Positions 1-64,000 of a stretch of 64,000 nucleotides of DNA are shown here, piece after piece. A program made the translations under genes and the position numbers. Numbering within the stretch: the first letter of the stretch is position 1; each line of letters starts with the position of its first letter. The DNA lies in assembly GCF_002087085.1 (NCBI RefSeq), contig NZ_MWQY01000009.1:124001-188000 (forward strand). The letters run 5' to 3'. A model generated the notes under the pieces. That model was not told the DNA's origin. It saw only the letters and a program-made list of their open reading frames with translations, and did not search any database.

Positions 1-716
1 CTGTCCACAACTGCCCGCAGGTTGATCGGGATTCCCGCCGCCAGAGCCGCGTCGATCCCCCGGACGATCCGGTCAAAGGTGGCACCGCCTCCATGCAGGG
101 GACGCCGTCTGTCATGGACCACCCCCACCCCGTCGAGGGTAACCTGGACCTCCCGGATACTAGCTGAGGATAAAAGGGGAATATAGTTCTCCAGCTCATA
201 CCCGTTGGTCACAACCGCTACGCTCAGCTTACGATCCGCCGCCTTTGTCAGGATTCTCTCCAGCACATTCCGGGAAGCTGAGGAAGGGAGGAGGGGCTCG
301 CCGCCGAAAACAGTTATGTACTTTTTTCGTCCCGCCAGTTCCGTATCGAGCCAGCGGAAAAAAGCATCGGTAAGCTCCGGATTACGGCTGTCGTTCGCGT
401 GGTCATAACTCTCCTGGTAACAGTAGGAGCAGGCAAAGTTGCAGGCATAGGTGGGGACAAAGAAAACCTGAACCTCCTCCGCTTCCCTGGCTTCGATAAA
501 AGAGAGGTAAGCATTGCGATAACGCCTGTTTTCTTCCCCTTCATCAGACAGGTAACCCTTTTCAATGAACTCCGTCGGATCCGCGATGTTTCCCTTTTCA
601 TACTCCCGGGCCAGTTCCGGGGAAAGGATATCCGCCTGCTTTGACAGGGGATTCAGCAGGATATAATTATCCGAGTCCTTCAGTTTCCTGAAGATGTTAT
701 GTTTCGAGCGGGTCAT
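1..716 (-). CDS. Radical SAM peptide-maturase-like protein (anSME/SPASM-type core, RRE-like N-terminal extension); 3' end beyond the window
   Basis: Not in the ORF track. Manual translation from the ATG at 716 gives MTRSKHNIFRKLKDSDNYILLNPLSK...VPTYACNFACSYCYQ (CxxxCxxC at aa 92-99, nt 420-443)...VFGGEPLL...VVTNGY...VQVTLDG...H..RRP...TFDRI...INLRAVVD, open to the window edge. Confidence 0.92.
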   Translation of the reverse strand, partial: MTRSKHNIFRKLKDSDNYILLNPLSKQADILSPELAREYEKGNIADPTEFIEKGYLSDEGEENRRYRNAYLSFIEAREAEEVQVFFVPTYACNFACSYCYQESYDHANDSRNPELTDAFFRWLDTELAGRKKYITVFGGEPLLPSSASRNVLERILTKAADRKLSVAVVTNGYELENYIPLLSSASIREVQVTLDGVGVVHDRRRPLHGGGATFDRIVRGIDAALAAGIPINLRAVVD

Positions 717-746
717 TTTCTCTTCCTGAGCTTTGTAATCTAAAGT

Positions 747-770
747 TCCCGGGGGAGTACTCCCCCGGGA
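747..770. promoter_or_regulatory. Perfect 24-nt palindrome / intercistronic stem-loop between peptide gene and radical SAM gene
   Basis: TCCCGGGGGAGT|ACTCCCCCGGGA lies 8 nt downstream of the peptide stop; only a weak U-tract follows on the minus strand. Confidence 0.75.
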
Positions 771-778
771 TGCAGGTC

Positions 779-886
779 CTAATCGTGGCAGCCCGCGACA
801 ATCTTTGAGGTCTTGGCGCAGCACTGGGCTACGGCCTGACCGGAAGAAGGAGTCTTCTTCACCAGGGAAAGCATTTTTTTCTTCAT
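779..886 (-). CDS. Putative RiPP precursor peptide, 35 aa: MKKKMLSLVKKTPSSGQAVAQCCAKTSKIVAGCHD
   Basis: Below the ORF-track cutoff. ATG at 886 is preceded by AAGGAG-ACAGGC; TAG at 781-779. It fills the gap between the methyltransferase and the rSAM gene on the same strand and has a basic leader plus a C-terminal CC-x9-C core. Confidence 0.8.
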   Translation of the reverse strand: MKKKMLSLVKKTPSSGQAVAQCCAKTSKIVAGCHD

Positions 887-921
887 GCCTGTCTCCTTAT
901 CTCCTCTTCAATTATATAGTA

Positions 922-1599
922 TCAGCTTTTCTTTCCGGGCTTGTATCCCCGGATAGTCCAGCTGGATACTTCAATTTCTCCCTTGGGGTAGGGAGCGCTC
1001 TCTTCCAGAACGCTGATTTCGGCGAAGCCGGCGTTCTGAAGATGCATAAGGTATTCATCACGGGTTACGGAACCCGCCCAGCATTCCGCGACCGCCTCCG
1101 GGTCGTTACGGTATTTTTCCGGGACCGGCGCGGTACTGTAAATGTCGCTCACCACAAAACGTCCACCGGGCTTGAGTATGCGGAATACCTCGTTCCAGAC
1201 CTTCTGTTTGTCCTCGGCATGATTGATGGTGCAGTTGCTGATAACCAGATCAACCGTTGCATCATCGAGCTTCAGGTGTTCCAGGTCGGTTTTAATTACC
1301 TGTCCGTTGCTGATGCCGAATTTCTCCAGGTTGCGTTCAGCTTTGCGGATCATACCATCGGATATATCGATTCCGATAACCCGCCCGCCCGTACCTGTCT
1401 CTTCCGCGAGGCGTATCAGGTCGAGACCCCGGCCGCTGCCCAGATCGACGCAGGTCTCTCCAGGGGCAGCTGCCGCATGGTTGATGGCACCTCCACAGGA
1501 GAGACAGCAGGATGTTTCTGCCAGCTCACTGTATCGTACATTTATACTGCTGACCGTGCTTTGCGACTGTGCAGTGCAGCAGGATTGTGTTTCCGTCAT
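922..1599 (-). CDS. arsM: ArsM-like class I SAM-dependent (arsenite) methyltransferase
   Basis: VDLGSGRG SAM-binding motif, ISNCTIN, ILKPGGRFVVSD, ECWAG and LSCGG match ArsM Cys-bearing motifs. Start at ATG 1599 with AGGGAG RBS; the track's 1644 start overlaps marR. Confidence 0.78.
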   Translation of the reverse strand: MTETQSCCTAQSQSTVSSINVRYSELAETSCCLSCGGAINHAAAAPGETCVDLGSGRGLDLIRLAEETGTGGRVIGIDISDGMIRKAERNLEKFGISNGQVIKTDLEHLKLDDATVDLVISNCTINHAEDKQKVWNEVFRILKPGGRFVVSDIYSTAPVPEKYRNDPEAVAECWAGSVTRDEYLMHLQNAGFAEISVLEESAPYPKGEIEVSSWTIRGYKPGKKS

Positions 1600-1636
1600 A
1601 TCATCTCCCTGTATAGTTCTCTTTGAAGTCCGGGTA

Positions 1637-2077
1637 TCATACAACCTGCAGCAGAAGTTTCATGCCCTGTCGAACCTGTTCGATCTGCCTGGTGTCAAGC
1701 TTTTCAAGGAAATCACGTTCGCAGGTGTCCTTTATCCGGCTGAGATCCTTCAGATGCTCCTTCCCTGCAGAGGAAAGTCGTATTATTGAGCTGCGCCGGT
1801 CATCGGCATCCTGTTCCGAAACGAGCAGTCCCCGGTCAAGAAGGCCTCCGATAATACGGCTTCCTCTGGATGTTGAGACCCCGAGCCTCATGGACAGCTC
1901 CTTTGAGCTCATGCTGATATTATTCAGCAGGAAAATCGTCATGACCTCCCGGGGGGAAAGTCCGTATCTGCTGCCGATTTTTTCCTCGATATTACAGCGG
2001 TTTTTGAAGTCTATTACGAGATCGATAAGTCGTTCAGGTTGTTTAAGCGCTTCGTTGCCCACAGCAATTGTTGCCAT
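1637..2077 (-). CDS. MarR-family transcriptional regulator
   Basis: Winged-HTH pattern LS.RE...ELS.RLGVS.S..SRII..L..RGLL...DDRRS..I.LS..G; two Cys residues. Confidence 0.88.
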   Translation of the reverse strand: MATIAVGNEALKQPERLIDLVIDFKNRCNIEEKIGSRYGLSPREVMTIFLLNNISMSSKELSMRLGVSTSRGSRIIGGLLDRGLLVSEQDADDRRSSIIRLSSAGKEHLKDLSRIKDTCERDFLEKLDTRQIEQVRQGMKLLLQVV

Positions 2078-2084
2078 GAGCAAC
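2054..2084. promoter_or_regulatory. Tandem inverted-repeat operator (2x GTTGC-N5-GCAAY) overlapping the marR start
   Basis: GTTGCccacaGCAAT (2054-2068) and GTTGCcatgaGCAAC (2070-2084); minus-strand TTGACA at 2112-2107 just upstream. Confidence 0.65.
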
Positions 2085-2157
2085 TAATATCAGTTATATA
2101 ACTTTTTGTCAATATGGTTTTTTTATTATATTATTCCTCAAAGGCAAAGGCTGCCAA

Positions 2158-2667
2158 TCAACGTGTCTTCCCCCGGGTCTTATCAAGAAATATCGCCTTT
2201 ATGCCCCCCTTGTCGAGGATATTCATGGCGTAGGAGGAGAGCTTCTCCCCTTCAAGGACTTTTCCAGTCCGGGAATTAGTAACGGTCCCCTGTTCCAGAT
2301 CGATTTTTAGTGTGTCTCCGCTTTCCACCCGGGAGGAAATTCCCTTGCACACCAGAAGCGGCAGGGCCAGGTTGATGGCGTTGCGGTAAAAGATGCGGGC
2401 AAAGGACTCGGCCACCACCGCCGCAACGCCGGCATGCTTCAGTGCTATGGCTGCGTGCTCCCGGCTCGAGCCGCAGCCGAAGTTTGTACCCGCAACGACG
2501 ATGTCCCCGGGCTGAAGCTTTGAGGCGAAGGAGGGATCAGCCCCCTCAAGGCAGTGCCGGGCTATCTCGTCAGGTTCCACCAGCTCGAGGTACTGTCCCG
2601 GGTAGATCTGGTCCGTGTCTATGTTTTTTCCAAAGAGGTGGGCTTTTCCTGTGTATCCGGTCTTCAT
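2158..2667 (-). CDS. leuD: 3-isopropylmalate dehydratase/homoaconitase-family small subunit
   Basis: [18 protein letters not shown] and [12 protein letters not shown] motifs. Confidence 0.88.
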
Positions 2668-3938
2668 ACTGATGCTCCTTGAGGGGTGTCGAGGTATTTG
2701 CCGGGATCCGCCAGGCTGCCTTCCAGGGCGGAGGCGGCCACCAGGGCCGGGGAACCAAGGTAGATCTCTGCTTCCGGGCTTCCCATGCGTCCCGGGAAAT
2801 TTCTGTTCGTGGAGGAGACGCAGACTTCTCCCCTGGCCAGGATTCCCGCATGAGTCCCCAGGCAGGGGCCGCAGCCGGGGGCGTTGAAGGTTGCACCGGC
2901 TTCGATCAGGGTCTGTACGTAGCCCTTTTCCATGGCTTTTTTGTATACCTCCATGGAGGCTGGAATTACGACCATCCGCGTGGCAGGGGCTATTTTCCTT
3001 CCCTTTACCACCTGTGCCGCAGCCTCCAGGTCCTCCAGACGTCCGCCGGTACAGGAACCGATGAATGCCTGGTCCACCTTCACCGGGGAAACCTCCGAAA
3101 AAGGAAACACATTGTCCACACTGTGGGGACAGGCAAGCTGGGGCTCCAGGGAGGATACATCGAAGAAGTGCTCCCCGGCGTAGGTGTAGCCCGGATCGGT
3201 CTCGTCCAGGATGTAATCAGTCCCGAAACGCTCTTCCACGTAATCCAGCACGGCCCGGTTGGGCTTCATCCAGGCGGTCTTGGCTCCCATTTCCACCGCC
3301 ATATTGCAGACGGCCATCCGCTCCGATACCCCCAGGCCTTCCACGTACTCCCCGCAGAACTCCACCGCCTGGTAGACCGCCGCATCCGCCTTGAGCTTTC
3401 CGATGATGTGAAGAATCACATCCTTGGCATAGACCCCGGTCCGGGGCTTGCCGGTAATCTCGATTTTTATTACTTCCGGGACCCTGAACCAGAGTTCCCC
3501 GGATATCAGCACCGTGGCAGCGTCGGTTGCCCCGATTCCGGTACCGAAGGCCCCGAAGGCCCCGTGGGTAGTTGTATGGGAATCCGTGGCCACCAGGATC
3601 ATACCCGGACGGATCAGCCCAGCCTCGGGCATAACCTGATGACAGACCCCTGCATTGATATCAAAGTGATGGGTAAGGCCCTGTTCCCTGGCGAAGTCCC
3701 GCATCTCCTTGTGGATCTGGGCGGTGCGTATCGTCGGGGCCGGGGAATAATGGTCAAATACAAAAGATATCTTCGTCGGGTCCCAGACCTTTGTGCCTCC
3801 CATCTCGTAAAAGGAACGGACCACCTGAAGGTACAAATCGTTGAGTTCGATAAAATCAACCGAGCAGTTCAGGATCTCCCCGGGTGTAACGGAATCGACC
3901 CCCGCCGCCCGGGCGAGCATCTTTTCTACTGCGTGCAC
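2664..3938 (-). CDS. leuC: 3-isopropylmalate dehydratase/homoaconitase-family large subunit
   Basis: DSHTTTHGA, FIGSCTGGR, CGPCLG and STNRNFPGRMG motifs; GTG start with AAGGAG RBS. Confidence 0.88.
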   Translation of the reverse strand: MHAVEKMLARAAGVDSVTPGEILNCSVDFIELNDLYLQVVRSFYEMGGTKVWDPTKISFVFDHYSPAPTIRTAQIHKEMRDFAREQGLTHHFDINAGVCHQVMPEAGLIRPGMILVATDSHTTTHGAFGAFGTGIGATDAATVLISGELWFRVPEVIKIEITGKPRTGVYAKDVILHIIGKLKADAAVYQAVEFCGEYVEGLGVSERMAVCNMAVEMGAKTAWMKPNRAVLDYVEERFGTDYILDETDPGYTYAGEHFFDVSSLEPQLACPHSVDNVFPFSEVSPVKVDQAFIGSCTGGRLEDLEAAAQVVKGRKIAPATRMVVIPASMEVYKKAMEKGYVQTLIEAGATFNAPGCGPCLGTHAGILARGEVCVSSTNRNFPGRMGSPEAEIYLGSPALVAASALEGSLADPGKYLDTPQGASV

Positions 3939-4080
3939 TGAAATCTCCTTATTCTATAATATCAGGGACAGTATAGCAGAGAAAATACCGGGAGGGGGAT
4001 CGATCTTCAGCTAGAAAAACAGCGGTTTTTTGCTGACTCCCATGGTATAAAGATAGAGTAGTCAACCCAGGGAGGTACCC

Positions 4081-5190
4081 ATGATACTAGGCTGTCCAAA
4101 GGAAATAAAAAAGCAGGAATACCGGGTGGGACTGACGCCCCACTGCGTTTCCGCCTATTCCCGGCGGGGACACAAGGTTCTGGTTCAGAAAGGAGCCGGG
4201 GAAGGTTCCGGTTTCGAGGACCAGGAATACGCGGAAGCGGGAGCCAGACTCGTGGAGACAGCCGCGGAAGCCTGGGCCGCCGATATGGTGGTCAAGGTAA
4301 AGGAACCCCTGCCGGAGGAGTATCGGTTCTTCCGCAGAGACCTGATTCTCTATACCTATCTGCACCTGGCTGCGGCGGAGGAATTGACCCGGGAGATGCT
4401 CGAAACGAAGGTAAAAGGTATCGCCTATGAAACAATCCAGACCGATGACGGGCACCTGCCCTGTCTTACACCCATGAGCGAGATCGCAGGACGACTGAGC
4501 GTACAGGAGGGGGCCAAGTACCTGGAAAAGACCTTCGGAGGCCGGGGTGTTCTGCTGGGAGGGGTCCCTGGAGTCGAACGCGGAAAGGTGGCCATCCTCG
4601 GCGGCGGTGTCGTCGGCATGAACGCCTGTAAAATCGCCGTAGGCATGGGAGCGGAGGTAACCATCCTGGATATCAGCACAGCCCGGCTGGCCTACATGGA
4701 CGATATATTCCAGACGCAGATAACAACCCTGGTTTCCAGTGAACGGAATATTGAAAAGATCGCCCGGGAGAGCGATGTGATTATAGGGGCAGTCCTGATT
4801 CCCGGAGCAAAAGCACCGCGGCTGATCCGGAGGGAACACCTCAAGCTGATGAAAAAAGGCGCCGTGCTGGTGGATGTCGCCGTGGACCAGGGGGGCTGCT
4901 TCGAAACAACCAGGGCCACCTATCATGATGACCCGGTCTATCTTGTGGATAATGTAATCCATTACTGCGTGGCAAATATGCCCGGTGCCGTCGCCCGCAC
5001 ATCCACCCTGGCCCTGACAAACGCCACCCTGAACCATGGCCTGCTCCTTGCCGACAGGGGGGTGGAAGCCGCCTGCGCGGAATCAGCCCCTTTACGAAGG
5101 GGTCTGAACACCCTCGACGGCAGATGCACCCACCGGGGTGTGGCGGAGGCCTTCGGCATCGCCTACACCGATCCCGCAACACTGCTATAG
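4081..5190 (+). CDS. ald: Alanine dehydrogenase
   Basis: PKEIK.QE.RVGL, KVKEP, YLHLAA, GGGVVG, DVAVDQGG and HYCVANMPGAV motifs. Confidence 0.96.
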   Translation: MILGCPKEIKKQEYRVGLTPHCVSAYSRRGHKVLVQKGAGEGSGFEDQEYAEAGARLVETAAEAWAADMVVKVKEPLPEEYRFFRRDLILYTYLHLAAAEELTREMLETKVKGIAYETIQTDDGHLPCLTPMSEIAGRLSVQEGAKYLEKTFGGRGVLLGGVPGVERGKVAILGGGVVGMNACKIAVGMGAEVTILDISTARLAYMDDIFQTQITTLVSSERNIEKIARESDVIIGAVLIPGAKAPRLIRREHLKLMKKGAVLVDVAVDQGGCFETTRATYHDDPVYLVDNVIHYCVANMPGAVARTSTLALTNATLNHGLLLADRGVEAACAESAPLRRGLNTLDGRCTHRGVAEAFGIAYTDPATLL

Positions 5191-5215
5191 AGTCGAAATT
5201 CATTACCCGGGGAAT

Positions 5216-5259
5216 AAAAAAAAGCCCCCGATGCATCCTTCAGGATGCAGTCGGGGGCT
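5216..5259 (-). terminator. Rho-independent terminator after tctC (convergent with ald)
   Basis: Minus strand reads AGCCCCCGA-C-TGCATCC-TGAA-GGATGCA-TCGGGGGCT followed by a T-run. Confidence 0.8.
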
Positions 5260-5276
5260 GAGGATACAATTTTTCC

Positions 5277-6257
5277 CTATTTGCCCATGATAGACTTGTA
5301 CATCGCTTCCTGCTTGCTCAGGAAGTCGAAGGTGTCGTCAGGAGTCATATAGGTGGCGGTTACCAGCAGAGTCTTTTTGGCCTCGGCGGCGTAGTCGGGG
5401 TTGTTGACCACGTTTTTCAGGGCTGCGGTAAAGGTCTCTACGATGCTGTCCGGGGTCTCCTTGGGAAAAGCATAGTAGAAGAATTTTGTAAAGGAGACGT
5501 CATAGCCCATTTCCTTGAAGGTGGGAACATCGGGGAAAGATGGATTCCTCTTATCGGACATAACGCCCAGGGCATGAAAGTCGCCGCTTTTGATATAGTC
5601 GGAGACAAGACCGTACTGGGTACCGATAATATCAATCTGGTTACCAAGAAGTGCCGCAGTCTTGGCAGCAGCACCGCCGACGTCGACGATATTCAGCTTT
5701 ACACCGGCGGCCTGCTGGTATGCCAGCAGATGCAGGTGAGTGAAGGAACCTACCTCGGTTGCAAAGGAGATACTCTCGGGGTTCTTCTTTGATGCTTCTG
5801 TAATGTCCCTCATGTCCTTGTAGGGAGCCTTTGCGCTTCCAACAAAAGCATTGGTTTCGTCGAGAACAGCGAGTCCGCCGAGTTTGTAGTCCTGGAAGGA
5901 GTAGTCAACAAGGCCGAGAAGCTTGTTCAGCAGAAGTCCGGGATGGAAGAAGAGAATGGTGTTGCCGTCGGGTTTGGCATCCAGTACTCTCCGGCTCCCC
6001 AGGGAACCGCCGGCTCCGCCGACATTCACAACAACCACCGGCTGTCCGAGTTCCTTTTCAAGGTACTTTGCGAGAATACGGCTGTTGACATCGGTGTCGC
6101 CGCCGGGACCTGCAGGAACGATTACTTCGATAGGCCTGGTGGGCCACTCAGCGGATTTCGCAGCTGCCTGCCCGCCCTGTTCAGCCTCACCGTTGGCGAA
6201 CATCAGGGGCGCCGCCAGCGCAGTTATCAATAAAACAATCAGTAGGCGTTTCATCAT
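5277..6257 (-). CDS. tctC: Tripartite tricarboxylate transporter substrate-binding protein (TctC/Bug)
   Basis: Signal peptide, WPTRPIEVIVP..PGG.TD, VVN..GAGG..G, PDG.T and PDVPTFKE.G motifs. Confidence 0.9.
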   Translation of the reverse strand: MMKRLLIVLLITALAAPLMFANGEAEQGGQAAAKSAEWPTRPIEVIVPAGPGGDTDVNSRILAKYLEKELGQPVVVVNVGGAGGSLGSRRVLDAKPDGNTILFFHPGLLLNKLLGLVDYSFQDYKLGGLAVLDETNAFVGSAKAPYKDMRDITEASKKNPESISFATEVGSFTHLHLLAYQQAAGVKLNIVDVGGAAAKTAALLGNQIDIIGTQYGLVSDYIKSGDFHALGVMSDKRNPSFPDVPTFKEMGYDVSFTKFFYYAFPKETPDSIVETFTAALKNVVNNPDYAAEAKKTLLVTATYMTPDDTFDFLSKQEAMYKSIMGK

Positions 6258-6292
6258 GAAACCTCCCTTTGTGGTGATGATACAAATACAGA

Positions 6293-6308
6293 AGCAGGAA
6301 TCGTGCCA
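6293..6308 (-). promoter_or_regulatory. sigma54 (-24/-12) promoter of tctC
   Basis: Minus strand TGGCACGATTCCTGCT (GG-N10-GC), next to a sigma54 activator gene. Confidence 0.75.
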
Positions 6309-6349
6309 GTCCTTCCCCCGGGGAATTCGGCTGATTTGTAGTAATTTTA

Positions 6350-6409
6350 TGTTTCACGGATTGTTTCTAAGTGTTACATCATGTTACACTCTGAACAGCC
6401 AATGAAACA
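6350..6409. promoter_or_regulatory. Array of TGTTWCA/TGAAACA half-sites; putative enhancer for the PrpR-like activator
   Basis: TGTTTCA 6350, TGTTTCT 6362, TGTTACA 6372, TGTTACA 6382, TGAACA 6392, TGAAACA 6403; 10-12 bp spacing. Confidence 0.55.
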
Positions 6410-6440
6410 CAACGATGATTCTTTCGAGGAATATACGAGG

Positions 6441-8447
6441 ATGAGTAAACACGAAAGGGATCACAGAGAAGGATCCTCTGAGCTGGCAGTCCGCTTGATC
6501 CTGATTGCCCCTTTCAAGTCATTTGCCGATCGTTTTGAAGCCACGTTTCATGAGCATAATGCCAGGCACGTGAGCGCCCCCTATGAAATTTACAAGTACG
6601 ACCTGAATACCCTTATCGCCGAAGGAGCCGAAGAGATAAAATCCATAGACCTGGATTGCGATGTGGTTATTGCCCGGGGTTTTACCGCCGCGGATCTTGC
6701 AAGCCGCAATACCTATATTCCTGTTGTCGAGGTTGCCGTGGAGGCAACGGATATCCTCGACAGGATGGTAGAGGCCCGCCGTCTTTTTCCTGACAGCAAG
6801 ATCGCCGTTGTAGGGTCCTCCAACATGGTGATGGGGATCGAACGGATATCCACCTTAAGCGGAATCGAAGCCCGGGCTTTTACCTGTGAGGACAGGGAGG
6901 AGATCGAGAAAATCGTACATAATCTGGCCCGCAGCAATTACGGGGTCGTAATAGGCGGGGTACGGACCATTGACTATGCACGCAACATGGGGATGGAAGC
7001 TCTGCTGCTGGAATCCAGCAGAGAGGCTATGTGGCATGCCATTACCCAGGCAAAAAAGTACGCCTATATAAACCGCAAGGAACGGGAGCGCCGGCACAGT
7101 CTTTCCACGGTGCTGAACCAGACGAATGAGGGCATCATATTCCTGAACAGAGAACACAAAATCGACGTTTTTAATATGGCCGCCTCTCGTATTCTCGGGA
7201 TACAGTCGAACAGAGCCCTGGGAAAACGAATCGACCAGATCCTTCCCAGCCCCCAGTTCACCGGCTTTCTGAGCAACTCCAAGGTTCAGAAGGACGAGAT
7301 CATCGAGCTGAGCAAAGCCCGCCTCGCCATAAGCAAGAGTCCCGTCTACATACTGGGGGACCGAATCGGTACGGTAATTACATTTCAGGATGAAACCCAC
7401 ATCCAGCATCTCGAGAGCCGGGTCAGGGTCCATCAGCACGCCCATGGTCATGTGGCCAGACACACCTTTGATGATATTCTGGGCACAAGCCAGCCCATAC
7501 GATCCGCGGTCAGGATGGCAAAGCAGTACAGTCAGGTGGATTCTAACGTCATAATCACCGGACAGACCGGTACGGGAAAGGAGATTTTTGCCCAGAGTAT
7601 TCACAACCACAGTTCCCGCAGGGACGGCCCCTTCGTGGCCGTCAACTGCGCTGCCCTGCCGGAATCTCTTCTGGAGAGCGAACTCTTCGGATACGTTGAA
7701 GGGGCCTTCACCGGCGCGGCGAAGGGGGGCAAGGCGGGTCTGTTTGAACTGGCCCACCGGGGAACGATTTTTCTGGATGAGATTTCCGAGATGCCCCCCC
7801 TGCTCCAGGGACACCTGCTGCGGGTTGTTCAGGAAAAAGAGATACGGCGGCTGGGTCACGACCGGGTTATTCCCATCGACGTCCGGATAATCGCCGCTGC
7901 AAACCGCGATCTTGCAAGCCTGGTCAAGGCCGGCCAGTTCCGGAGCGATCTGTACTACCGTCTGCACATACTGCACCTTCATCTTCCGACCCTGGACGAA
8001 CGCAAAGACGACATACCTCTCATGGTGGAACACTGGGTGCGCTGGTACTCACGGGAGTTCGGTTTTTACGACGTGCGGGTTACCGAAGAAGCCAGACATG
8101 CCCTGGCAGCTTATTCATGGCCCGGAAATCTTCGTCAACTCATGGGAGTATGCGAACAGCTTGTGGTGCTGCATCAGAAAGATACCATCGATGCAGAAAG
8201 CGTGCATGCAGTAATGGGGGGAGATCATGGTGCCGGCATGAACAAGATTGCGCCGGATCCCGAGTCGATTGCTCCATCGGATATACGCGGATTCAAACCT
8301 GTCCTGCCCCAGGATAAGGAACACTTCGAGCGGGAAAAAATCCTGTCCGTACTCCAGCTTTGCGCCAACAATCGCACCCTGGCGGCACGCATGCTGGGAG
8401 TAAGCCGCACTACCCTCTGGAGGCATATGCAGAAGCTCGAGATCTGA
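6441..8447 (+). CDS. PrpR-like sigma54-dependent activator (PrpR_N, PAS, AAA+, Fis-HTH)
   Basis: GQTGTGKE, ESELFGY.EGAFTGA, FLDEI, WPGN.RQL and C-terminal AA.MLGVSRTTLWR. Start placed at ATG 6441 with GAGG RBS. Confidence 0.9.
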   Translation: MSKHERDHREGSSELAVRLILIAPFKSFADRFEATFHEHNARHVSAPYEIYKYDLNTLIAEGAEEIKSIDLDCDVVIARGFTAADLASRNTYIPVVEVAVEATDILDRMVEARRLFPDSKIAVVGSSNMVMGIERISTLSGIEARAFTCEDREEIEKIVHNLARSNYGVVIGGVRTIDYARNMGMEALLLESSREAMWHAITQAKKYAYINRKERERRHSLSTVLNQTNEGIIFLNREHKIDVFNMAASRILGIQSNRALGKRIDQILPSPQFTGFLSNSKVQKDEIIELSKARLAISKSPVYILGDRIGTVITFQDETHIQHLESRVRVHQHAHGHVARHTFDDILGTSQPIRSAVRMAKQYSQVDSNVIITGQTGTGKEIFAQSIHNHSSRRDGPFVAVNCAALPESLLESELFGYVEGAFTGAAKGGKAGLFELAHRGTIFLDEISEMPPLLQGHLLRVVQEKEIRRLGHDRVIPIDVRIIAAANRDLASLVKAGQFRSDLYYRLHILHLHLPTLDERKDDIPLMVEHWVRWYSREFGFYDVRVTEEARHALAAYSWPGNLRQLMGVCEQLVVLHQKDTIDAESVHAVMGGDHGAGMNKIAPDPESIAPSDIRGFKPVLPQDKEHFEREKILSVLQLCANNRTLAARMLGVSRTTLWRHMQKLEI

Positions 8448-8472
8448 CGCAGCCGGTGTTGTGCAGATCCTT

Positions 8473-8488
8473 TGGCATGGATATTGCA
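8473..8488 (+). promoter_or_regulatory. sigma54 (-24/-12) promoter of tctBA
   Basis: TGGCATGGATATTGCA, about 50 nt upstream of tctB. Confidence 0.75.
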
Positions 8489-8538
8489 TCTCTTGATGAC
8501 GTATCAATTCTATTGACAACCGCAAGGAGGTTTTCTTA

Positions 8539-9063
8539 ATGCTGGATTTCTTTCGTAAAAACAGGGATACCGCCCTGGGACTGATGTTCATCCTGCTGTC
8601 CATCGGGGTCTACATCGCGTCCTTTTCCATACGGGAGGTGGTGGACATCTCGGTGGGTCCGCGGTTTGTTCCACGCCTGGTGGCTGTCGCAATGGCGATA
8701 CTGGGTGCAGTTCTGATTGTGCAGAATATTATCATACGCCGAAAAATAGCAGAAAAGGTCGGGGAAGAACTGGCCGTGGAAGCTGTAACCGAGGATCCGG
8801 ATACCACCCCGGTGGACCAGATAGATCAGCGCGCGGTTCTTGGAACCATCCTGCTCCTTATTCTGTACGTATCCCTGATCTGGACCTTCGGCTTTGTCCC
8901 GATGACCATACTGTACCTGTTTTTCCAGTTCTGGGTACTTACCCCGAAGGACAAGCGTCGCTGGTGGCTCCTGATTCTGATCGCGGTGCTTGTTCCCCTG
9001 GGGATAAACTATCTGTTCGTTAACTGGTTCAGGCTGATGCTGCCTTCCGGAATGATCTGGTAG
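8539..9063 (+). CDS. tctB: Tripartite tricarboxylate transporter TctB
   Basis: About 4-5 TM segments, GP.F.P motif, C-terminal F...F...LP.G; directly upstream of tctA. Confidence 0.88.
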   Translation: MLDFFRKNRDTALGLMFILLSIGVYIASFSIREVVDISVGPRFVPRLVAVAMAILGAVLIVQNIIIRRKIAEKVGEELAVEAVTEDPDTTPVDQIDQRAVLGTILLLILYVSLIWTFGFVPMTILYLFFQFWVLTPKDKRRWWLLILIAVLVPLGINYLFVNWFRLMLPSGMIW

Positions 9064-9075
9064 AGGAGATTGAAT

Positions 9076-10596
9076 ATGCTGACCATGATTCTTAACGGTT
9101 TCAACGAAGTTCTCGCCCTGCAGCCGATGCTGCTGATCATTGGCGGTGTCGCCACGGGTATTATTTTCGGCGCGATTCCCGGTCTGACCGCTACCATGGC
9201 GGTTGCCCTCTGTCTGCCCCTTACCTTCGGCATGACCCCGATTTCCGGAATGTCCCTGCTTGTAGGGCTCTACATCGGAGGCGTCTCCGGAGGATTGATT
9301 TCCGCCATTCTCATCAACATTCCGGGGACCCCGTCCTCCATATCAACCACCTTCGACGGTGCCCCCATGGCACAGCGGGGACTGGCGGGCAAGGCTCTCG
9401 GCGCCGGAATGCTTTACTCCTTCCTGGGGGGACTCTTCAGTATTATCATACTCACCTTTGTATCCCCGCCTCTGGCCCGCTTTGCCCTGCGATTCGGTCC
9501 CTTTGAATACTTCGCCATCGCAATCTTTTCTCTTACCATGATTGCAACGGTAAGTGCCGGTTCCCTTATCAAGGGACTCCTGAGCGGTATGGTCGGAGTT
9601 CTACTTGCCACCGTCGGGGTGGCGCCCATCGACGCTTTTCCGCGCTTCACCTTCGGGCTGTATGAACTGTCCGGAGGGTTTAACCTGCTGCCGGTTCTGA
9701 TCGGTCTCTTCGCCATATCAGAAATCCTGAAAACTGCGGAGACGGCTATCAATCCCGATATAAAGGTGATTCAGAAGTACAAGGTCAAGGGCTTCGGCCT
9801 GTCCATGAAGGAGTTCCTGGGTCAGACAAAGAATTTTTTCCGTTCCAGTCTGATCGGTACAGGAATCGGTATTCTGCCGGGCATCGGCGGAGGAACCGCA
9901 AATATTATAGCCTATATCTCCGCCAAGAAGGCCTCGAAGCACCCGGAAAAGTTCGGGACCGGGGTTCTGGACGGCGTGGTGGCCTCCGAATCCGCCAATA
10001 ACGCCGCTGTCGGGGGTGCACTGATCCCCCTGATCACCCTGGGTATTCCCGGCGATACCGTAACCGCCATGCTCCTGGGCGGTCTGATGATCCACGGTCT
10101 TGCTCCGGGGCCCATGCTTTTTGTCACCAGCGGCAACGTCGTGTACGGTATTTTCGTCGCCCTCTTCATAGCCAATATAATCATGCTGGCCATGGAGTTC
10201 TACGGCATGCGTATTTTCGTGCGCCTCCTGGATATACCCAAGTACTACCTGCTTCCGGTAATCATGGCCCTCTGTGTTGTCGGGGCCTACGGCTTGAACA
10301 ACCGGGTCTTTGATGTCTGGTCCCTGGTCTTCTTCGGCCTCCTGGGATACGGGCTCCTGAAAACCGGTTTTCCTTTGCCCCCGGTCATTCTGGGCTTCAT
10401 TCTCGGACCCATCGCGGAGACCAATCTGCGCCGGGGATTGATGCTTTCAAAGGGAGATTTTACCCCTTTTCTGACACGACCCATAGCGGCGATCTTTCTT
10501 GGAATCACCGTAATTTCCATTGCCCTGTCCATTTACAATGAACAGCGCCGGGCCAGGCAGCGAATTGAAGAAGCTGCTCAGGAACTGCAGGAATAA
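9076..10596 (+). CDS. tctA: Tripartite tricarboxylate transporter TctA
   Basis: GAIPGL, NIPGTP, ESANNA..G..IP..TLGIPG and PGP.LF motifs; ATG 9076 after GAGGAG. Confidence 0.93.
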   Translation: MLTMILNGFNEVLALQPMLLIIGGVATGIIFGAIPGLTATMAVALCLPLTFGMTPISGMSLLVGLYIGGVSGGLISAILINIPGTPSSISTTFDGAPMAQRGLAGKALGAGMLYSFLGGLFSIIILTFVSPPLARFALRFGPFEYFAIAIFSLTMIATVSAGSLIKGLLSGMVGVLLATVGVAPIDAFPRFTFGLYELSGGFNLLPVLIGLFAISEILKTAETAINPDIKVIQKYKVKGFGLSMKEFLGQTKNFFRSSLIGTGIGILPGIGGGTANIIAYISAKKASKHPEKFGTGVLDGVVASESANNAAVGGALIPLITLGIPGDTVTAMLLGGLMIHGLAPGPMLFVTSGNVVYGIFVALFIANIIMLAMEFYGMRIFVRLLDIPKYYLLPVIMALCVVGAYGLNNRVFDVWSLVFFGLLGYGLLKTGFPLPPVILGFILGPIAETNLRRGLMLSKGDFTPFLTRPIAAIFLGITVISIALSIYNEQRRARQRIEEAAQELQE

Positions 10597-10620
10597 CAGT
10601 TCAGGGCCTGTATTGATCGA

Positions 10621-10657
10621 GGGTAGAGAATTCCCCCCGGAAATCTCTACCCATTTT
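10621..10657 (+). terminator. Hairpin/terminator after tctA
   Basis: GGGTAGAGA...TCTCTACCC followed by ATTTT. Confidence 0.55.
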
Positions 10658-10725
10658 AGTCCCGACGCCAGCCTTCACAGATATCCGCAAATCGTGAATA
10701 ATACCTCTGTATCGGAGGTAAAAAG

Positions 10726-11163
10726 ATGCCAACTGTCCAGGAATACCAGAAGCAGCGGATGCTTATACGAAAAAGCGACCCCAGGCGGGCCGACGTGCTC
10801 GGTCTGATCCTCGATACCGCCAAAAAGGCGGCAAAGGAAGAAAACCGGGAAACCACTGAGGCCGATTTTATCGCAGCAGTGAAGAAGCAGATCAAGGCCA
10901 TGGAAAAGACCGTGGAACTGGTGCAGGCAAACAATGGAGATACCAGCAGCCAGGTAGCTGAAATCGCCATAATGCGGGAGTATCTTCCTCCCATGATGAG
11001 CGAAAAGGAGCTGAACGCCGCAATTGACAGGATCCTGGCGGAATTCCCGGAAGAGGAACGGATTAAAAAGAACCAGGGAAAGTTCATGGGCAGACTTAAA
11101 GTCCTGGGAGATTCCGTCGACATGGGAATGGCAGCCAGGATTCTGTCTGGAAAACTCGGCTGA
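10726..11163 (+). CDS. GatB/YqeY domain protein
   Basis: 145 aa helical protein with E..I..EYLP..MSE.EL and GK.MG...DMG patterns. Confidence 0.82.
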   Translation: MPTVQEYQKQRMLIRKSDPRRADVLGLILDTAKKAAKEENRETTEADFIAAVKKQIKAMEKTVELVQANNGDTSSQVAEIAIMREYLPPMMSEKELNAAIDRILAEFPEEERIKKNQGKFMGRLKVLGDSVDMGMAARILSGKLG

Positions 11164-11274
11164 TTCATTACATGAAGAGATACCGGTTTTTTTCTTCGTT
11201 TTTTTTAAATTTCATATTTAAAATTCTTCAATTATAAAGTAGAATATATACTCAGAAATACGGCGGAATTAGAC

Positions 11275-12000
11275 ATGAGTTCACTAGATCAGAAAATTTT
11301 TCAGAAATTCGAAAAAGCCAGCCGGGCGGATACCATATACGAAATCATCAAGGACGGCATCCTGCAGGGGGTATGGAAGCCCGGGGACAAGATCGATGAC
11401 CAGGAACTGGCAAAGAGACTCGGGGTAAGCCGACTTTCGGTACGGGAAGCCCTGTCAAAATTTGTGGAAAACCTCATTATCGAAAAGCAGCACTGGAAAG
11501 GATACCAGGTACGTCAGCTCCAGTGGGAAGAGATCGAAGGGGTTATGGAGATCCGGGTAGCCCTTGAGAGCATTGCAATTGAGCATGTTGCACGGAATGT
11601 AACTCCAGAGCTCATTATAGAGCTGGAAGGAGCACTGGACCAGGCAGTCCGGGATATGGAAGCGGATGATCATGCAGCTTTCAGAGTCTCAGACTACACC
11701 TTTCATGAAATACTTCATCGGGAATGCGGTAACATCTGGATAACCAATATTATCAGCAATATCCGGGTCCTTATCGAGATAATCCGACAGATCTCCCAGG
11801 AGGAACATTTCCGGGATGTAGCTGCAGCGAGTATTGCCGAGCACAGGGCCGTACTGGACTGTCTCAGAAATGGGGACACCCGGGCTGCGGCAGAAACCCT
11901 GCGTCAGCATTTCCAGAAACACACCGAACGCGTACGGTCCGAGTATAAACAGCCTGAGACCGCTGAGCACACTGAGGATTACGCAGCGTCAGAAAAATAA
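11275..12000 (+). CDS. GntR-family (FCD) transcriptional regulator
   Basis: PGDKI...ELAKRLGVSR.SVREAL; FCD domain with FH..L and EH..V. Confidence 0.9.
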   Translation: MSSLDQKIFQKFEKASRADTIYEIIKDGILQGVWKPGDKIDDQELAKRLGVSRLSVREALSKFVENLIIEKQHWKGYQVRQLQWEEIEGVMEIRVALESIAIEHVARNVTPELIIELEGALDQAVRDMEADDHAAFRVSDYTFHEILHRECGNIWITNIISNIRVLIEIIRQISQEEHFRDVAAASIAEHRAVLDCLRNGDTRAAAETLRQHFQKHTERVRSEYKQPETAEHTEDYAASEK

Positions 12001-12024
12001 TAGTCTGGAAATAAGGAGTACTTG

Positions 12025-13113
12025 ATGAGCAGCATGAAGGGTCTCGTTACCTACCCTGATGGCGAGATCAAACTTACAGAGGTTCCCGTACCCCGGATCG
12101 GGGATAATATCTTTGCCCCCCGGGACGTACTGTGCGAAGTAGAATACTGCGGTATATGCGGAAGCGACATTCATAAGTGGCTTGCCGAGGACAAGGGAGA
12201 CATAAAGTATCCGCCCAACTCGGTTGTAAGCGGTCATGAGATTGTCTCTGTCGTGAAAGAGGTGGGAAGCGGGGTCACCCGCTTCAAACCCGGGGACCGG
12301 GTGGTCCACGAGATCGTAACCTTCTACTGCGGAGAATGCCCCGCCTGCCTCGAAGGCCGCTACAATATATGCAACACCATTCCCCCCATGCAGGGACGGG
12401 CCCACTTTATGACCGGGGGCGGTTTCGCAAGGTATGTTGTCTGGCCGGAACAGCAGCTCCACAGGCTTCCGGATTCAGTGGGCAGCAGGGAGGCTGTACT
12501 GATGGAACCCACCGCCGGCAGTATTCACAGCGTTATTACCCGCATGGGCATCAAGGCCGGGGAATCCGTTGCCATCCTGGGACCGGGAGCCAGAGGACTT
12601 CTGATGATGCAGGTCTGTAAAGCCATCGGTGCAGGTCCCATTATCATGACCGGCCTTACCCGGGACGAACCCTTCCGGCTGGCCATGGCGAAAAAGATGG
12701 GAGCCGACCGGGTCGTCAATGTGGAAAAAGAGGACATCCGGGAGGTGATCAGAGAGATGACCGGCGGGATCGGGGTCGACGCGGTACTGGAAAATACCGG
12801 GTCAGTGGAACCGATCGCCGAATCTCTGGATATCGTACGCAAGGGCGGCAAGGTTCTCTGGGCGGGAGGCGGAATCCGCGGCGGCATTGTTGCCCCGGTG
12901 GATACCTACAAGATCATTGTCAAGGAGATCGATGTAAAGGGAGAGATCTCGCAGATTCCCTACGACTGGAAAACAGCGATTCATCTGGTATCCACGGGAA
13001 AGATTGAACTTGCTCCCCTGGTTACCCACGATTTTATCCTGGACGACTGGCGAAAGGGTTTTGACCTGGCGGCTACCAGTGCAGAGTGCCTGCGGGTCGC
13101 CCTGAAACCCTGA
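12025..13113 (+). CDS. Zn-dependent medium-chain dehydrogenase (sorbitol/threonine DH-like)
   Basis: GICGSDIH, GHE, CGECPAC..G..N.C and G.G..GL motifs. Confidence 0.9.
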   Translation: MSSMKGLVTYPDGEIKLTEVPVPRIGDNIFAPRDVLCEVEYCGICGSDIHKWLAEDKGDIKYPPNSVVSGHEIVSVVKEVGSGVTRFKPGDRVVHEIVTFYCGECPACLEGRYNICNTIPPMQGRAHFMTGGGFARYVVWPEQQLHRLPDSVGSREAVLMEPTAGSIHSVITRMGIKAGESVAILGPGARGLLMMQVCKAIGAGPIIMTGLTRDEPFRLAMAKKMGADRVVNVEKEDIREVIREMTGGIGVDAVLENTGSVEPIAESLDIVRKGGKVLWAGGGIRGGIVAPVDTYKIIVKEIDVKGEISQIPYDWKTAIHLVSTGKIELAPLVTHDFILDDWRKGFDLAATSAECLRVALKP

Positions 13114-13136
13114 AATCCCGGGAGAGCAGTCAGCGA

Positions 13137-14405
13137 ATGAGTATAATACAGAGCCTGTTGAATCAGGTCCCGCTTCCCAGAATGGTCAGGGTCCGGCAGC
13201 ACTTCGAGCGACCGGTACTCTCCGATCCCGTGGGTGAATTCCTGTCCCGTTTTCGCAGCAGCTCTCTCCTCGAAAAGATCACCAGGGGTATGAGTATCGC
13301 CATTGCAGTGGGAAGCCGGGGTATCAGCAACCAGCCTGCCATTGTCAAAGCCCTGGTTTCCGAACTCAAATCCGCCGGGGCGGAGCCTTTCATTGTTCCC
13401 GCCATGGGTTCCCACGGAGGTGCCGTCGCGGAAGGTCAGAAGGCAATGCTCGAAGGTATGGGCTTTACCGAAGAGTATCTTGGCGTCCCCATCCGGGCGA
13501 CCATGGAAACGATCTGCCTCGGGGACGCAGGGCCTGATCTCCCCGCCTATATCGACAGATACGCCCACGAGGCCGATGGAATTGTCATTGTAAACCGCAT
13601 AAAACCCCACGTGGCTTTCCGGGGACCCTACGAGAGCGGACTGGCCAAGATGATCACCATCGGCCTGGGAAAACAGCGTGGCGCCGAGGTATGCCACAAT
13701 CTGGGATTCGGGAAAATGGCGGAGCACATTCCCGTGATTGCAGCCAGAATCCTGGAGGCGAGCAACATCCTCTTTGCCGTGGCTCTTCTTGAGAATGCCT
13801 ATCACGAAACCTGCCAGGTTGAGCCGATAGACGCAGAGGAGATCCTGAAAAAGGAACCGGCTCTTCAGGAAAGGGCCAAGGAGCTGGCACCGCGCCTTGC
13901 CTTCGACGAACTGGAAGTCCTGATTATGGACGAAATCGGCAAGGACATCAGCGGAACCGGTTTCGATACCAACGTGGTGGGCCGTTACCACACACCCTAT
14001 GTTACCGGAGGCCCCCGGATCGCCCGGGTGGCGGTACTGGATATTACCGACGTGAGCCACGGCAACGGAAACGGCCTTGGTATAGTGGACTTTACCACCC
14101 TGAGGGCCTTTAACAAGTTTCGCTTTGACCAGACCTACCCGAATTCCCTTACATCTACTGTACCGGCAAGCGTGAAGATTCCCATGGTACTGGAGAACGA
14201 CCGCCAAGTCTTTCAGGCAGCGATTCGCACCTGCAACCTGAGCCGCAAGGAAGATGCCAGAGTTGTCCGTATAAAGAATACCATCTCCATGGATGAGATA
14301 GAGATATCGGAAAACCTGCTTCCCAGTGCCCGGGAAAATCCCCTGCTGGAGATCGTATCCGCACCCTGTGAACTGTCCTTCGACGAAGAGGGGAACCTCT
14401 TCTAG
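13137..14405 (+). CDS. LarA-like (lactate racemase domain / DUF2088-type) protein
   Basis: AVGSRGI, PAMGSHGG, NRIKPH, SGL.KM..IGLGK and GK.ISG.G.D.NV.GR motifs. Confidence 0.7.
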   Translation: MSIIQSLLNQVPLPRMVRVRQHFERPVLSDPVGEFLSRFRSSSLLEKITRGMSIAIAVGSRGISNQPAIVKALVSELKSAGAEPFIVPAMGSHGGAVAEGQKAMLEGMGFTEEYLGVPIRATMETICLGDAGPDLPAYIDRYAHEADGIVIVNRIKPHVAFRGPYESGLAKMITIGLGKQRGAEVCHNLGFGKMAEHIPVIAARILEASNILFAVALLENAYHETCQVEPIDAEEILKKEPALQERAKELAPRLAFDELEVLIMDEIGKDISGTGFDTNVVGRYHTPYVTGGPRIARVAVLDITDVSHGNGNGLGIVDFTTLRAFNKFRFDQTYPNSLTSTVPASVKIPMVLENDRQVFQAAIRTCNLSRKEDARVVRIKNTISMDEIEISENLLPSARENPLLEIVSAPCELSFDEEGNLF

Positions 14406-14466
14406 TGTACGAGAAAGCAGACGTGCTTGCCGGGGTGCCTCCTTTACGCTACACTGCCGCCGGAAT

Positions 14467-15021
14467 ATGAAAGACTTTTTCAAGGACCTCATGGTCCTCT
14501 ACTCACTGTTCTTCAAAATCGGTCTCTTTTCCATCGGCGGCGGGTATGTAATGCTTCCGATGCTGCGCCTTGAACTTGTGGAAAAGCGCAAATGGGTGAA
14601 CGACCGGGAACTCCTGGATTACTACGCCATCGGACAGGCTACTCCGGGGATTATTGCCGTCAATACAGCCACCTTCGTGGGCTACACACGGCGCGGGATT
14701 CCCGGCGCCCTTGCATCGACGGCGGGCATGGTCAGCCCCTCGCTGATTATAATTCTGGCAATCGCGATCTTTATTCCCATGATGGAGACCATGCCCCTTT
14801 TCCAGAAGGCCTTCAGGGGAATACGGGTGGCCGTTTCGGTACTTCTTGTTTCGACCCTCATCTCCCTTACAAAAAAGGGCTGGAAATCCTGGATAGACGG
14901 CCTGCTCACCCTGGCGGCCTTCAGCGCGGTAGTCCTCCTGGGGGCCTCACCCTTTCCGGTGATTCTTGCAGCGGGATTTCTGGGACTTCTTTTACGCCGT
15001 CACAGGAGCGGCCTCCAATGA
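14467..15021 (+). CDS. chrA: Chromate transporter (short-chain CHR, first half)
   Basis: FFKIGLFSIGGGY and GQATPG..A.N.ATFVG motifs. Confidence 0.88.
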   Translation: MKDFFKDLMVLYSLFFKIGLFSIGGGYVMLPMLRLELVEKRKWVNDRELLDYYAIGQATPGIIAVNTATFVGYTRRGIPGALASTAGMVSPSLIIILAIAIFIPMMETMPLFQKAFRGIRVAVSVLLVSTLISLTKKGWKSWIDGLLTLAAFSAVVLLGASPFPVILAAGFLGLLLRRHRSGLQ

Positions 15022-15557
15022 GCTTCATCTCCCTTTTTATCACCTTTTTCAATATAGGGCTCTTTACCATCGGCGGAGGGCTGGCAAGTCTGCCCCTCCT
15101 CTACGAGGCGGTTGTGGACGGCGGCATGATCAGCCGCAACCTCTTTGTCGATATGCTGGCCATAAGCCAGTCGACCCCGGGACCCATAGGCATAAATATG
15201 GCCACCTTTGCCGGCTACCAGATCGCCGGGATTCCCGGAGGATTTGTCGCCACCCTGGGGATGGTAGCCCCGTCGCTGATTATAATCGTGCTCATTGCCG
15301 CCTGGTTTACCAACTTCTCGTCCCATCCCCTGGTACAGGATGTGATGGGGGGTATCCGTCCCGCGGCCCTCGGCCTTATAGCCTCGGCAGCCTGGTTTAT
15401 ATTCCGGGAAGCCCTTTTTATCCCGGGTACCGATATGCAGATCAGTCTCCCCGCTGCGGGTCTGTTTATTGCCCTGGCTGCTGCCTACAAGCTGAAACCC
15501 GCCACTCCGGTTGTCTATATTCTTGCCGGGGGTGTTCTGGGAATCTTTCTGTTCTGA
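15018..15557 (+). CDS. chrA: Chromate transporter (short-chain CHR, second half)
   Basis: FFNIGLFTIGGG and SQSTPGPIGINMATFAG motifs; ATGA overlap with the upstream gene. Confidence 0.88.
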   Translation: MSFISLFITFFNIGLFTIGGGLASLPLLYEAVVDGGMISRNLFVDMLAISQSTPGPIGINMATFAGYQIAGIPGGFVATLGMVAPSLIIIVLIAAWFTNFSSHPLVQDVMGGIRPAALGLIASAAWFIFREALFIPGTDMQISLPAAGLFIALAAAYKLKPATPVVYILAGGVLGIFLF

Positions 15558-15812
15558 ACCTGATGTCATCAGAAGCAGATACCCTATTGATTATTCCCGG
15601 CCGCCGGTGTAAAGTGCTGTTCAGACCTTCCCTTTGAGGGGAAGAGTTAAAAACGAATCTTAGCAGCACTTCCTGCTTCGCTATGGACGAAGCTTCAATC
15701 CTGGGTACATGGGTATATGTTTTTTGCCTCATGCTTATTGCTTTCGATTGTGTGTTAGGAATCGTTAGAAATACCGTCCGCTGATTTTCACGGACGACGC
15801 ACAGGCGGAAAC

Positions 15813-17441
15813 ATGACAGAATTCTCATCCCTCGGTTTAACCGAAGAGCTCCTCAAGGGGACCTCCAAACTCGGGTTTACCACACCCACCCCGATTCAGG
15901 CCAGGGCGATCCCTGAACTTCTGAACTCCGACGGGGACTTCGTTGTACTTGCAGGCACCGGCACGGGTAAAACAGCGGCCTTCGGCCTTCCTCTGCTTCA
16001 GAAACTGGATCCCGGCTTTCGCGGTACCCAGGCCCTTATTCTGAGTCCCACCAGGGAACTCTGCTGCCAGATAGCCGAGGATCTCAAGCGCTTCTCAGCC
16101 TTTCTGCCCGAGGTTTCCATCGTTCCCGTCTACGGCGGGGCCAGCATGGGGCTTCAGATCCGGGAGCTGAAAAGGAATCCCCGGATTATCGTTGCCACCC
16201 CGGGACGACTGATCGACCACCTGGAACGGGGAAATATTGACCTTGGCCAAATCCGGACCCTCGTTCTGGACGAAGCAGACGAGATGCTCTCCATGGGCTT
16301 TCGCGAGGAACTTGAATCGATCCTGGCCCTGACTCCCGGAGATAAACAGACCTGTCTCTTTTCCGCAACCATGCCCCGGGATATCCGCGCCATGGTTCAG
16401 AACTTTCTCGACAATCCCCGGGAAATCTCCTCCCTCAAGAGCGAGGAAGAGGCAAGTACCGTTGACCACAACTACCTTATGGTCAATCACCGCGACCGTT
16501 TTGAAGCCCTGCGCCGTTTTATCGCGAAACAGCAGAATTTCTACGGCATCGTCTTCTGCCGCACAAAAGACCAGACCCGCGAGATCGCCGTGAAGCTTGC
16601 GGAGGACGGACTTTCCGCTGACGCAATCCACGGCGACCTTTCCCAGATGCAGCGGGATTACGTTATGCAGCGCTTTCGCAAAGGAGCAGTCAGCATCCTG
16701 GTCGCCACCGACGTTGCCGCCCGGGGCATCGATGTGGACAGCCTGACCCATGTAGTACATTACGAACTACCCCATGACGCCGAGTCCTACGTACACCGCT
16801 CAGGACGTACCGGCCGTGCCGGAAGAGAAGGCATGTCCCTGGCAATCGCTACCCCCGCAGACCGCCACAAGCTGCGTTCCCTGGAGCGGCGCATAAAGAG
16901 CGGGGTAAACCGCATTGAGGTTCCCACGGGGAACGAAATCCTGCAGCACAGGATAGACACCTTTGTGACGGAGCTGGAAAACGCCGAAGAACTTCCGAGG
17001 GAATCAGCCGACTGCATGAAAGGTGCCATCGAACGCCTGCGCGGCCTCTCCCAGGAGGAACTGATCGAAAAGATCCTCCACACCCAGTTCAGGGAACAGA
17101 TTGAATACTTCAGCAAAAAGCAGGACATACGAGCCGCCGTCCAGGGGCCCCGGGAACGAAAGGGCGGTTTCAGGGAACAGGACAGCAGAAAACGCGGCCC
17201 CCGGGGCAGGAACGAAGTGGATTATGTAAAGGTAAAGTTTTCCATGGGAAGCCACGAAGGCCTGACAAAATCGGAGATTATCGGTCTTGCAAACCGGGCC
17301 ATGAAGGGAATGCGATTTCCCATCGGAGAGGTTCGGCTCAAAAAGAGCAGTGCAACCATAGAGGTCCCCAGGGATATTTCCCTGGAACTTGCCCGGCGGA
17401 TCGAGGGCAAGGTAATCCGGGAAAAACGTCAGACCGCATAA
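15813..17441 (+). CDS. DEAD-box RNA helicase with C-terminal DbpA-type RNA-binding domain (DeaD/CshA-like)
   Basis: Q motif, GTGKT, PTREL, TPGR, DEAD, SAT, ARGID and HRSGRTGR motifs. Confidence 0.95.
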   Translation: MTEFSSLGLTEELLKGTSKLGFTTPTPIQARAIPELLNSDGDFVVLAGTGTGKTAAFGLPLLQKLDPGFRGTQALILSPTRELCCQIAEDLKRFSAFLPEVSIVPVYGGASMGLQIRELKRNPRIIVATPGRLIDHLERGNIDLGQIRTLVLDEADEMLSMGFREELESILALTPGDKQTCLFSATMPRDIRAMVQNFLDNPREISSLKSEEEASTVDHNYLMVNHRDRFEALRRFIAKQQNFYGIVFCRTKDQTREIAVKLAEDGLSADAIHGDLSQMQRDYVMQRFRKGAVSILVATDVAARGIDVDSLTHVVHYELPHDAESYVHRSGRTGRAGREGMSLAIATPADRHKLRSLERRIKSGVNRIEVPTGNEILQHRIDTFVTELENAEELPRESADCMKGAIERLRGLSQEELIEKILHTQFREQIEYFSKKQDIRAAVQGPRERKGGFREQDSRKRGPRGRNEVDYVKVKFSMGSHEGLTKSEIIGLANRAMKGMRFPIGEVRLKKSSATIEVPRDISLELARRIEGKVIREKRQTA

Positions 17442-17449
17442 AGGTCTAT

Positions 17450-17478
17450 AAAAAAGCGGGCCTGTGCCCGCTTTTTTT
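17450..17478. terminator. Bidirectional intrinsic terminator
   Basis: AAAAAAGCGGGC-CTGT-GCCCGCTTTTTT between convergent genes. Confidence 0.88.
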
Positions 17479-18142
17479 ATTCAAGCCTTTCGATCAGATC
17501 TTCGCCGATCTCATCGACCCGGGAATACTCACCCCTCAACTCCGGAGGTAAAAGCAGGGCCATCTGCTTCATCATCTGGTCGGTGAGGAGTCTCCGGCTC
17601 TCCTTGTTTACCCTCTCCGGGGCCGCCAGCTTGAAGGGCGTACCTACCTTGAAATGGATCTGCGTACGTTTAAAACGCTTCAGATTTTTCCAGAGATTCT
17701 GGCTCCCGTAATGTGCAACCGGCAGAATCGGAACATCGTTCTGCAGGGCCAGGGTAACCACTCCGGGATTTCCCTTTTGCAGGTGCCCGTTTCGGGAACG
17801 GGTTCCCTCGGGAGCCAGACCGATAATCGCTCCCTCGGAGAGGAGTTCCCCCACCTTTCGAAATGCCGCCGAAGGCGGTGCGCCCCGTTTCAGGGGAATC
17901 CCGCCCCAGCGCCGTGCGATGTTTTTTACCACCGGGACCCGAGAGAGTTCGACCTTCATGACACCGTATATCCTCCTCGGACGCATGAGCAGATAAAAAA
18001 GCGGGGCCTCCAGAAAATTTATGTGGTTGAACACAACCAGGAGAGGACCGGTCCGGGGGACCTTCTCAAGCTCGGAAGATTCAATACGGCAGGCGACACG
18101 AATAAGCAGATACACGAATGAGTCAAAAAGACGTCCCAGCAT
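17477..18142 (-). CDS. Lysophospholipid acyltransferase family (PlsC-like)
   Basis: NH.N..E and APEGTRS motifs; start ATG 18142 with AGGAG. Confidence 0.87.
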   Translation of the reverse strand: MLGRLFDSFVYLLIRVACRIESSELEKVPRTGPLLVVFNHINFLEAPLFYLLMRPRRIYGVMKVELSRVPVVKNIARRWGGIPLKRGAPPSAAFRKVGELLSEGAIIGLAPEGTRSRNGHLQKGNPGVVTLALQNDVPILPVAHYGSQNLWKNLKRFKRTQIHFKVGTPFKLAAPERVNKESRRLLTDQMMKQMALLLPPELRGEYSRVDEIGEDLIERLE

Positions 18143-18255
18143 GGGTTTCCTTCTCCTGTTCCTGTTGAACTGTATGATCCTCGATAAGGATCCTTGACAA
18201 GCCCTGAATGTGCCTTGAGAATATAAGCATATCTCAAGTATGTTGTCGAGGATGT

Positions 18256-20154
18256 ATGAAAGTAAAGGGAGCAGCGGGAAAGTATCTGTATGTGGACCTG
18301 ACAGGCAGGACATGGAAGGAATACCCGATACAGGAAAGAGACCAGCGTCTGTACCTGGGCGGCAAAGGTCTGGCGATCAAGATCTACTATGATCTTTTAC
18401 GTGAGCGACTCAAGGATATCCCCCCCCTGGGTCCGGAGAACCTTCTGATCATCTCAACGGGTGTGCTCCTGGGAACGAAGGCCCCCTGTTCTGCCCGTTT
18501 CGAGGTTCTTACAAAATCTCCCCTGACAAACCTGCTGGTAGGTTCATCCTGCGGCGGCCCCTTCGGCGAGGGCCTGCGTACAGCCGGCTGGGACGGCCTG
18601 ATCCTCAGTGGAAAAAGCAGGGAACTGCTGCTGCTCAGGGTCAGCAGCGATGGGGCTTTCTTTGAATCCGCGTCAAAGCTGAAAGGTCTGGGGACCGAGG
18701 CAACCCAGGAAAACCTGCAGCTGAAAAAAGACGAGGCATCCCTGTGTATCGGGCCGGCAGGAGAAAACCTGGTGCACTACGCGAACATCCGGTCCGGTCA
18801 CAGATTTGCAGGGCGCGGAGGGGTCGGAGCGGTTATGGGGGCCAAAAACCTCAAGGCCGTCGTTGTAAAGGGCTGGTCCCACACCATCGAGCCTGTTGAT
18901 CCGGAGGGTTTCAGCAGGATTTCAACGAAAACCCGGAAAATGATCCAGCGAAACCCCATATCCAAAGCCTATAAAGCCTACGGAACCTCGGCAAATGTTC
19001 GCTACGGCATGAAAGCCGGGTTCTCTCCGGTACATAATTTCCGTGACAGGTACCACCCGGAGACAAAAAAAACATCCGGCGAATACATGGCGGACCGCTA
19101 CTCATCGCGCTTCTCCACCTGCAGGCACTGCGTCATCCTCTGCGGACACAAGGGCCTGTTCCCCGACGGAAAGACCCGCCAGCTTCCGGAGTATGAGACA
19201 GTAGGGATGTTCGGGAGTAATATCGAAAACTTCGATTCCGACCTGATCGGTGTCTGGAATGAGGAAATGAACGACCTGGGCATGGACACCATTTCCGCCG
19301 GAGGTTCCATAGCCTGGGCCATGGAAGCGGCGGAGAAGGGTTTTCGTCCAAGCAGCCTGCGCTTCGGCGACACCCGGGAGATATCCGGTATGCTCAGGGA
19401 AATCGCCTTCCGGCAGGGCGAGGGTTATGAACTGGCGGAGGGAACCCGGGTCCTGAGTGAAAAATACGGCGGCCGGGAGTTCGCAATCCAGGTGAAGGGG
19501 CTGGAATGTGCCGCCTACGATCCCCGGTCATCCTGGGGACAGGGGCTCTCCTACGCTGTCTACAACAAGGGAGGCTGTCATCTGGGCTCCTACCTGGTGG
19601 GACTTGAACAGATCCTGAAGTACATGCCCCCCCATACAACCCTGGGAAAGGCATCCTGGGCGGTCTTCTGCGAGAACCTCTATGCGGCGATCAACTCCCT
19701 GCAGATATGTCAGTTTACCAGTTACGGAATCCTCACCGAACCTCTCATTCCGCGCCGGGTACCCCGCTGGGTTCTGCGGGTGCTGACCATCCTCACTCCC
19801 CGGATTTCCCAGCAGCTGATGGACTGGACTCCCCTGAACAGGATGTTCAGTACCGTAACCGGTATAAAACTCAGCAAGAACGGGCTGCTCCGGGCTGGAG
19901 AACGCATAACCAAGCTTGAACGCTGGATCAACCTCTGCATGTCTGAAACAGCCGCGGATGATTCCCTTCCCGCCCGCTTTACCGAAGAGAAGAAGACCCG
20001 CTTTCCGGGCAGGAATACGACAGTACCGATTCGTACCATGGTAAAAAAATACTACCGACTCCGGAAGTACAATCCCGCGGGCATTCCGCAGCGGGAGGAT
20101 CTGGAGCGGCTTATGGAGGAAGCCCCGTGCCCCGCCCCCTTCGAATCCGAGTAA
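18256..20154 (+). CDS. Aldehyde:ferredoxin oxidoreductase (W/Mo-pterin AOR family)
   Basis: YLGG.GL, KSPLT, IGPAGEN, AGRGG.GAVMG.KNLKA, CxxCxxxC, PEYET, DTIS and YDPR motifs. Confidence 0.92.
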   Translation: MKVKGAAGKYLYVDLTGRTWKEYPIQERDQRLYLGGKGLAIKIYYDLLRERLKDIPPLGPENLLIISTGVLLGTKAPCSARFEVLTKSPLTNLLVGSSCGGPFGEGLRTAGWDGLILSGKSRELLLLRVSSDGAFFESASKLKGLGTEATQENLQLKKDEASLCIGPAGENLVHYANIRSGHRFAGRGGVGAVMGAKNLKAVVVKGWSHTIEPVDPEGFSRISTKTRKMIQRNPISKAYKAYGTSANVRYGMKAGFSPVHNFRDRYHPETKKTSGEYMADRYSSRFSTCRHCVILCGHKGLFPDGKTRQLPEYETVGMFGSNIENFDSDLIGVWNEEMNDLGMDTISAGGSIAWAMEAAEKGFRPSSLRFGDTREISGMLREIAFRQGEGYELAEGTRVLSEKYGGREFAIQVKGLECAAYDPRSSWGQGLSYAVYNKGGCHLGSYLVGLEQILKYMPPHTTLGKASWAVFCENLYAAINSLQICQFTSYGILTEPLIPRRVPRWVLRVLTILTPRISQQLMDWTPLNRMFSTVTGIKLSKNGLLRAGERITKLERWINLCMSETAADDSLPARFTEEKKTRFPGRNTTVPIRTMVKKYYRLRKYNPAGIPQREDLERLMEEAPCPAPFESE

Positions 20155-20651
20155 AGCGCTGCCGGACTCTCTATCTCCGTCTTCTTCTCTGTATCCTTGG
20201 CCGCGCCATTCCCCGGGCGATCCGGCTGTCCCGGGAAGCACAGGAGGAATGCCGGAAATTCCCGTCGGACTTTCGCATTCTTCTTGGCCTCAGGGCTCCG
20301 GGTCCGGCTCTGATACTTGAATCCGACGGCCTGGGACGCCTCTATCGTGCCGCCGGCGCAGAGACCTCCCCGGACCTGGAGATCAGGCTCAAGAGCGTGG
20401 AAGCGGCCTTTCGTCTTTTCACCTTCCAGGAAAGTACAGCCGCCAGCGAGGCGGGAGGAAGACTGACAGCCGCCGGGAGCCTTGCCCTGGTACTCTCGTT
20501 TATCAGAATAATTGATGTGGTGGAGATCCTGCTGCTGCCCCGGGTCATTGCACAGCGGGCCGTAAAATTGTGGCACAAGCCGGACCGGCTTATTCTCAAA
20601 CGTCTGGCTCTCTATTTCAGCCTGCTTCTGCCTGCCCCGAAAAGGAGATGA
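20127..20651 (+). CDS. Hypothetical protein, possibly SCP2-like fold
   Basis: Overlaps the AOR stop and abuts the ADH start; PDL.I..KS.EAA...F...G...GSL pattern. Confidence 0.6.
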   Translation: MPRPLRIRVKRCRTLYLRLLLCILGRAIPRAIRLSREAQEECRKFPSDFRILLGLRAPGPALILESDGLGRLYRAAGAETSPDLEIRLKSVEAAFRLFTFQESTAASEAGGRLTAAGSLALVLSFIRIIDVVEILLLPRVIAQRAVKLWHKPDRLILKRLALYFSLLLPAPKRR

Positions 20652-20653
20652 CA

Positions 20654-22279
20654 ATGAAGCGTCGTATTCTGCCCACCGGGACAGTAATATGCGGAACAGC
20701 CGCGGTGGAACAGATCGGGTATGAGTTCAGTGTCCGTGGTATCAGACGTATAACTGCAGTCAGCGACAGTAAACTGCTCAATAAATCCCGGAGCCTGCTC
20801 TCCGACATGGAACCTGACCCCGGAACAGATATCAGGATAATAAGCTCTGATGAAGAACCCCCGGAGGATACCGGGGGCCTGATACTCATGGGAAGTGCCC
20901 CACTACCTGAAACGAAAAGGCGATGCCCCGTATTGAGGATCCCCCTGGTCCCTGATGATCTGTCTTCCCGGCTGCCGGGAACGGATATCCTGGTGCTGGA
21001 CCGACGGTTTTTCCGCCGCGAGGGTCTCCTCGATCAGTTTCTCAGGGAGCTCTACCGGGAGAGTCTCAGCGAGGAGAGCAGTTATCCTTTTCCCCTGCAG
21101 TTTCCCGGAATCTTTCAGTTTTCCGCCGATACCGAACTGATATGGGGAGACGGAACTCTCGGGGAGCTTGGAGAACTCCTGTCACGGGACAAAGTACGGG
21201 CGCCCATGCTTGTCACCGACAGAGGGATTGTCGCGGCGGGACTGCTCAAAGGTCTGCTGGATTCCCTTGACCCCGGTCTGGATATTATTGTCCGGGACAA
21301 CGTACCTCCCGACTCTGACCTGCAGCTCATCGGCAGCCTTACTGAAGATTACCGGGCATACCGGCGGGACGGGATTATTGCCATGGGGGGCGGATCAGTT
21401 CTGGACACAGCCAAGGGGATGATAATCAACCTTGAACTTGGGGGAAAGAATATTCTTGCCCTGGAAGGATCGAACCTGCTGTCTCCTTCGCCGGTGCCTG
21501 TGTACATGATACCCACAACTTCGGGTACCGGCTCAGAGGCCACCAGGGTCGCGGTTATCGCCGACCATAATGAAAAAAGAAAACGCCTCTTTGTCTCCCA
21601 GTTTCTCCAGCCCCGGGCGGCAATTCTCGACAGCTCCCTGACCATTTCGCTGCCCCCTTATCTGACTTCCATTACAGGAATGGATGCCATGAGTCATGCA
21701 GTGGAAGCCTTTACCTGCCTTGGCAAAAATCCGTTAAGTGATCTTATGGCCTGGCGAGCTCTGGAACTCCTGTCTGCACATCTGGAACAGGCGGTCACAT
21801 TTCCGACCCAGGCGGTCCACCGACGGGGAATGGCCTTGGCATCGAATCTGGCTGGGCGGGCCTTCTCAAACTCCATGGTTGGGATGGTCCATACAATAGG
21901 GCATGCCATCGGGGGAGTCTGCGGAGCTCCCCATGGATCCTGCATGGCAGTATTGCTGCCCTTTGCTCTGGAGTATAACGGAGACATCATCACCGAAGCC
22001 CTGGGAAAACTTCTCGTACCCCTGAAGGGCATTGACAACTACGAGCATACCGCGGCGAGTGCACGGGGCCCTGCAGTCATCAGACATATACGGGAACTGA
22101 ACAGGTCGCTGCACACTGCCACCGGAGGCAGGCATCCGTGTTCCCTGAAGGAGATAGCCGTAAAGCCTTCAGATTTCAAGGCCATTGCGGAAGCCGCCCT
22201 GGGTGACGCATCCCTGATGTATAATCCCAGGGAGCTGAGATACGGGGATATAATCGAGATTCTGAAAGAGGCCTACTGA
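20654..22279 (+). CDS. Iron-containing alcohol dehydrogenase with an N-terminal degenerate ADH-like extension
   Basis: GGGSVLDTAK, PTTSGTGSE, TGMDAMSHAVE and H..GH......PHG motifs; ATG 20654 after AAGGAG. Confidence 0.88.
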   Translation: MKRRILPTGTVICGTAAVEQIGYEFSVRGIRRITAVSDSKLLNKSRSLLSDMEPDPGTDIRIISSDEEPPEDTGGLILMGSAPLPETKRRCPVLRIPLVPDDLSSRLPGTDILVLDRRFFRREGLLDQFLRELYRESLSEESSYPFPLQFPGIFQFSADTELIWGDGTLGELGELLSRDKVRAPMLVTDRGIVAAGLLKGLLDSLDPGLDIIVRDNVPPDSDLQLIGSLTEDYRAYRRDGIIAMGGGSVLDTAKGMIINLELGGKNILALEGSNLLSPSPVPVYMIPTTSGTGSEATRVAVIADHNEKRKRLFVSQFLQPRAAILDSSLTISLPPYLTSITGMDAMSHAVEAFTCLGKNPLSDLMAWRALELLSAHLEQAVTFPTQAVHRRGMALASNLAGRAFSNSMVGMVHTIGHAIGGVCGAPHGSCMAVLLPFALEYNGDIITEALGKLLVPLKGIDNYEHTAASARGPAVIRHIRELNRSLHTATGGRHPCSLKEIAVKPSDFKAIAEAALGDASLMYNPRELRYGDIIEILKEAY

Positions 22280-22296
22280 TTCAGGAACATGAACCT

Positions 22297-23514
22297 TCAG
22301 ATCTGCCGGTATGTCTCGAGAAAGTCCTTCAGGGCTCCCAGAACGTGCTCCAGTTCGTCGACCCGGGGAAGAAATACGATCCTGAAATGGTCCGGTTCGG
22401 GCCAGTTGAAACCTGTTCCCTGAACCATCAGCACCTTCTTCTCCTTGAGAAAGTCCAGAATGAACTTCATGTCGTCCACGATTCCGAAACGGCCGGTGTC
22501 GATCTTCGGAAAGAGATAGAGTGCCCCTTGAGGTTTTACACAGGTAATTCCCGGAATGTCCGTCAGCATTCTGTAGGCGATGTCCCGCTGTTCCCGCAGA
22601 CGGCCGCCGGGAAGCAGCAGATCCTTGATGCTCTGATACCCCCCCAGGGCCGCCTGGATTGCATACTGGGCCGGCACATTGGCGCACAGCCGCATGTTGG
22701 AGAGCATGGAGAGGCCTTCGAGGTAATCCTCGGCATGGGTCCTGCGTCCGCTGATGATCATCCATCCGGCCCTGAAGCCCGCAGCCCGGTAGACCTTGGA
22801 AAGTCCGTTGAAGGTCACCATCAGAATATCATCCGCCAGGGAGGCTGTAGGGGTATGGCTTGTGTCATCGTAAAGGATCTTGTCGTAGATTTCATCGGAA
22901 AATACGATCAGGTCGTGCTGCCTGGCGAGTTCCACGATCTTTTCGAGGATCTCCCGCGGGTAGACACTTCCAGTGGGATTATTGGGATTGATAACAACGA
23001 TACCCCGGGTCCGATCAGTTATCTTCGAAGCCATATCCTCGATATCGGGATACCAGGAAGACTCTTCGTCGCAGCGGTAATGGACGGCCTTGCCGCCCGA
23101 AAGGGTCGCAGCCGCCGTCCAGAGCGGATAGTCCGGCGACGGTATCAGCACCTCGTCGCCATTGTCCAGAAGACCCTGCATTGCCATCACAATCAATTCG
23201 CTGACGCCATTGCCGATATAGATGTCCTCGATCCCGACCCCCTCGATGCCGATCTGCTGACAGTACTGCATCACCGCCTTGCGGGCAGGAAAAAGACCCT
23301 TTGAATCGATATAACCCTGGGCATCGTGAAGATTGAGCACTATGTCATGCAGGAGCTCGTCGGGGGCGTTGAAGCCGAAAGCGTAGGGATTACCGGTATT
23401 CAGCTTCATTACATGAAAGCCCTCCTCCTCGAGGCGCTGGGCTTCGCTCAAGACAGGTCCCCGGATATCGTAACAGACATCATCAAGCTTACGGGACTTC
23501 CGTATTTCCCTCAT
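22297..23514 (-). CDS. alaA: PLP-dependent alanine transaminase (AlaA-type)
   Basis: KL..VCYDIRGPV, GNGVSELI, INPNNPTG, DEIYDK, NGLSK.YR..GFR.GW and QGTGFNW..PDHFRIV motifs. Confidence 0.92.
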   Translation of the reverse strand: MREIRKSRKLDDVCYDIRGPVLSEAQRLEEEGFHVMKLNTGNPYAFGFNAPDELLHDIVLNLHDAQGYIDSKGLFPARKAVMQYCQQIGIEGVGIEDIYIGNGVSELIVMAMQGLLDNGDEVLIPSPDYPLWTAAATLSGGKAVHYRCDEESSWYPDIEDMASKITDRTRGIVVINPNNPTGSVYPREILEKIVELARQHDLIVFSDEIYDKILYDDTSHTPTASLADDILMVTFNGLSKVYRAAGFRAGWMIISGRRTHAEDYLEGLSMLSNMRLCANVPAQYAIQAALGGYQSIKDLLLPGGRLREQRDIAYRMLTDIPGITCVKPQGALYLFPKIDTGRFGIVDDMKFILDFLKEKKVLMVQGTGFNWPEPDHFRIVFLPRVDELEHVLGALKDFLETYRQI

Positions 23515-23515
23515 C

Positions 23516-24373
23516 CTATTTTTCTCCGTTCTCCGTTTTCAGGCTTCCGCCGATATCAGAATCCTCGTCATCAGAGGTATCAAGATAGTAGAGCCATTCA
23601 ACAGCCTCATCCAGAACCGTTCCGAGAACAACAATATGGACCGCTGTTCTGGCCTTTTCAGCGATCCGCAGGAATTCGGTCCGCGTATATTTCGAACGCA
23701 ATCCGGCAACCAGGGTATTCTGGTACCGCTTTGCCTCTTCGTCCTGGACTGCACAGGTGTCGAGCATATAGGCCGTCAACAGATTCAGTATCGGCGATTT
23801 TTCTTCCGTCAGGGAGAGAAACTGGATTTTTGCTTCCTCCAGCCTTCGCTGTAAAAGGAGGGCAAAACCGTAACACCAGACAATCCAGGGTCGGTCCTCT
23901 CCCCGGATTTCCAGGAACTCCCTGAAATAGTTCTCAGCCCCGGGAGGGTCATTATTCAACAGGTAGGGAATACCCAGGGAAAGCGCGAAAGAAGGCATTG
24001 CCGCAGGCCGCTTGTCCCGCAAAAGTTCCTCAATCCTGCCGATTACATTGAGACGCGAGCTTATAAGTGCGGCATTGATTGCCATGCGGACTTCCTGTCT
24101 GCGGACACGCCCCTCTTCCAGGCGACTCAGGACATACCCAATAATGCCGCCCCATTCTTCCCGTTCCAGCAGGGAAAACAGGCGCCAGTTCCGGATAAAA
24201 TAGACATTAAGGATTCCCATTATCAGGAAAAAAACCAGGGGCAGGTACCAGTTGTCAGCCCAGAACTCCTTTGTATACTCCCATCCCAGTACAGCCAGGG
24301 GCATAAAAAAGATGATTAAGAAGGAGAACAGGATAACAACGTTAAAAAGTATAAAAATTACCTTAAATTTCAC
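23516..24373 (-). CDS. Hypothetical membrane protein (2 N-terminal TM segments plus helical domain)
   Basis: 285-aa ORF, GTG start with AGGAG, co-oriented with alaA. Confidence 0.75.
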   Translation of the reverse strand: MKFKVIFILFNVVILFSFLIIFFMPLAVLGWEYTKEFWADNWYLPLVFFLIMGILNVYFIRNWRLFSLLEREEWGGIIGYVLSRLEEGRVRRQEVRMAINAALISSRLNVIGRIEELLRDKRPAAMPSFALSLGIPYLLNNDPPGAENYFREFLEIRGEDRPWIVWCYGFALLLQRRLEEAKIQFLSLTEEKSPILNLLTAYMLDTCAVQDEEAKRYQNTLVAGLRSKYTRTEFLRIAEKARTAVHIVVLGTVLDEAVEWLYYLDTSDDEDSDIGGSLKTENGEK

Positions 24374-24478
24374 CGAAATTCTCCTATAATATAAGAAGGA
24401 GTGTAAAGAATATGCCAGACCGGGTCAACGGCATGGTATTTTACTGGATTTTTACACAGATGAGGGCAGCATATTATT

Positions 24479-25639
24479 GTGAATAAGGTCGGTTTAGACA
24501 ACTTGGAAGTCAATTCGTATATAGATGCCCCGGTTTTCCTCGATGATGCGTATATAATTCTTTCGCCGGATATTCCGGTCTCACAGGAATTATTAACCCG
24601 TCTTTCCAGCTGGCATTACACCCAGGTGTATACCGACGGACAGCCGGCGGAGAAGCCCAGAAACACCGGAGAAAACGCTGAAGAGAGCAGGCTCGGGTTC
24701 CTGAAAGAGGATGTCCACGAGAGCGCCGAGCGGCAGGAGGTAAGCTCCTTCTATCAGCAGAAGGTAGAAGAGGTCCGGAGTATCTACAGCAGGTTTGCCG
24801 AACGGGAAGAACTGCGGATAGACGAGGTTACGGATATCATCAAGGATATCATATCAACCTTGAAGAGTTCCCGTCGTTTCCTGCTGAGCGTCCCCTTTAT
24901 CTCCCAGCCCGAAGAGGACTATCTTGCGTCGAGCTGTCTGAAGACAGCCATTCTGAGTCTCGCCGTGGGCGAATTTCTCAAGCTCCCCCCCCACAGACTC
25001 ATCGAGGTAGGCAGCGCCGGACTCCTGCATAAGATCGGGATGATGAAAATCCCCAGAAATATCTACATGAGCGACCGTCCTCTGAGCCCCAACGAGAGAA
25101 AAACGATCTACGCCCACCCCATAATCGGTTTCAAAATACTGAAGGCAGCAGCCTTTCCCGCCACTGTCGCCCTGGCGGTGCTGGAACATGCGGAACACGT
25201 GGACGGAACCGGGTATCCCAGGAAACTCACCAGCGACAAAATATCCCTCTACGGGAAGATCGTGGCTGTGGCAACAGCCTATAACGGGGCGGTCTCCCGC
25301 AGACCCTACAAGAAGGAGCGGGACGGTCATTCCGGTATCATGGATCTTCTGAAGGATATCGGCAAACACTTCGATGAACGAATTCTTCGAGCCCTGGTTT
25401 ACACCCTTTCGATTTATCCCATCGGCACCTACGTGGAACTTACCAACGGGGCCAAGGGGGTAGTTGTGCGAACAAATATAAACGACCCGAAGTATCCCGC
25501 CATAAAGCTTCTCCTTAACGAAAAGGGCACCCTCTACGCCGAAGCCCCTGTTCTGCAGACCAAGGAAGGAGACCCGATCCAGATTGCCCGCTCCCTTCCC
25601 CCCGACGCGGTCAGGGAATTGGAGGAAAGGCTGGGATAA
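24479..25639 (+). CDS. HD-GYP domain protein with degenerate metal-binding motifs
   Basis: GLLHKIG (HD to HK), HAE..DGTGYP, RRPYK and FD motifs; C-terminal YPIGT.VEL..G..G.V. Confidence 0.85.
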   Translation: MNKVGLDNLEVNSYIDAPVFLDDAYIILSPDIPVSQELLTRLSSWHYTQVYTDGQPAEKPRNTGENAEESRLGFLKEDVHESAERQEVSSFYQQKVEEVRSIYSRFAEREELRIDEVTDIIKDIISTLKSSRRFLLSVPFISQPEEDYLASSCLKTAILSLAVGEFLKLPPHRLIEVGSAGLLHKIGMMKIPRNIYMSDRPLSPNERKTIYAHPIIGFKILKAAAFPATVALAVLEHAEHVDGTGYPRKLTSDKISLYGKIVAVATAYNGAVSRRPYKKERDGHSGIMDLLKDIGKHFDERILRALVYTLSIYPIGTYVELTNGAKGVVVRTNINDPKYPAIKLLLNEKGTLYAEAPVLQTKEGDPIQIARSLPPDAVRELEERLG

Positions 25640-25704
25640 ATTCCCTTTCCATCGTTGACAGCCGGGGGGACTTCGGTCTACGGTTGCTCTCACGCAAAAC
25701 AACC

Positions 25705-26880
25705 ATGAGAAAATCACACACCCAACGCGAAAACAGATCTTCAAAGGTACCCATTGTCCTCCGGCAGCTACTGATTGCCGAGGGAGCACAAAAACAGCAG
25801 CTCAAGGAGGAACTCCAGCGAATTCTGTCGGATCCACGGGAGCTCTTAACCTGCGGTATACTGGATTCTGAACACCGGCTGTATAAAAACGCCCAGACAG
25901 TGGACGATGCCCTTGAATCGGTGACCAATGGGATGGAGGACCCTGCCCTGCTGGAGCAGCTTTTGCAGGTTCCTGATGATTCCCTGGTGGGCCCCTGGAA
26001 AAACTGCGTTTTATGCATTAAGGCCCTGTATGACGGAGACACAAAAAAACTGCAGCGTCTGAAAGAGCAAATCCCTTCGGAAACACCTCCCTTCAAACTC
26101 GCGGAACTCGCTCTGATGATGGCCTCCGGGAATATCCCTGAGGAGGAGAAAAACAGTCTTCGAGGCTGCTTTTCTTCCGAGATCCTTGAATCACCGGATT
26201 ATGTTATCAGTGCCGGAGAACAGATGGAGGATGCCCTGGAAATGGGCTTGATTGACCTTTTCGCGGATACCGCTGCCATGCTGGTCCGGGATCTCGAACG
26301 GGACTATACGGAGGCGGCGGAAGACTTCGCGCTCTGGTGTTTTTCCCGGCTGGCCAGGGAAGACCATTCTCCCGCACCACTGTTAAAGCGTTTCAGGAGC
26401 ATTTTCGGGGAATCCGGAACCCTGCGTCTTGCGGCCCTGGGAATAGCGGAAGAAGACGCCGATGCCGCTCTTTACTACTGGCTGAAATTTATCGTTTCCC
26501 TCCTCGAGGAACGACAGATCGAAAGGGAGACCCTTGCCGCCGCCTTATACATCGCCGCACACCTGGGAGACATGGGGATCCTTAAGGAAGGAGATTCCGA
26601 TACTGATACGCAGAGCAGCGAAGACCTCCTTCTGCTACGCCAGTTTCAGAAACTGCTTCAGAAAATCAGTGAAGAAGCAGGGCAGCAGTTTCCGGATATT
26701 TCGATCTCCGCCCTCGGAACCCCGGAGGACTGCCGCAGAACAGCAGTTCTTTTCAGTTCCGGTTCCGAAAACAGAATCACAGGCTACAGAATTCCGGAAA
26801 CTGAACGCCCGGAAAGCAAAGAGGAACAGCGAATCCTTCCGGAAAAACAGGAACCGCAGCAGCTGGAACTCTTCGCCTGA
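25705..26880 (+). CDS. Hypothetical helical protein ending in a QLELF motif
   Basis: Long acidic/helical ORF; no family recognised. Confidence 0.72.
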   Translation: MRKSHTQRENRSSKVPIVLRQLLIAEGAQKQQLKEELQRILSDPRELLTCGILDSEHRLYKNAQTVDDALESVTNGMEDPALLEQLLQVPDDSLVGPWKNCVLCIKALYDGDTKKLQRLKEQIPSETPPFKLAELALMMASGNIPEEEKNSLRGCFSSEILESPDYVISAGEQMEDALEMGLIDLFADTAAMLVRDLERDYTEAAEDFALWCFSRLAREDHSPAPLLKRFRSIFGESGTLRLAALGIAEEDADAALYYWLKFIVSLLEERQIERETLAAALYIAAHLGDMGILKEGDSDTDTQSSEDLLLLRQFQKLLQKISEEAGQQFPDISISALGTPEDCRRTAVLFSSGSENRITGYRIPETERPESKEEQRILPEKQEPQQLELFA

Positions 26881-26907
26881 ACATACCCTTAACAGGAGAA
26901 AAGCCGA

Positions 26908-27204
26908 ATGGCCATCTTTACCTATGATCCTTTCGCACGCCTGGGCATCTCCCGCGATGCCGACGCCGACACCATCAATACAGCATACCGACAGGCCCTT
27001 GAGACTGCATCGGGAAAAGAAAAAGAAGAGCTACAACGACAGTGTTCCCTGCTTCTGGATTCCCAGGGACTGCAGATTGCCCGGCTTGCAACACCCGTGG
27101 GGGGAACAAACTTCACTGAGCTTACGGAAGGACTTCCCGCCCGCCCGCGCTACGTGGGACCTGGGAGATGGAAAAAGGTTCTCCGGAAAATGCTTCAGGC
27201 GTAG
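26908..27204 (+). CDS. Small J-domain-like protein lacking HPD
   Basis: YDPF..LGIS.DAD...I..AYR pattern; AGGAG RBS. Confidence 0.65.
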   Translation: MAIFTYDPFARLGISRDADADTINTAYRQALETASGKEKEELQRQCSLLLDSQGLQIARLATPVGGTNFTELTEGLPARPRYVGPGRWKKVLRKMLQA

Positions 27205-27268
27205 AGCTTGCGTCATCGGTTGTTTTGCCCTACTCTTTTGATAACCCTATCCCCTGGAGGCACCAACA

Positions 27269-28933
27269 ATGCAGACGATCTTTTGCACCCTGCCGTCAAA
27301 AAAGCGGATCAAGCTTGACTACGGGACCAGGGTATCGGAGCTTATCCGGAGCGAAGCGGAATTCTCTGCACCTCCCAGGCCGATCATTGCCGCTCTTGTA
27401 AACAACGAACTTGTCAGTCTCTCCTTCAAGATAGAGATTTCCTCCAGCCTGGAACCCGTTTCCCTGGACTCGGTGGTGGGGATGCGGATATACCGCAATT
27501 CCTTGAGTTTTCTGCTCTCCCGGGCTGTCTCGGAACTCTTTCCCCGGAGAAAGCTGATTATCGGTCACTCCCTGGGGCACGGCTACTACTTCTACTTCAA
27601 CAGTGAAGAAGAGATAAGTGCCGACGACCTTGAAGGCATCGAGAAAAGAATGCGTGAGATAGTTGCCAGGAATGAACCGATAGTCCGCCGGGTGATCTCC
27701 TACGGTGAAGCTCTGGACTATTTCATGAAAACCGGACACCACTCCCGGGTTGAACTCCTCCGTTTCCGCAACGAAGCCAAGATTCCCGTCTATGAAAGCG
27801 GGGAACACCGGGAAATAGGCTATCAGCCCCTGGTGCAATCAACGGGACTCCTGAACCTCTTTGAGCTCAAGCCCTATTCCCCGGGATTTCTGCTGCGCTA
27901 CCCCTCTTCAGCTGCCCCCGACAGGGTAGCCAAGTTTTCTGACAATCCTGTCCTCTTCTCGGTTTTCATGGAATATAAGGCCTGGGGCAAGATACTGAAC
28001 GTAAACAGCGTCGGAAAACTCAACCGACTGGTGGAATCCCAGAAGATCGGCGACTTTATTCAGGTTGCCGAGGCGCTCCACAACAAAAAGATTGCCTCCA
28101 TCGCAGACCGGATAGCAGAGCGCCGGGGGACCGTCAGGGCAGTTATGATCGCCGGCCCCTCCTCCTCGGGAAAAACGACCTTCACCAAGAAACTGGGAAT
28201 CCAGCTGAAGGTCCTGGGTTTTAATCCCATAGCCATATCCCTGGACGACTACTTTGTACCCCGGGAAAAAACGCCTCTGGACGAAAATGGGGACTATGAC
28301 TTCGAGGCGCTGGAGGCCATTGACATCGAGCTGCTGAACCAGCATCTGATTCGGCTCCTGAAGGGTGAAGAGATTGAAATCCCCCTCTTCGACTTTATAA
28401 TTGGAGACCGCAGACCTTCAGGGAAGTATCTCAAGCTCAACCGTAGAAGCATCCTTCTTATGGAGGGAATCCACGGCCTGAACGACGCCCTTACCCCCCA
28501 GGTAGATCCGGAGACAAAATACAAGGTATATGTTTCCGCCCTTACTCAGCTTAATCTGGACGATCGCAACCGGATTCCCACTACCGATAACCGGCTTCTG
28601 CGCAGGATGGTCAGAGACCACCAGTTCAGGGGACACAGTGCCCTGAGGACTCTGCAGATGTGGCCTTCGGTGCGGCGGGGAGAAGACAGAAATATCTTCC
28701 CTTACCAGAACAACGCCGATTCCGCCTTTAACTCCGCCCTGGATTACGAGCTGGCGGTCCTGAAGAATTATGCAGAGACCCTGCTCAGAACAGTTAAACC
28801 CTTTCACCGGGAATACGCCGAGGCGATGAGGCTTACAAGCTTTCTGCACAACTTCATCGGCATACCCGACAGGGAGGTCCCCAGGGACTCAATCCTGCGG
28901 GAGTTTATCGGCGGATCAAAGTTTCACTATTGA
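27269..28933 (+). CDS. Nucleoside (uridine) kinase with N-terminal TGS/ThrRS-like domain
   Basis: AGPSSSGKTTF, SLDDYF, EGIHGLN, RLLRRMVRD and FNSAL.YEL motifs. Confidence 0.88.
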   Translation: MQTIFCTLPSKKRIKLDYGTRVSELIRSEAEFSAPPRPIIAALVNNELVSLSFKIEISSSLEPVSLDSVVGMRIYRNSLSFLLSRAVSELFPRRKLIIGHSLGHGYYFYFNSEEEISADDLEGIEKRMREIVARNEPIVRRVISYGEALDYFMKTGHHSRVELLRFRNEAKIPVYESGEHREIGYQPLVQSTGLLNLFELKPYSPGFLLRYPSSAAPDRVAKFSDNPVLFSVFMEYKAWGKILNVNSVGKLNRLVESQKIGDFIQVAEALHNKKIASIADRIAERRGTVRAVMIAGPSSSGKTTFTKKLGIQLKVLGFNPIAISLDDYFVPREKTPLDENGDYDFEALEAIDIELLNQHLIRLLKGEEIEIPLFDFIIGDRRPSGKYLKLNRRSILLMEGIHGLNDALTPQVDPETKYKVYVSALTQLNLDDRNRIPTTDNRLLRRMVRDHQFRGHSALRTLQMWPSVRRGEDRNIFPYQNNADSAFNSALDYELAVLKNYAETLLRTVKPFHREYAEAMRLTSFLHNFIGIPDREVPRDSILREFIGGSKFHY

Positions 28934-30543
28934 AAAGAAAGGTGGAAATAGAGACTTCCTCCATCGGGGCGGGGCAGAAACCGGAGACTCACCAGCGGGA
29001 AATCCCCGGTCTCTGAGCTTTCCTTCGCGGATGCAGCACCGGATTCAAAGGGATCAGGGAAGTCCGTCAGTTCCGCCAGGGCCAGACAGAAGGCCCCGCC
29101 CAGCCAGAAACCCAGAGCAAGATTACGCTTCAATTCAAAGCTGTCGAAGCTGTTCTCCCAGGCAGAGTAGCGCGCCGGACTGGATACCTCCTGATAACGG
29201 TACCAGTCCGCCAGAGAATCCGTCCTGCCGATACCCGCGAGGGAAGCAAAAACGTTACCCCCCGAAAACAGGGCAAGCCCGCTTCCCACCAGCACCCGGT
29301 CCCAGAAGTTTGATGCCAGAGCTTCCCTGTCTCCAGGCTGCGCCGGAGCTGCCAGAACTGCCGCACTGCCCAGGGTCCACAATCCCAGGACCATCCCCTG
29401 CCGGGCAAGTACCCATGGAAACTCCCGGTCATACTCTTCGTCGTAATAGGTATCCGAGTGTCCCCGGGCACGCAGATAGGAACTCTCCGCCAGGGGATCA
29501 ATGCTGTCGAGGTAGAGAAGGTGCCCTGCCAGGGCGGTTCCGATACCTGCGTAGAGGTACCATTTGCCACGGTAACTGAACTTCAGATCCCCTGCATCTC
29601 CTCCGATCAGGGGAAACCCGGCGGTAACGGGGGCGGCCGCGTGCATTGTCCAGGCAGCGGTGGAGGAAATGGTACGGGCTGCCCGGTAGAAATCTTCCGC
29701 AGTACCGTAGCTGTCCCTGTCGGCCGGGAGCAGGGCGTTCCGGGCCAGGTAATCGCTGGAAACGCTTTCCGCTCCGCTCATGAGAGTCAGCATATTGGCC
29801 AGGCCTCCGAGCTGATACAGTGCGATTCCCGTTGTGAAAAGACGTTCTCCGGTGCTGGTCTGTACCGGTGCTGCAGGCTCTGTATCCTGAAGCACTGTTT
29901 CAGACGTCTCCGATTCAGCGGGTACATCCCCGGCTTCTTCCCCGCCGCTGAGTTCCCCGGCGGAATCTGCCGAAGGAGCTTCCGCTGTATCTTCAGGAAT
30001 TTCTTCCTCCGGGACGGAGGGTTCCTGATCAGGTCCCCGGGCAATTACCGCTTCGGCCAGTCCCATCTGTACAGCGAGATTTTCTCCAACCTCGGCAACC
30101 GTGGCGTCGTAGTTTCGAATATCGATGAAGAACTCTTCCGCCCTGCCCTTTCTCGCGCCGTCGGCGCTGATCCCCTGGAGGCTCAGGATATAACCCCCTC
30201 CGCTCCTTTCCAGGCTGAATACCGCTATCCCATCAAGACCAAGCCTGCCGGCCAGATCCCGGGCACATTCGGGATCATCGCACCCGGCGATTTCCGCAGC
30301 GGTCAGTCCTTCGGCCTCCCGCTTTTTCTGCAGTTCTTCTCCGGCCAATACCCGTCCGCCGGTATACTCCCGGATAGTATCACCTGCAAGGCCTTCCCCT
30401 ACCTTCAGCAGATAGGAAGGAACCCCTTCGCCTCTGATGGAAACAAGACCGATCTCCTGGGCTGATCCGGGAAGGGAGAAAAACAGACAAAGAAGGGTAA
30501 GATAAAAAAAAGGTGATCCCCCGATCCGTACAATCCTGTTCAT
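28927..30543 (-). CDS. Hypothetical exported/membrane protein
   Basis: Signal peptide, C-x4-C N-terminal domain, acidic linker, three hydrophobic modules and an aromatic C-terminal strand. Confidence 0.72.
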   Translation of the reverse strand: MNRIVRIGGSPFFYLTLLCLFFSLPGSAQEIGLVSIRGEGVPSYLLKVGEGLAGDTIREYTGGRVLAGEELQKKREAEGLTAAEIAGCDDPECARDLAGRLGLDGIAVFSLERSGGGYILSLQGISADGARKGRAEEFFIDIRNYDATVAEVGENLAVQMGLAEAVIARGPDQEPSVPEEEIPEDTAEAPSADSAGELSGGEEAGDVPAESETSETVLQDTEPAAPVQTSTGERLFTTGIALYQLGGLANMLTLMSGAESVSSDYLARNALLPADRDSYGTAEDFYRAARTISSTAAWTMHAAAPVTAGFPLIGGDAGDLKFSYRGKWYLYAGIGTALAGHLLYLDSIDPLAESSYLRARGHSDTYYDEEYDREFPWVLARQGMVLGLWTLGSAAVLAAPAQPGDREALASNFWDRVLVGSGLALFSGGNVFASLAGIGRTDSLADWYRYQEVSSPARYSAWENSFDSFELKRNLALGFWLGGAFCLALAELTDFPDPFESGAASAKESSETGDFPLVSLRFLPRPDGGSLYFHLSFQ

Positions 30544-30679
30544 GCAGCCGCCCTCATCCTTATACAAGGGATAATTCCTGTTTACTTTAGCATAGTTCAG
30601 GTAAAAACTCTTCCCAAAAAATTCTCAACCCTCCCCACTCTGTTGCAGAAAGTTGAGTTTTCTGCCTAGGATATCCCGA

Positions 30680-31954
30680 ATGAGCACAAAGATTCCCGGA
30701 GACAAACTCGCGCAGTTCAGAAACGCAGCGATATATTCCTCCCTGGACCGGAAAGATCAGTCCTCCCTGGAGGAACTGGCCTCGAACCGGCGGCTCTCCG
30801 TCCAGCAGCTCAGGCAGGTCCTCGAAATCGCCCGGGACCTCCAGATGTGGGGAATCGGCCCCATATCATCATGGATAGAAGAGCTGCCTCCCGCGGATCC
30901 ACGGGAGGGAAAGCGGCAGGCGGTGAAGACCGTTGATACCCTTGTCTCCCGCTGGGAGGAGGAACGGCGAAGAGGTCCGGAATATACGGGAAATGCGCCT
31001 GTGTATGGAGCTTCCCCCCGCAGCATCATGGAGAGCACCGCACCCGCGACGATTCTTGGATCCTGCCCCGTAGCCTCGGAAAAGACCCGCTGCTGCAATC
31101 TTCAAACCCTGGACGCGGTAATAAACTGCGGTTTCGGCTGCACCTACTGTACCATCCAGTCGTTTTACGATCAGGGGAGGATCTACCTTCACAGCGATCT
31201 GGGCAGAAGACTCAGGGAACTTCACCTGGATCCTGAAGGGATCTACCACATCGGAACAGGACAGTCTTCAGATTCCCTCATGTGGGGCAACCGGGAAAAC
31301 CTGCTGGCCGACCTCTTCGATTTTGCCCGGCGTAATCCTAATGTGATTCTGGAGCTTAAAACAAAATCGGACAATATCTCCTGGCTGCTGGAGAACAGCC
31401 CTCCCCCCAATGTACTTGTTACCTGGAGCCTCAACAGCGAGCAGATGATCCGCTGGGAAGAGCGCGGTACCGCCCCCCTGGAAAAACGCCTGGACGCGGC
31501 AGCCCGGACAGCCCTGGCCGGTTATCTGGTGGGCTTTCATTTCCATCCCATGGTTCCCCATGACAACTGGAGAGAATCCTATGCTGCCGTCTTCTCCAGA
31601 CTTCTCTCCGACTTTGATCCTTCCCGGGTCGCCATGACCTCCTTCGGGACCCTGACGTTCATAAAACCGGTAATCCGGGCAATCCGTGAACGGGGACAGG
31701 CAACCCAGGTTCTGCGTATGCCCCTGACAGAAACTGCAGGTAAATACTCCTATCCGGAGGATACAAAGGTGGACCTCTTCCGCTTCGGCTACGAGAGCCT
31801 CGCGGCCTGGCACGAAAAGGTCTTTTTTTATCTCTGTATGGAGCCCGCCGGACTCTGGGAACCGGTTTTCGGCTTCTCCTATCCAGACAACACAAGCTTC
31901 GAAGAGGCCATGAAGCTCTCCTACCGCAGCAAGATACTGTCCCCACGATTTTGA
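30680..31954 (+). CDS. Spore photoproduct lyase-family radical SAM protein
   Basis: NCGFGCTYC, IGTGQSSDSL, ELKTKS, WSLN, GFHFHP and YLCME motifs. Confidence 0.82.
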   Translation: MSTKIPGDKLAQFRNAAIYSSLDRKDQSSLEELASNRRLSVQQLRQVLEIARDLQMWGIGPISSWIEELPPADPREGKRQAVKTVDTLVSRWEEERRRGPEYTGNAPVYGASPRSIMESTAPATILGSCPVASEKTRCCNLQTLDAVINCGFGCTYCTIQSFYDQGRIYLHSDLGRRLRELHLDPEGIYHIGTGQSSDSLMWGNRENLLADLFDFARRNPNVILELKTKSDNISWLLENSPPPNVLVTWSLNSEQMIRWEERGTAPLEKRLDAAARTALAGYLVGFHFHPMVPHDNWRESYAAVFSRLLSDFDPSRVAMTSFGTLTFIKPVIRAIRERGQATQVLRMPLTETAGKYSYPEDTKVDLFRFGYESLAAWHEKVFFYLCMEPAGLWEPVFGFSYPDNTSFEEAMKLSYRSKILSPRF

Positions 31955-31975
31955 ACACTATATCCTGAATAAGGC

Positions 31976-32033
31976 TTGACAAACCTCATATCGCAAAGTA
32001 ACTTTGTAATGCAAAGTTACTTTGCGCAGCAAA
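31976..32033 (+). promoter_or_regulatory. sigma70 promoter with overlapping palindromic operator array
   Basis: TTGACA (31976)-17 bp-TAACTT (31999). Perfect 15-bp IR CGCAAAGTAACTTTG/CAAAGTTACTTTGCG (31992-32026) made of ACTTTG-N5-CAAAGT units. Confidence 0.72.
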
Positions 32034-32052
32034 TACCGATAAGGAAGGGCTA

Positions 32053-32652
32053 ATGGAAGCAGATAAAGAGGAACTCCGTAAATACCTCAGGGATCTAAAG
32101 GAGATGAAGGACCTGGTGGCACGGCACGAGGAGCGCCCCATCGTTGAGTACTGGGACTTTGTTGCCTGGGGAGCACTGCTCATCCTGGGAACCCTGCTGC
32201 ACGCCCGGTTCTTTCCGGATACAATAAACACCGCCCTGCTGGTGATCTGGCTTCCGGTCTTAATCATCGGAGGCTTTATAGAGACCATGGCCTGGGTTTA
32301 CCTGGTAAAACGGCTGGAGATGCCCCTGTCTTCCCGAAGAAACCAGCGCTTCTACCTTGCCTCCGTGGTAATCCTTATCGCGGTAATCTTCATACTCTAC
32401 TACCTGATTCACCTGAAAGGCCCCATTCCGGGGATGTTGCTCCTATTGCTGGCGGTGCTTTTTGCCTTCGTCGCCCAGATGAGTTACCTGGGCCTGTTCA
32501 TTGAGACGGTACTGACCCTGGCTGCCGGGATCGTGCTTACGGTTCTGGACGTACGGGGCTCTGCGGCATCGGTGGGGGTCGGTATTTTCGCCGGCCTGGA
32601 ATTCATTGTTATGGGAATACATACGAGGTTTCTGGAAAAGCGGAATGGATAA
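32053..32652 (+). CDS. Hypothetical membrane protein (about 6 TM)
   Basis: Hydrophobic ORF overlapping the downstream regulator. Confidence 0.78.
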   Translation: MEADKEELRKYLRDLKEMKDLVARHEERPIVEYWDFVAWGALLILGTLLHARFFPDTINTALLVIWLPVLIIGGFIETMAWVYLVKRLEMPLSSRRNQRFYLASVVILIAVIFILYYLIHLKGPIPGMLLLLLAVLFAFVAQMSYLGLFIETVLTLAAGIVLTVLDVRGSAASVGVGIFAGLEFIVMGIHTRFLEKRNG

Positions 32653-32983
32653 GCTCTACACCCGCTTTGACGGGGTCTTCTTCGAAAAAACCCGCCTCTC
32701 CCTTTTAACCCTGATAATTCAGGAGGAGAGCGTCTCCTTCAACACCCTCAAACAACAGCTGAATATGAGCGACGGGGCACTCTACACCCATCTTGAAAAA
32801 CTTGTAAGCGCCGGGTACGTGGCAAAGAGGCGGGAGATCGCCGGGACTTCCGTCCAGACCCTCTATTCCGCCAGTGAGGAGGGGAAAGAGCGCTTCAGGG
32901 AGTATCTGGATTTCCTTGAAGATATGATTACCAGCCATAAATCTTTCACTGATGATTCCGGAACAAAAGGAGAAACGCCATGA
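32645..32983 (+). CDS. Winged-helix transcriptional regulator (ArsR-like HTH_34 type)
   Basis: RL.....L......F..LK..L..SDG.L..HL.KL...GYV...G...F..Y...L pattern. Confidence 0.85.
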   Translation: MDKLYTRFDGVFFEKTRLSLLTLIIQEESVSFNTLKQQLNMSDGALYTHLEKLVSAGYVAKRREIAGTSVQTLYSASEEGKERFREYLDFLEDMITSHKSFTDDSGTKGETP

Positions 32984-33738
32984 AACTCACAGGACTGATA
33001 GTGCTGATATTCGCAGGGCTCCCCCTCTGCGGTGTATTCGCTCAGATTCCATCGGGGGACGAACTGCTGCGCATGACGGAGGAGACCATCAATCCTTCGA
33101 TCTATCGCTCACAGATGAGCATTACAACGGTAAAACCCGGGCAGAAAGAGAGTACCCTCGGTATGGAGGTTTATTACAAGGAGGACACGGGGACATTTAT
33201 GGAGATGACCTCTCCGGCACGCAGCCGGGGCCTGCGCTTTCTTGAGAAGGAGACCAATCTGTATATGTACAACCCGAAATCCAACAGCAGAAGACCCCTG
33301 AGACTCTCCCCGGAACAGTCCTTTCAGGGAACGGTCTTTTCCAACAACGACGTTTCCGATCCCAAATATACCGACGACTACAGTGCGTCCCTCTCCGGGG
33401 AAGACAGCTTTAATCATCCCGATACCGGAAAGACAGACTGCCTGATAGTTCTGGCGAAGGCAAAACGGAAAGAGGCTCCCTATGGAAAGATCAGAATCTG
33501 GCTTCATAAAGACAGTCTTCGTCCCCTCCGTTTCGATTATTACGCCAAATCCGGACTGCTCTTCAAGAGCATGATACTCAGTGATTACAAGGAACTTGCC
33601 GGTGCCATGCGTCCGGCCGTCATGCACATGGACTCCTACGAGATTGAAGGCGCCTGGTCAGAGGTGATTATCGATTCCATGGAGGCCCTCCCGGATATTC
33701 CCGACAGCCGCTTCAGCACTGCTGCCCTGACACGGTAG
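32980..33738 (+). CDS. Outer-membrane lipoprotein-sorting (LolA-like) protein
   Basis: Signal peptide; SPA..RG..FL, F.GT.FS..D and PY.K...W patterns. Confidence 0.78.
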   Translation: MKLTGLIVLIFAGLPLCGVFAQIPSGDELLRMTEETINPSIYRSQMSITTVKPGQKESTLGMEVYYKEDTGTFMEMTSPARSRGLRFLEKETNLYMYNPKSNSRRPLRLSPEQSFQGTVFSNNDVSDPKYTDDYSASLSGEDSFNHPDTGKTDCLIVLAKAKRKEAPYGKIRIWLHKDSLRPLRFDYYAKSGLLFKSMILSDYKELAGAMRPAVMHMDSYEIEGAWSEVIIDSMEALPDIPDSRFSTAALTR

Positions 33739-33752
33739 AGGACGGGAGTGAA

Positions 33753-34940
33753 ATGACGGGAAATCTTCGGGTAACAGGATTTTTTCTCCTCCTTGTAAAC
33801 CTGATGTCCGGGGTATCGGTGCTTGCCCAGGAATACTCCGTCTTTGGCGAGATTGAAATGGAAGGGAGTTTTGCCCTTACACCGAAGGGAGAAGCCGACA
33901 ATTTCCTCGACTCCTTTCTGGGAGCTGAAGCGAACCACCGCCTCGATTATGAAGAGTTCAGTTTTACCGCCAGGCACAGGGTGGAGGTCGACCGGCAGGA
34001 AGAGCTGCACCATTATCTATACGAGGCCTACATCGATTACCGGGCCGCGGAAATCCTGAGCATAAGTGCGGGAAAACAGCGCATTCCCTGGGGTCGGGGG
34101 GTTGCATTCTTCCCGACGGATGTTCTGCACCCCAGTCACACCCGGGAGGACGTGGAGGGTTTTACCGGCTTGAGCCTTATTCTCAATCCGGACATGAACC
34201 TCCAGCTTGCGGGGGCCCTTGATTTCAGCACGCCCCTTGCCGGGGCGACCCCGGAAGAAAACGAAGACTTTTACCGGGATCTCAAGTACGCCCTGTACCT
34301 GAGCCTTCTTGCAGGGAAGGTCGACCTGGCCTTTTCCGCCGTTTACAGTCCGGAGGAGACCCTTCGACCGGGATTCGGAATGTCCTGGGATATCGCCGGA
34401 TTCATCGTAACTGCAGAAGGAGCCGTGGAGTTCAACAATTCCACGGAGTATCCGGACACAGACCTGTTCAACTTCGAGGCTCCAGGCGCTTTCCGGCCCT
34501 ACCCTCTGGTAGCGGCGGGAATAAGCCGGAACCTTACACCGCGACAGATGCCGGATCTGAGTCTGATGTTTGTAACGGAGTACCTCCATGCCGGTACCGG
34601 ATACGATAAAAAAGAACGGGAAGAATACTTTAACATCATCGGCACATATCTGGCCTCCGGGAAAGAGCATCCGGAGATTGAATATCTGGGGCGGAATTAC
34701 CTGTTTGCCCTGGCCAGCCTCGAACTTTACATGCGCTTCAGCCTGGAACTCTCCGCATACGCAAGTCTCGATGATCAGTCGCTTTCGTACGCTGCGACGG
34801 GTACCCTGCTCAGTATTCGGGGGATGGACCTGAGTCTCAAGGGCGAACAGATTATCGGAGGACAGCGGTCCGTGTTCGGGTCCCTGAAAGCCGGTGAGGG
34901 AGAGTATCGCGTAACACTGAAATCGACCATCTATTTTTAA
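33753..34940 (+). CDS. Putative outer-membrane beta-barrel protein
   Basis: Signal peptide, EAY.D and GKQRI.WG motifs, C-terminal ..IYF. Confidence 0.7.
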   Translation: MTGNLRVTGFFLLLVNLMSGVSVLAQEYSVFGEIEMEGSFALTPKGEADNFLDSFLGAEANHRLDYEEFSFTARHRVEVDRQEELHHYLYEAYIDYRAAEILSISAGKQRIPWGRGVAFFPTDVLHPSHTREDVEGFTGLSLILNPDMNLQLAGALDFSTPLAGATPEENEDFYRDLKYALYLSLLAGKVDLAFSAVYSPEETLRPGFGMSWDIAGFIVTAEGAVEFNNSTEYPDTDLFNFEAPGAFRPYPLVAAGISRNLTPRQMPDLSLMFVTEYLHAGTGYDKKEREEYFNIIGTYLASGKEHPEIEYLGRNYLFALASLELYMRFSLELSAYASLDDQSLSYAATGTLLSIRGMDLSLKGEQIIGGQRSVFGSLKAGEGEYRVTLKSTIYF

Positions 34941-34951
34941 GGGAGTTGATT

Positions 34952-35644
34952 ATGCCGGTTTTGAAAATCGAAGACATACACAAGGATTACCTGCTGGGAA
35001 AGTCCGTTATTCATGCCCTCAAAGGGCTTAGTTTGAGCGTCGAAAAGGGGGATTTTATCTCTGTTGTCGGTCCATCGGGCTGCGGCAAAACCACCCTCCT
35101 GAATATCCTCGGCTGCATAGACAAGCCAAGCTCCGGCAGGGTCTATTTCAGGGGAGAGGATCTTTCAAAAATGACGGACAATCAGGAGGCGGACATCCGG
35201 CTCAGGGAGATAGGTTTCATCTTCCAGTCCTTTAACCTTGTTCCGGTATTGAGCTGTTCCGAAAACATCGAGTTTCCCCTTATTCTGGCTGGGGTTCCCA
35301 AAAAGGAACGCCGGAGGCGGACGGCACGACTGGTGGAAATCGTGGGACTTGCGGATTTTGCGGAGCATAAACCGGATGAACTCTCCGGAGGACAGCGTCA
35401 GCGGGTGGCGATTGCCCGGGCCCTTGTAAACAATCCGTCCCTGGTCATCGCCGACGAACCGACGGCGAACCTCGACTCCGAAACGGGAAACTCGATCCTG
35501 GAGACCATGAACCGCCTTAACCGGGAGGAAAAGGTCACCTTTATATTTTCCACCCACAATCCGGAAATCATGCAGTACGCCAGGACCATCATACATCTGA
35601 AGGACGGTGCCGTTACACGTGTAGACCAGGGGGTCCCGGCATGA
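34952..35644 (+). CDS. ABC transporter ATP-binding protein (LolD/MacB-type)
   Basis: GPSGCGKTT, LSGGQRQRVAIARAL and ADEPTANLD motifs. Confidence 0.93.
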   Translation: MPVLKIEDIHKDYLLGKSVIHALKGLSLSVEKGDFISVVGPSGCGKTTLLNILGCIDKPSSGRVYFRGEDLSKMTDNQEADIRLREIGFIFQSFNLVPVLSCSENIEFPLILAGVPKKERRRRTARLVEIVGLADFAEHKPDELSGGQRQRVAIARALVNNPSLVIADEPTANLDSETGNSILETMNRLNREEKVTFIFSTHNPEIMQYARTIIHLKDGAVTRVDQGVPA

Positions 35645-36858
35645 TCTTTATCCGCGTCGCCTGGCAGAATATGCTCGTCCACCGGCGGCGGACCCTGCTC
35701 ATCCTGTTTTCCATAAGTCTCTCGGTGGCAGTCATCCTGTTTGTCTCGGGAATGGCGGAAGGCCTTAAAAAGAACTTTTTCCGGGGCATGCTGGAAGAAA
35801 GCGGGCACCTGCAGATCCTTCCCGCGGGGACCGATGATGCCCTGGATCCCTACGATCCTGATCTTCTGATTCAAAACCCCGACGAAATAGTCTCCGACCT
35901 GTCCGCCAGGAAGGGGGTACAGAGAGCGGAGAAGGTTCTGAGCTTCGGGTGCATGCTCCTGGCCGGGGACAGAAATCTTACCATCGAAGGCCGGGGTACT
36001 AATAAAGAGACCCGGATCTTCTCCAAAGCCCGGGATGGCATATACGCGGGAGGTTTTCTTGCAGACGACAACGGGGGTAAGCCGGGAATCTGCATCAGCG
36101 CAGGTATTGCTGATCTCCTGCATGTGGATCTCGGGGACCCGCTGGTGGTTCTCGTGGAAGACAGCACCGGAAGCCCCTGGTACATCGAGTATTCTGTAAC
36201 CGGGCTTTACGCAACGGACAGCAGGGAGTTTGACGAGGGTAGCTTCTATCTGCGCCACGAAGACGCCGAGGAGCTTCTGTATTTTCCGGGTAAAACACGG
36301 GAGATCCGGGTTGTTCTGCTCGATCCGGCCCTGGCGGGTCCTCTCGCTGACCAGCTTGATACAGGCGCGGCGCCTTACAGGGGAACTGAGATAAAAACAT
36401 GGCGGGAGATCCACGGCAGTTATCTGGTGCTCCTCGATTTCTTCGATATCTTCATGGTCTTCATGAATATCTTTACCGTGCTGGTGGCCGCAACAGTTAT
36501 AACCAACTCCATCCTGATGAATATCTTTGAACGTACCAGGGAGTACGGCACCCTGAGGGCAATAGGAATGAAGCGGTACCAGCTCTTCGGGTTTATCCTT
36601 ACCGAGGGTTTCGTACAGGGCGTCGCCGGAAGCCTTTTGGGACTCGTTCTGGGGATTCCCCTGGTACTCTATTTTCAGGCCTACGGCATGAACTGGGGAG
36701 AGATTACGGAAAGCTTCGGACTGGGAGAGACCTTCTACTTCGCCTTTGCCCCGGAACACGCCATTGCCGGTCTCATCTCGGGGATTGCCATCGCCTGTAC
36801 AGGCTCCCTCTACGCCGGCTGGGTAAGCTCCAGGATGAGCATAATGGAATCCCTGTAA
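35641..36858 (+). CDS. ABC transporter permease (LolC/E, FtsX-like)
   Basis: AW.N....RRT.L and ERTREYGTLRAIGM motifs. Confidence 0.9.
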   Translation: MIFIRVAWQNMLVHRRRTLLILFSISLSVAVILFVSGMAEGLKKNFFRGMLEESGHLQILPAGTDDALDPYDPDLLIQNPDEIVSDLSARKGVQRAEKVLSFGCMLLAGDRNLTIEGRGTNKETRIFSKARDGIYAGGFLADDNGGKPGICISAGIADLLHVDLGDPLVVLVEDSTGSPWYIEYSVTGLYATDSREFDEGSFYLRHEDAEELLYFPGKTREIRVVLLDPALAGPLADQLDTGAAPYRGTEIKTWREIHGSYLVLLDFFDIFMVFMNIFTVLVAATVITNSILMNIFERTREYGTLRAIGMKRYQLFGFILTEGFVQGVAGSLLGLVLGIPLVLYFQAYGMNWGEITESFGLGETFYFAFAPEHAIAGLISGIAIACTGSLYAGWVSSRMSIMESL

Positions 36859-36870
36859 ATGGAGAGTGAT

Positions 36871-38103
36871 ATGGCACTTATACTGGTCGCCCTGAGAAAC
36901 GTATTTCGCAACAGACGACGGAGCATTCTCAATATAATTGCCCTCTGCCTGGGGACCTGCCTGATGGTTCTGGGTCTCGGCTGGGTGGAGGGCTATCACA
37001 GCTACGTCTACACGGCAATGCAGAATTTCGAGTCCGGTGAGGTTCAGCTGATACCGGAGGGGTATCTGCAGGAGGAACGGCGACTTCCTCTGGACCTGAA
37101 CCTCAGCGGCTACCGGGAACTGAAGGACCGGCTTCTGTCTGTTCCCGAGGTACGGGAGGCCACCGGGCGAATCGATTTTTCTCTGCGCCTTTCCAACAGA
37201 AAGGAGTCGATCTACCTGGTCGGCCGGGCCATCGATCCTGAAAGCGAAGCCAACACCACGGTTCTGGCGGACTACATACACTCCGGCGACTACCTTTCGT
37301 CACAGCAGGGAGGAGTTCTGATCGGAAAAGCCCTGGCGGAACGGATGGCGGTGCAGCCCGGAGACACAGTATACATCGTTGCCCAGGACAAATACGGGGT
37401 GGAAAACTTCATCGACATACGGGTGGCGGGAATCTTCAATTACGGTTTCCCCCCCATCGACAAAAACGTGGTGTTCATGGACCTGGCCAGTGCAATGGAT
37501 CTTCTTAGCATGGAGGATGAGGTTACACGGATCGTGATGAGGTTGAACCAGGGGATATCTCCGGAGAAAGGGGTATCCCTCTTACGCAGGCAGGATATCG
37601 GGGGCGAGATACACAGCTGGAAAACCTTCGCCCAGGCGACCGTATCGGCAGTCGAGACCGACACCCGCAGTTTTTACCTGATGCTGATCATCCTGTATCT
37701 GCTGATAGTGCTGGGACTGCTGAACTCCATGTCCATGAGCGTCCACGAAAGAACCCGGGAAATCGGTTCCCTGCGGGCCCTGGGAATGAAGAGGCGGGAG
37801 GTCCTGGGACTCCTTCTGGCGGAAAGCGGCTGGATCTCCCTCATTTCCGCGGCAGTCGCCGTTGTCCTGTCCATGCCCATGGTCTGGTACCTTGGCAGCG
37901 TTGGCCTGGACATTACATCCCGGATGCCGGAGAGCATCCCCGTCCCCTTCGGCGAACAGTTCTACGCCGATTTCCGGATACGCCATTTCGCCATTAGCCT
38001 TGCTGCAGCGACGCTCTCAGCCATGGTCGGAACAATCAGGCCCTCTGTAAAGGCATCCCGTCTTGTGGTCGCAGAAGCTCTGCGGGGAGGAAGAATCGCT
38101 TAA
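36871..38103 (+). CDS. ABC transporter permease (LolC/E, FtsX-like)
   Basis: ALRNV.RN.RRS and ERTREIGSLRALGM motifs; alternative start at 36859. Confidence 0.9.
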   Translation: MALILVALRNVFRNRRRSILNIIALCLGTCLMVLGLGWVEGYHSYVYTAMQNFESGEVQLIPEGYLQEERRLPLDLNLSGYRELKDRLLSVPEVREATGRIDFSLRLSNRKESIYLVGRAIDPESEANTTVLADYIHSGDYLSSQQGGVLIGKALAERMAVQPGDTVYIVAQDKYGVENFIDIRVAGIFNYGFPPIDKNVVFMDLASAMDLLSMEDEVTRIVMRLNQGISPEKGVSLLRRQDIGGEIHSWKTFAQATVSAVETDTRSFYLMLIILYLLIVLGLLNSMSMSVHERTREIGSLRALGMKRREVLGLLLAESGWISLISAAVAVVLSMPMVWYLGSVGLDITSRMPESIPVPFGEQFYADFRIRHFAISLAAATLSAMVGTIRPSVKASRLVVAEALRGGRIA

Positions 38104-38999
38104 AGCTTCGACAGAACCTCCTCCAGTGAGGGAAAGGAATCCCTGCCGCCGGGTTTACTTACCGATATACCCGCGGCACAGGCGGCGAAGCGCAGGATCC
38201 GGTCAAGGTCCCAGGAGTTGAGAAGCCCGTAGGCAAAGGCGCCGTGAAAGATATCCCCCGCAGCGGTGGTATCGACGGTCGTAACGGTAAAAGCGTCGTA
38301 GCCTCCCCTCCGGTCTCCCAGGGCCCAGACACCGCCCTTCTCTCCCAGGGTAATAACGGCACAGTTGCCGTTTCGCCGCTGCAGGAGTTCAAGTGCCCTG
38401 AACACCTGTTCCGGTCCGGCGAGTTCTTCTCCCAGCATTGCAGATGCAAAAGCCGCGGATGCCACCGGATAATCCACACGCTCCACGAGTTCCCAGGTCG
38501 CGCCCCTCAGGGAACCGGCATCCAGGATTGACACGGCTTCAGGCCAGCGTTCCAGGGCCTCCCTGGCGGCCGCCAGGGAATGACCGTCGAAGAGGAGTAC
38601 CTCGGGTTCACAGAGGAGCAGGTTTTCCGGCAATCTGTAGACATCTTCCGTACTCCGGTGATTGATGATACTGCGGCTGCCGCTGGTATCGTTAACCAGG
38701 ATGGCGGAAACAGGAGTCGGATACCCCTCGCAGGGAAGAACTCCCCCGGTATCCACCCTGTAAGCTTTAAACTCTTCAATCAGCAGGGAACCGAAGGGAT
38801 CCCGTCCCACTGGACCTGCCATGGCGACAGAGACATCCCAGTATCCCAGCAGGGCTGCGGCATTGGCTGCCGGGCCACCGCCCGATAAACTGCGGGCGGT
38901 TGCCCTGGATTTCGTATCTTCCCGGGGAAAACCGTCGACCCGGAGTATCAGGTCGACGGAGGAATGACCGATGCACAGAATTTTCAAAAAGAACCTCAC
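38100..38999 (-). CDS. PfkB-family carbohydrate kinase
   Basis: GGPAANAA, GPVG.D..G and VDTTAAGDIFHGAF motifs. Confidence 0.9.
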   Translation of the reverse strand: MRFFLKILCIGHSSVDLILRVDGFPREDTKSRATARSLSGGGPAANAAALLGYWDVSVAMAGPVGRDPFGSLLIEEFKAYRVDTGGVLPCEGYPTPVSAILVNDTSGSRSIINHRSTEDVYRLPENLLLCEPEVLLFDGHSLAAAREALERWPEAVSILDAGSLRGATWELVERVDYPVASAAFASAMLGEELAGPEQVFRALELLQRRNGNCAVITLGEKGGVWALGDRRGGYDAFTVTTVDTTAAGDIFHGAFAYGLLNSWDLDRILRFAACAAGISVSKPGGRDSFPSLEEVLSKL

Positions 39000-39288
39000 T
39001 TACGGGCAGAATAAAACAGGGACACCTCAAAAAACCGCACTTTTTCCCAAACCCCGCATCATCAATATTTCCAGCGGTCCTCAACTCCTGTTCCTGCAAG
39101 AGCTTGCGGATGCTATAAAACATTACATCTTCGACTGTGGCAAAAATACCACGTTTTTAGAGGCACCCATACAAAAGCAGAAAATCCGTGTGTTTTTTAA
39201 GGATTCTGCAAAAAATCTCTTGATCATTTGCCAATTTAAAACCATTATATAGTAACTCTCGTTATAAATACAATTCAAGGAGATGGTC

Positions 39289-40404
39289 ATGAAAAGATTG
39301 CTTTCCATTGCAATTATTTTGATTGCAGCCGTCGGGCTCTTCGCCAACGGACAGGGCGAAGATACCGTTAAAATCGGCGTTGCAGGAGCTCATTCCGGAG
39401 ACCTGGCGTCCTACGGTCTTCCCTCGGTAAAAGCCGCGGAGCTCGTTGTTGAAGACTGGAACGCCAAAGGCGGAGTTCTGGGAAAACAGATCGAGCTGGT
39501 TATTGAGGACGATCAGTGCAAACCCGAGGTTGCAACCAACACCGCCGCAAAGCTGGTTGGCGAGCAGGTGGTCGGCGTTATAGGTCATATCTGTTCCGGA
39601 GCCACAAAATCCGCTCTGGGAATCTACAAGGATTCCAACATTCCGGTAATCTCTCCCTCCGCAACCAACCCGCCCCTTACCAAGAGCGGAGACTATCCCA
39701 ACTTCTTCCGCACCATCGCTCCGGATGACGCTCAGGCAAAACTGGATGTGGATTTCGCGGTTGACACCCTGGGTCTCACCAAGATCGCCGTTCTCCACGA
39801 CAAGGGAGATTACGGCAAGGGATTTGCCGACTTCGCCAAGGAGTACCTTGATCAGCGATCCAATGTCGAGGTAGTTGTCTACGAAGGTATCCAGGTAGGT
39901 GCCGTTGACTATTCCGCCATAATCAACAAGGTAGCAGCCTCCGGTGCCGAAGCGATCATCTACGGAGGTTATCACCCCGAAGCTTCGAAACTGGTCGGCC
40001 AGATGAGAACCCGCGGAATGGACACCATCTTCATTTCCGACGACGGCGTTAAGGACGACACCTTCATCAAGGTCGCCCAGGATGCCGCCGAAGGTGTTTA
40101 CGCCTCCGGTCCTGTCGACACGACATCCAATCCCCTGGCAGTGAAAGCCACCGAAGATCACCAGAAAAAATTCGGAGAGGATCCCGGTGCCTTCTTCCTG
40201 AACGCCTATGCTGCAACCCAGGCTCTTCTCAATGCAATTGAAAAAGCCGGCTCCACCGAGTACGACGCAATAGTCAATGCTCTGCGCAGCGAATACGTGG
40301 AGACCCCCCTTGGAAACATCAGCTTCGATGAAAAGGGCGATGCAATCGGGGTCGGTTTCTCCGTTTATCAGGTTCAGAACGGGGTTTACGTAGAGCTCAA
40401 ATAA
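39289..40404 (+). CDS. livK: Branched-chain amino acid ABC transporter substrate-binding protein
   Basis: DDQCKP, GH.CSGAT, SATNP.LT and YGKG.A motifs; heads the liv operon. Confidence 0.9.
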   Translation: MKRLLSIAIILIAAVGLFANGQGEDTVKIGVAGAHSGDLASYGLPSVKAAELVVEDWNAKGGVLGKQIELVIEDDQCKPEVATNTAAKLVGEQVVGVIGHICSGATKSALGIYKDSNIPVISPSATNPPLTKSGDYPNFFRTIAPDDAQAKLDVDFAVDTLGLTKIAVLHDKGDYGKGFADFAKEYLDQRSNVEVVVYEGIQVGAVDYSAIINKVAASGAEAIIYGGYHPEASKLVGQMRTRGMDTIFISDDGVKDDTFIKVAQDAAEGVYASGPVDTTSNPLAVKATEDHQKKFGEDPGAFFLNAYAATQALLNAIEKAGSTEYDAIVNALRSEYVETPLGNISFDEKGDAIGVGFSVYQVQNGVYVELK

Positions 40405-40467
40405 ACTTGCTAATTCTGTCATATTCATGTAATATGACACGTTCTTTCAGAAATCTTGAGAACATTC

Positions 40468-40494
40468 GGAACAGGCCCGTACAGGGCCTGTTCC
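40468..40494 (+). terminator. Intercistronic hairpin after livK
   Basis: GGAACAGGCCC-GTACA-GGGCCTGTTCC. Confidence 0.65.
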
Positions 40495-40590
40495 TTGCTT
40501 CCGAATCAATACTCACAACGTGTACGCAACTTTGCCGCAGGAAATGCAACAAGGCGGTTTTATTATAGAAGGAGCCTGCAGGAAACCACC

Positions 40591-41499
40591 ATGAATCTAG
40601 ATTATTTAATTCAGCTTACGCTGTCGGGAATGACGCGGGGCAGTATCTACGCGCTGATCGCCCTCGGGTATACCATGGTTTATGGTATCATTCAGCTTAT
40701 CAACTTTGCCCACGGCGAAATATACATGATCGGTGCTTTTACGGCCCTCATTATTGCCACCGTCCTTAACATGACCGGGATGCCCGGGGTAGCGGTTTTT
40801 ATCATTGCCATGATCATTGCCGTTGTTTACTCCTCCGCATACGGAGTAACAATGGAAGCCATGGCATACAAACCGGTACGTCGTGCCCAGAGGCTGTCAG
40901 CCCTGATAAGCGCCATCGGCATGTCCTTCTTCCTGCAGAATTACGTGCTGCTTGCCCAGACTTCGGACTTTCTGTCCTTTCCCAAGCTGATACCCCAGTT
41001 TGCATTTCTTGAAGGGGCCAGAAACTTTTTAACCTCCACCCAGATAATCATCTTCGCCGTCACTGCCGTGGTCATGGTGGCCCTCACCATTCTTATCAAG
41101 TTCACCAAGATAGGAAAAGCCATGCGGGCCACAGCCCAGGACAAGACCATGGCCCTTCTGGTGGGAATAAATATCAACCAGGTTATTGCTGTTACCTTTC
41201 TCATCGGCTCCGCGATGGCGGCCGTAGGGGGAGTCCTGATCAGTTCCCACGTGGGGCAGATCAACTTCTATATCGGTTTTCTGGCGGGCATCAAGGCCTT
41301 CGTGGCCGCCGTTCTCGGCGGAATCGGGTCAATTCCAGGCGCTGTCCTCGGCAGCTTTGTACTTGGTCTGACGGAGAGTTTCGGAGCCGGTTACATATCA
41401 TCGGACTATGAGGATGTGTTCGCCTTTATTATTCTGGTGCTGATTCTGATATTCCGTCCTGCCGGGCTCCTCGGCCGTGCCCAGAGCGACAAGATATAA
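40591..41499 (+). CDS. livH: Branched-chain amino acid ABC permease
   Basis: YALIALGYTMVYGII..INFAHGE and KAF.AAVLGGIG motifs. Confidence 0.93.
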   Translation: MNLDYLIQLTLSGMTRGSIYALIALGYTMVYGIIQLINFAHGEIYMIGAFTALIIATVLNMTGMPGVAVFIIAMIIAVVYSSAYGVTMEAMAYKPVRRAQRLSALISAIGMSFFLQNYVLLAQTSDFLSFPKLIPQFAFLEGARNFLTSTQIIIFAVTAVVMVALTILIKFTKIGKAMRATAQDKTMALLVGININQVIAVTFLIGSAMAAVGGVLISSHVGQINFYIGFLAGIKAFVAAVLGGIGSIPGAVLGSFVLGLTESFGAGYISSDYEDVFAFIILVLILIFRPAGLLGRAQSDKI

Positions 41500-41511
41500 G
41501 GGATACACACA

Positions 41512-42759
41512 ATGAACAACGCTGTACAGGAACTGAAAAAATCCTTAATCACCTCGCTGTGGTTCATGTTTCTGACCTTCCCCATCATGGTCATCAAGGT
41601 CAACACGGTAGAAAATATTGTAAACTGGCGCTGGTCCAACATGGTCTTTGTGGGCGTTCTCAGTTTCATCATCTCCTACTTCTGGCGGGGCATGCTGCGA
41701 AAAAAGGAACGGGGAGACAAACTGTTTGACCTCTCCAGGTTCATGCCTGCAAAATTGCGGGATCTGGATCTTCGGGAGACCCTTTCTGATAAAAAGATTG
41801 CCCGACCTGTTCTTGCTGTACTTCTGGTGGCGGCGCTTGTATTTCCCTTCGCCGCGGGCATGTATCAGACCAGTATAATGACCACGGCCCTTATGTACAT
41901 CATCCTGGGTCTCGGTTTAAATATCGTTATCGGGCTGGGTGGAATGCTCCATCTCGGCTATGCGGCCTTCTATGCCGTGGGAGCCTACACCTACGCGATT
42001 CTGCACCGGGATTTCGGCATCGGATTCTGGGTCGCCCTGCCTCTGGGCGCAATACTGGCCATGCTGTTCGGAATGCTCCTGGGTTTTCCGGTGCTGCGGC
42101 TCAAGGGCGATTATCTTGCCATCGTTACCCTCGGTTTCGCAGAAATCGTGCGCATCGTGCTGGAGAACTGGAATGACTTCTCCTCCGGTCCTTCCGGGAT
42201 CGCCAATATTCCACGGCCCAGTTTTTTTGGAATGAAGCTTTCACTCCCCAACGCGACTATCTACATTTACATGATAACCCTGGCCCTTGTTCTTTTCACG
42301 ATCTTTGTGGTTCGAAGACTTGAGAACTCACGCCTCGGTCGAGCCTGGGAAGCCATGAGGGAGGACGCCATTGCCTCCGAGTCCATGGGCGTCAATATAA
42401 CAACAACAAAACTGACGGCCTTCGCCCTGGGAGCCTTCTGGGCCGGCATGGTTGGGGTTATCTTCGCCGCGAAAACGACCTTTGTTAATCCCGCCAGCTT
42501 CACCCTGATGGAGTCGGTCCTGGTCCTCTGTATTATAGTACTGGGAGGAATGGGATCCACCACGGGAGTCATTGTGGGTGCCCTTATTATCGTGCTGCTT
42601 CCCGAATACCTGCGGGCCTTCTCCGAATACAGGATGCTCCTGTACGGTGCTGTACTCGTCATGATGATGGTCTTCAGACCCAACGGTATAATCCAGAAGG
42701 TACGGAAACGGCATACCTTTGACATCAAAGAGGCAAGCAGTGGAGGCAGCAATGAGTAA
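41512..42759 (+). CDS. livM: Branched-chain amino acid ABC permease
   Basis: GLNIV.G..G.L.LG, LRL.GDYLAIVTLGF.E and VLGGMGS motifs. Confidence 0.93.
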   Translation: MNNAVQELKKSLITSLWFMFLTFPIMVIKVNTVENIVNWRWSNMVFVGVLSFIISYFWRGMLRKKERGDKLFDLSRFMPAKLRDLDLRETLSDKKIARPVLAVLLVAALVFPFAAGMYQTSIMTTALMYIILGLGLNIVIGLGGMLHLGYAAFYAVGAYTYAILHRDFGIGFWVALPLGAILAMLFGMLLGFPVLRLKGDYLAIVTLGFAEIVRIVLENWNDFSSGPSGIANIPRPSFFGMKLSLPNATIYIYMITLALVLFTIFVVRRLENSRLGRAWEAMREDAIASESMGVNITTTKLTAFALGAFWAGMVGVIFAAKTTFVNPASFTLMESVLVLCIIVLGGMGSTTGVIVGALIIVLLPEYLRAFSEYRMLLYGAVLVMMMVFRPNGIIQKVRKRHTFDIKEASSGGSNE

Positions 42760-43543
42760 CACCGTACTGAATGTAGAAAACCTTACCATGAACTTCGGGG
42801 GACTTCGGGCCGTGGATGATGTCTCCCTCAGCATAAAGAAGAACGAGATTGTGGCCCTTATCGGACCCAACGGCGCCGGTAAAACCACCTTTTTCAACTG
42901 TGTCACCGGTGTCTACGCCCCGACGGAAGGTAAAATAACCATCACCCCACCGGAAAAGAGCAGCGAAGTTATTAATGGTCTGAAACCCCACAAAATAACG
43001 GAGAAGGGGCTTGCCCGGACCTTCCAGAACATCCGGCTTTTTCAGAACATGACTGTCCTGGAGAATATAATGATCGGCAGGCACTGCCGCCTGAAATCCG
43101 GCATTCTCGGCGCGATCTTTCGCAGCCCGGCCACCCGGGAGGAAGAGGAAAAACTCATCCACGAAAGTTACGCCATTCTAAAAAAGATCGGTATAGAGCG
43201 CTACGTAAACGATCTTGCCAAGAACCTGCCCTACGGCGCACAGCGTCTTCTCGAGATCGCCCGTGCCCTGGCCACCGACCCTTTTCTGCTGCTGCTGGAC
43301 GAACCCGCAGCCGGGATGAACCCCAATGAGACCAGGGATCTTGTCGACCTGATTCTGCGCCTCAGGGAAAACGAGGATGTAACGATATTCCTGATCGAAC
43401 ACGATATGAGCCTTGTAATGACCCTTTCCGAGCGGATCTATGTTGTCGACTACGGACAGTTGATTGCCCAGGGCACCCCCGACGTGATCAAGCAGGATAA
43501 ACGAGTTATCAAAGCCTACCTGGGAGAAGAGGTTCATGCTTAA
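42752..43543 (+). CDS. livG: Branched-chain amino acid ABC ATP-binding protein
   Basis: FGGL.AV, GPNGAGKTT, RTFQNIRLF and LDEPAAG motifs. Confidence 0.93.
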   Translation: MSNTVLNVENLTMNFGGLRAVDDVSLSIKKNEIVALIGPNGAGKTTFFNCVTGVYAPTEGKITITPPEKSSEVINGLKPHKITEKGLARTFQNIRLFQNMTVLENIMIGRHCRLKSGILGAIFRSPATREEEEKLIHESYAILKKIGIERYVNDLAKNLPYGAQRLLEIARALATDPFLLLLDEPAAGMNPNETRDLVDLILRLRENEDVTIFLIEHDMSLVMTLSERIYVVDYGQLIAQGTPDVIKQDKRVIKAYLGEEVHA

Positions 43544-44246
43544 ACTTGAATCGGTATCTACATATTACGGCAATATACAGGCCCTCAAAGAGGTGAGCCT
43601 CTCCATCAATGAAGGAGAAATCGTTGCCCTTATCGGAGCGAACGGTGCCGGAAAATCCACAACCCTCATGTCTATCTGCGGAGTAACACCTCCACGGAAG
43701 GGGCGTGTCCTTTTTGAAGGTGAGGACATAACCCATCTCTCCAGCGAAAAAATCGTTGCCCTGGGTATAAATCAGGTTCCTGAAGGTCGCAGGATTTTCC
43801 CCTACCTTACCGTCAGGGAAAACCTCGACATGGGTGCTTTTCTGCGAAAGAGCAAAACGGAAGTACAGCGGGACCTGGAATATGTTTTCGAACTTTTTCC
43901 CCGCCTCGCCGAACGTCGCCACCAGCAGGGAGGAACCCTGAGCGGGGGGGAACAGCAGATGCTGGCAATTTCCCGTGCCCTGATGAGCCGTCCCAAGCTG
44001 CTTCTGCTGGATGAACCATCCCTTGGTCTTGCCCCTATCCTGGTCCAGCAGATATTCAAAATAATACGCCAGATAAACAGGGACAACAACACAACCATCT
44101 TCCTGGTTGAACAGAATGCCAACCTGGCACTCAAGACCGCCCACAAGGGCTATGTAATGGAAACCGGAAGAGTCACCCTGTATGACACGGCGGAAAACCT
44201 CCTGAACAACGAAGAGGTTAAAAAGGCATATCTGGGAGGAGCCTGA
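43536..44246 (+). CDS. livF: Branched-chain amino acid ABC ATP-binding protein
   Basis: GANGAGKST, VPEGRRIF and LSGGEQQMLA motifs. Confidence 0.93.
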   Translation: MLKLESVSTYYGNIQALKEVSLSINEGEIVALIGANGAGKSTTLMSICGVTPPRKGRVLFEGEDITHLSSEKIVALGINQVPEGRRIFPYLTVRENLDMGAFLRKSKTEVQRDLEYVFELFPRLAERRHQQGGTLSGGEQQMLAISRALMSRPKLLLLDEPSLGLAPILVQQIFKIIRQINRDNNTTIFLVEQNANLALKTAHKGYVMETGRVTLYDTAENLLNNEEVKKAYLGGA

Positions 44247-44270
44247 CGGTATTCCCCGCCTGAACCCTGG

Positions 44271-44306
44271 GAGCCCTTCTGCATGACGGAAGGGCTCTGT
44301 TGTTTC
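44271..44306 (+). terminator. Terminator after livF
   Basis: GAGCCCTTCTG-CATGA-CGGAAGGGCTC followed by a T-rich tail. Confidence 0.65.
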
Positions 44307-44394
44307 TGCTTCCCTTCAACGAGACCCTGGGCACGATATTCCCCCGGGACAACCGAAGGATGAATCAGACAGGCCTGTTACCGGAAAACCAGGA

Positions 44395-46506
44395 TCATCG
44401 GGGAAGCTCATCGAGTTCCCGCCTGAGCTCTTCAACCCGGGATACCGGTTTCCTGCAGATAAAACCGCTGCAGACATACGCTGCAGATCCTGTATCCTCG
44501 TTGGCATGATACTCGCGGGTAAAGGGCGCACATTGGGAGAGCAGCTTTTCATTGGCCGCATCTTTTTTCAGTACAACTGCGCCCGGCATAAATCGGCCGT
44601 TTATTTCGCGCAGCATCTTTTCGCTCTCCTTTCCATCTCCCACAACGACGATCTCCCGTTCACCAGATCCCTCCTGCCCCAACAAGAGATAGTGACCGGC
44701 GGCAACAAAGCTGGTGCTGGCGATCGGTGCCCTGTCTGTTTCATCCGCCCATGCTTTCAACAAGGCCTCTGCCCGGTCCCGGAATCCGCTGTCGGAAGTA
44801 ATTCTGAATAAAAGGAGCAGGTTATCCATCATCACGGAGGTTCCGGAGGGAATTGCGCCATCGTAGAGATGTTTACTCCTGAAAGGGACTTCGCGCTTCT
44901 CCCGCGAGGCGAGAAAATAATCGCCCCTCTCACTGTCGAGAAAATCTTCATCAACTATCCCTGACAGCGATAGAGCCTGCTCGAGAAACTGAGCATCGAA
45001 ACTGCTGTGGTAGAGTTCGAGATATGCGGATATCAGGAAGGCGTAATCGTCGAGGTGGCCACCGACAGAAGCCGTGCCGGCGCGGTAACTGTGGAAAACC
45101 CTACCGTCGTTAGCTCGAAGTCTTGTGCGCAGAAACTCCTCGGTTTCGAGGGCCTTCCGGAGCAGGGAGGAGTCTTCCAGAACACGGGCGGCCCGGGCAA
45201 GAGCCTTCAGCATCAGCGCATTCCAGTCGGCAAGTATCTTGTCGTCCGTGGAGGGTGACCGTCTCTCGTTTCTCCGTGACAAAAGAGCCCGTCTCAGATC
45301 ATCCCAGTCAGAAGAAACCTCACTATCGGATGATCCCGGGCTGCAATGGAGGATGTTGCTTTCCATTGATTTTCCGCTTACCGGATCGCTCCAGTTACCC
45401 TCTTCCCGCAAACCGAAGCGGTCAGCCGTTGCCGAGGCCTCATCCTCTCCGACCATTTCCACGAGAATTTCGATAAACTCCTTTCGGCTCCAGAGATAAT
45501 ATTTTCCCTCCTCACCCTCGCTTTCGGCATCCAGAGCGGAGTAGAAGCCCCCTTCAGGGGATGCGAGTTCTCTACAGCAGAACTCGATTATCTCCCGTGC
45601 CGTCTTTGCATATTCGGTCTTACCGGTCAGACTACGGGCATTGATGAAAAGCAGGATGAGCTGGCCCTGGTCGTAAAGCATTTTCTCGAAATGGGGGATC
45701 CGCCACTGCCGGTCGGTTGAGTAGCGGTGAAAGCCGAAACCTATATGGTCATAGATGCCGCCGGCACGCATCATCTCGAGACTCTTCTCGACCATGGCAA
45801 TATACTGTTCTCCCCCATGGATATCCCGGGCATGCTCGAGCATAAAATTCAGGAGGTGGGCCTGGGGAAACTTGGGAGCACCGCCGAAACCTCCCCACTC
45901 GGGGTCAAATGTTTCGGAAAGCCGTTCAAAAAGCCCTGAAAGCCGGGTACGGGGAAACTCCCCGGAGCGGGAAGAAGACTCGTCGGTATTCCCCTTAAGG
46001 GCTTCAATGACGGATTCGGCGGAGGCCAGGACCCTGGGACGCTCCTCCTTCCACAGCCTTGAAATCTCAGGAAGAAGATCCAGGAGTCCTGCCCTCCCCG
46101 GCCCGCCCTTTCTGGGCAGGTAGGTGGCTGTAAAGAATGGTCTGCCCTCCGGGGTCGCGAATATTGTCAGGGGCCAGCCACCGGAGCCGTGGATTCTCAA
46201 AGCTGCATCCATGTAGAAAGCATCGAGATCAGGTCTCTCCTCGCGATCGATCTTGACAGGCATGAATCCCTTGTTCAGAAGCCGGGCAACATCCTCGTTC
46301 TCGAAGGACTCCCTCGCCATGACATGACACCAGTGGCAGGTCGAATATCCAATCGAGATAAACAGGGGAATATCCCTGCTCTTTGCCTCCCCGAGGGTTT
46401 GTTCGCTCCACATACGCCAGGCTACAGGGTTATTCGCATGCTGGAGAAGATAAGGGCTGTTCGAACGGCTCAGTTCGTTGAGATTATCGCTGTCATTGCT
46501 GCGCAT
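44395..46506 (-). CDS. Thioredoxin-domain protein, YyaL/SSP411 (DUF255) family
   Basis: SPYLLQHA.NPV.W, GYSTCHWCHVM..ESF, PHFEKMLYDQ and DDK.L.DWN motifs. Confidence 0.92.
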   Translation of the reverse strand: MRSNDSDNLNELSRSNSPYLLQHANNPVAWRMWSEQTLGEAKSRDIPLFISIGYSTCHWCHVMARESFENEDVARLLNKGFMPVKIDREERPDLDAFYMDAALRIHGSGGWPLTIFATPEGRPFFTATYLPRKGGPGRAGLLDLLPEISRLWKEERPRVLASAESVIEALKGNTDESSSRSGEFPRTRLSGLFERLSETFDPEWGGFGGAPKFPQAHLLNFMLEHARDIHGGEQYIAMVEKSLEMMRAGGIYDHIGFGFHRYSTDRQWRIPHFEKMLYDQGQLILLFINARSLTGKTEYAKTAREIIEFCCRELASPEGGFYSALDAESEGEEGKYYLWSRKEFIEILVEMVGEDEASATADRFGLREEGNWSDPVSGKSMESNILHCSPGSSDSEVSSDWDDLRRALLSRRNERRSPSTDDKILADWNALMLKALARAARVLEDSSLLRKALETEEFLRTRLRANDGRVFHSYRAGTASVGGHLDDYAFLISAYLELYHSSFDAQFLEQALSLSGIVDEDFLDSERGDYFLASREKREVPFRSKHLYDGAIPSGTSVMMDNLLLLFRITSDSGFRDRAEALLKAWADETDRAPIASTSFVAAGHYLLLGQEGSGEREIVVVGDGKESEKMLREINGRFMPGAVVLKKDAANEKLLSQCAPFTREYHANEDTGSAAYVCSGFICRKPVSRVEELRRELDELPR

Positions 46507-46729
46507 GGAGAACTCCTCTCCCGACCTGGTTCATATCCTTACTACAATGATAATAAAGGAAAGGACAAAAGGAAATCAGTACCCGCCGCGCCCGACGATA
46601 TGGCTGCCCCTGGGAATTGATGGTCGAAGAGTTCTGCATATTCTCATTTTGGAACTCTTAGACTTGCTAGTATATTAAAAATGACATGCCCGGTGCAGGT
46701 ACAATTTTCTTTAAACGAGGAGGCAGAAC

Positions 46730-47089
46730 ATGGACAAATTACATATGCAGCAGTGTAAACCGTGCAGGGGAGATGAACCTGCACTGACACAGGACGAAAT
46801 AGAATTATTCCTGGAGCAGGTTCCGGCTTGGAAGCTGTATCAGGCTCAGGAGGGCCCCAGAATTACCCGCGGCTTCTCTTTTGACGATTTTTCCCAGGCG
46901 CTCTCGTTTACCGACAGGGTGGGTCAATTGGCCGAACAGCAGGGCCATCATCCCAGGATCACTACGGAATGGGGAAAAGTGGAGGTAAGCTGGTGGACCC
47001 ATAAGATCAGCGGTCTTCATACAAACGACTTCATCATGGCGTCAAGAACGGACAAGCTGTACGATGAATTTTCAGGAGCAGCTTCGTAA
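46730..47089 (+). CDS. phhB: Pterin-4-alpha-carbinolamine dehydratase
   Basis: AE..GHHP, WWTH...GL..NDFIMA and N-terminal CxPC motifs. Confidence 0.9.
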   Translation: MDKLHMQQCKPCRGDEPALTQDEIELFLEQVPAWKLYQAQEGPRITRGFSFDDFSQALSFTDRVGQLAEQQGHHPRITTEWGKVEVSWWTHKISGLHTNDFIMASRTDKLYDEFSGAAS

Positions 47090-47199
47090 GCTGAAAAACC
47101 CACACCCTGTGTGAAGCACATCCTTTCGGCCTTCTGAGAGATATCGCAAGCGGAAGGATGGGGGCCCGGGAGCAGGAACTGGCTGGCCCCCTTCAAACG

Positions 47200-48042
47200 C
47201 TACTGATCCTTATCCATCAGCCTGCTCAGGCCCTTGTACGTGGAGACGAGGGAATGCACAACAACCTGGGAGTCCTTCAGGGAATCGAAGGTGCTCTCCA
47301 GGGTTGAGGTACCATCCATCAGCGCGGAACTCTCCTGCTCCAGGGCCGCGGAGATCTCGCTTATGGCTTCTGCAAGTTTTCCTTCTTCCGCCTGGGTTTC
47401 ACTGAAGCTTTGACGTACCTCGGATATATCGGTACTGAAATTTCCCAGGACCTGGGTAAAGCGTTTGACATAATCGCTCATCTGCCCGATAAAAGTCGAA
47501 AACTCATTCAGGGAATCGGTGATCTCCCTGGTAAAGCGGGCGGTCTGTCCCGCCAGATTTCGGACCTCCCCGGCTATAACCCGGAACCCCTTTCCAAACT
47601 CCCCTGCCCGGGCAGCCTCGATGGAAGCGTTAATGGCGAGGACATTGGTCTTTTCCGAAACATCCTGAATGGAAGTAGTGATAGACTTTATGGCTTCGGT
47701 ACGTTTACGGACGTCGTCAAAGAGATTTTGCATCTCTCCCGAAACAGATCTTACTTCCACAATCTCATCCACCCGGCTCTGAAGTTCTCCGTCCAGTCGG
47801 CGGGTTTCGTGGATGATTTCGCCCATTTTCTGGTCAATACGACTCGTATTCTCTGAGACATGCTGGGAAGTTGAACGGAACTCCTCGAAGGTTGTAACAA
47901 TGGATTCCAGGGAATCCCGGATTGCGTCGATATCTTCGGTAATAATCTTCATGGACCGCTCGGTTATCTCACCAAGCATTACCGACTTGTTATATCCCAG
48001 AACTATCTTTCTGTTCGCTTTGGAGTCAATAAAATCATCCAC
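47200..48042 (-). CDS. Soluble methyl-accepting chemotaxis protein (no TM, no sensor domain)
   Basis: [30 protein letters not shown] signalling hairpin. Confidence 0.9.
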
Positions 48043-48045
48043 AGC

Positions 48046-48810
48046 TTACGCTCCTGTCAGGGACTTTAGATGGTCTATTCCACAATTCAGATTACCGAAC
48101 CAGTCGTAAAATTTCCTGACAAGTTCACCCCGCATCATTGCGCCGTGTTGAGGAGCGAGAATAGAAACATCGAGTTTTCGACACATACTGATCCATCGAG
48201 CAGCCGCCTGGTTACTCCCCATGGCCCTTGCATGAAAGGGTTCCATGAGGCGCGTATGGTTTTCAAAATCTTCCACCTCCGGATATTCCCTTCCCTCCGG
48301 GAAAACCGCGGTCCCGATATCACCGGAAAAAAGGATTTTCGACCTGGGATCGTAGAGAGAAAAGTTTCCTGCGGAATGAAGAAAATGGGCGGGTATCAGC
48401 TTAAGAGAAACAGAGCCGAGATTTATGCTTCCTCCCTCGTCCTCAAGGGGAGTGATTCTGCTCTGGTCCACCAGACCGAAGTGGGGTACGAAACGACGCC
48501 AGATATCGTGGATATACACCTGGGCCTTTGTTACACCGAGCCACAGCGCAATCCCCGAGGAGACGTCCGGATCCTGGTGAGAAAAGAAAATCGATTCCAC
48601 ATCATCAAGGCTGATAAAACGGCTGACAACGGATACTACCCGTGAAAAGAGATGAACTCCCCCGGGATCAAGAAGTATCCCTTTACCGGAATTGACAATA
48701 AGATACTGATTGGTCTGAATCGCACCGGAAGATACATCTGCGTCCCATCCAAGCCATATTACTTTATGATCATTCTCCTCGTACAGCACGTAACCGCGGG
48801 TTGTATCCAT
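48046..48810 (-). CDS. MBL-fold oxygen-binding di-iron protein (ODP-like)
   Basis: NQYLI, LDPGG, SHQDPD, AHFLH, FSGD and PQHG motifs; no flavodoxin domain; 3 nt upstream of a soluble MCP. Confidence 0.8.
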   Translation of the reverse strand: MDTTRGYVLYEENDHKVIWLGWDADVSSGAIQTNQYLIVNSGKGILLDPGGVHLFSRVVSVVSRFISLDDVESIFFSHQDPDVSSGIALWLGVTKAQVYIHDIWRRFVPHFGLVDQSRITPLEDEGGSINLGSVSLKLIPAHFLHSAGNFSLYDPRSKILFSGDIGTAVFPEGREYPEVEDFENHTRLMEPFHARAMGSNQAAARWISMCRKLDVSILAPQHGAMMRGELVRKFYDWFGNLNCGIDHLKSLTGA

Positions 48811-48878
48811 CTGCACCTCCTGCATGTGATTTGTCACAAGGCAATTATGATTGAATTTACCGTATTATTCAATAAATC

Positions 48879-49721
48879 CTAGGAAGAATGACCAGAATAC
48901 AGTTGGATGAGATTCCCTGCCCGACGTTTCCAGGCTTCCCGTAACTCGGATCTGTGGCGGAGATAATCGTTGTCATCACTTTTTCTTTCCCGCCGAATAA
49001 CATCCATTGCATCCACGAGCAGACCGGAGAAATAGTTGATCTTTTTCACTCCCCTGCGCACGGCTTCGCGTATGGCTTCATCCGGGACACCCGTTGCCCC
49101 ATGAAGTACCAGGGGAACACCGGTTTCCCGGGCGATCCTTGATATAAGTTCCTGCTGAATTTCAGGCTCCGCTGTGTACAAACCGTGGGCAGTTCCCACA
49201 GCGACGGCCAGGGCGTCCACCCCGGTCTCGGCGCAGAATTCCCCTGCCTCCTGCGGATCCGTATAAACGGCTCCCCTGGTGTCCACCAGTCCGGCCACCC
49301 CTTCGTCGCCAGGAAGCGGTCCAAGTTCAGCCTCGACAGAAGCGTTGAACAGACGGGCCCTCTGAACTATCCCTCGTGTAACTTCGACGTTTGCAGCGAA
49401 GGGTTTTCTGGAGGCATCGATCATTACCGAGGAGAACCCTGAATCCAGGGCTTCATCTATAATATCCAGATCCTCCGGACCCGCATGATCCAGGTGGAGG
49501 GCCGCAGGAATATCGGCTTCAACACACAGGGCTCGAATGGAGGGAATAAACAGACGGCCTCCCAGGGCCTTCCAGTGACGTACGGCTATCCCGATAATCA
49601 CCGGCTGCCGGGCTTCTTCTCCCGCTTCAAGACAAGCCCGGGCCATTTCAAAATCGACGCAGTTGAACGAGGCAATCGCTCCACGTGACTGTTCGAGCAT
49701 TTCCTTGCAGTTTATCAGCAT
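48879..49721 (-). CDS. Class II fructose/tagatose-bisphosphate aldolase family
   Basis: HLDH, SVMID.S, VEAELG, GTAHG.Y and LVLHG motifs. Confidence 0.9.
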   Translation of the reverse strand: MLINCKEMLEQSRGAIASFNCVDFEMARACLEAGEEARQPVIIGIAVRHWKALGGRLFIPSIRALCVEADIPAALHLDHAGPEDLDIIDEALDSGFSSVMIDASRKPFAANVEVTRGIVQRARLFNASVEAELGPLPGDEGVAGLVDTRGAVYTDPQEAGEFCAETGVDALAVAVGTAHGLYTAEPEIQQELISRIARETGVPLVLHGATGVPDEAIREAVRRGVKKINYFSGLLVDAMDVIRRERKSDDNDYLRHRSELREAWKRRAGNLIQLYSGHSS

Positions 49722-51277
49722 TTTCCACCCTCCTTGACTTCGGAGGCTTCCTTCGAGAAATCCTCCGCCGCGGCATATACATCACCTGTGTTCAAGGCAT
49801 TATACAACGCTTCCCGTAAAAGAGCAGCCTTGCGATAAATATCGAAACGTGAAGAATTCGGGTGAATATATCGATCCTCCCCGTCCCTGACCGAATCAAA
49901 TGCCTTCTGATAGCTCTCTTCAACACCGAGACTGACCAGAGCGCTAATCAGGGCACCCCTGGAAGAAGCTTCGCTGCTGGGAGGAATACGAACGGTTGTT
50001 TCAAAGATGTCAGCCTGCATTTGATTAAAGAGCTCGAACCTTGTCAGTCCTCCGGCCACACAGATTTCAGTCAATTCAGCGGGAATTATCTCCCGCATTC
50101 TCTTTAATCCCGCACCCATCTCCAGAACCAGGGATTCAAGCAGTGCCCGGGCAATATCGGCCTTGGAATTGGCCAGGGTCAAATTAAAAATGGTTCCCTT
50201 TGCCAGAGGATTCCAGAACGGCGCGGCACTGCCCTTGAAATGAGGAAGAACGATCACCCCGTGAGCCCCCGGGGGGGATTCCCGGACCAGCTGGTTCACT
50301 TTGAGAATATCCGCCTGTTCATTCTGCCTGCCCGTTTCTCCGAATTCGCCGGCGAACCAGCTGTACAGGATTCCAGTGGTAAGAACCCCTGCTTCAACGA
50401 CCCACTGTCCGGGGATGGCGGCTATGCTGCAGAGGGTTCTTGACTCCGGATGAAAGAGGGGCTCAGGCACCGGAGTAATCAGAAAAGAGCCGGTGCCGGT
50501 GTTAGCCTCCACGGATCCTGCCTCCAGGACTCCCATTCCCAGTGCGGCAACCTGCTGGTCTCCGCCTGCAAGAATTACGGGAGTCTTCCCTGGAAATGAG
50601 GTTTCTTTTGCAAGACCGGAGCTCAGATTTCCGATAATAGTTCCCGGAGAAGTCAGTTCCGGTAAACGATCCCTGTCAACAAAAGAGGCATCCAGCATCC
50701 GGCGGCTCCACTCCCGGTTGCTTACATCCAGAAGCATTGTACGGCAGGCCTGGGAATAGTCGCTTACAAATCTGCCGGTAAGCACAAAGGCGACATAATC
50801 CTGCACCCCCAGGAATTTATGCGCCGCGGCATAGACATCGGGTTTATTATCCCGGTACCACAGGATTTTTGGTGCGGAGAAGTAGGGATCGATTCTGAGC
50901 CCGGTTATTCTGTAGACATCCTCCGCAGAAACTTCCTTCCGGATCAGGTCGCACTGTCGTGAGGTGGTTTTATCCTGCCACATGAATACCTCATCCAGAG
51001 CTTTTCCAGCCCTGTCCACCGGTACAACCGAAGCCCGCTGGGATGTCACCGCAATGGCGAGAACCTCCGCATTATTGCTTACGGCATACTCACCGCAGGC
51101 GGAGAGAACATGGCGGATACCCCTGTCCCAGTCCTCAGTGGATTGCCGTACCCGACCATCCTTATAAAAATTCGGGGAATATCCATGGGACTCTGAAACA
51201 AGTTCCTTTCCATTGAGCGTATATAAGGTTCCTCGGATGCTGGAGGTGCCGACATCCAGAGCACAAATTGTTTGCAT
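49715..51277 (-). CDS. FGGY-family carbohydrate kinase
   Basis: LDVGTSS, WQD, GGDQ, TGTG and GG....N motifs. Confidence 0.9.
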   Translation of the reverse strand: MQTICALDVGTSSIRGTLYTLNGKELVSESHGYSPNFYKDGRVRQSTEDWDRGIRHVLSACGEYAVSNNAEVLAIAVTSQRASVVPVDRAGKALDEVFMWQDKTTSRQCDLIRKEVSAEDVYRITGLRIDPYFSAPKILWYRDNKPDVYAAAHKFLGVQDYVAFVLTGRFVSDYSQACRTMLLDVSNREWSRRMLDASFVDRDRLPELTSPGTIIGNLSSGLAKETSFPGKTPVILAGGDQQVAALGMGVLEAGSVEANTGTGSFLITPVPEPLFHPESRTLCSIAAIPGQWVVEAGVLTTGILYSWFAGEFGETGRQNEQADILKVNQLVRESPPGAHGVIVLPHFKGSAAPFWNPLAKGTIFNLTLANSKADIARALLESLVLEMGAGLKRMREIIPAELTEICVAGGLTRFELFNQMQADIFETTVRIPPSSEASSRGALISALVSLGVEESYQKAFDSVRDGEDRYIHPNSSRFDIYRKAALLREALYNALNTGDVYAAAEDFSKEASEVKEGGKC

Positions 51278-51327
51278 TATGACCTCGAAAATTATGAGAA
51301 AATAGTATAGGTTTATAATGGGAAGCG

Positions 51328-51373
51328 GCCACGATCGGTCGCATTGGTTGGCGCCTTTACGGACCGATCGCGG
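51328..51373 (-). terminator. Intercistronic hairpin after the GntP-family gene
   Basis: GCCACGATCGGTC...GACCGATCGCGGC imperfect IR. Confidence 0.5.
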
Positions 51374-51386
51374 CTTGCCTTTCCCG

Positions 51387-52730
51387 TTAAGCCAGTCCTG
51401 GAAGAATTCCGGAGAAAAGGCTTAATATCAGTATGATTACCAGTGCGGTTACACCGGCGATGGTGCCGCCCGCTGTCCACGACTTCAGCGTATCCTGTAC
51501 ACTGATGTTCGCGTATCTGGACACGACCCAGAAGCCGGAATCGTTGGGCAGTGAGAGACCGACCCCTCCGGCACAGATTGCGAGCCCCACAAGAATCGGA
51601 GATACTCCCATACTCGCGGCAACAGGCCCAAGTATGGTGGATGTCGTAACCAGCGCTACCGTTGTGGAACCGAGAGAAGAGCGGAGTATCTGGCTCAGAA
51701 CAAATCCGAGTACTATCAGCGGCATATTCACATTCGTGAATATTTCCACCAGATAGTCCCCTATGCCCGTGCTCTTGATGACATTACCGAAGGAACCGCC
51801 GGCACCGGTTATCAGAAAAATCATACCCGCCGAACCGACAGCGGTAACAATAACTTCGTCGATGGACCGGGGAATGTATTTCTTGAGCGCCAGCATTGCA
51901 ACAATCACGCCGATCAGGAGGGCGATATTCTTGTCGCCGATGAAACCGAAAAAGGTCAGTACGGGGCCATCACCCCTCAAAACCATTTTCATAATGCTGC
52001 CGAGAAGAATCAGAACGATTGGCAGGAGCAGAACGGAAATGGACAAACCTGCACTTGGCCTGTTGTCCGTATTCTTCAGCGCCACCTCTTCTTCCGGAAT
52101 AACGTTGTTTTTGGCCCGCTTTCCCAGGAAAGTACCGAACAGGTATCCTCCGATAACCGCCGAAGGAATTGAGACAATCAGCGAATACAGCAGAAAGAGG
52201 CCAAAATCAGCTCCCATGTTTCCAGCCACGGCAATCGGACCCGGTGTCGGGATAACGATGGCATGGGTAACTATGAGACCTACTGCGAGGGCGGTAACAT
52301 AGGTGATAAAGGGTATCCTGGTTCGCTGGGATAAACGCCGGATAAGAGGTTCAAAAATAACGAAAGCGGCATCAAAGAAGACGGGGATAGATACCAGGTA
52401 CCCGGCAAAGTTGATTGCCAGGGGCGATCGTTTATCGCCGACTTTATTCACCAGGGTATGAGCAATCTGATCGGTGGCGTTGGCCTCGGCAAGTATCTGT
52501 CCGAGAACGATACCGAGACCGATAACAATACCTATCCCGGAAAGAGTCCCGCCAAATCCCGAAGCAAGCGTACCGCCTATCTGGTCAATGGGCATACCGA
52601 CCAGAAACCCGGTCAGAACGCCGCTTAAAAGCAATACGATAAAAGGATTCATACGGAACGCCAGAATTGCCAACAGAACAAAGGCAATTGCCACAATAAA
52701 AATTACGAGCAATAAAGGGCCTGTAACCAT
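51387..52730 (-). CDS. GntP-family (gluconate:H+ symporter) permease
   Basis: SIPVFFD, PTPGP, GAGG.FG, GS.TVA and NDSGFW motifs. Confidence 0.92.
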   Translation of the reverse strand: MVTGPLLLVIFIVAIAFVLLAILAFRMNPFIVLLLSGVLTGFLVGMPIDQIGGTLASGFGGTLSGIGIVIGLGIVLGQILAEANATDQIAHTLVNKVGDKRSPLAINFAGYLVSIPVFFDAAFVIFEPLIRRLSQRTRIPFITYVTALAVGLIVTHAIVIPTPGPIAVAGNMGADFGLFLLYSLIVSIPSAVIGGYLFGTFLGKRAKNNVIPEEEVALKNTDNRPSAGLSISVLLLPIVLILLGSIMKMVLRGDGPVLTFFGFIGDKNIALLIGVIVAMLALKKYIPRSIDEVIVTAVGSAGMIFLITGAGGSFGNVIKSTGIGDYLVEIFTNVNMPLIVLGFVLSQILRSSLGSTTVALVTTSTILGPVAASMGVSPILVGLAICAGGVGLSLPNDSGFWVVSRYANISVQDTLKSWTAGGTIAGVTALVIILILSLFSGILPGLA

Positions 52731-52813
52731 TTATTATTCCTCCTTATATAATCTCAACAAAAGCACCTTTATACAGAACCTGTGCATTACCTCCTTCCAT
52801 GTTTTTTTCTGGA

Positions 52814-53911
52814 TTAGCTCTGTATACCGGTAAGCCATTGTTTGAATTCAGAATTTTCGAGAATCTGCGGATTTACAATAAAGCGGGGCTTCCTGCCTTC
52901 AAGAAGTTTCTGTATATCTTCCATAAGCAGCCCCGGAGAACTGGTCAATGCTTCTTTTGTCGTTCCGGCAATATGGGTGGTGAGGGTAATATTATCCAGT
53001 TCCACAAATTTATCTTTCTCAGGAAGCGGCTCAGTGGGAAATACATCAAGTGCCGCACCGGCTATTTTTTTTTCCTTCAGAACGGAGTAGAGGGCATCGT
53101 AGTCAACTAAGCCTGCACGTCCGGTGTTGATAAAATAGCTTTCCGGTTTCATCAGCGCGAATTCCTTACTGCCGATCATTCCCCTGTTCTCATCCGTCAG
53201 CCTGGCATGAACGGTGACAAAATCACTCTGCCTGAAAAGATCTTCCAGGCTTACCAGTTTCACTCCAAGTTCTCCGGCAATTTCCGGATTCACATAGGGA
53301 TCGAAGGCCAGGATTTCAGTGTTGAAGCCTGAAAGCTTGCGGGCCACCAGCTGGCCGATATAGCCGAAACCGACAATTCCTATTGTCTTCTCCTTCAGCT
53401 GGGGGACCATATCGGAATTGGAAAATGTTTTTCTCCACTCTCCCTGTTTTATTGCCAGGTGGGCCCGGGCAATATTACGGGATTCAGATAGCATCAATCC
53501 TACTGCAAAATCACTGACGGCTTCCGCGTTTCTGCCCTGTACATTGAAAACAAGAATACCCCGGCGGTTTGCTTCTTCGAGATTCACGTTCTCCAGACCG
53601 GCACGGCAGACCCCGGCTATTCGGAGATCAGGCAGAGCCTCCATCAGTTTGGACGAAACAGGGACAAAGAGTCCCATGACAAGCTCTGCCTCCCGGTCTT
53701 CGGAACCAAGCATCTCAGGAACAATCTCGATCTCCGGTCCCTGTTTTTCAACTTCCAGTCTGCGAAACTGCAGCTTCTGCCAATCACTTTCCCAGTCGCC
53801 TGTTTTTACATCTTCAACATATTTTGCCAGGTAACGGTCAAAAGCGGGACGAAAATCCTTTCCCGGAATCATTGCGTCACCTATAATGCATGCTTTTTTT
53901 ATCTTACCCAT
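52814..53911 (-). CDS. D-isomer-specific 2-hydroxyacid dehydrogenase (YoaD-like)
   Basis: GRNAEAV.D, GFG.IG, INT.RA.LVD, ALDVF..EP and HIAG motifs. Confidence 0.88.
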   Translation of the reverse strand: MGKIKKACIIGDAMIPGKDFRPAFDRYLAKYVEDVKTGDWESDWQKLQFRRLEVEKQGPEIEIVPEMLGSEDREAELVMGLFVPVSSKLMEALPDLRIAGVCRAGLENVNLEEANRRGILVFNVQGRNAEAVSDFAVGLMLSESRNIARAHLAIKQGEWRKTFSNSDMVPQLKEKTIGIVGFGYIGQLVARKLSGFNTEILAFDPYVNPEIAGELGVKLVSLEDLFRQSDFVTVHARLTDENRGMIGSKEFALMKPESYFINTGRAGLVDYDALYSVLKEKKIAGAALDVFPTEPLPEKDKFVELDNITLTTHIAGTTKEALTSSPGLLMEDIQKLLEGRKPRFIVNPQILENSEFKQWLTGIQS

Positions 53912-53930
53912 CGTTCTGTCTCCTTACTCT

Positions 53931-54797
53931 CTATCTTTTCTGACGGGCCACAGCTATCTGGGACCCGGCAATGGCTTCTATACCACGATTTCCCAGCTTG
54001 AAAGTCAGGACTATCGTCAATAAATCTATAATAACCAGCTGCAGGATTCTGGAGGTCATTGCATCCGGTCGGTAGTTCATCTCGTTTGTACTGCTCAAGA
54101 GCTGTATGCTGGTAAGCTCCGACAGGGTGGAATGGGGATAACTGGTAATCGCCAGGGACTCTCCTCCCTGCTCCAGCACCATCCGGCAGCAGTCCAGGAG
54201 CACTTCGCTCTCGCCTGAATGGGACACGAAAATAAAAAGGTCTCCCCTTTTTGCCTGCGCACTGTGTATCGCCATAATGTGGGGATCATGGCATACGGCG
54301 GCACTCAATCCGAGGCGGATAAGTTTATGAAAAAGATCTCCGGCAATATATGCCGAGGAACCGACTCCGAAAATAAAGAGTCGCGATGCATTCAGCACCT
54401 TCCCGGCGAAGGACTCCAGGTCCCGGTCAGAAATAAGACTCCTGATATCTTCAACTGCAGCTACCGTCGATGAGACAACCTTCTCTTTAATGCTTCCCAC
54501 CGAATCATCGCTTTCGATATCCGACCAGGCATATTTGGGGGTTTCTTCCTGCAATCCCTGGGCAAGCTGCACGCGGAAGACCTGATAGGAAGCGAACCCG
54601 ATCTTTCGCAGAAAGCGCATGATAGTGGTCTCGCTTGTGCCGCAGGTCGTAGCAAGATCGGTAATTGACAGGTACATCGCCCGGTCGCTGTTCTTCAGAA
54701 CGTAATCGGCGATTTTACGCTGTACCTCGCTGAGGCTATGGTAATTCCTGCGTATGGATGAGGGAATATCGATGGCCTTGCGTTTTTCATTTTCCAT
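53931..54797 (-). CDS. RpiR/MurR-family transcriptional regulator (HTH + SIS)
   Basis: LS....KIADY, SETTI.RF..K.GF, GVGSS and SHSGES motifs. Confidence 0.92.
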   Translation of the reverse strand: MENEKRKAIDIPSSIRRNYHSLSEVQRKIADYVLKNSDRAMYLSITDLATTCGTSETTIMRFLRKIGFASYQVFRVQLAQGLQEETPKYAWSDIESDDSVGSIKEKVVSSTVAAVEDIRSLISDRDLESFAGKVLNASRLFIFGVGSSAYIAGDLFHKLIRLGLSAAVCHDPHIMAIHSAQAKRGDLFIFVSHSGESEVLLDCCRMVLEQGGESLAITSYPHSTLSELTSIQLLSSTNEMNYRPDAMTSRILQLVIIDLLTIVLTFKLGNRGIEAIAGSQIAVARQKR

Positions 54798-54878
54798 AGT
54801 AGTAAATTATTTTCCCCTATTCTCTGATCGGCGTTTATTTCCTACCTTCAGTCTATCACAGTTCAGTTTTCTGTCAAT

Positions 54879-54908
54879 AAAAAAAGCGCCTCCCCGAAGG
54901 AAGGCGCT
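54879..54908 (-). terminator. Rho-independent terminator after the sugar ABC operon
   Basis: Minus strand AGCGCCTTCC-TTCG-GGGAGGCGCT-TTTTTT. Confidence 0.85.
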
Positions 54909-54928
54909 GGAAAACAGGCAGGGAAATC

Positions 54929-56116
54929 TTATTTACTGCCGATTTTGCGGGTTGTCACGTCGAATATGACAGCCAGGGCAAGAACAGCACCCCGGACAAT
55001 GTACTGAGCGGCGATATCAATTCCCATCAGGTTCATTCCCGATGTCAGGGAGGTATAGACTATTGCTCCGATCAGGGAACTGACAACCGAGCCTACACCT
55101 CCGGCGGCGGAAACACCACCGATATAGGCGGCTGCGATGGCATCGAGCTCAAAGAGCGTACCGGCGGTAGTAGTCGCAGATTGCAGCCTGGCGGCGAAGA
55201 GCATACCAGAAAGCCCGGAAAGCATACCCATGGAACCGAACACAATGAAGGTGATTTTCTTGACATTGATACCGGAAAGTTCAGCCGCCTCCGGATTTCC
55301 GCCCACAGCATAGATGTGACGTCCGAGAACGGTTTTTTTGGTAACAAAACTGTATATGGCAACCACCAGGAGCACGATAACCAGCGTCCAGGACATCCCG
55401 TTATAGCCCGCAAGGATCCACGTTACGATTGCAATTATTACGGACATGAATACCATCTGCCCGATAAAGAGATGACGGGATACGGTCTCGAAGCCATAGA
55501 AAATTTTGGCTTTGCGTGCTCGTATCTTTGTTACAACGTTGAATCCGATAAGGAGAAGGCCGATAATAAGTGTCAGCTTATGCACTTCCGGAAGAAAAAC
55601 ATCCGAGGCAAAGATATCCGGAATAAAACCGTTACCCATGGCATTAAAGGTTGCGTTGGGGATTATAATGGTGCCTGTCTTCAGGGTGGCAAGAAGCAGT
55701 GCGCCGCGATAGATAAGCCAGCCGGCCAGGGAGGCAACAAATGCCGGAATACCGAGCTGTGCCACCGGATAGGCGGTAATAAGCCCTGCGACAATACCGA
55801 GAACCAGGATCATGGGAATGACAATCCATATGGGCAGATGCCAGAAAACCATACCTATGGCGGCTATGGCCCCCAGAAACCCCGATAAAAACCCCACCGA
55901 GAGGTCTATATGCCGGATAACGATTACCAGGGTCACACCAATCGCCAGAACGGCAAGATAGCCCGTCTGATTGAGAAGATTCGATATATTCCTGGAGGAT
56001 AAAAATATTCCGTCCGTGGCTACACCGAATATCAGAAAAATGATAAACAGGGCTATGTACATTCCGTAATCACGGATATTTCTTTTTAATTCAGTTTTCA
56101 GTTCATTGAGAATCAT
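54929..56116 (-). CDS. Multiple-monosaccharide ABC permease (GguB/XylH-like)
   Basis: HIDLSVG, GRH.YAVGGN..AA.LSGI and ELDAIAA..IGG motifs. Confidence 0.9.
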   Translation of the reverse strand: MILNELKTELKRNIRDYGMYIALFIIFLIFGVATDGIFLSSRNISNLLNQTGYLAVLAIGVTLVIVIRHIDLSVGFLSGFLGAIAAIGMVFWHLPIWIVIPMILVLGIVAGLITAYPVAQLGIPAFVASLAGWLIYRGALLLATLKTGTIIIPNATFNAMGNGFIPDIFASDVFLPEVHKLTLIIGLLLIGFNVVTKIRARKAKIFYGFETVSRHLFIGQMVFMSVIIAIVTWILAGYNGMSWTLVIVLLVVAIYSFVTKKTVLGRHIYAVGGNPEAAELSGINVKKITFIVFGSMGMLSGLSGMLFAARLQSATTTAGTLFELDAIAAAYIGGVSAAGGVGSVVSSLIGAIVYTSLTSGMNLMGIDIAAQYIVRGAVLALAVIFDVTTRKIGSK

Positions 56117-56129
56117 GAACTCCTCCTTC

Positions 56130-57653
56130 CTAGTTGGTTGCCAGATGCATTATTTTTTCCTGGGTCGCCTCTTCTACAGGAAGCTCCCCGGTTATCCGTC
56201 CTTCAGAGACGACATATATTCTATCGCTCATACCAAGAACCTCAGGCAGTTCGGAGGAGATCATAATAATGCTCATCCCCTCGGCAACCAGTTTGTTCAT
56301 AATGGTATAGATCTCGTATTTCGCGCCAACATCTATTCCCCTGGTCGGTTCATCCAGGATCAGAACATGGGGTTTTACAAATAACCACTTGGCCACCTGG
56401 ACCTTCTGCTGATTACCTCCGGAGAGCTTCATAACCTGCTGTTCGAGACTTGGGGTCTTGATGTTCAAAGCTTCCCGGTATTCCCCGGCTATCTTGACCT
56501 CTGCGTTATCATCCACAATGCTGTTCTTTGCCAGAGCCTTCAGGTTGGCCAGAGTGACATTCTGCTTAACGTCCTGGATCAACACCAGACCGTTCTTCTT
56601 ACGGTCCTCCGACACATAGGCGATACCCGCCTTTATCGCGTCTTCGGGATGGGAAAAACGAACATTCTTCTTGTTCAGACTCATCTCGCCTTCCAGACGG
56701 TAATGATCCGGATTCCCGAAGATACTGCGGGCGAGTTCCGTTCGTCCGGACCCCATGAGGCCTGCAAATCCGATTATCTCTCCCTTTTTGACATTGAAGC
56801 TTACGTCCTTTAAATCATAACGTCCGGTTCTTGCATTGTAGGCTGTCCAGTCTCGAACCTCCAGAACGAGATCGTCTTCGACCTTGTGTTCACGTCGTGG
56901 AAATACGTTGTTTATTTCCCGGCCAACCATATGTTTGATCAGAACACCCTCCGAAACCTCACCGGCCTTGGCATCCAGGGTGCAGATAGTCTGTCCATCC
57001 CGAAGAACAGTCACGGTGTCGGCAATACGGATTACCTCTTTCAGTTTGTGACTGATCATGATGCTCGTTACACCCTGATTCTTTAAATCCTTGATCAGGT
57101 TCAGAAGATTATCGCAGTCGTCCTCGTTCAGGGCCGCTGTCGGCTCGTCGAGGATCAGGAGCCGCACATCCCGGCTGAGGGCCTTTGCGATCTCCACAAG
57201 CTGCTGCCGCCCCACCCCCAGATCCTTGACTTTGGTGTCCGGATTTATCTTGAGCCCGACTTTTTTAAGAGCCACTTCCGCCTGCTTTATGGTTTCGTTC
57301 CAGTTAACCAGGCCCCCTGAAGCCAGTTCGTGCCCCAGAAAAATGTTTTCATAGACCGTCATCTCCGGAACAAGAGCAAGCTCCTGATAGATAATGGCTA
57401 TTCCTGTTTTCTCGCTGTCACTGATGTGTCGGAAGGTTTGTTCCTTCCCATCAAAAATGATAGATCCCTCATACGAACCATGGGGATGCACACCGCTGAG
57501 AACCTTCATAAGGGTCGATTTTCCGGCCCCGTTCTCCCCTACTAAACAGTGAATTTCACCTTCTTCAACTGCGAAGCTTACCCTGTCCAGGGCCCTGACC
57601 CCGGGAAAGGTCTTGGTAATCTCGCGCATTTCAAGGATCTTTTTTCCACCCAT
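56130..57653 (-). CDS. Sugar ABC ATP-binding protein (GguA/XylG-like)
   Basis: GENGAGKST, LSGGNQQK and DEPTRGIDVGAK motifs; tandem NBDs. Confidence 0.93.
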   Translation of the reverse strand: MGGKKILEMREITKTFPGVRALDRVSFAVEEGEIHCLVGENGAGKSTLMKVLSGVHPHGSYEGSIIFDGKEQTFRHISDSEKTGIAIIYQELALVPEMTVYENIFLGHELASGGLVNWNETIKQAEVALKKVGLKINPDTKVKDLGVGRQQLVEIAKALSRDVRLLILDEPTAALNEDDCDNLLNLIKDLKNQGVTSIMISHKLKEVIRIADTVTVLRDGQTICTLDAKAGEVSEGVLIKHMVGREINNVFPRREHKVEDDLVLEVRDWTAYNARTGRYDLKDVSFNVKKGEIIGFAGLMGSGRTELARSIFGNPDHYRLEGEMSLNKKNVRFSHPEDAIKAGIAYVSEDRKKNGLVLIQDVKQNVTLANLKALAKNSIVDDNAEVKIAGEYREALNIKTPSLEQQVMKLSGGNQQKVQVAKWLFVKPHVLILDEPTRGIDVGAKYEIYTIMNKLVAEGMSIIMISSELPEVLGMSDRIYVVSEGRITGELPVEEATQEKIMHLATN

Positions 57654-57718
57654 CTGATCCTCCTCTTTCTCAGAATATTATACCGTATCCCCATGAAAAG
57701 TGGCTGAATATTAAGAAG

Positions 57719-57747
57719 ACAGGCGATGGTTTATGGCCATCGCCTGT
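57719..57747 (-). terminator. Intercistronic hairpin after the sugar-binding protein gene
   Basis: ACAGGCGATGG-N7-CCATCGCCTGT. Confidence 0.65.
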
Positions 57748-57779
57748 ACTTTCAACTTTAATTAATCAGCTCCAACCTA

Positions 57780-58892
57780 TCACAGGCCGGTAAAATCGGA
57801 GGCCTTGTAGTAACCGCTGTCGATCAATACTTCTTTAAGGTTGTCTTGTGTAACTGTAATAACCTCGGATTGAATGGCAAGTACATCGGTGGCACCATTG
57901 TCATACACACCGTAGGCCAGAGGTTTCTTTCCTTCGAGAATGGCCACTGCGGCGCTGATAGCGTCTTTTACCAGGGTACGGACATCCTTGAAAACAGTCA
58001 TGGACTGCTTGCCGTCGATTATGTACTGAATTGATGCCTTCTCTGCGTCCTGACCGGAAATGTAGTACTTTGTAACATCCGGATCAGCGGCAAATGCATC
58101 GGCGATTGCACGGGCGGTTCCGTCATTGGGAGCTGCTATAAATACCTCGCCCTTGGCATCGGGACCAACGGAAGTCAGGTTTGCCTCTGCGAGGTTTTTC
58201 GCAACGTTGAAATCCCAGTTGGTGGTAACCTGACCGATAATTTTGCCCATCTCTTCGCGGGTAAGGTTCTGTTTGCCGCTCAGGGCTACAGCCTCGGAAG
58301 AATTGCGGATAACAAAGGTACCGTCGGCAATCCTGGGCTGAAGAATATTCCAGGCTCCTTCGAAGAAGAGGAAGGCGTTGTTGTCCGTGGCAGCACCGGC
58401 ATAGAGATACAGGTTGTTATTCTTGCCCTTGGCATTGTCCACCAGATACTGACCAAACTGTTCACCAACGGTAATACTGTCGAAGGTTACGTAGTAATCA
58501 ACATTTGCAGTTCCGGTAATCAGGCGGTCGTAGGAGATAACACTCGCACCGGAGCGTTTCGCTTCGTCAGCGGCAGCGGCAGCGGCGGCACCGTCATGGG
58601 GACATATAATAAGGACCTTGATTCCCTTGGAAAGCAGGGCTTCCACATTCGCCCGTTCCCTGGCGGGGTCTCCCTGGCTGAAGAGGATCTCTACAGAATA
58701 GCCGGCCTTATCGAGGGCTTCCCTGAACCGGGCCTCATCCTGCAGCCATCGGGGTTCATCCTTGGTTGGCAGAACAATACCTACAGCCAGATCTGAATCA
58801 CCCTTGGACTCCTTTTCACCTCCAGCAAAGAGAGTACCTCCCATTCCAAAAAGAACTGAGAGAATCAGCAAAAACAATACAATACGCTTCAT
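57780..58892 (-). CDS. Sugar ABC substrate-binding protein (ChvE/XylF-like)
   Basis: PTK...RW..D, YDRLI, D.NA, PNDG, GQDA and TVFKD.R motifs. Confidence 0.9.
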   Translation of the reverse strand: MKRIVLFLLILSVLFGMGGTLFAGGEKESKGDSDLAVGIVLPTKDEPRWLQDEARFREALDKAGYSVEILFSQGDPARERANVEALLSKGIKVLIICPHDGAAAAAAADEAKRSGASVISYDRLITGTANVDYYVTFDSITVGEQFGQYLVDNAKGKNNNLYLYAGAATDNNAFLFFEGAWNILQPRIADGTFVIRNSSEAVALSGKQNLTREEMGKIIGQVTTNWDFNVAKNLAEANLTSVGPDAKGEVFIAAPNDGTARAIADAFAADPDVTKYYISGQDAEKASIQYIIDGKQSMTVFKDVRTLVKDAISAAVAILEGKKPLAYGVYDNGATDVLAIQSEVITVTQDNLKEVLIDSGYYKASDFTGL

Positions 58893-58922
58893 GAAAACCT
58901 CCTTAGCGTTTACGTATACATA

Positions 58923-58938
58923 AGCAAACAGCGTGCCA
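58923..58938 (-). promoter_or_regulatory. sigma54 promoter of the sugar ABC operon
   Basis: Minus strand TGGCACGCTGTTTGCT, near-consensus, directly downstream of an NtrC-type regulator gene. Confidence 0.82.
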
Positions 58939-59042
58939 GAACAGCAGAGGTTTTCAGAAGACGTTCTAATTCATTATAATATATGCAATTGCGAGTTCTG
59001 ATCGGTAGTATCGGAAGTTCAGTGCCGCATTCCCCCCGGTGC

Positions 59043-60431
59043 TTATGAACCACCATGCGGTGGAAATGCACCAGGTTCGATACCGTATTTTTTCAGCCGG
59101 TAGCGCATGGTATTCCTGGAGACACCCAGACGCCGGGCAGCGGCACTTATATTGCCGTCACAGGCATCCAGGGCGGACAGGAGCACCTTTTTTTCCATTT
59201 CATGAAGGGTTCGTTCCTTTCCGGTGAGAAACTCCACCTCCCCGGCAGAATCGAATACAGGATAGGGCTCCCGGGTAATGTCTGCAGGCAGATCCTTGGC
59301 TTCGATCACGGAGCCGGAAGAAAGTACGACGCAGCGTTCAATTACATTCTTCAGCTCCCGGACATTTCCCGGCCAATGATAGGATTCCAGGGCCCGGAGG
59401 GCAGCATCCGTCAGATACCGCTCATCCAGTCCAAAATCCACAACAAAGGTATCGAGAAAATACTCAGCCAGGGGAGCAATATCTTCCCGGCGTTTTCGCA
59501 GGGGCGGCAGTTCCAGGTGAAAGGTATTAATGCGATAGAAAAGGTCCCGCCGGAATTTCCCCTCTTCAACCAGCTGCTCGAGGTTCCGGTTGGTGGCACA
59601 TACAATACGGGTACGAATTTTTACCGGACGGTTCGATCCCAGGGGTTCGATGGTTTTGTTCTCCAGCATACGCAGAAGCTTGGGCTGGATGGAGAGGGGA
59701 AGATCACCAATCTCATCGAGAAAAAGGGTACCCCCCTCGGCCATACGAACCTTTCCTTCGAAATCGTCATCCGCTCCGGTAAAGGCCCCTTTCTTGTAGC
59801 CAAAAAGTTCCGACTCCAGAAGGCTCTCTGGAACCGCGGGGCAGTTTATACTGATAAACGGCAGATCCTCATCCCCCTGGTACACCGAATGAAGAGCACG
59901 GGCTACTACCTCCTTACCGCTGCCGCTCTCCCCGGTGAGCAGTACCGGCGAGGAGATACGCCCGATTTTTCGCAGAGTTTCGGCAATATCCCGCATAAGG
60001 GGAGAACGAAAGATAACCGTAAGCTCTTTCTGGTCGTCTCTGAGGGCAGTATTCTCCCTTTTAAGCTTGTCCAGCTGCCAGAGCCGGTTGACTGTGTGCA
60101 GAATGAGTTCCTTGTTGAAGGGCTTGGTAATAAAATCAACCGCTCCCATCTTCATGGCTTCCACCGCCCGTTCAATGGTTCCGTAGGCGGAGACCAGAAC
60201 GAAGGGGAGCCAGGGTTTACGAAGCTTGATCTCCTCCAGAAGAGCGATGCCGTCCATTCCGGGCATTTTCAGATCCGAAACCACAAGATCAATCTCCTGA
60301 TGCCTGTCAATCAGGTCAAGAGCCTGGATGCCATCCGCCGCTGTCAGAGTTGAATATCCGTGGGATTCAAACAGAATCTTCAGCACGGTCTGCATGTTCA
60401 ATTCGTCGTCAACAATAAGAATGGTTTTCAT
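59043..60431 (-). CDS. NtrC-family sigma54-dependent response regulator
   Basis: REC domain (DD, D.KMP), GESGSGKE, GAFTGA, WPGNVREL and HTH. Confidence 0.95.
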   Translation of the reverse strand: MKTILIVDDELNMQTVLKILFESHGYSTLTAADGIQALDLIDRHQEIDLVVSDLKMPGMDGIALLEEIKLRKPWLPFVLVSAYGTIERAVEAMKMGAVDFITKPFNKELILHTVNRLWQLDKLKRENTALRDDQKELTVIFRSPLMRDIAETLRKIGRISSPVLLTGESGSGKEVVARALHSVYQGDEDLPFISINCPAVPESLLESELFGYKKGAFTGADDDFEGKVRMAEGGTLFLDEIGDLPLSIQPKLLRMLENKTIEPLGSNRPVKIRTRIVCATNRNLEQLVEEGKFRRDLFYRINTFHLELPPLRKRREDIAPLAEYFLDTFVVDFGLDERYLTDAALRALESYHWPGNVRELKNVIERCVVLSSGSVIEAKDLPADITREPYPVFDSAGEVEFLTGKERTLHEMEKKVLLSALDACDGNISAAARRLGVSRNTMRYRLKKYGIEPGAFPPHGGS

Positions 60432-62521
60432 GTCAAATCCTGGAGTACAACGGTAAAGGTGCTTCCCGTTCCGGGAGTCGAATCTACATAAATAGAACCG
60501 TTATGTTCCTGTACAATTCTATGGACAATGGACAGGCCGAGGCCCGTCCCCTTGTTTTTCATGGTGAAAAAGGGATTGAAGATATTCCGGAGCGTTTCCT
60601 GATCCATTCCACAGCCCTGATCACTGATGCTGATTTTCAGAGTCTCATCGCTGGAACCCACCTTAATAAGGACAACTCCTTCTTCGCTGGCCTCAAGGGC
60701 ATTCTGAACAAGATTTCTGACCACCTGCTCCATAAGATCCTTGTCCAGATTGCGCAAGGGAATCCCGGAATCGATATCCACCTTAACGGCAACCCCTGGG
60801 TATTTATCCAGGGGCAACAGGGACAAAGCGGATCTTACAATATCTTCGATACTGCATTTGGCCCGGTTAATCTGCAGAGGCCGGGCAAAATCAAGAAAAT
60901 TCTGGATTATATAGTTGAGACTGTCAATCTCGCTTACCAGCAATCTGGTTAGCTCCTTGTACTGTTCTGCATGTTTAAGCTGTTCCTTCCCAAAATTGTC
61001 CCGCAGGATCTCCGCGGAAACCTTCATGATGGCCAGGGGGTTCCGTATCTGATGAGCCACCCCGGCCACCATTTCTCCAATGGCGGCCAGACGCTGGGAT
61101 ACCAGCAGCTGCTCCTCCAACTTCTTTATCTGGGTAATATCCGAAATCACCGCAATAACCCCGAGCTCCTCTCCTGCTCCATCCGAGAAGGGCGAAGTCG
61201 AGACATTCAGAATTTCTTCACGGCCATCATAAATAAGCCGGCACTCCTTGAGGGTCACATACTCTCCCTGATGTATTCCCTGCCGAATGAGATCCTTTAC
61301 CTCCTGGGGAAGTACCGCCATCTCCAGGTCAAGGGGAAGGCCGCTCTCGCCGTCCATATGAACCATGCTGCTGGCGGCGGCGTTACAGGCGTTGATCAGT
61401 CCGTCATGGCCGACGGTTATAATCCCCGACCGTACATTGTTGAGAATCAGTTCATTATAATTGGCTAGCGCCGTCAATTCCCGGTCCCGGTTCTGCAAAT
61501 TTATACGCATCCTGTTAACAGACTCAACCAGATCGCCGAACTCATCCCCCGAGGTCTGCTGAATAGGATACGAAAAATCACCATTGCCGATCCGGGCTAC
61601 CCCCTCCTGCAACGCTGTATAGGGCTGCAGAAAGGATTGCCGGTAAAAAAGAATACTCAGCATCAGCGCTATTGCCAGAACCAGCACGGTAAGGAAAATG
61701 GCGAGCCTGTTATAGTCCCTGATGTTCTTGCGGGACTCACCCATGTCAAGCAGACAGAGAAGACGACCGTGGGGAGTACCCAGACTCTCGATGGTTGAAA
61801 CCCCAAGAAGATAATCACCCACACTAATCACATCCCGGGTGGTCATCGTATTGGCACGCCTGAGCATCCGGGACCACTCGCCATTACTCAACGTAAAGGC
61901 GTGGACGGCCCGGGCCGGGAACTGTACATAGGCGATGGAATTACTGTTGCGCTGCAGCCGGTCCATAAACTGATAATCCAGGGCAATCCTGGCTCCGATC
62001 ATACCGATGACCTGTTCCTCCCGGACAATCTGAGCCACACTCCACAAGTACATTCCGGTGCCGTCATCATGCAGAAAACTCTGCAGCCCCTGTTTATATG
62101 CCCTGGCAACAATACCGATCAGGGCATCGTCGGGGGGCTTTTCGGTGGACTCGTCTACGGCCAGAAGGTTTCCCGCATCGACGAAAACGAAAATACCGTT
62201 AAGATCCAGGGCCCGATTGAAAAGGGAGAGCTCCCGCCGAAGGAGATTCCTGAGACGGAATTCCGCATACTCAATGACATTTTTCTGACCCGAAAGCAGG
62301 CTCACCTTGTTATTCAGATCATCCTGTACCTGCATCATGAAGGAATCGATATTCTCAATGGCTATAGACATCTGTCCACGAAAACTGTCGATGGTACTCC
62401 GGGATATAAGCATGTACATGCCTATCTGGGTGAGGATCCCCTGAAAAAGAACGATGGCAATAAAAGAGAGGGCCACCTTGGTGGAAATCTTTACCTTTCC
62501 CCGTTTTATAAAGGGAATCAT
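60428..62521 (-). CDS. Sensor histidine kinase (2 TM, HAMP, PAS, HisKA, HATPase)
   Basis: AHQIRNPL, NLV.NA, DQG.G, F.PFF and GTGLGL motifs. Confidence 0.93.
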   Translation of the reverse strand: MIPFIKRGKVKISTKVALSFIAIVLFQGILTQIGMYMLISRSTIDSFRGQMSIAIENIDSFMMQVQDDLNNKVSLLSGQKNVIEYAEFRLRNLLRRELSLFNRALDLNGIFVFVDAGNLLAVDESTEKPPDDALIGIVARAYKQGLQSFLHDDGTGMYLWSVAQIVREEQVIGMIGARIALDYQFMDRLQRNSNSIAYVQFPARAVHAFTLSNGEWSRMLRRANTMTTRDVISVGDYLLGVSTIESLGTPHGRLLCLLDMGESRKNIRDYNRLAIFLTVLVLAIALMLSILFYRQSFLQPYTALQEGVARIGNGDFSYPIQQTSGDEFGDLVESVNRMRINLQNRDRELTALANYNELILNNVRSGIITVGHDGLINACNAAASSMVHMDGESGLPLDLEMAVLPQEVKDLIRQGIHQGEYVTLKECRLIYDGREEILNVSTSPFSDGAGEELGVIAVISDITQIKKLEEQLLVSQRLAAIGEMVAGVAHQIRNPLAIMKVSAEILRDNFGKEQLKHAEQYKELTRLLVSEIDSLNYIIQNFLDFARPLQINRAKCSIEDIVRSALSLLPLDKYPGVAVKVDIDSGIPLRNLDKDLMEQVVRNLVQNALEASEEGVVLIKVGSSDETLKISISDQGCGMDQETLRNIFNPFFTMKNKGTGLGLSIVHRIVQEHNGSIYVDSTPGTGSTFTVVLQDLT

Positions 62522-63744
62522 AGACCGAGTTCCTCGATCTCGCTTTGGATAAACCTGAATGCATCCCTGACGGAGACATCTTCCTCAAGGGCAGAGTATA
62601 CCCATTTTCTGATGATAGTCGAAATCTCCTGATATCGCGGGTGGACAGGCCGAACCTTTGCGCCCCGTACCTGGACCCGCTTTGCATCGAAATAGGGATC
62701 CCGCATTCGTGTCTCCGGCTCGGACCAGACCTGACGCCAGACGGGAAACTCATGCAGATAACGCCGCTGGAACTCGGGAGACGAAAGGTAAGAGATAAAC
62801 CTCCAGGCCTCATCCTTCCGGGTGGACGACTTCATCACCGCAAGACCCTGAAAACCGGATACCGTTGCGCTGGCTCCCAGGGAATCAGAATACGGCAGGG
62901 TACTGACGGTAAAATCAAAAACCGGCGCTCCGCTTCCGCTTCCGGCGGCTTCCTCCAGCCTGCCGATAAGGAAGGTCCAGTTTGAAGTGAAAAGGGCGTC
63001 CCCCCAGGTGAAGACCTCCGCAGAGAACATCTCCCCCGCGTTGAGACTGTAGGGATTCAGAAGTCCCTCGTGCTTCAGATCGAGAAGGTATTCCAGGGCC
63101 ATTCTGTTCTCGGGCCTGTCCAGAATCAGCTTGTCCCGGGAGGGATCCCAGGTATTGCCAAAGGCCCCTGAGAGCCAGACAAGTTCGCAAACCAGGACCT
63201 CCTCGGACCTCAGGGAATCAAATATGGGGTATTCGATAACTCCCTTCTCCCTGGCGACAGCAGCCATGTGACGCATCTCCTCCAGGGTGTCGGGGGGACG
63301 GTCAAAGCCCGCTCGGCGAAGGAGATCCATATTGGTATAGAGCATCTGGAAGTTGGCAAGAAACGGCACACCCCACAGTTCACCTTTGTACATATTGGCA
63401 CTGTAGATTGGAGCAATCACACCGGCTTCCACACTCCTCCGCAGATCATCAGGTACAGGGTCAAGGATACCTCGGTCAACAAAATCAGCAGTCCAGATAT
63501 TATCCAGAAGCACGACGTCAAAGGCGTCCCCCTCTCCCGTTCTTCCGGTTACCAGATCGTAGATATCCTCATATTCCTCAAATCGCAGGGTGACTTCAAT
63601 TCCCGTTTCTTCGGTGAACTCCCTTCCCCGCTGTTCGACGTCCCGGGGATCATAACCGGCCTGGGCCATATAGATTACCCTCAGCGGATCGGCACTCAGC
63701 ATGACAGAAAAAAGGAGCAAAGCGACGGGCACAGAAAGTCTCAT
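62518..63744 (-). CDS. Extracellular solute-binding protein (family 1), coupled to the sensor kinase gene
   Basis: Signal peptide; DV..LD..W, YGVP-like WGVP and A..F..YL.S.E.Q patterns; overlaps the HK start. Confidence 0.85.
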   Translation of the reverse strand: MRLSVPVALLLFSVMLSADPLRVIYMAQAGYDPRDVEQRGREFTEETGIEVTLRFEEYEDIYDLVTGRTGEGDAFDVVLLDNIWTADFVDRGILDPVPDDLRRSVEAGVIAPIYSANMYKGELWGVPFLANFQMLYTNMDLLRRAGFDRPPDTLEEMRHMAAVAREKGVIEYPIFDSLRSEEVLVCELVWLSGAFGNTWDPSRDKLILDRPENRMALEYLLDLKHEGLLNPYSLNAGEMFSAEVFTWGDALFTSNWTFLIGRLEEAAGSGSGAPVFDFTVSTLPYSDSLGASATVSGFQGLAVMKSSTRKDEAWRFISYLSSPEFQRRYLHEFPVWRQVWSEPETRMRDPYFDAKRVQVRGAKVRPVHPRYQEISTIIRKWVYSALEEDVSVRDAFRFIQSEIEELGL

Positions 63745-63865
63745 AGATATCAAACTACACCAGCCCTCTGGAGATGACAAGTCTTAATATTTTTGATCCG
63801 GTAGATATCGTTTTCTGCAGAATCCTGTTTACCCGCCGAACAGGCTTCGATACAATGTCCCTGCC

Positions 63866-64000
63866 ATGAATGAAGGAATCGTATTTGAACCCCATTTCAT
63901 CGACCTGATGAAGAGTTCAACCAGAATACTGGTTGTAACGGGAGCAGGAATCAGCACCAGTGCCGGGATTATAGATTTTCGAAGCCCCGGAGGCCTCTAC
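63866..64000 (+). CDS. NAD-dependent deacylase (sirtuin), 5' part only
   Basis: Not in the track. Manual translation MNEGIVFEPHFIDLMKSSTRILVVTGAGISTSAGIIDFRSPGGLY carries the Sir2 TGAGIS..GI.DFR motif. Confidence 0.88.
   Translation, partial: MNEGIVFEPHFIDLMKSSTRILVVTGAGISTSAGIIDFRSPGGLY

Follow-up and report, generated by a model that had tools for sequence, protein, structure and literature searches.

What an ArsM-like methyltransferase gene and a radical SAM gene might be doing on either side of a very short, Cys-containing reading frame is the question raised by positions 1 to 2112 of the window, by which we mean the whole 64,000-nucleotide stretch of DNA that was analyzed. Four ORFs lie here in one orientation on the minus strand, encoding a MarR-family regulator, the methyltransferase (MT), the peptide, and the start of the radical SAM enzyme (rSAM), separated by intergenic gaps of 37, 35, and 62 nt. 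Our reading of the ORFs reproduces exactly the arrangement and spacing given in an earlier note on this DNA, and its gene labels (MarR, ArsM-like, and radical SAM) agree with Pfam and NCBIfam.

The operon and its peptide gene

The MarR-family regulator (148 aa, positions 1637 to 2083, minus strand; Pfam MarR_2, E 2.1e-10) is preceded by a putative sigma-70-like promoter on the same strand (2130 to 2157; TTGGCA-16-AATAAT, a 10/12 match). RNA-library contigs from four runs end at 1989-2052 and none of them covers 2073-2200, a weak hint of a promoter. The region is present in six metatranscriptome (RNA-library) runs from three studies, and one contig covers 272-1989, but as assembled contigs of RNA libraries these are compatible with DNA carry-over and do not prove a single transcript. 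Also on the minus strand are the MT gene (922 to 1599), the peptide gene, a perfect 10-bp GC-rich, terminator-like hairpin just 3' of the peptide stop codon (747 to 770), and the first 238 residues of the rSAM (1 to 716). The rSAM gene continues to the left of the window, where the complete 438-aa reading frame occupies contig C79:123400-124716 (G000:C79) and lies upstream of genes for a thioredoxin-thioredoxin reductase (Trx-TrxR) fusion (C79:122117-123403) and a DUF1847 protein (C79:121556-122101), with a second terminator-like hairpin downstream of the rSAM/Trx-TrxR/DUF1847 stretch. In related loci the spacer between the peptide and rSAM genes folds much more stably than shuffled sequence (z ≤ -2 in 57 of 76 spacers, median MFE -23 kcal/mol), the hairpin position being conserved in those 57, and we regard the hairpin at 747 to 770 as a probable attenuator or mRNA 3'-end stabilizer between the peptide and maturase genes. 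Among the rSAM-anchored loci, which are the best 80 of 548 rSAM relatives among species genomes, 21 have a MarR homologue upstream of the cassette, all of them labelled Spirochaetota-type, and some Bacteroidota loci have a Crp-family regulator in its place. The regulators of the cassette are of MarR or Crp types, not ArsR, and MarR is a lineage-specific accessory gene outside the conserved core.

The peptide gene encodes 35 residues when read from its first ATG (779 to 886, minus strand; MKKKMLSLVKKTPSSGQAVAQCCAKTSKIVAGCHD), which stands 6 nt behind an AAGGAG box. The 35-aa ORF of the earlier note exists, but in the family alignment the relatives start at the position of the fifth residue, so that the product is probably 31 aa (779 to 874). 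It consists of a Lys-rich N-terminus and a C-terminal core, AQCCAK-x-S-x4-GCHD-stop, and is present in all 80 rSAM-anchored loci with the tail AQCCAKxSxxxxGCHD (GCHN in one). Residues L8, A20, C22, C23, A24, K25, G32, C33, and H34 do not vary in our alignment (A2), and across 79 unique 51-nt peptide tails nine positions show no amino-acid change, yet every synonymous codon is used. The C-terminal Asp directly precedes the stop codon in 78 of the 79 unique tails, and in every one of the 80 related loci the stop codon directly follows GCHD or GCHN. An SD-like box is found in only 36 of 79 loci. The peptide has no family match in Pfam or in NCBIfam (E ≤ 0.01, SCIFF model included), and in genome-wide searches the profile picks it out as a single match, with E values down to 3e-17. 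Judged by its codons, the 31-aa peptide is encoded by a real gene under strong purifying selection.

The conserved core and its enzymes

The ArsM-like gene and the peptide gene accompany the rSAM gene in 80/80 of the rSAM-anchored loci, which span several phyla, and Trx-TrxR does so in 78/80. A peptide-anchored search of 401 Spirochaetota species genomes gave 44 positives (~11%) and returned 30 loci including the window's own; in all 29 independent loci both MT and rSAM are beside the peptide. In both sets (80/80 and 29/29) the cognate precursor gene is adjacent to the rSAM gene and lies between the two enzyme genes. The order MT-peptide-rSAM-TrxR also holds in a divergent clade (six loci, enzyme identity only 30-39%), and L132, the only rearranged locus, still keeps its four core genes together. 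The genes flanking the core differ from locus to locus, and these unrelated flanks indicate that the four genes travel as one unit. A lack of conserved synteny of the ArsM-like gene, peptide, and rSAM, which the earlier note set as grounds for refutation, is thus decisively contradicted, and comparison of the loci establishes a conserved core of four genes, namely an ArsM-clade MT, the peptide, a CteB-like rSAM with RRE-like and SPASM regions, and, almost always, a Trx(CPPC)-TrxR. Its distribution is patchy, with the cassette in three of six genomes of the same genus, and many Bacteroidota and Ignavibacteriota also carry it (among the best 80 of 548 rSAM relatives). Many of its hosts are anaerobic bacteria.

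The rSAM is recognized by the Pfam Radical_SAM model (E 8.5e-19 and 9e-20 in two scans) and has the motifs CNFACSYC (CX3CX2C) and FGGEP; C92, C96, C99, and G138-P141 are invariant in 12/12 aligned sequences. The same holds, in 12/12 aligned homologues, for seven cysteines in the SPASM pattern that serves two auxiliary clusters, C-x17-(G-x4-)C ... C-x2-C-x5-C-x3-C ... C (C331, C349, C388, C391, C397, C401, and C417). Pfam SPASM gives no match to the rSAM at E ≤ 0.001, and this part of the AlphaFold2 model is of low confidence. There is no match to Pfam PqqD either; in the model, residues 8-79 form three strands followed by three helices (beta3-alpha3, RRE-like; pLDDT 73-91). The pairing of a small peptide with an rSAM that bears SPASM and a putative RRE, on which the RiPP assignment had been founded, stands; the seven-Cys SPASM region is completed to the left of the window and the N-terminus is RRE-like. 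That flanking sequence, where a protease and an exporter had been envisaged along with the SPASM cysteines, also supplied the Trx-TrxR, which the earlier note lacked; neither an exporter nor a leader peptidase was found linked to the cassette. Among solved proteins CteB is nearest in sequence (5wgg, E 4.6e-18), and only CteB (Z 17.3 over 352 residues) and TigE align structurally with the rSAM from residue 1-4 through 418-420, with the N-terminal domain included. The nearest maturase families are CefB, TIGR04463, PapB, and SCIFF, which are Cys-rich-peptide and ranthipeptide maturases, but none of the NCBIfam equivalog cut-offs is reached: CefB (129 bits, cut-off 600) and TIGR04463 (117 bits, cut-off 525) score best, and the best 25 of 71 family matches are all far below.

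The MT (225 aa from its ATG) is a shortened form that scores 196-198 bits against the arsenite methyltransferase model NF008823, under the cut-off of 263. Its cysteines include a CC pair (C31/C32), C35 (LSCGG), C123 (SNCTINH), and C173 (ECWAGS), the last three of which fall on GCGNP, SNCVIN, and ECLAGA of the solved ArsM 5evj. We take the As(III)-binding cysteines to be C72, C174, and C224 in CmArsM numbering plus an upstream Cys. Across 63 MT orthologues there is no variation at C31, C35, C123, or C173 and almost none at C32 and C50. The divergent clade likewise retains the three As(III)-binding cysteines but not the upstream CC pair, which is confined to the main clade; in its six mutually related loci the peptide has an extra CC pair where the MT lacks one, although two CC pairs are found in some main-clade peptides too. 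With the AlphaFold2 model (pLDDT 90.9) as a Foldseek query, ranks 1-13 of the matches listed are all ArsM/AS3MT chains (query-normalized TM 0.70-0.74), as are the best five phmmer matches, and a weak PDB match is to the lanthipeptide C-terminal methyltransferase LahSB (E 3.6e-7). From motifs and predicted fold, we assign the MT to the ArsM clade, with its As(III)-binding cysteines retained. Clade-specific changes lie beside two of these cysteines (SNCxINH, vs SNCVxNL, and NDPxAxAEC[WY]) and may reflect a different substrate. Natural fusions of PqqD, rSAM, SPASM, and an ArsM-type domain exist, so that MTs of this type have come together with peptide-binding rSAMs on more than one occasion. The Trx-TrxR carries the motifs CPPC and CATC in 70 of 71 orthologues, and the same genome also encodes a housekeeping TrxR and a third TrxR.

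Proposed role of the cassette and alternatives

We propose that the operon, consisting of MarR, the ArsM-like MT, the peptide, the hairpin, the rSAM/SPASM enzyme, Trx-TrxR, and DUF1847, is a self-contained accessory unit, and that a Cys-rich peptide, modified after translation and retained in the cell, is both made and used by its conserved core of four genes. As a whole this is our best explanation and a tentative one, falling slightly short of an even balance, and its parts differ in strength. The peptide is very probably the substrate of the rSAM and the MT rather probably acts on or with the peptide, while the involvement of a metalloid is possible but somewhat less than likely; the RiPP architecture is well supported, and the arsenic link is plausible. 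Specifically, the rSAM would use its putative RRE to bind the Lys-rich N-terminal region of the peptide and would introduce one or more thioether-type (ranthionine-like) cross-links into the core AQCCAKxS....GCHD. Retention of the three metalloid-binding cysteines suggests that the substrate of the MT would be a soft metalloid bound by thiols, with As(III) the most likely candidate. The free thiols of the peptide would hand this metalloid to the MT or take it over from the MT, and in bacteria without glutathione the peptide would thus be a dedicated carrier or partner. It should be noted that each Cys used in a thioether leaves fewer thiols for a metalloid. Trx-TrxR, with NAD(P)H, would re-reduce the disulfides of the MT, the peptide, or both in every cycle, as thioredoxin does for canonical ArsM/AS3MT. 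Since no exporter or leader peptidase is linked, the product would remain inside the cell with its leader still attached, and this, together with a core that is near-invariant across phyla, argues against a typical secreted sactipeptide or ranthipeptide antibiotic.

The strongest alternative, which we consider unlikely but by no means negligible, is a RiPP system free of arsenic. Here cross-linking of the peptide by the rSAM would be combined with an ArsM-derived MT repurposed to S-methylate Cys or to O-methylate the C-terminal Asp, the MT cysteines holding the peptide (e.g., through a bound metal or a mixed disulfide) and Trx-TrxR keeping both reduced. The neighborhood is in keeping with such a system: ArsR, Acr3/ArsB, ArsC, and ArsA/D are not among the recurrent neighbor clusters, no ars gene occurs in the 55 nearest non-core neighbors scanned (of 211 candidates), and in the same genome a canonical ArsR-ArsM pair and Acr3 are on other contigs, the canonical ArsM paralogue (contig C7) scoring 331 bits against the NF008823 cut-off of 263. 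The recurrent accessory genes (thioredoxins, OsmC, DUF302, a pyridine-nucleotide disulfide oxidoreductase, Fer4_5, and DUF6132) would indicate general thiol-redox stress as much as arsenic. Class I methyltransferases are common RiPP tailoring enzymes, and the weak LahSB match, the C-terminal Asp, the sub-threshold NF008823 score, the clade-specific residues beside the active-site cysteines, and the PqqD/SPASM fusions all fit the same picture. What such a system leaves unexplained are the three As(III)-binding cysteines, invariant across ~65% sequence divergence in both clades, and the presence of a dedicated Trx-TrxR in nearly every locus; in addition, ArsM/AS3MT chains are clearly the nearest solved structures.

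A bolder possibility, and an improbable one, is maturation on a peptide-bound metalloid, in which the three core thiols hold As(III), a peptide carbon radical made by the rSAM is captured at the arsenic or an adjacent thiol, the ArsM-clade MT methylates the bound arsenic, and the thiols are restored by Trx-TrxR. The outcome would be the first ribosomal peptide to mature with a metalloid, either an organoarsenical RiPP or a carrier of peptide-bound methylarsenic, and it would be widespread among anaerobic bacteria of sediments. We know of no chemistry in which peptide-bound arsenic captures a radical. A narrower form, which spells out the organoarsenical RiPP suggested in the earlier note and has the three peptide thiols chelate As(III), the peptide radical form a C-As bond, and the MT then methylate the arsenic, is marginally less probable still. 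The conserved CC...C set of the peptide could bind As(III), the MT retains its As-binding cysteines, and Trx-TrxR fits the ArsM redox cycle. Arsinothricin biosynthesis already offers a case in which ArsM is paired with a radical SAM enzyme, ArsL, to carry out C-As chemistry, but ArsL is described as a noncanonical enzyme that transfers a fragment of SAM (PMC8552651; bioRxiv 10.1101/2024.02.01.577332). The cassette rSAM, in contrast, has a canonical CX3CX2C motif and SPASM cysteines, its nearest relatives all form thioether or C-C cross-links, and the ArsL/ArsS models are absent from the best 25 of its 71 NCBIfam matches. No gene for arsenic uptake, efflux, or regulation is linked among the neighbors scanned.

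Far less probable is that two unrelated modules are merely neighbors, one for methylation of a metalloid or thiol (MT and Trx-TrxR) and one for a ranthipeptide (peptide and rSAM). The tie between MT and peptide is one of gene order, and this order speaks against two modules, with the peptide gene between the enzyme genes at every locus of both searches and in the divergent clade, and with four genes that stay together both in L132 and where their flanks vary. That the short reading frame arose by chance in a spacer and yields no peptide, as its shortness, lack of a known family, and infrequent SD-like box could suggest, is effectively refuted by nine invariant residues that use all synonymous codons in 79 unique sequences from several phyla, by the fixed position of the stop codon, and by lone genome-wide profile matches.

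If our proposal of a modified intracellular peptide holds, a widespread gene set joins RiPP machinery, an arsenic-type methyltransferase, and a private thioredoxin system. We found no description of the cassette in the NCBIfam models or the literature, and its product seems to be undescribed. The near-invariant core and the lack of linked export genes suggest that the peptide functions inside the cell, as a carrier, a cofactor, or the partner of an enzyme, and is not a variable antibiotic; to our knowledge few such systems have been recognized. The cassette also offers an entry to the purpose of conserved SCIFF-like peptides and to what non-canonical 'ArsM' genes, numerous in anaerobes and often taken as markers of arsenic methylation in metagenomes, really do. 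Whatever the chemistry, environmental surveys should avoid counting the ArsM-like genes of this cassette as ordinary arsenite methyltransferase genes.

Comparison with known systems

The arsinothricin (ArsL/ArsM) and arsenosugar (ArsS/ArsM) systems likewise have an ArsM-type MT gene adjoining a radical SAM gene. ArsL and ArsS are described as using fragments derived from SAM on arsenic in inorganic or methylated form and are not known to have a peptide substrate, an RRE, or a SPASM domain, whereas the cassette rSAM is of the peptide-maturase type and has its own conserved peptide. Canonical ArsM/AS3MT enzymes share with the cassette MT their fold, the three As(III)-binding cysteines, and, in the main clade, the CC pair, and their dependence on thioredoxin is in accord with the linked Trx-TrxR. 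The cassette MT is shorter, has ~33 fewer residues separating the CC pair from the GCG motif, is without the C-terminal domain, carries the signatures SNCxINH and NDPxAxAEC[WY] together with a score below the NF008823 cut-off, and has no linked ArsR or efflux genes.

With the cofactor-type systems PqqA/PqqE, MftA/MftC, and QhpC/QhpD the cassette has in common a near-invariant core peptide, an rSAM/SPASM maturase, linked redox enzymes, and an intracellular product, the latter presumed for the cassette. It differs in its patchy distribution and in having no linked peptidase to free a small cofactor, and its rSAM scores only 71 bits against MftC (cut-off 265) and 57 bits against the QhpD-type model (cut-off 453). 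The best-scoring curated families, CefB (Cys-every-fifth) and TIGR04463, align over nearly the whole rSAM, N-terminus included, but both scores are far under their cut-offs and the cassette peptide is without the Cys-every-fifth repeat of CefB. In the SCIFF/CteB-type ranthipeptide systems, too, the gene immediately upstream of a SPASM rSAM (with an RRE in CteB and a putative one in the cassette) encodes a Cys-rich peptide that is short and highly conserved, and as in the cassette no exporter or protease is known to be linked. However, against the SCIFF maturase model the cassette rSAM reaches only 80 bits (cut-off 425), and its peptide has three Cys and a C-terminal GCHD where SCIFF has six Cys. 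Moreover, the cassette obligatorily includes an ArsM-clade MT and a Trx-TrxR fusion, and it occurs in Spirochaetota, Bacteroidota, Ignavibacteriota, and a Deltaproteobacteria-labelled genome, whereas SCIFF belongs to the Clostridia.

Architecture and conservation of the cassette

The part of the cassette that lies in the window (1-2112) reads as four co-oriented minus-strand ORFs, which encode a MarR regulator (1637-2083), an ArsM-like methyltransferase of 225 aa (922-1599), a 35-aa peptide (MKKKMLSLVKKTPSSGQAVAQCCAKTSKIVAGCHD; 779-886) and a radical SAM enzyme (rSAM) whose gene starts at 716 and runs out of the window. The gaps of 37, 35 and 62 nt that the earlier note had claimed between these genes are the values read from the window sequence. 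A sigma-70-like promoter on the same strand (TTGGCA-16-AATAAT, 2157-2130) lies upstream of MarR, the peptide ATG is preceded by an AAGGAG box 6 nt 5' of the start, and 3' of the peptide stop codon there is a perfect 10-bp GC-rich hairpin (747-770, minus strand) that a consensus scan scores as terminator-like. The second match returned by a search of the window's own genome with the whole region was this hairpin matching itself. To complete the operon, sequence to the left of the window, as the earlier note had asked for, was retrieved from the same contig (G000:C79), to a length of 12 kb. It yielded the full rSAM, a protein of 438 aa with CNFACSYC, FGGEP and a complete seven-cysteine SPASM motif. 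Directly after it comes a 428-aa protein in which a thioredoxin domain (CPPC) is fused to a thioredoxin reductase (CATC), here Trx-TrxR, which scores 313 bits against TIGR01292, slightly below the cut-off of 343, and this is followed by a DUF1847 protein (E 2e-30) and a terminator-like hairpin. With the genes to the left identified, the operon comprises MarR, the ArsM-like methyltransferase, the peptide, the hairpin, the rSAM/SPASM enzyme, Trx-TrxR and DUF1847.

Upstream of the cassette, translations judged by eye suggest the small and large subunits of a 3-isopropylmalate/homoaconitate-type dehydratase (2158-2667 and 2664-3938) and, on the opposite strand, an alanine-dehydrogenase-like ORF (4081-5190); these are housekeeping genes unrelated to the cassette. 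To the left of the window, at 5766-9492 of the retrieved locus (L003, in whose numbering window position 2157 is 14157), translations indicate a sensor kinase of 1027 aa, which has many repeats of beta-propeller-like type, and a response regulator of the LuxR type, both on the strand of the operon and 3' of the DUF1847 gene and its terminator-like hairpin, and not conserved with the cassette.

The cassette region was found in six metatranscriptome runs from three studies, as assembled contigs that document its presence in RNA libraries and are not proof of a single transcript. One contig covers 272-1989, the contigs of four runs end at 1989-2052, and the spacer upstream of MarR is covered by none. 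Contig depth cannot rank genes, and two contrasts were set aside: a peptide contig at depth 33 against 5-10 for its neighbors (run X17), and depths of 19 and 3 on the upstream and downstream sides of the hairpin, respectively (run X18).

The linkage of the core genes is conserved very strongly. A profile built from 12 rSAM homologues was searched against one-genome-per-species contigs and gave 548 relatives; the best 80 of these loci, which were kept, carry labels from Spirochaetota, Bacteroidota, Ignavibacteriota and one Deltaproteobacteria genome. By tblastn (E <= 1e-3), an ArsM-like gene is present at 80/80 of these loci and the peptide at 78/80, rising to 80/80 for the peptide ORF in a relaxed search. 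Trx-TrxR is found at 78/80, the two exceptions being L016, where the contig stops directly after the rSAM, and L027, which has none in its flank; MarR (21/80) and DUF1847 (20/80) accompany the core less often. The peptide ORFs lie 7-239 nt 5' of the rSAM gene and end in GCHD-stop at 79/80 loci and in GCHN-stop at the other one. The genes are usually ordered methyltransferase, peptide, rSAM and Trx-TrxR, with Trx-TrxR upstream instead in four loci. An independent six-frame search of 401 Spirochaetota genomes with a 31-position peptide profile found matches in 44 genomes and in 27 of 153 genera, and an ArsM-like gene and an rSAM gene adjoin the peptide at all 30 loci that it returned. The synteny of the ArsM-like gene, peptide and rSAM, on which the earlier note had staked its reading, is thus borne out from two anchors (80/80 of the best 80 of 548 rSAM loci, and 29/29 peptide-anchored loci besides the window's own).

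The weak matches of the peptide profile include a second, divergent clade of six Spirochaetota loci (L126-L131, in genomes G050, G012, G110, G035, G160 and G125), in which the gene order is unchanged at identities of 32-38% for the rSAM, 30-39% for the methyltransferase and 45-52% for Trx-TrxR. The weakest match (genome G023, E 6e-4) lies in surroundings free of cassette genes and was taken as a false positive. In a rearranged cassette, L132 (G063:C75), all four genes are still present: the ArsM-like and rSAM genes are 69 nt apart with Trx-TrxR nearby, and the peptide gene is ~1.5 kb off on the opposite strand. The rSAM occurs in 3/6 genomes of the window's genus; the cassette is therefore accessory. 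The genes that flank it vary from locus to locus. Several of the genomes with the cassette are assembled as one contig.

The peptide and its predicted maturase

The peptide gene is real and under constraint. Across the 63 aligned sequences, L8, A20, C22, C23, A24, K25, G32, C33 and H34 are invariant and M5, Q21, S27 and D35 nearly so, giving the consensus MKSLIKKK-x5-KVAQCCAKxSKxVAGCHD. In 79 unique gene tails of 51 nt, all four codons occur at the invariant Ala and Gly positions and both codons at the Cys positions, with no amino-acid change at any of them. The spacer between peptide and rSAM genes folds far better than shuffled sequence (z <= -2 at 57/76 loci, median MFE -23 kcal/mol), with a conserved hairpin directly 3' of the peptide stop codon; a hairpin between precursor and enzyme genes is the layout of operons that produce more precursor than enzyme. 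An ESM Atlas look-up of the peptide returned only 'hypothetical protein' clusters (66, 553 and 53 members, score 0.87), which were discounted together with a weak lead to Bacteriocin_CLI3235 (0.79).

The rSAM reaches none of the curated NCBIfam cut-offs, yet its best matches are without exception maturases of Cys-rich or thioether peptides, namely CefB (129 bits, cut-off 600), TIGR04463 (117, cut-off 525), geopeptide (103, cut-off 400), PapB (101, cut-off 340) and the SCIFF maturase (80, cut-off 425). By sequence, CteB (5wgg; E 4.6e-18) is its nearest solved relative. An AF2 model made with 12 sequences as input has a mean pLDDT of 65, with a poor SPASM region, and places three strands and then three helices in residues 8-79. 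In structural comparison this N-terminal domain is aligned only by CteB (Z 17.3 over 352 residues, model 4-418) and TigE (model 1-420), and, as far as the model goes, it appears as expected for an RRE. We consider it very probable that the peptide is the partner of the rSAM.

A functional link between the peptide and the methyltransferase seems to us reasonably likely. The methyltransferases of the divergent clade are without the CC pair, and the peptides of that clade have a second one (SCCxTA...AQCC), as one would expect if the peptide supplied cysteines to the enzyme in trans; this swap rests on six related loci, and two CC pairs also occur in some main-clade peptides.

The methyltransferase and the question of arsenic

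The methyltransferase scores 196 bits against the arsenite methyltransferase family NF008823 (cut-off 263), and its C35, C123 and C173 align with the GCGNP, SNCVIN and ECLAGA motifs of solved ArsM. Its AF2 model (pLDDT 90.9) retrieved only ArsM or human AS3MT chains at the listed ranks 1-13 of a Foldseek PDB search. Several observations argue for arsenic. C31, C35, C123 and C173 are invariant among 63 orthologues, and the divergent clade retains C35, C123 and C173. The disulfide cycle of ArsM/AS3MT requires a Trx-TrxR, and the cassette has a dedicated one, whose orthologues retain CPPC in 70/71 and CATC in 70/71 cases and which is private to the cassette because G000 carries separate housekeeping TrxR genes. 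An ArsM beside a radical SAM enzyme is also, according to two abstracts, the signature of arsinothricin biosynthesis (PMC8552651; bioRxiv 10.1101/2024.02.01.577332).

Against arsenic, there is no ArsR, Acr3/ArsB, ArsC or ArsA/D among the recurrent neighbor clusters of the cassette loci, nor among the 55 nearest non-core neighbors scanned (of 211 candidates), and the regulators of the cassette belong to the MarR or Crp type. The accessory genes that recur (thioredoxins, OsmC, DUF302, DUF1847, a pyridine-nucleotide disulfide oxidoreductase, a Fer4_5 protein, DUF6132 and at times a second Trx-TrxR) have a thiol-redox flavor, which also speaks against arsenic. The genome moreover has a canonical ArsM on contig C7 (L084, G000:C7:71942-75742; 331 bits against NF008823, above the cut-off) with an ArsR-like HTH gene before it, and an Acr3 on contig C11 (L091), apart from the cassette. 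A selenoprotein reading of the C7 ArsM was rejected, as its in-frame TGA stands at the ORF end and is most simply a stop codon. We treat the involvement of a metalloid as a tentative reading, and it seems to us improbable that the product is a true C-As organoarsenical RiPP.

As a separate observation, seven Bacteroidales loci (L035, L040, L048, L049, L055, L067 and L069) embed the cassette in a larger thiol-redox island, in the order OsmC, Trx-like gene, second Trx-TrxR, Trx, (Fer4_5, DUF6132), cassette, DUF302, pyridine-nucleotide disulfide oxidoreductase, Fer4_5 and Trx.

Hypothetical mechanism and comparison with known systems

We propose that the rSAM would recognize the Lys-rich leader of the peptide and cross-link its invariant core, most likely by a thioether, given the family resemblance of the enzyme. 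The ArsM-clade enzyme and the modified peptide might then act together on a soft metalloid bound by thiols; a less likely target of the enzyme would be the peptide's own thiol or carboxylate. Trx-TrxR would recycle the disulfides, and the product would remain intracellular.

All four core proteins fall short of the curated NCBIfam cut-offs, the peptide is without any family match, and public annotations read 'radical SAM protein', 'methyltransferase domain-containing protein', 'arsenite methyltransferase' or 'UbiE'. A literature search, which extended neither to subscription journals nor to supplements (where RiPP mining may have catalogued the family, for example in rSAM sequence-similarity networks), found no description of the cassette. 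QCCAK, CCAKTS and CCAKNS were absent from the papers listed, which were matched only via the acronym GCHD. Excerpts of a review (PMC13188914) cover ArsM-like selenoproteins, and the cassette is absent from them.

Longer relatives of the cassette methyltransferase, when searched for, included natural proteins of ~803 aa (P0242, P0244, P0248 and P0249) that join PqqD(RRE), Radical_SAM, SPASM and an ArsM-type domain, with GCGNP, SNCVINL and ACLSGA intact and an N-terminal M-x-K-x-CC. They are present at 41 metagenome loci (L134-L174). In the 10 loci examined, the fusion gene is followed by a gene for a B12-binding radical SAM protein (494 aa; 10/10) and often preceded by one for a sigma54/GAF-type activator (7/10), both assignments being confirmed by Pfam at one locus, L135. 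The window's Trx-TrxR and peptide have no tblastn match in 41/41 fusion loci. The fusion rSAM is 22-27% identical to that of the cassette, and the fusions are therefore a different system, another ArsM-rSAM system without description; they show repeated coupling of ArsM-type domains with peptide-binding SPASM enzymes. An apparent 724-aa 'fusion' (P0241) has no in-frame CC peptide and was rejected as an apparent read-through gene call. In P0245 (1047 aa), a radical SAM domain, an ArsM-type methyltransferase and DUF5714 are accompanied by a linker with three CC pairs that is reminiscent of the cassette peptide.

Compared with canonical ArsM, the cassette methyltransferases of both clades have SNCx[IV]NH in place of SNCVxNL and a derived motif, NDPxA[VI]A[ED]C[WYF], that canonical ArsM does not have, and the cassette enzymes are without ~33 residues of the canonical N-terminal region; these differences, too, count against arsenic. 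The cassette is an rSAM/SPASM-peptide pair that is set apart from known systems by the ArsM-clade enzyme and the private thioredoxin system to which it is obligatorily coupled.
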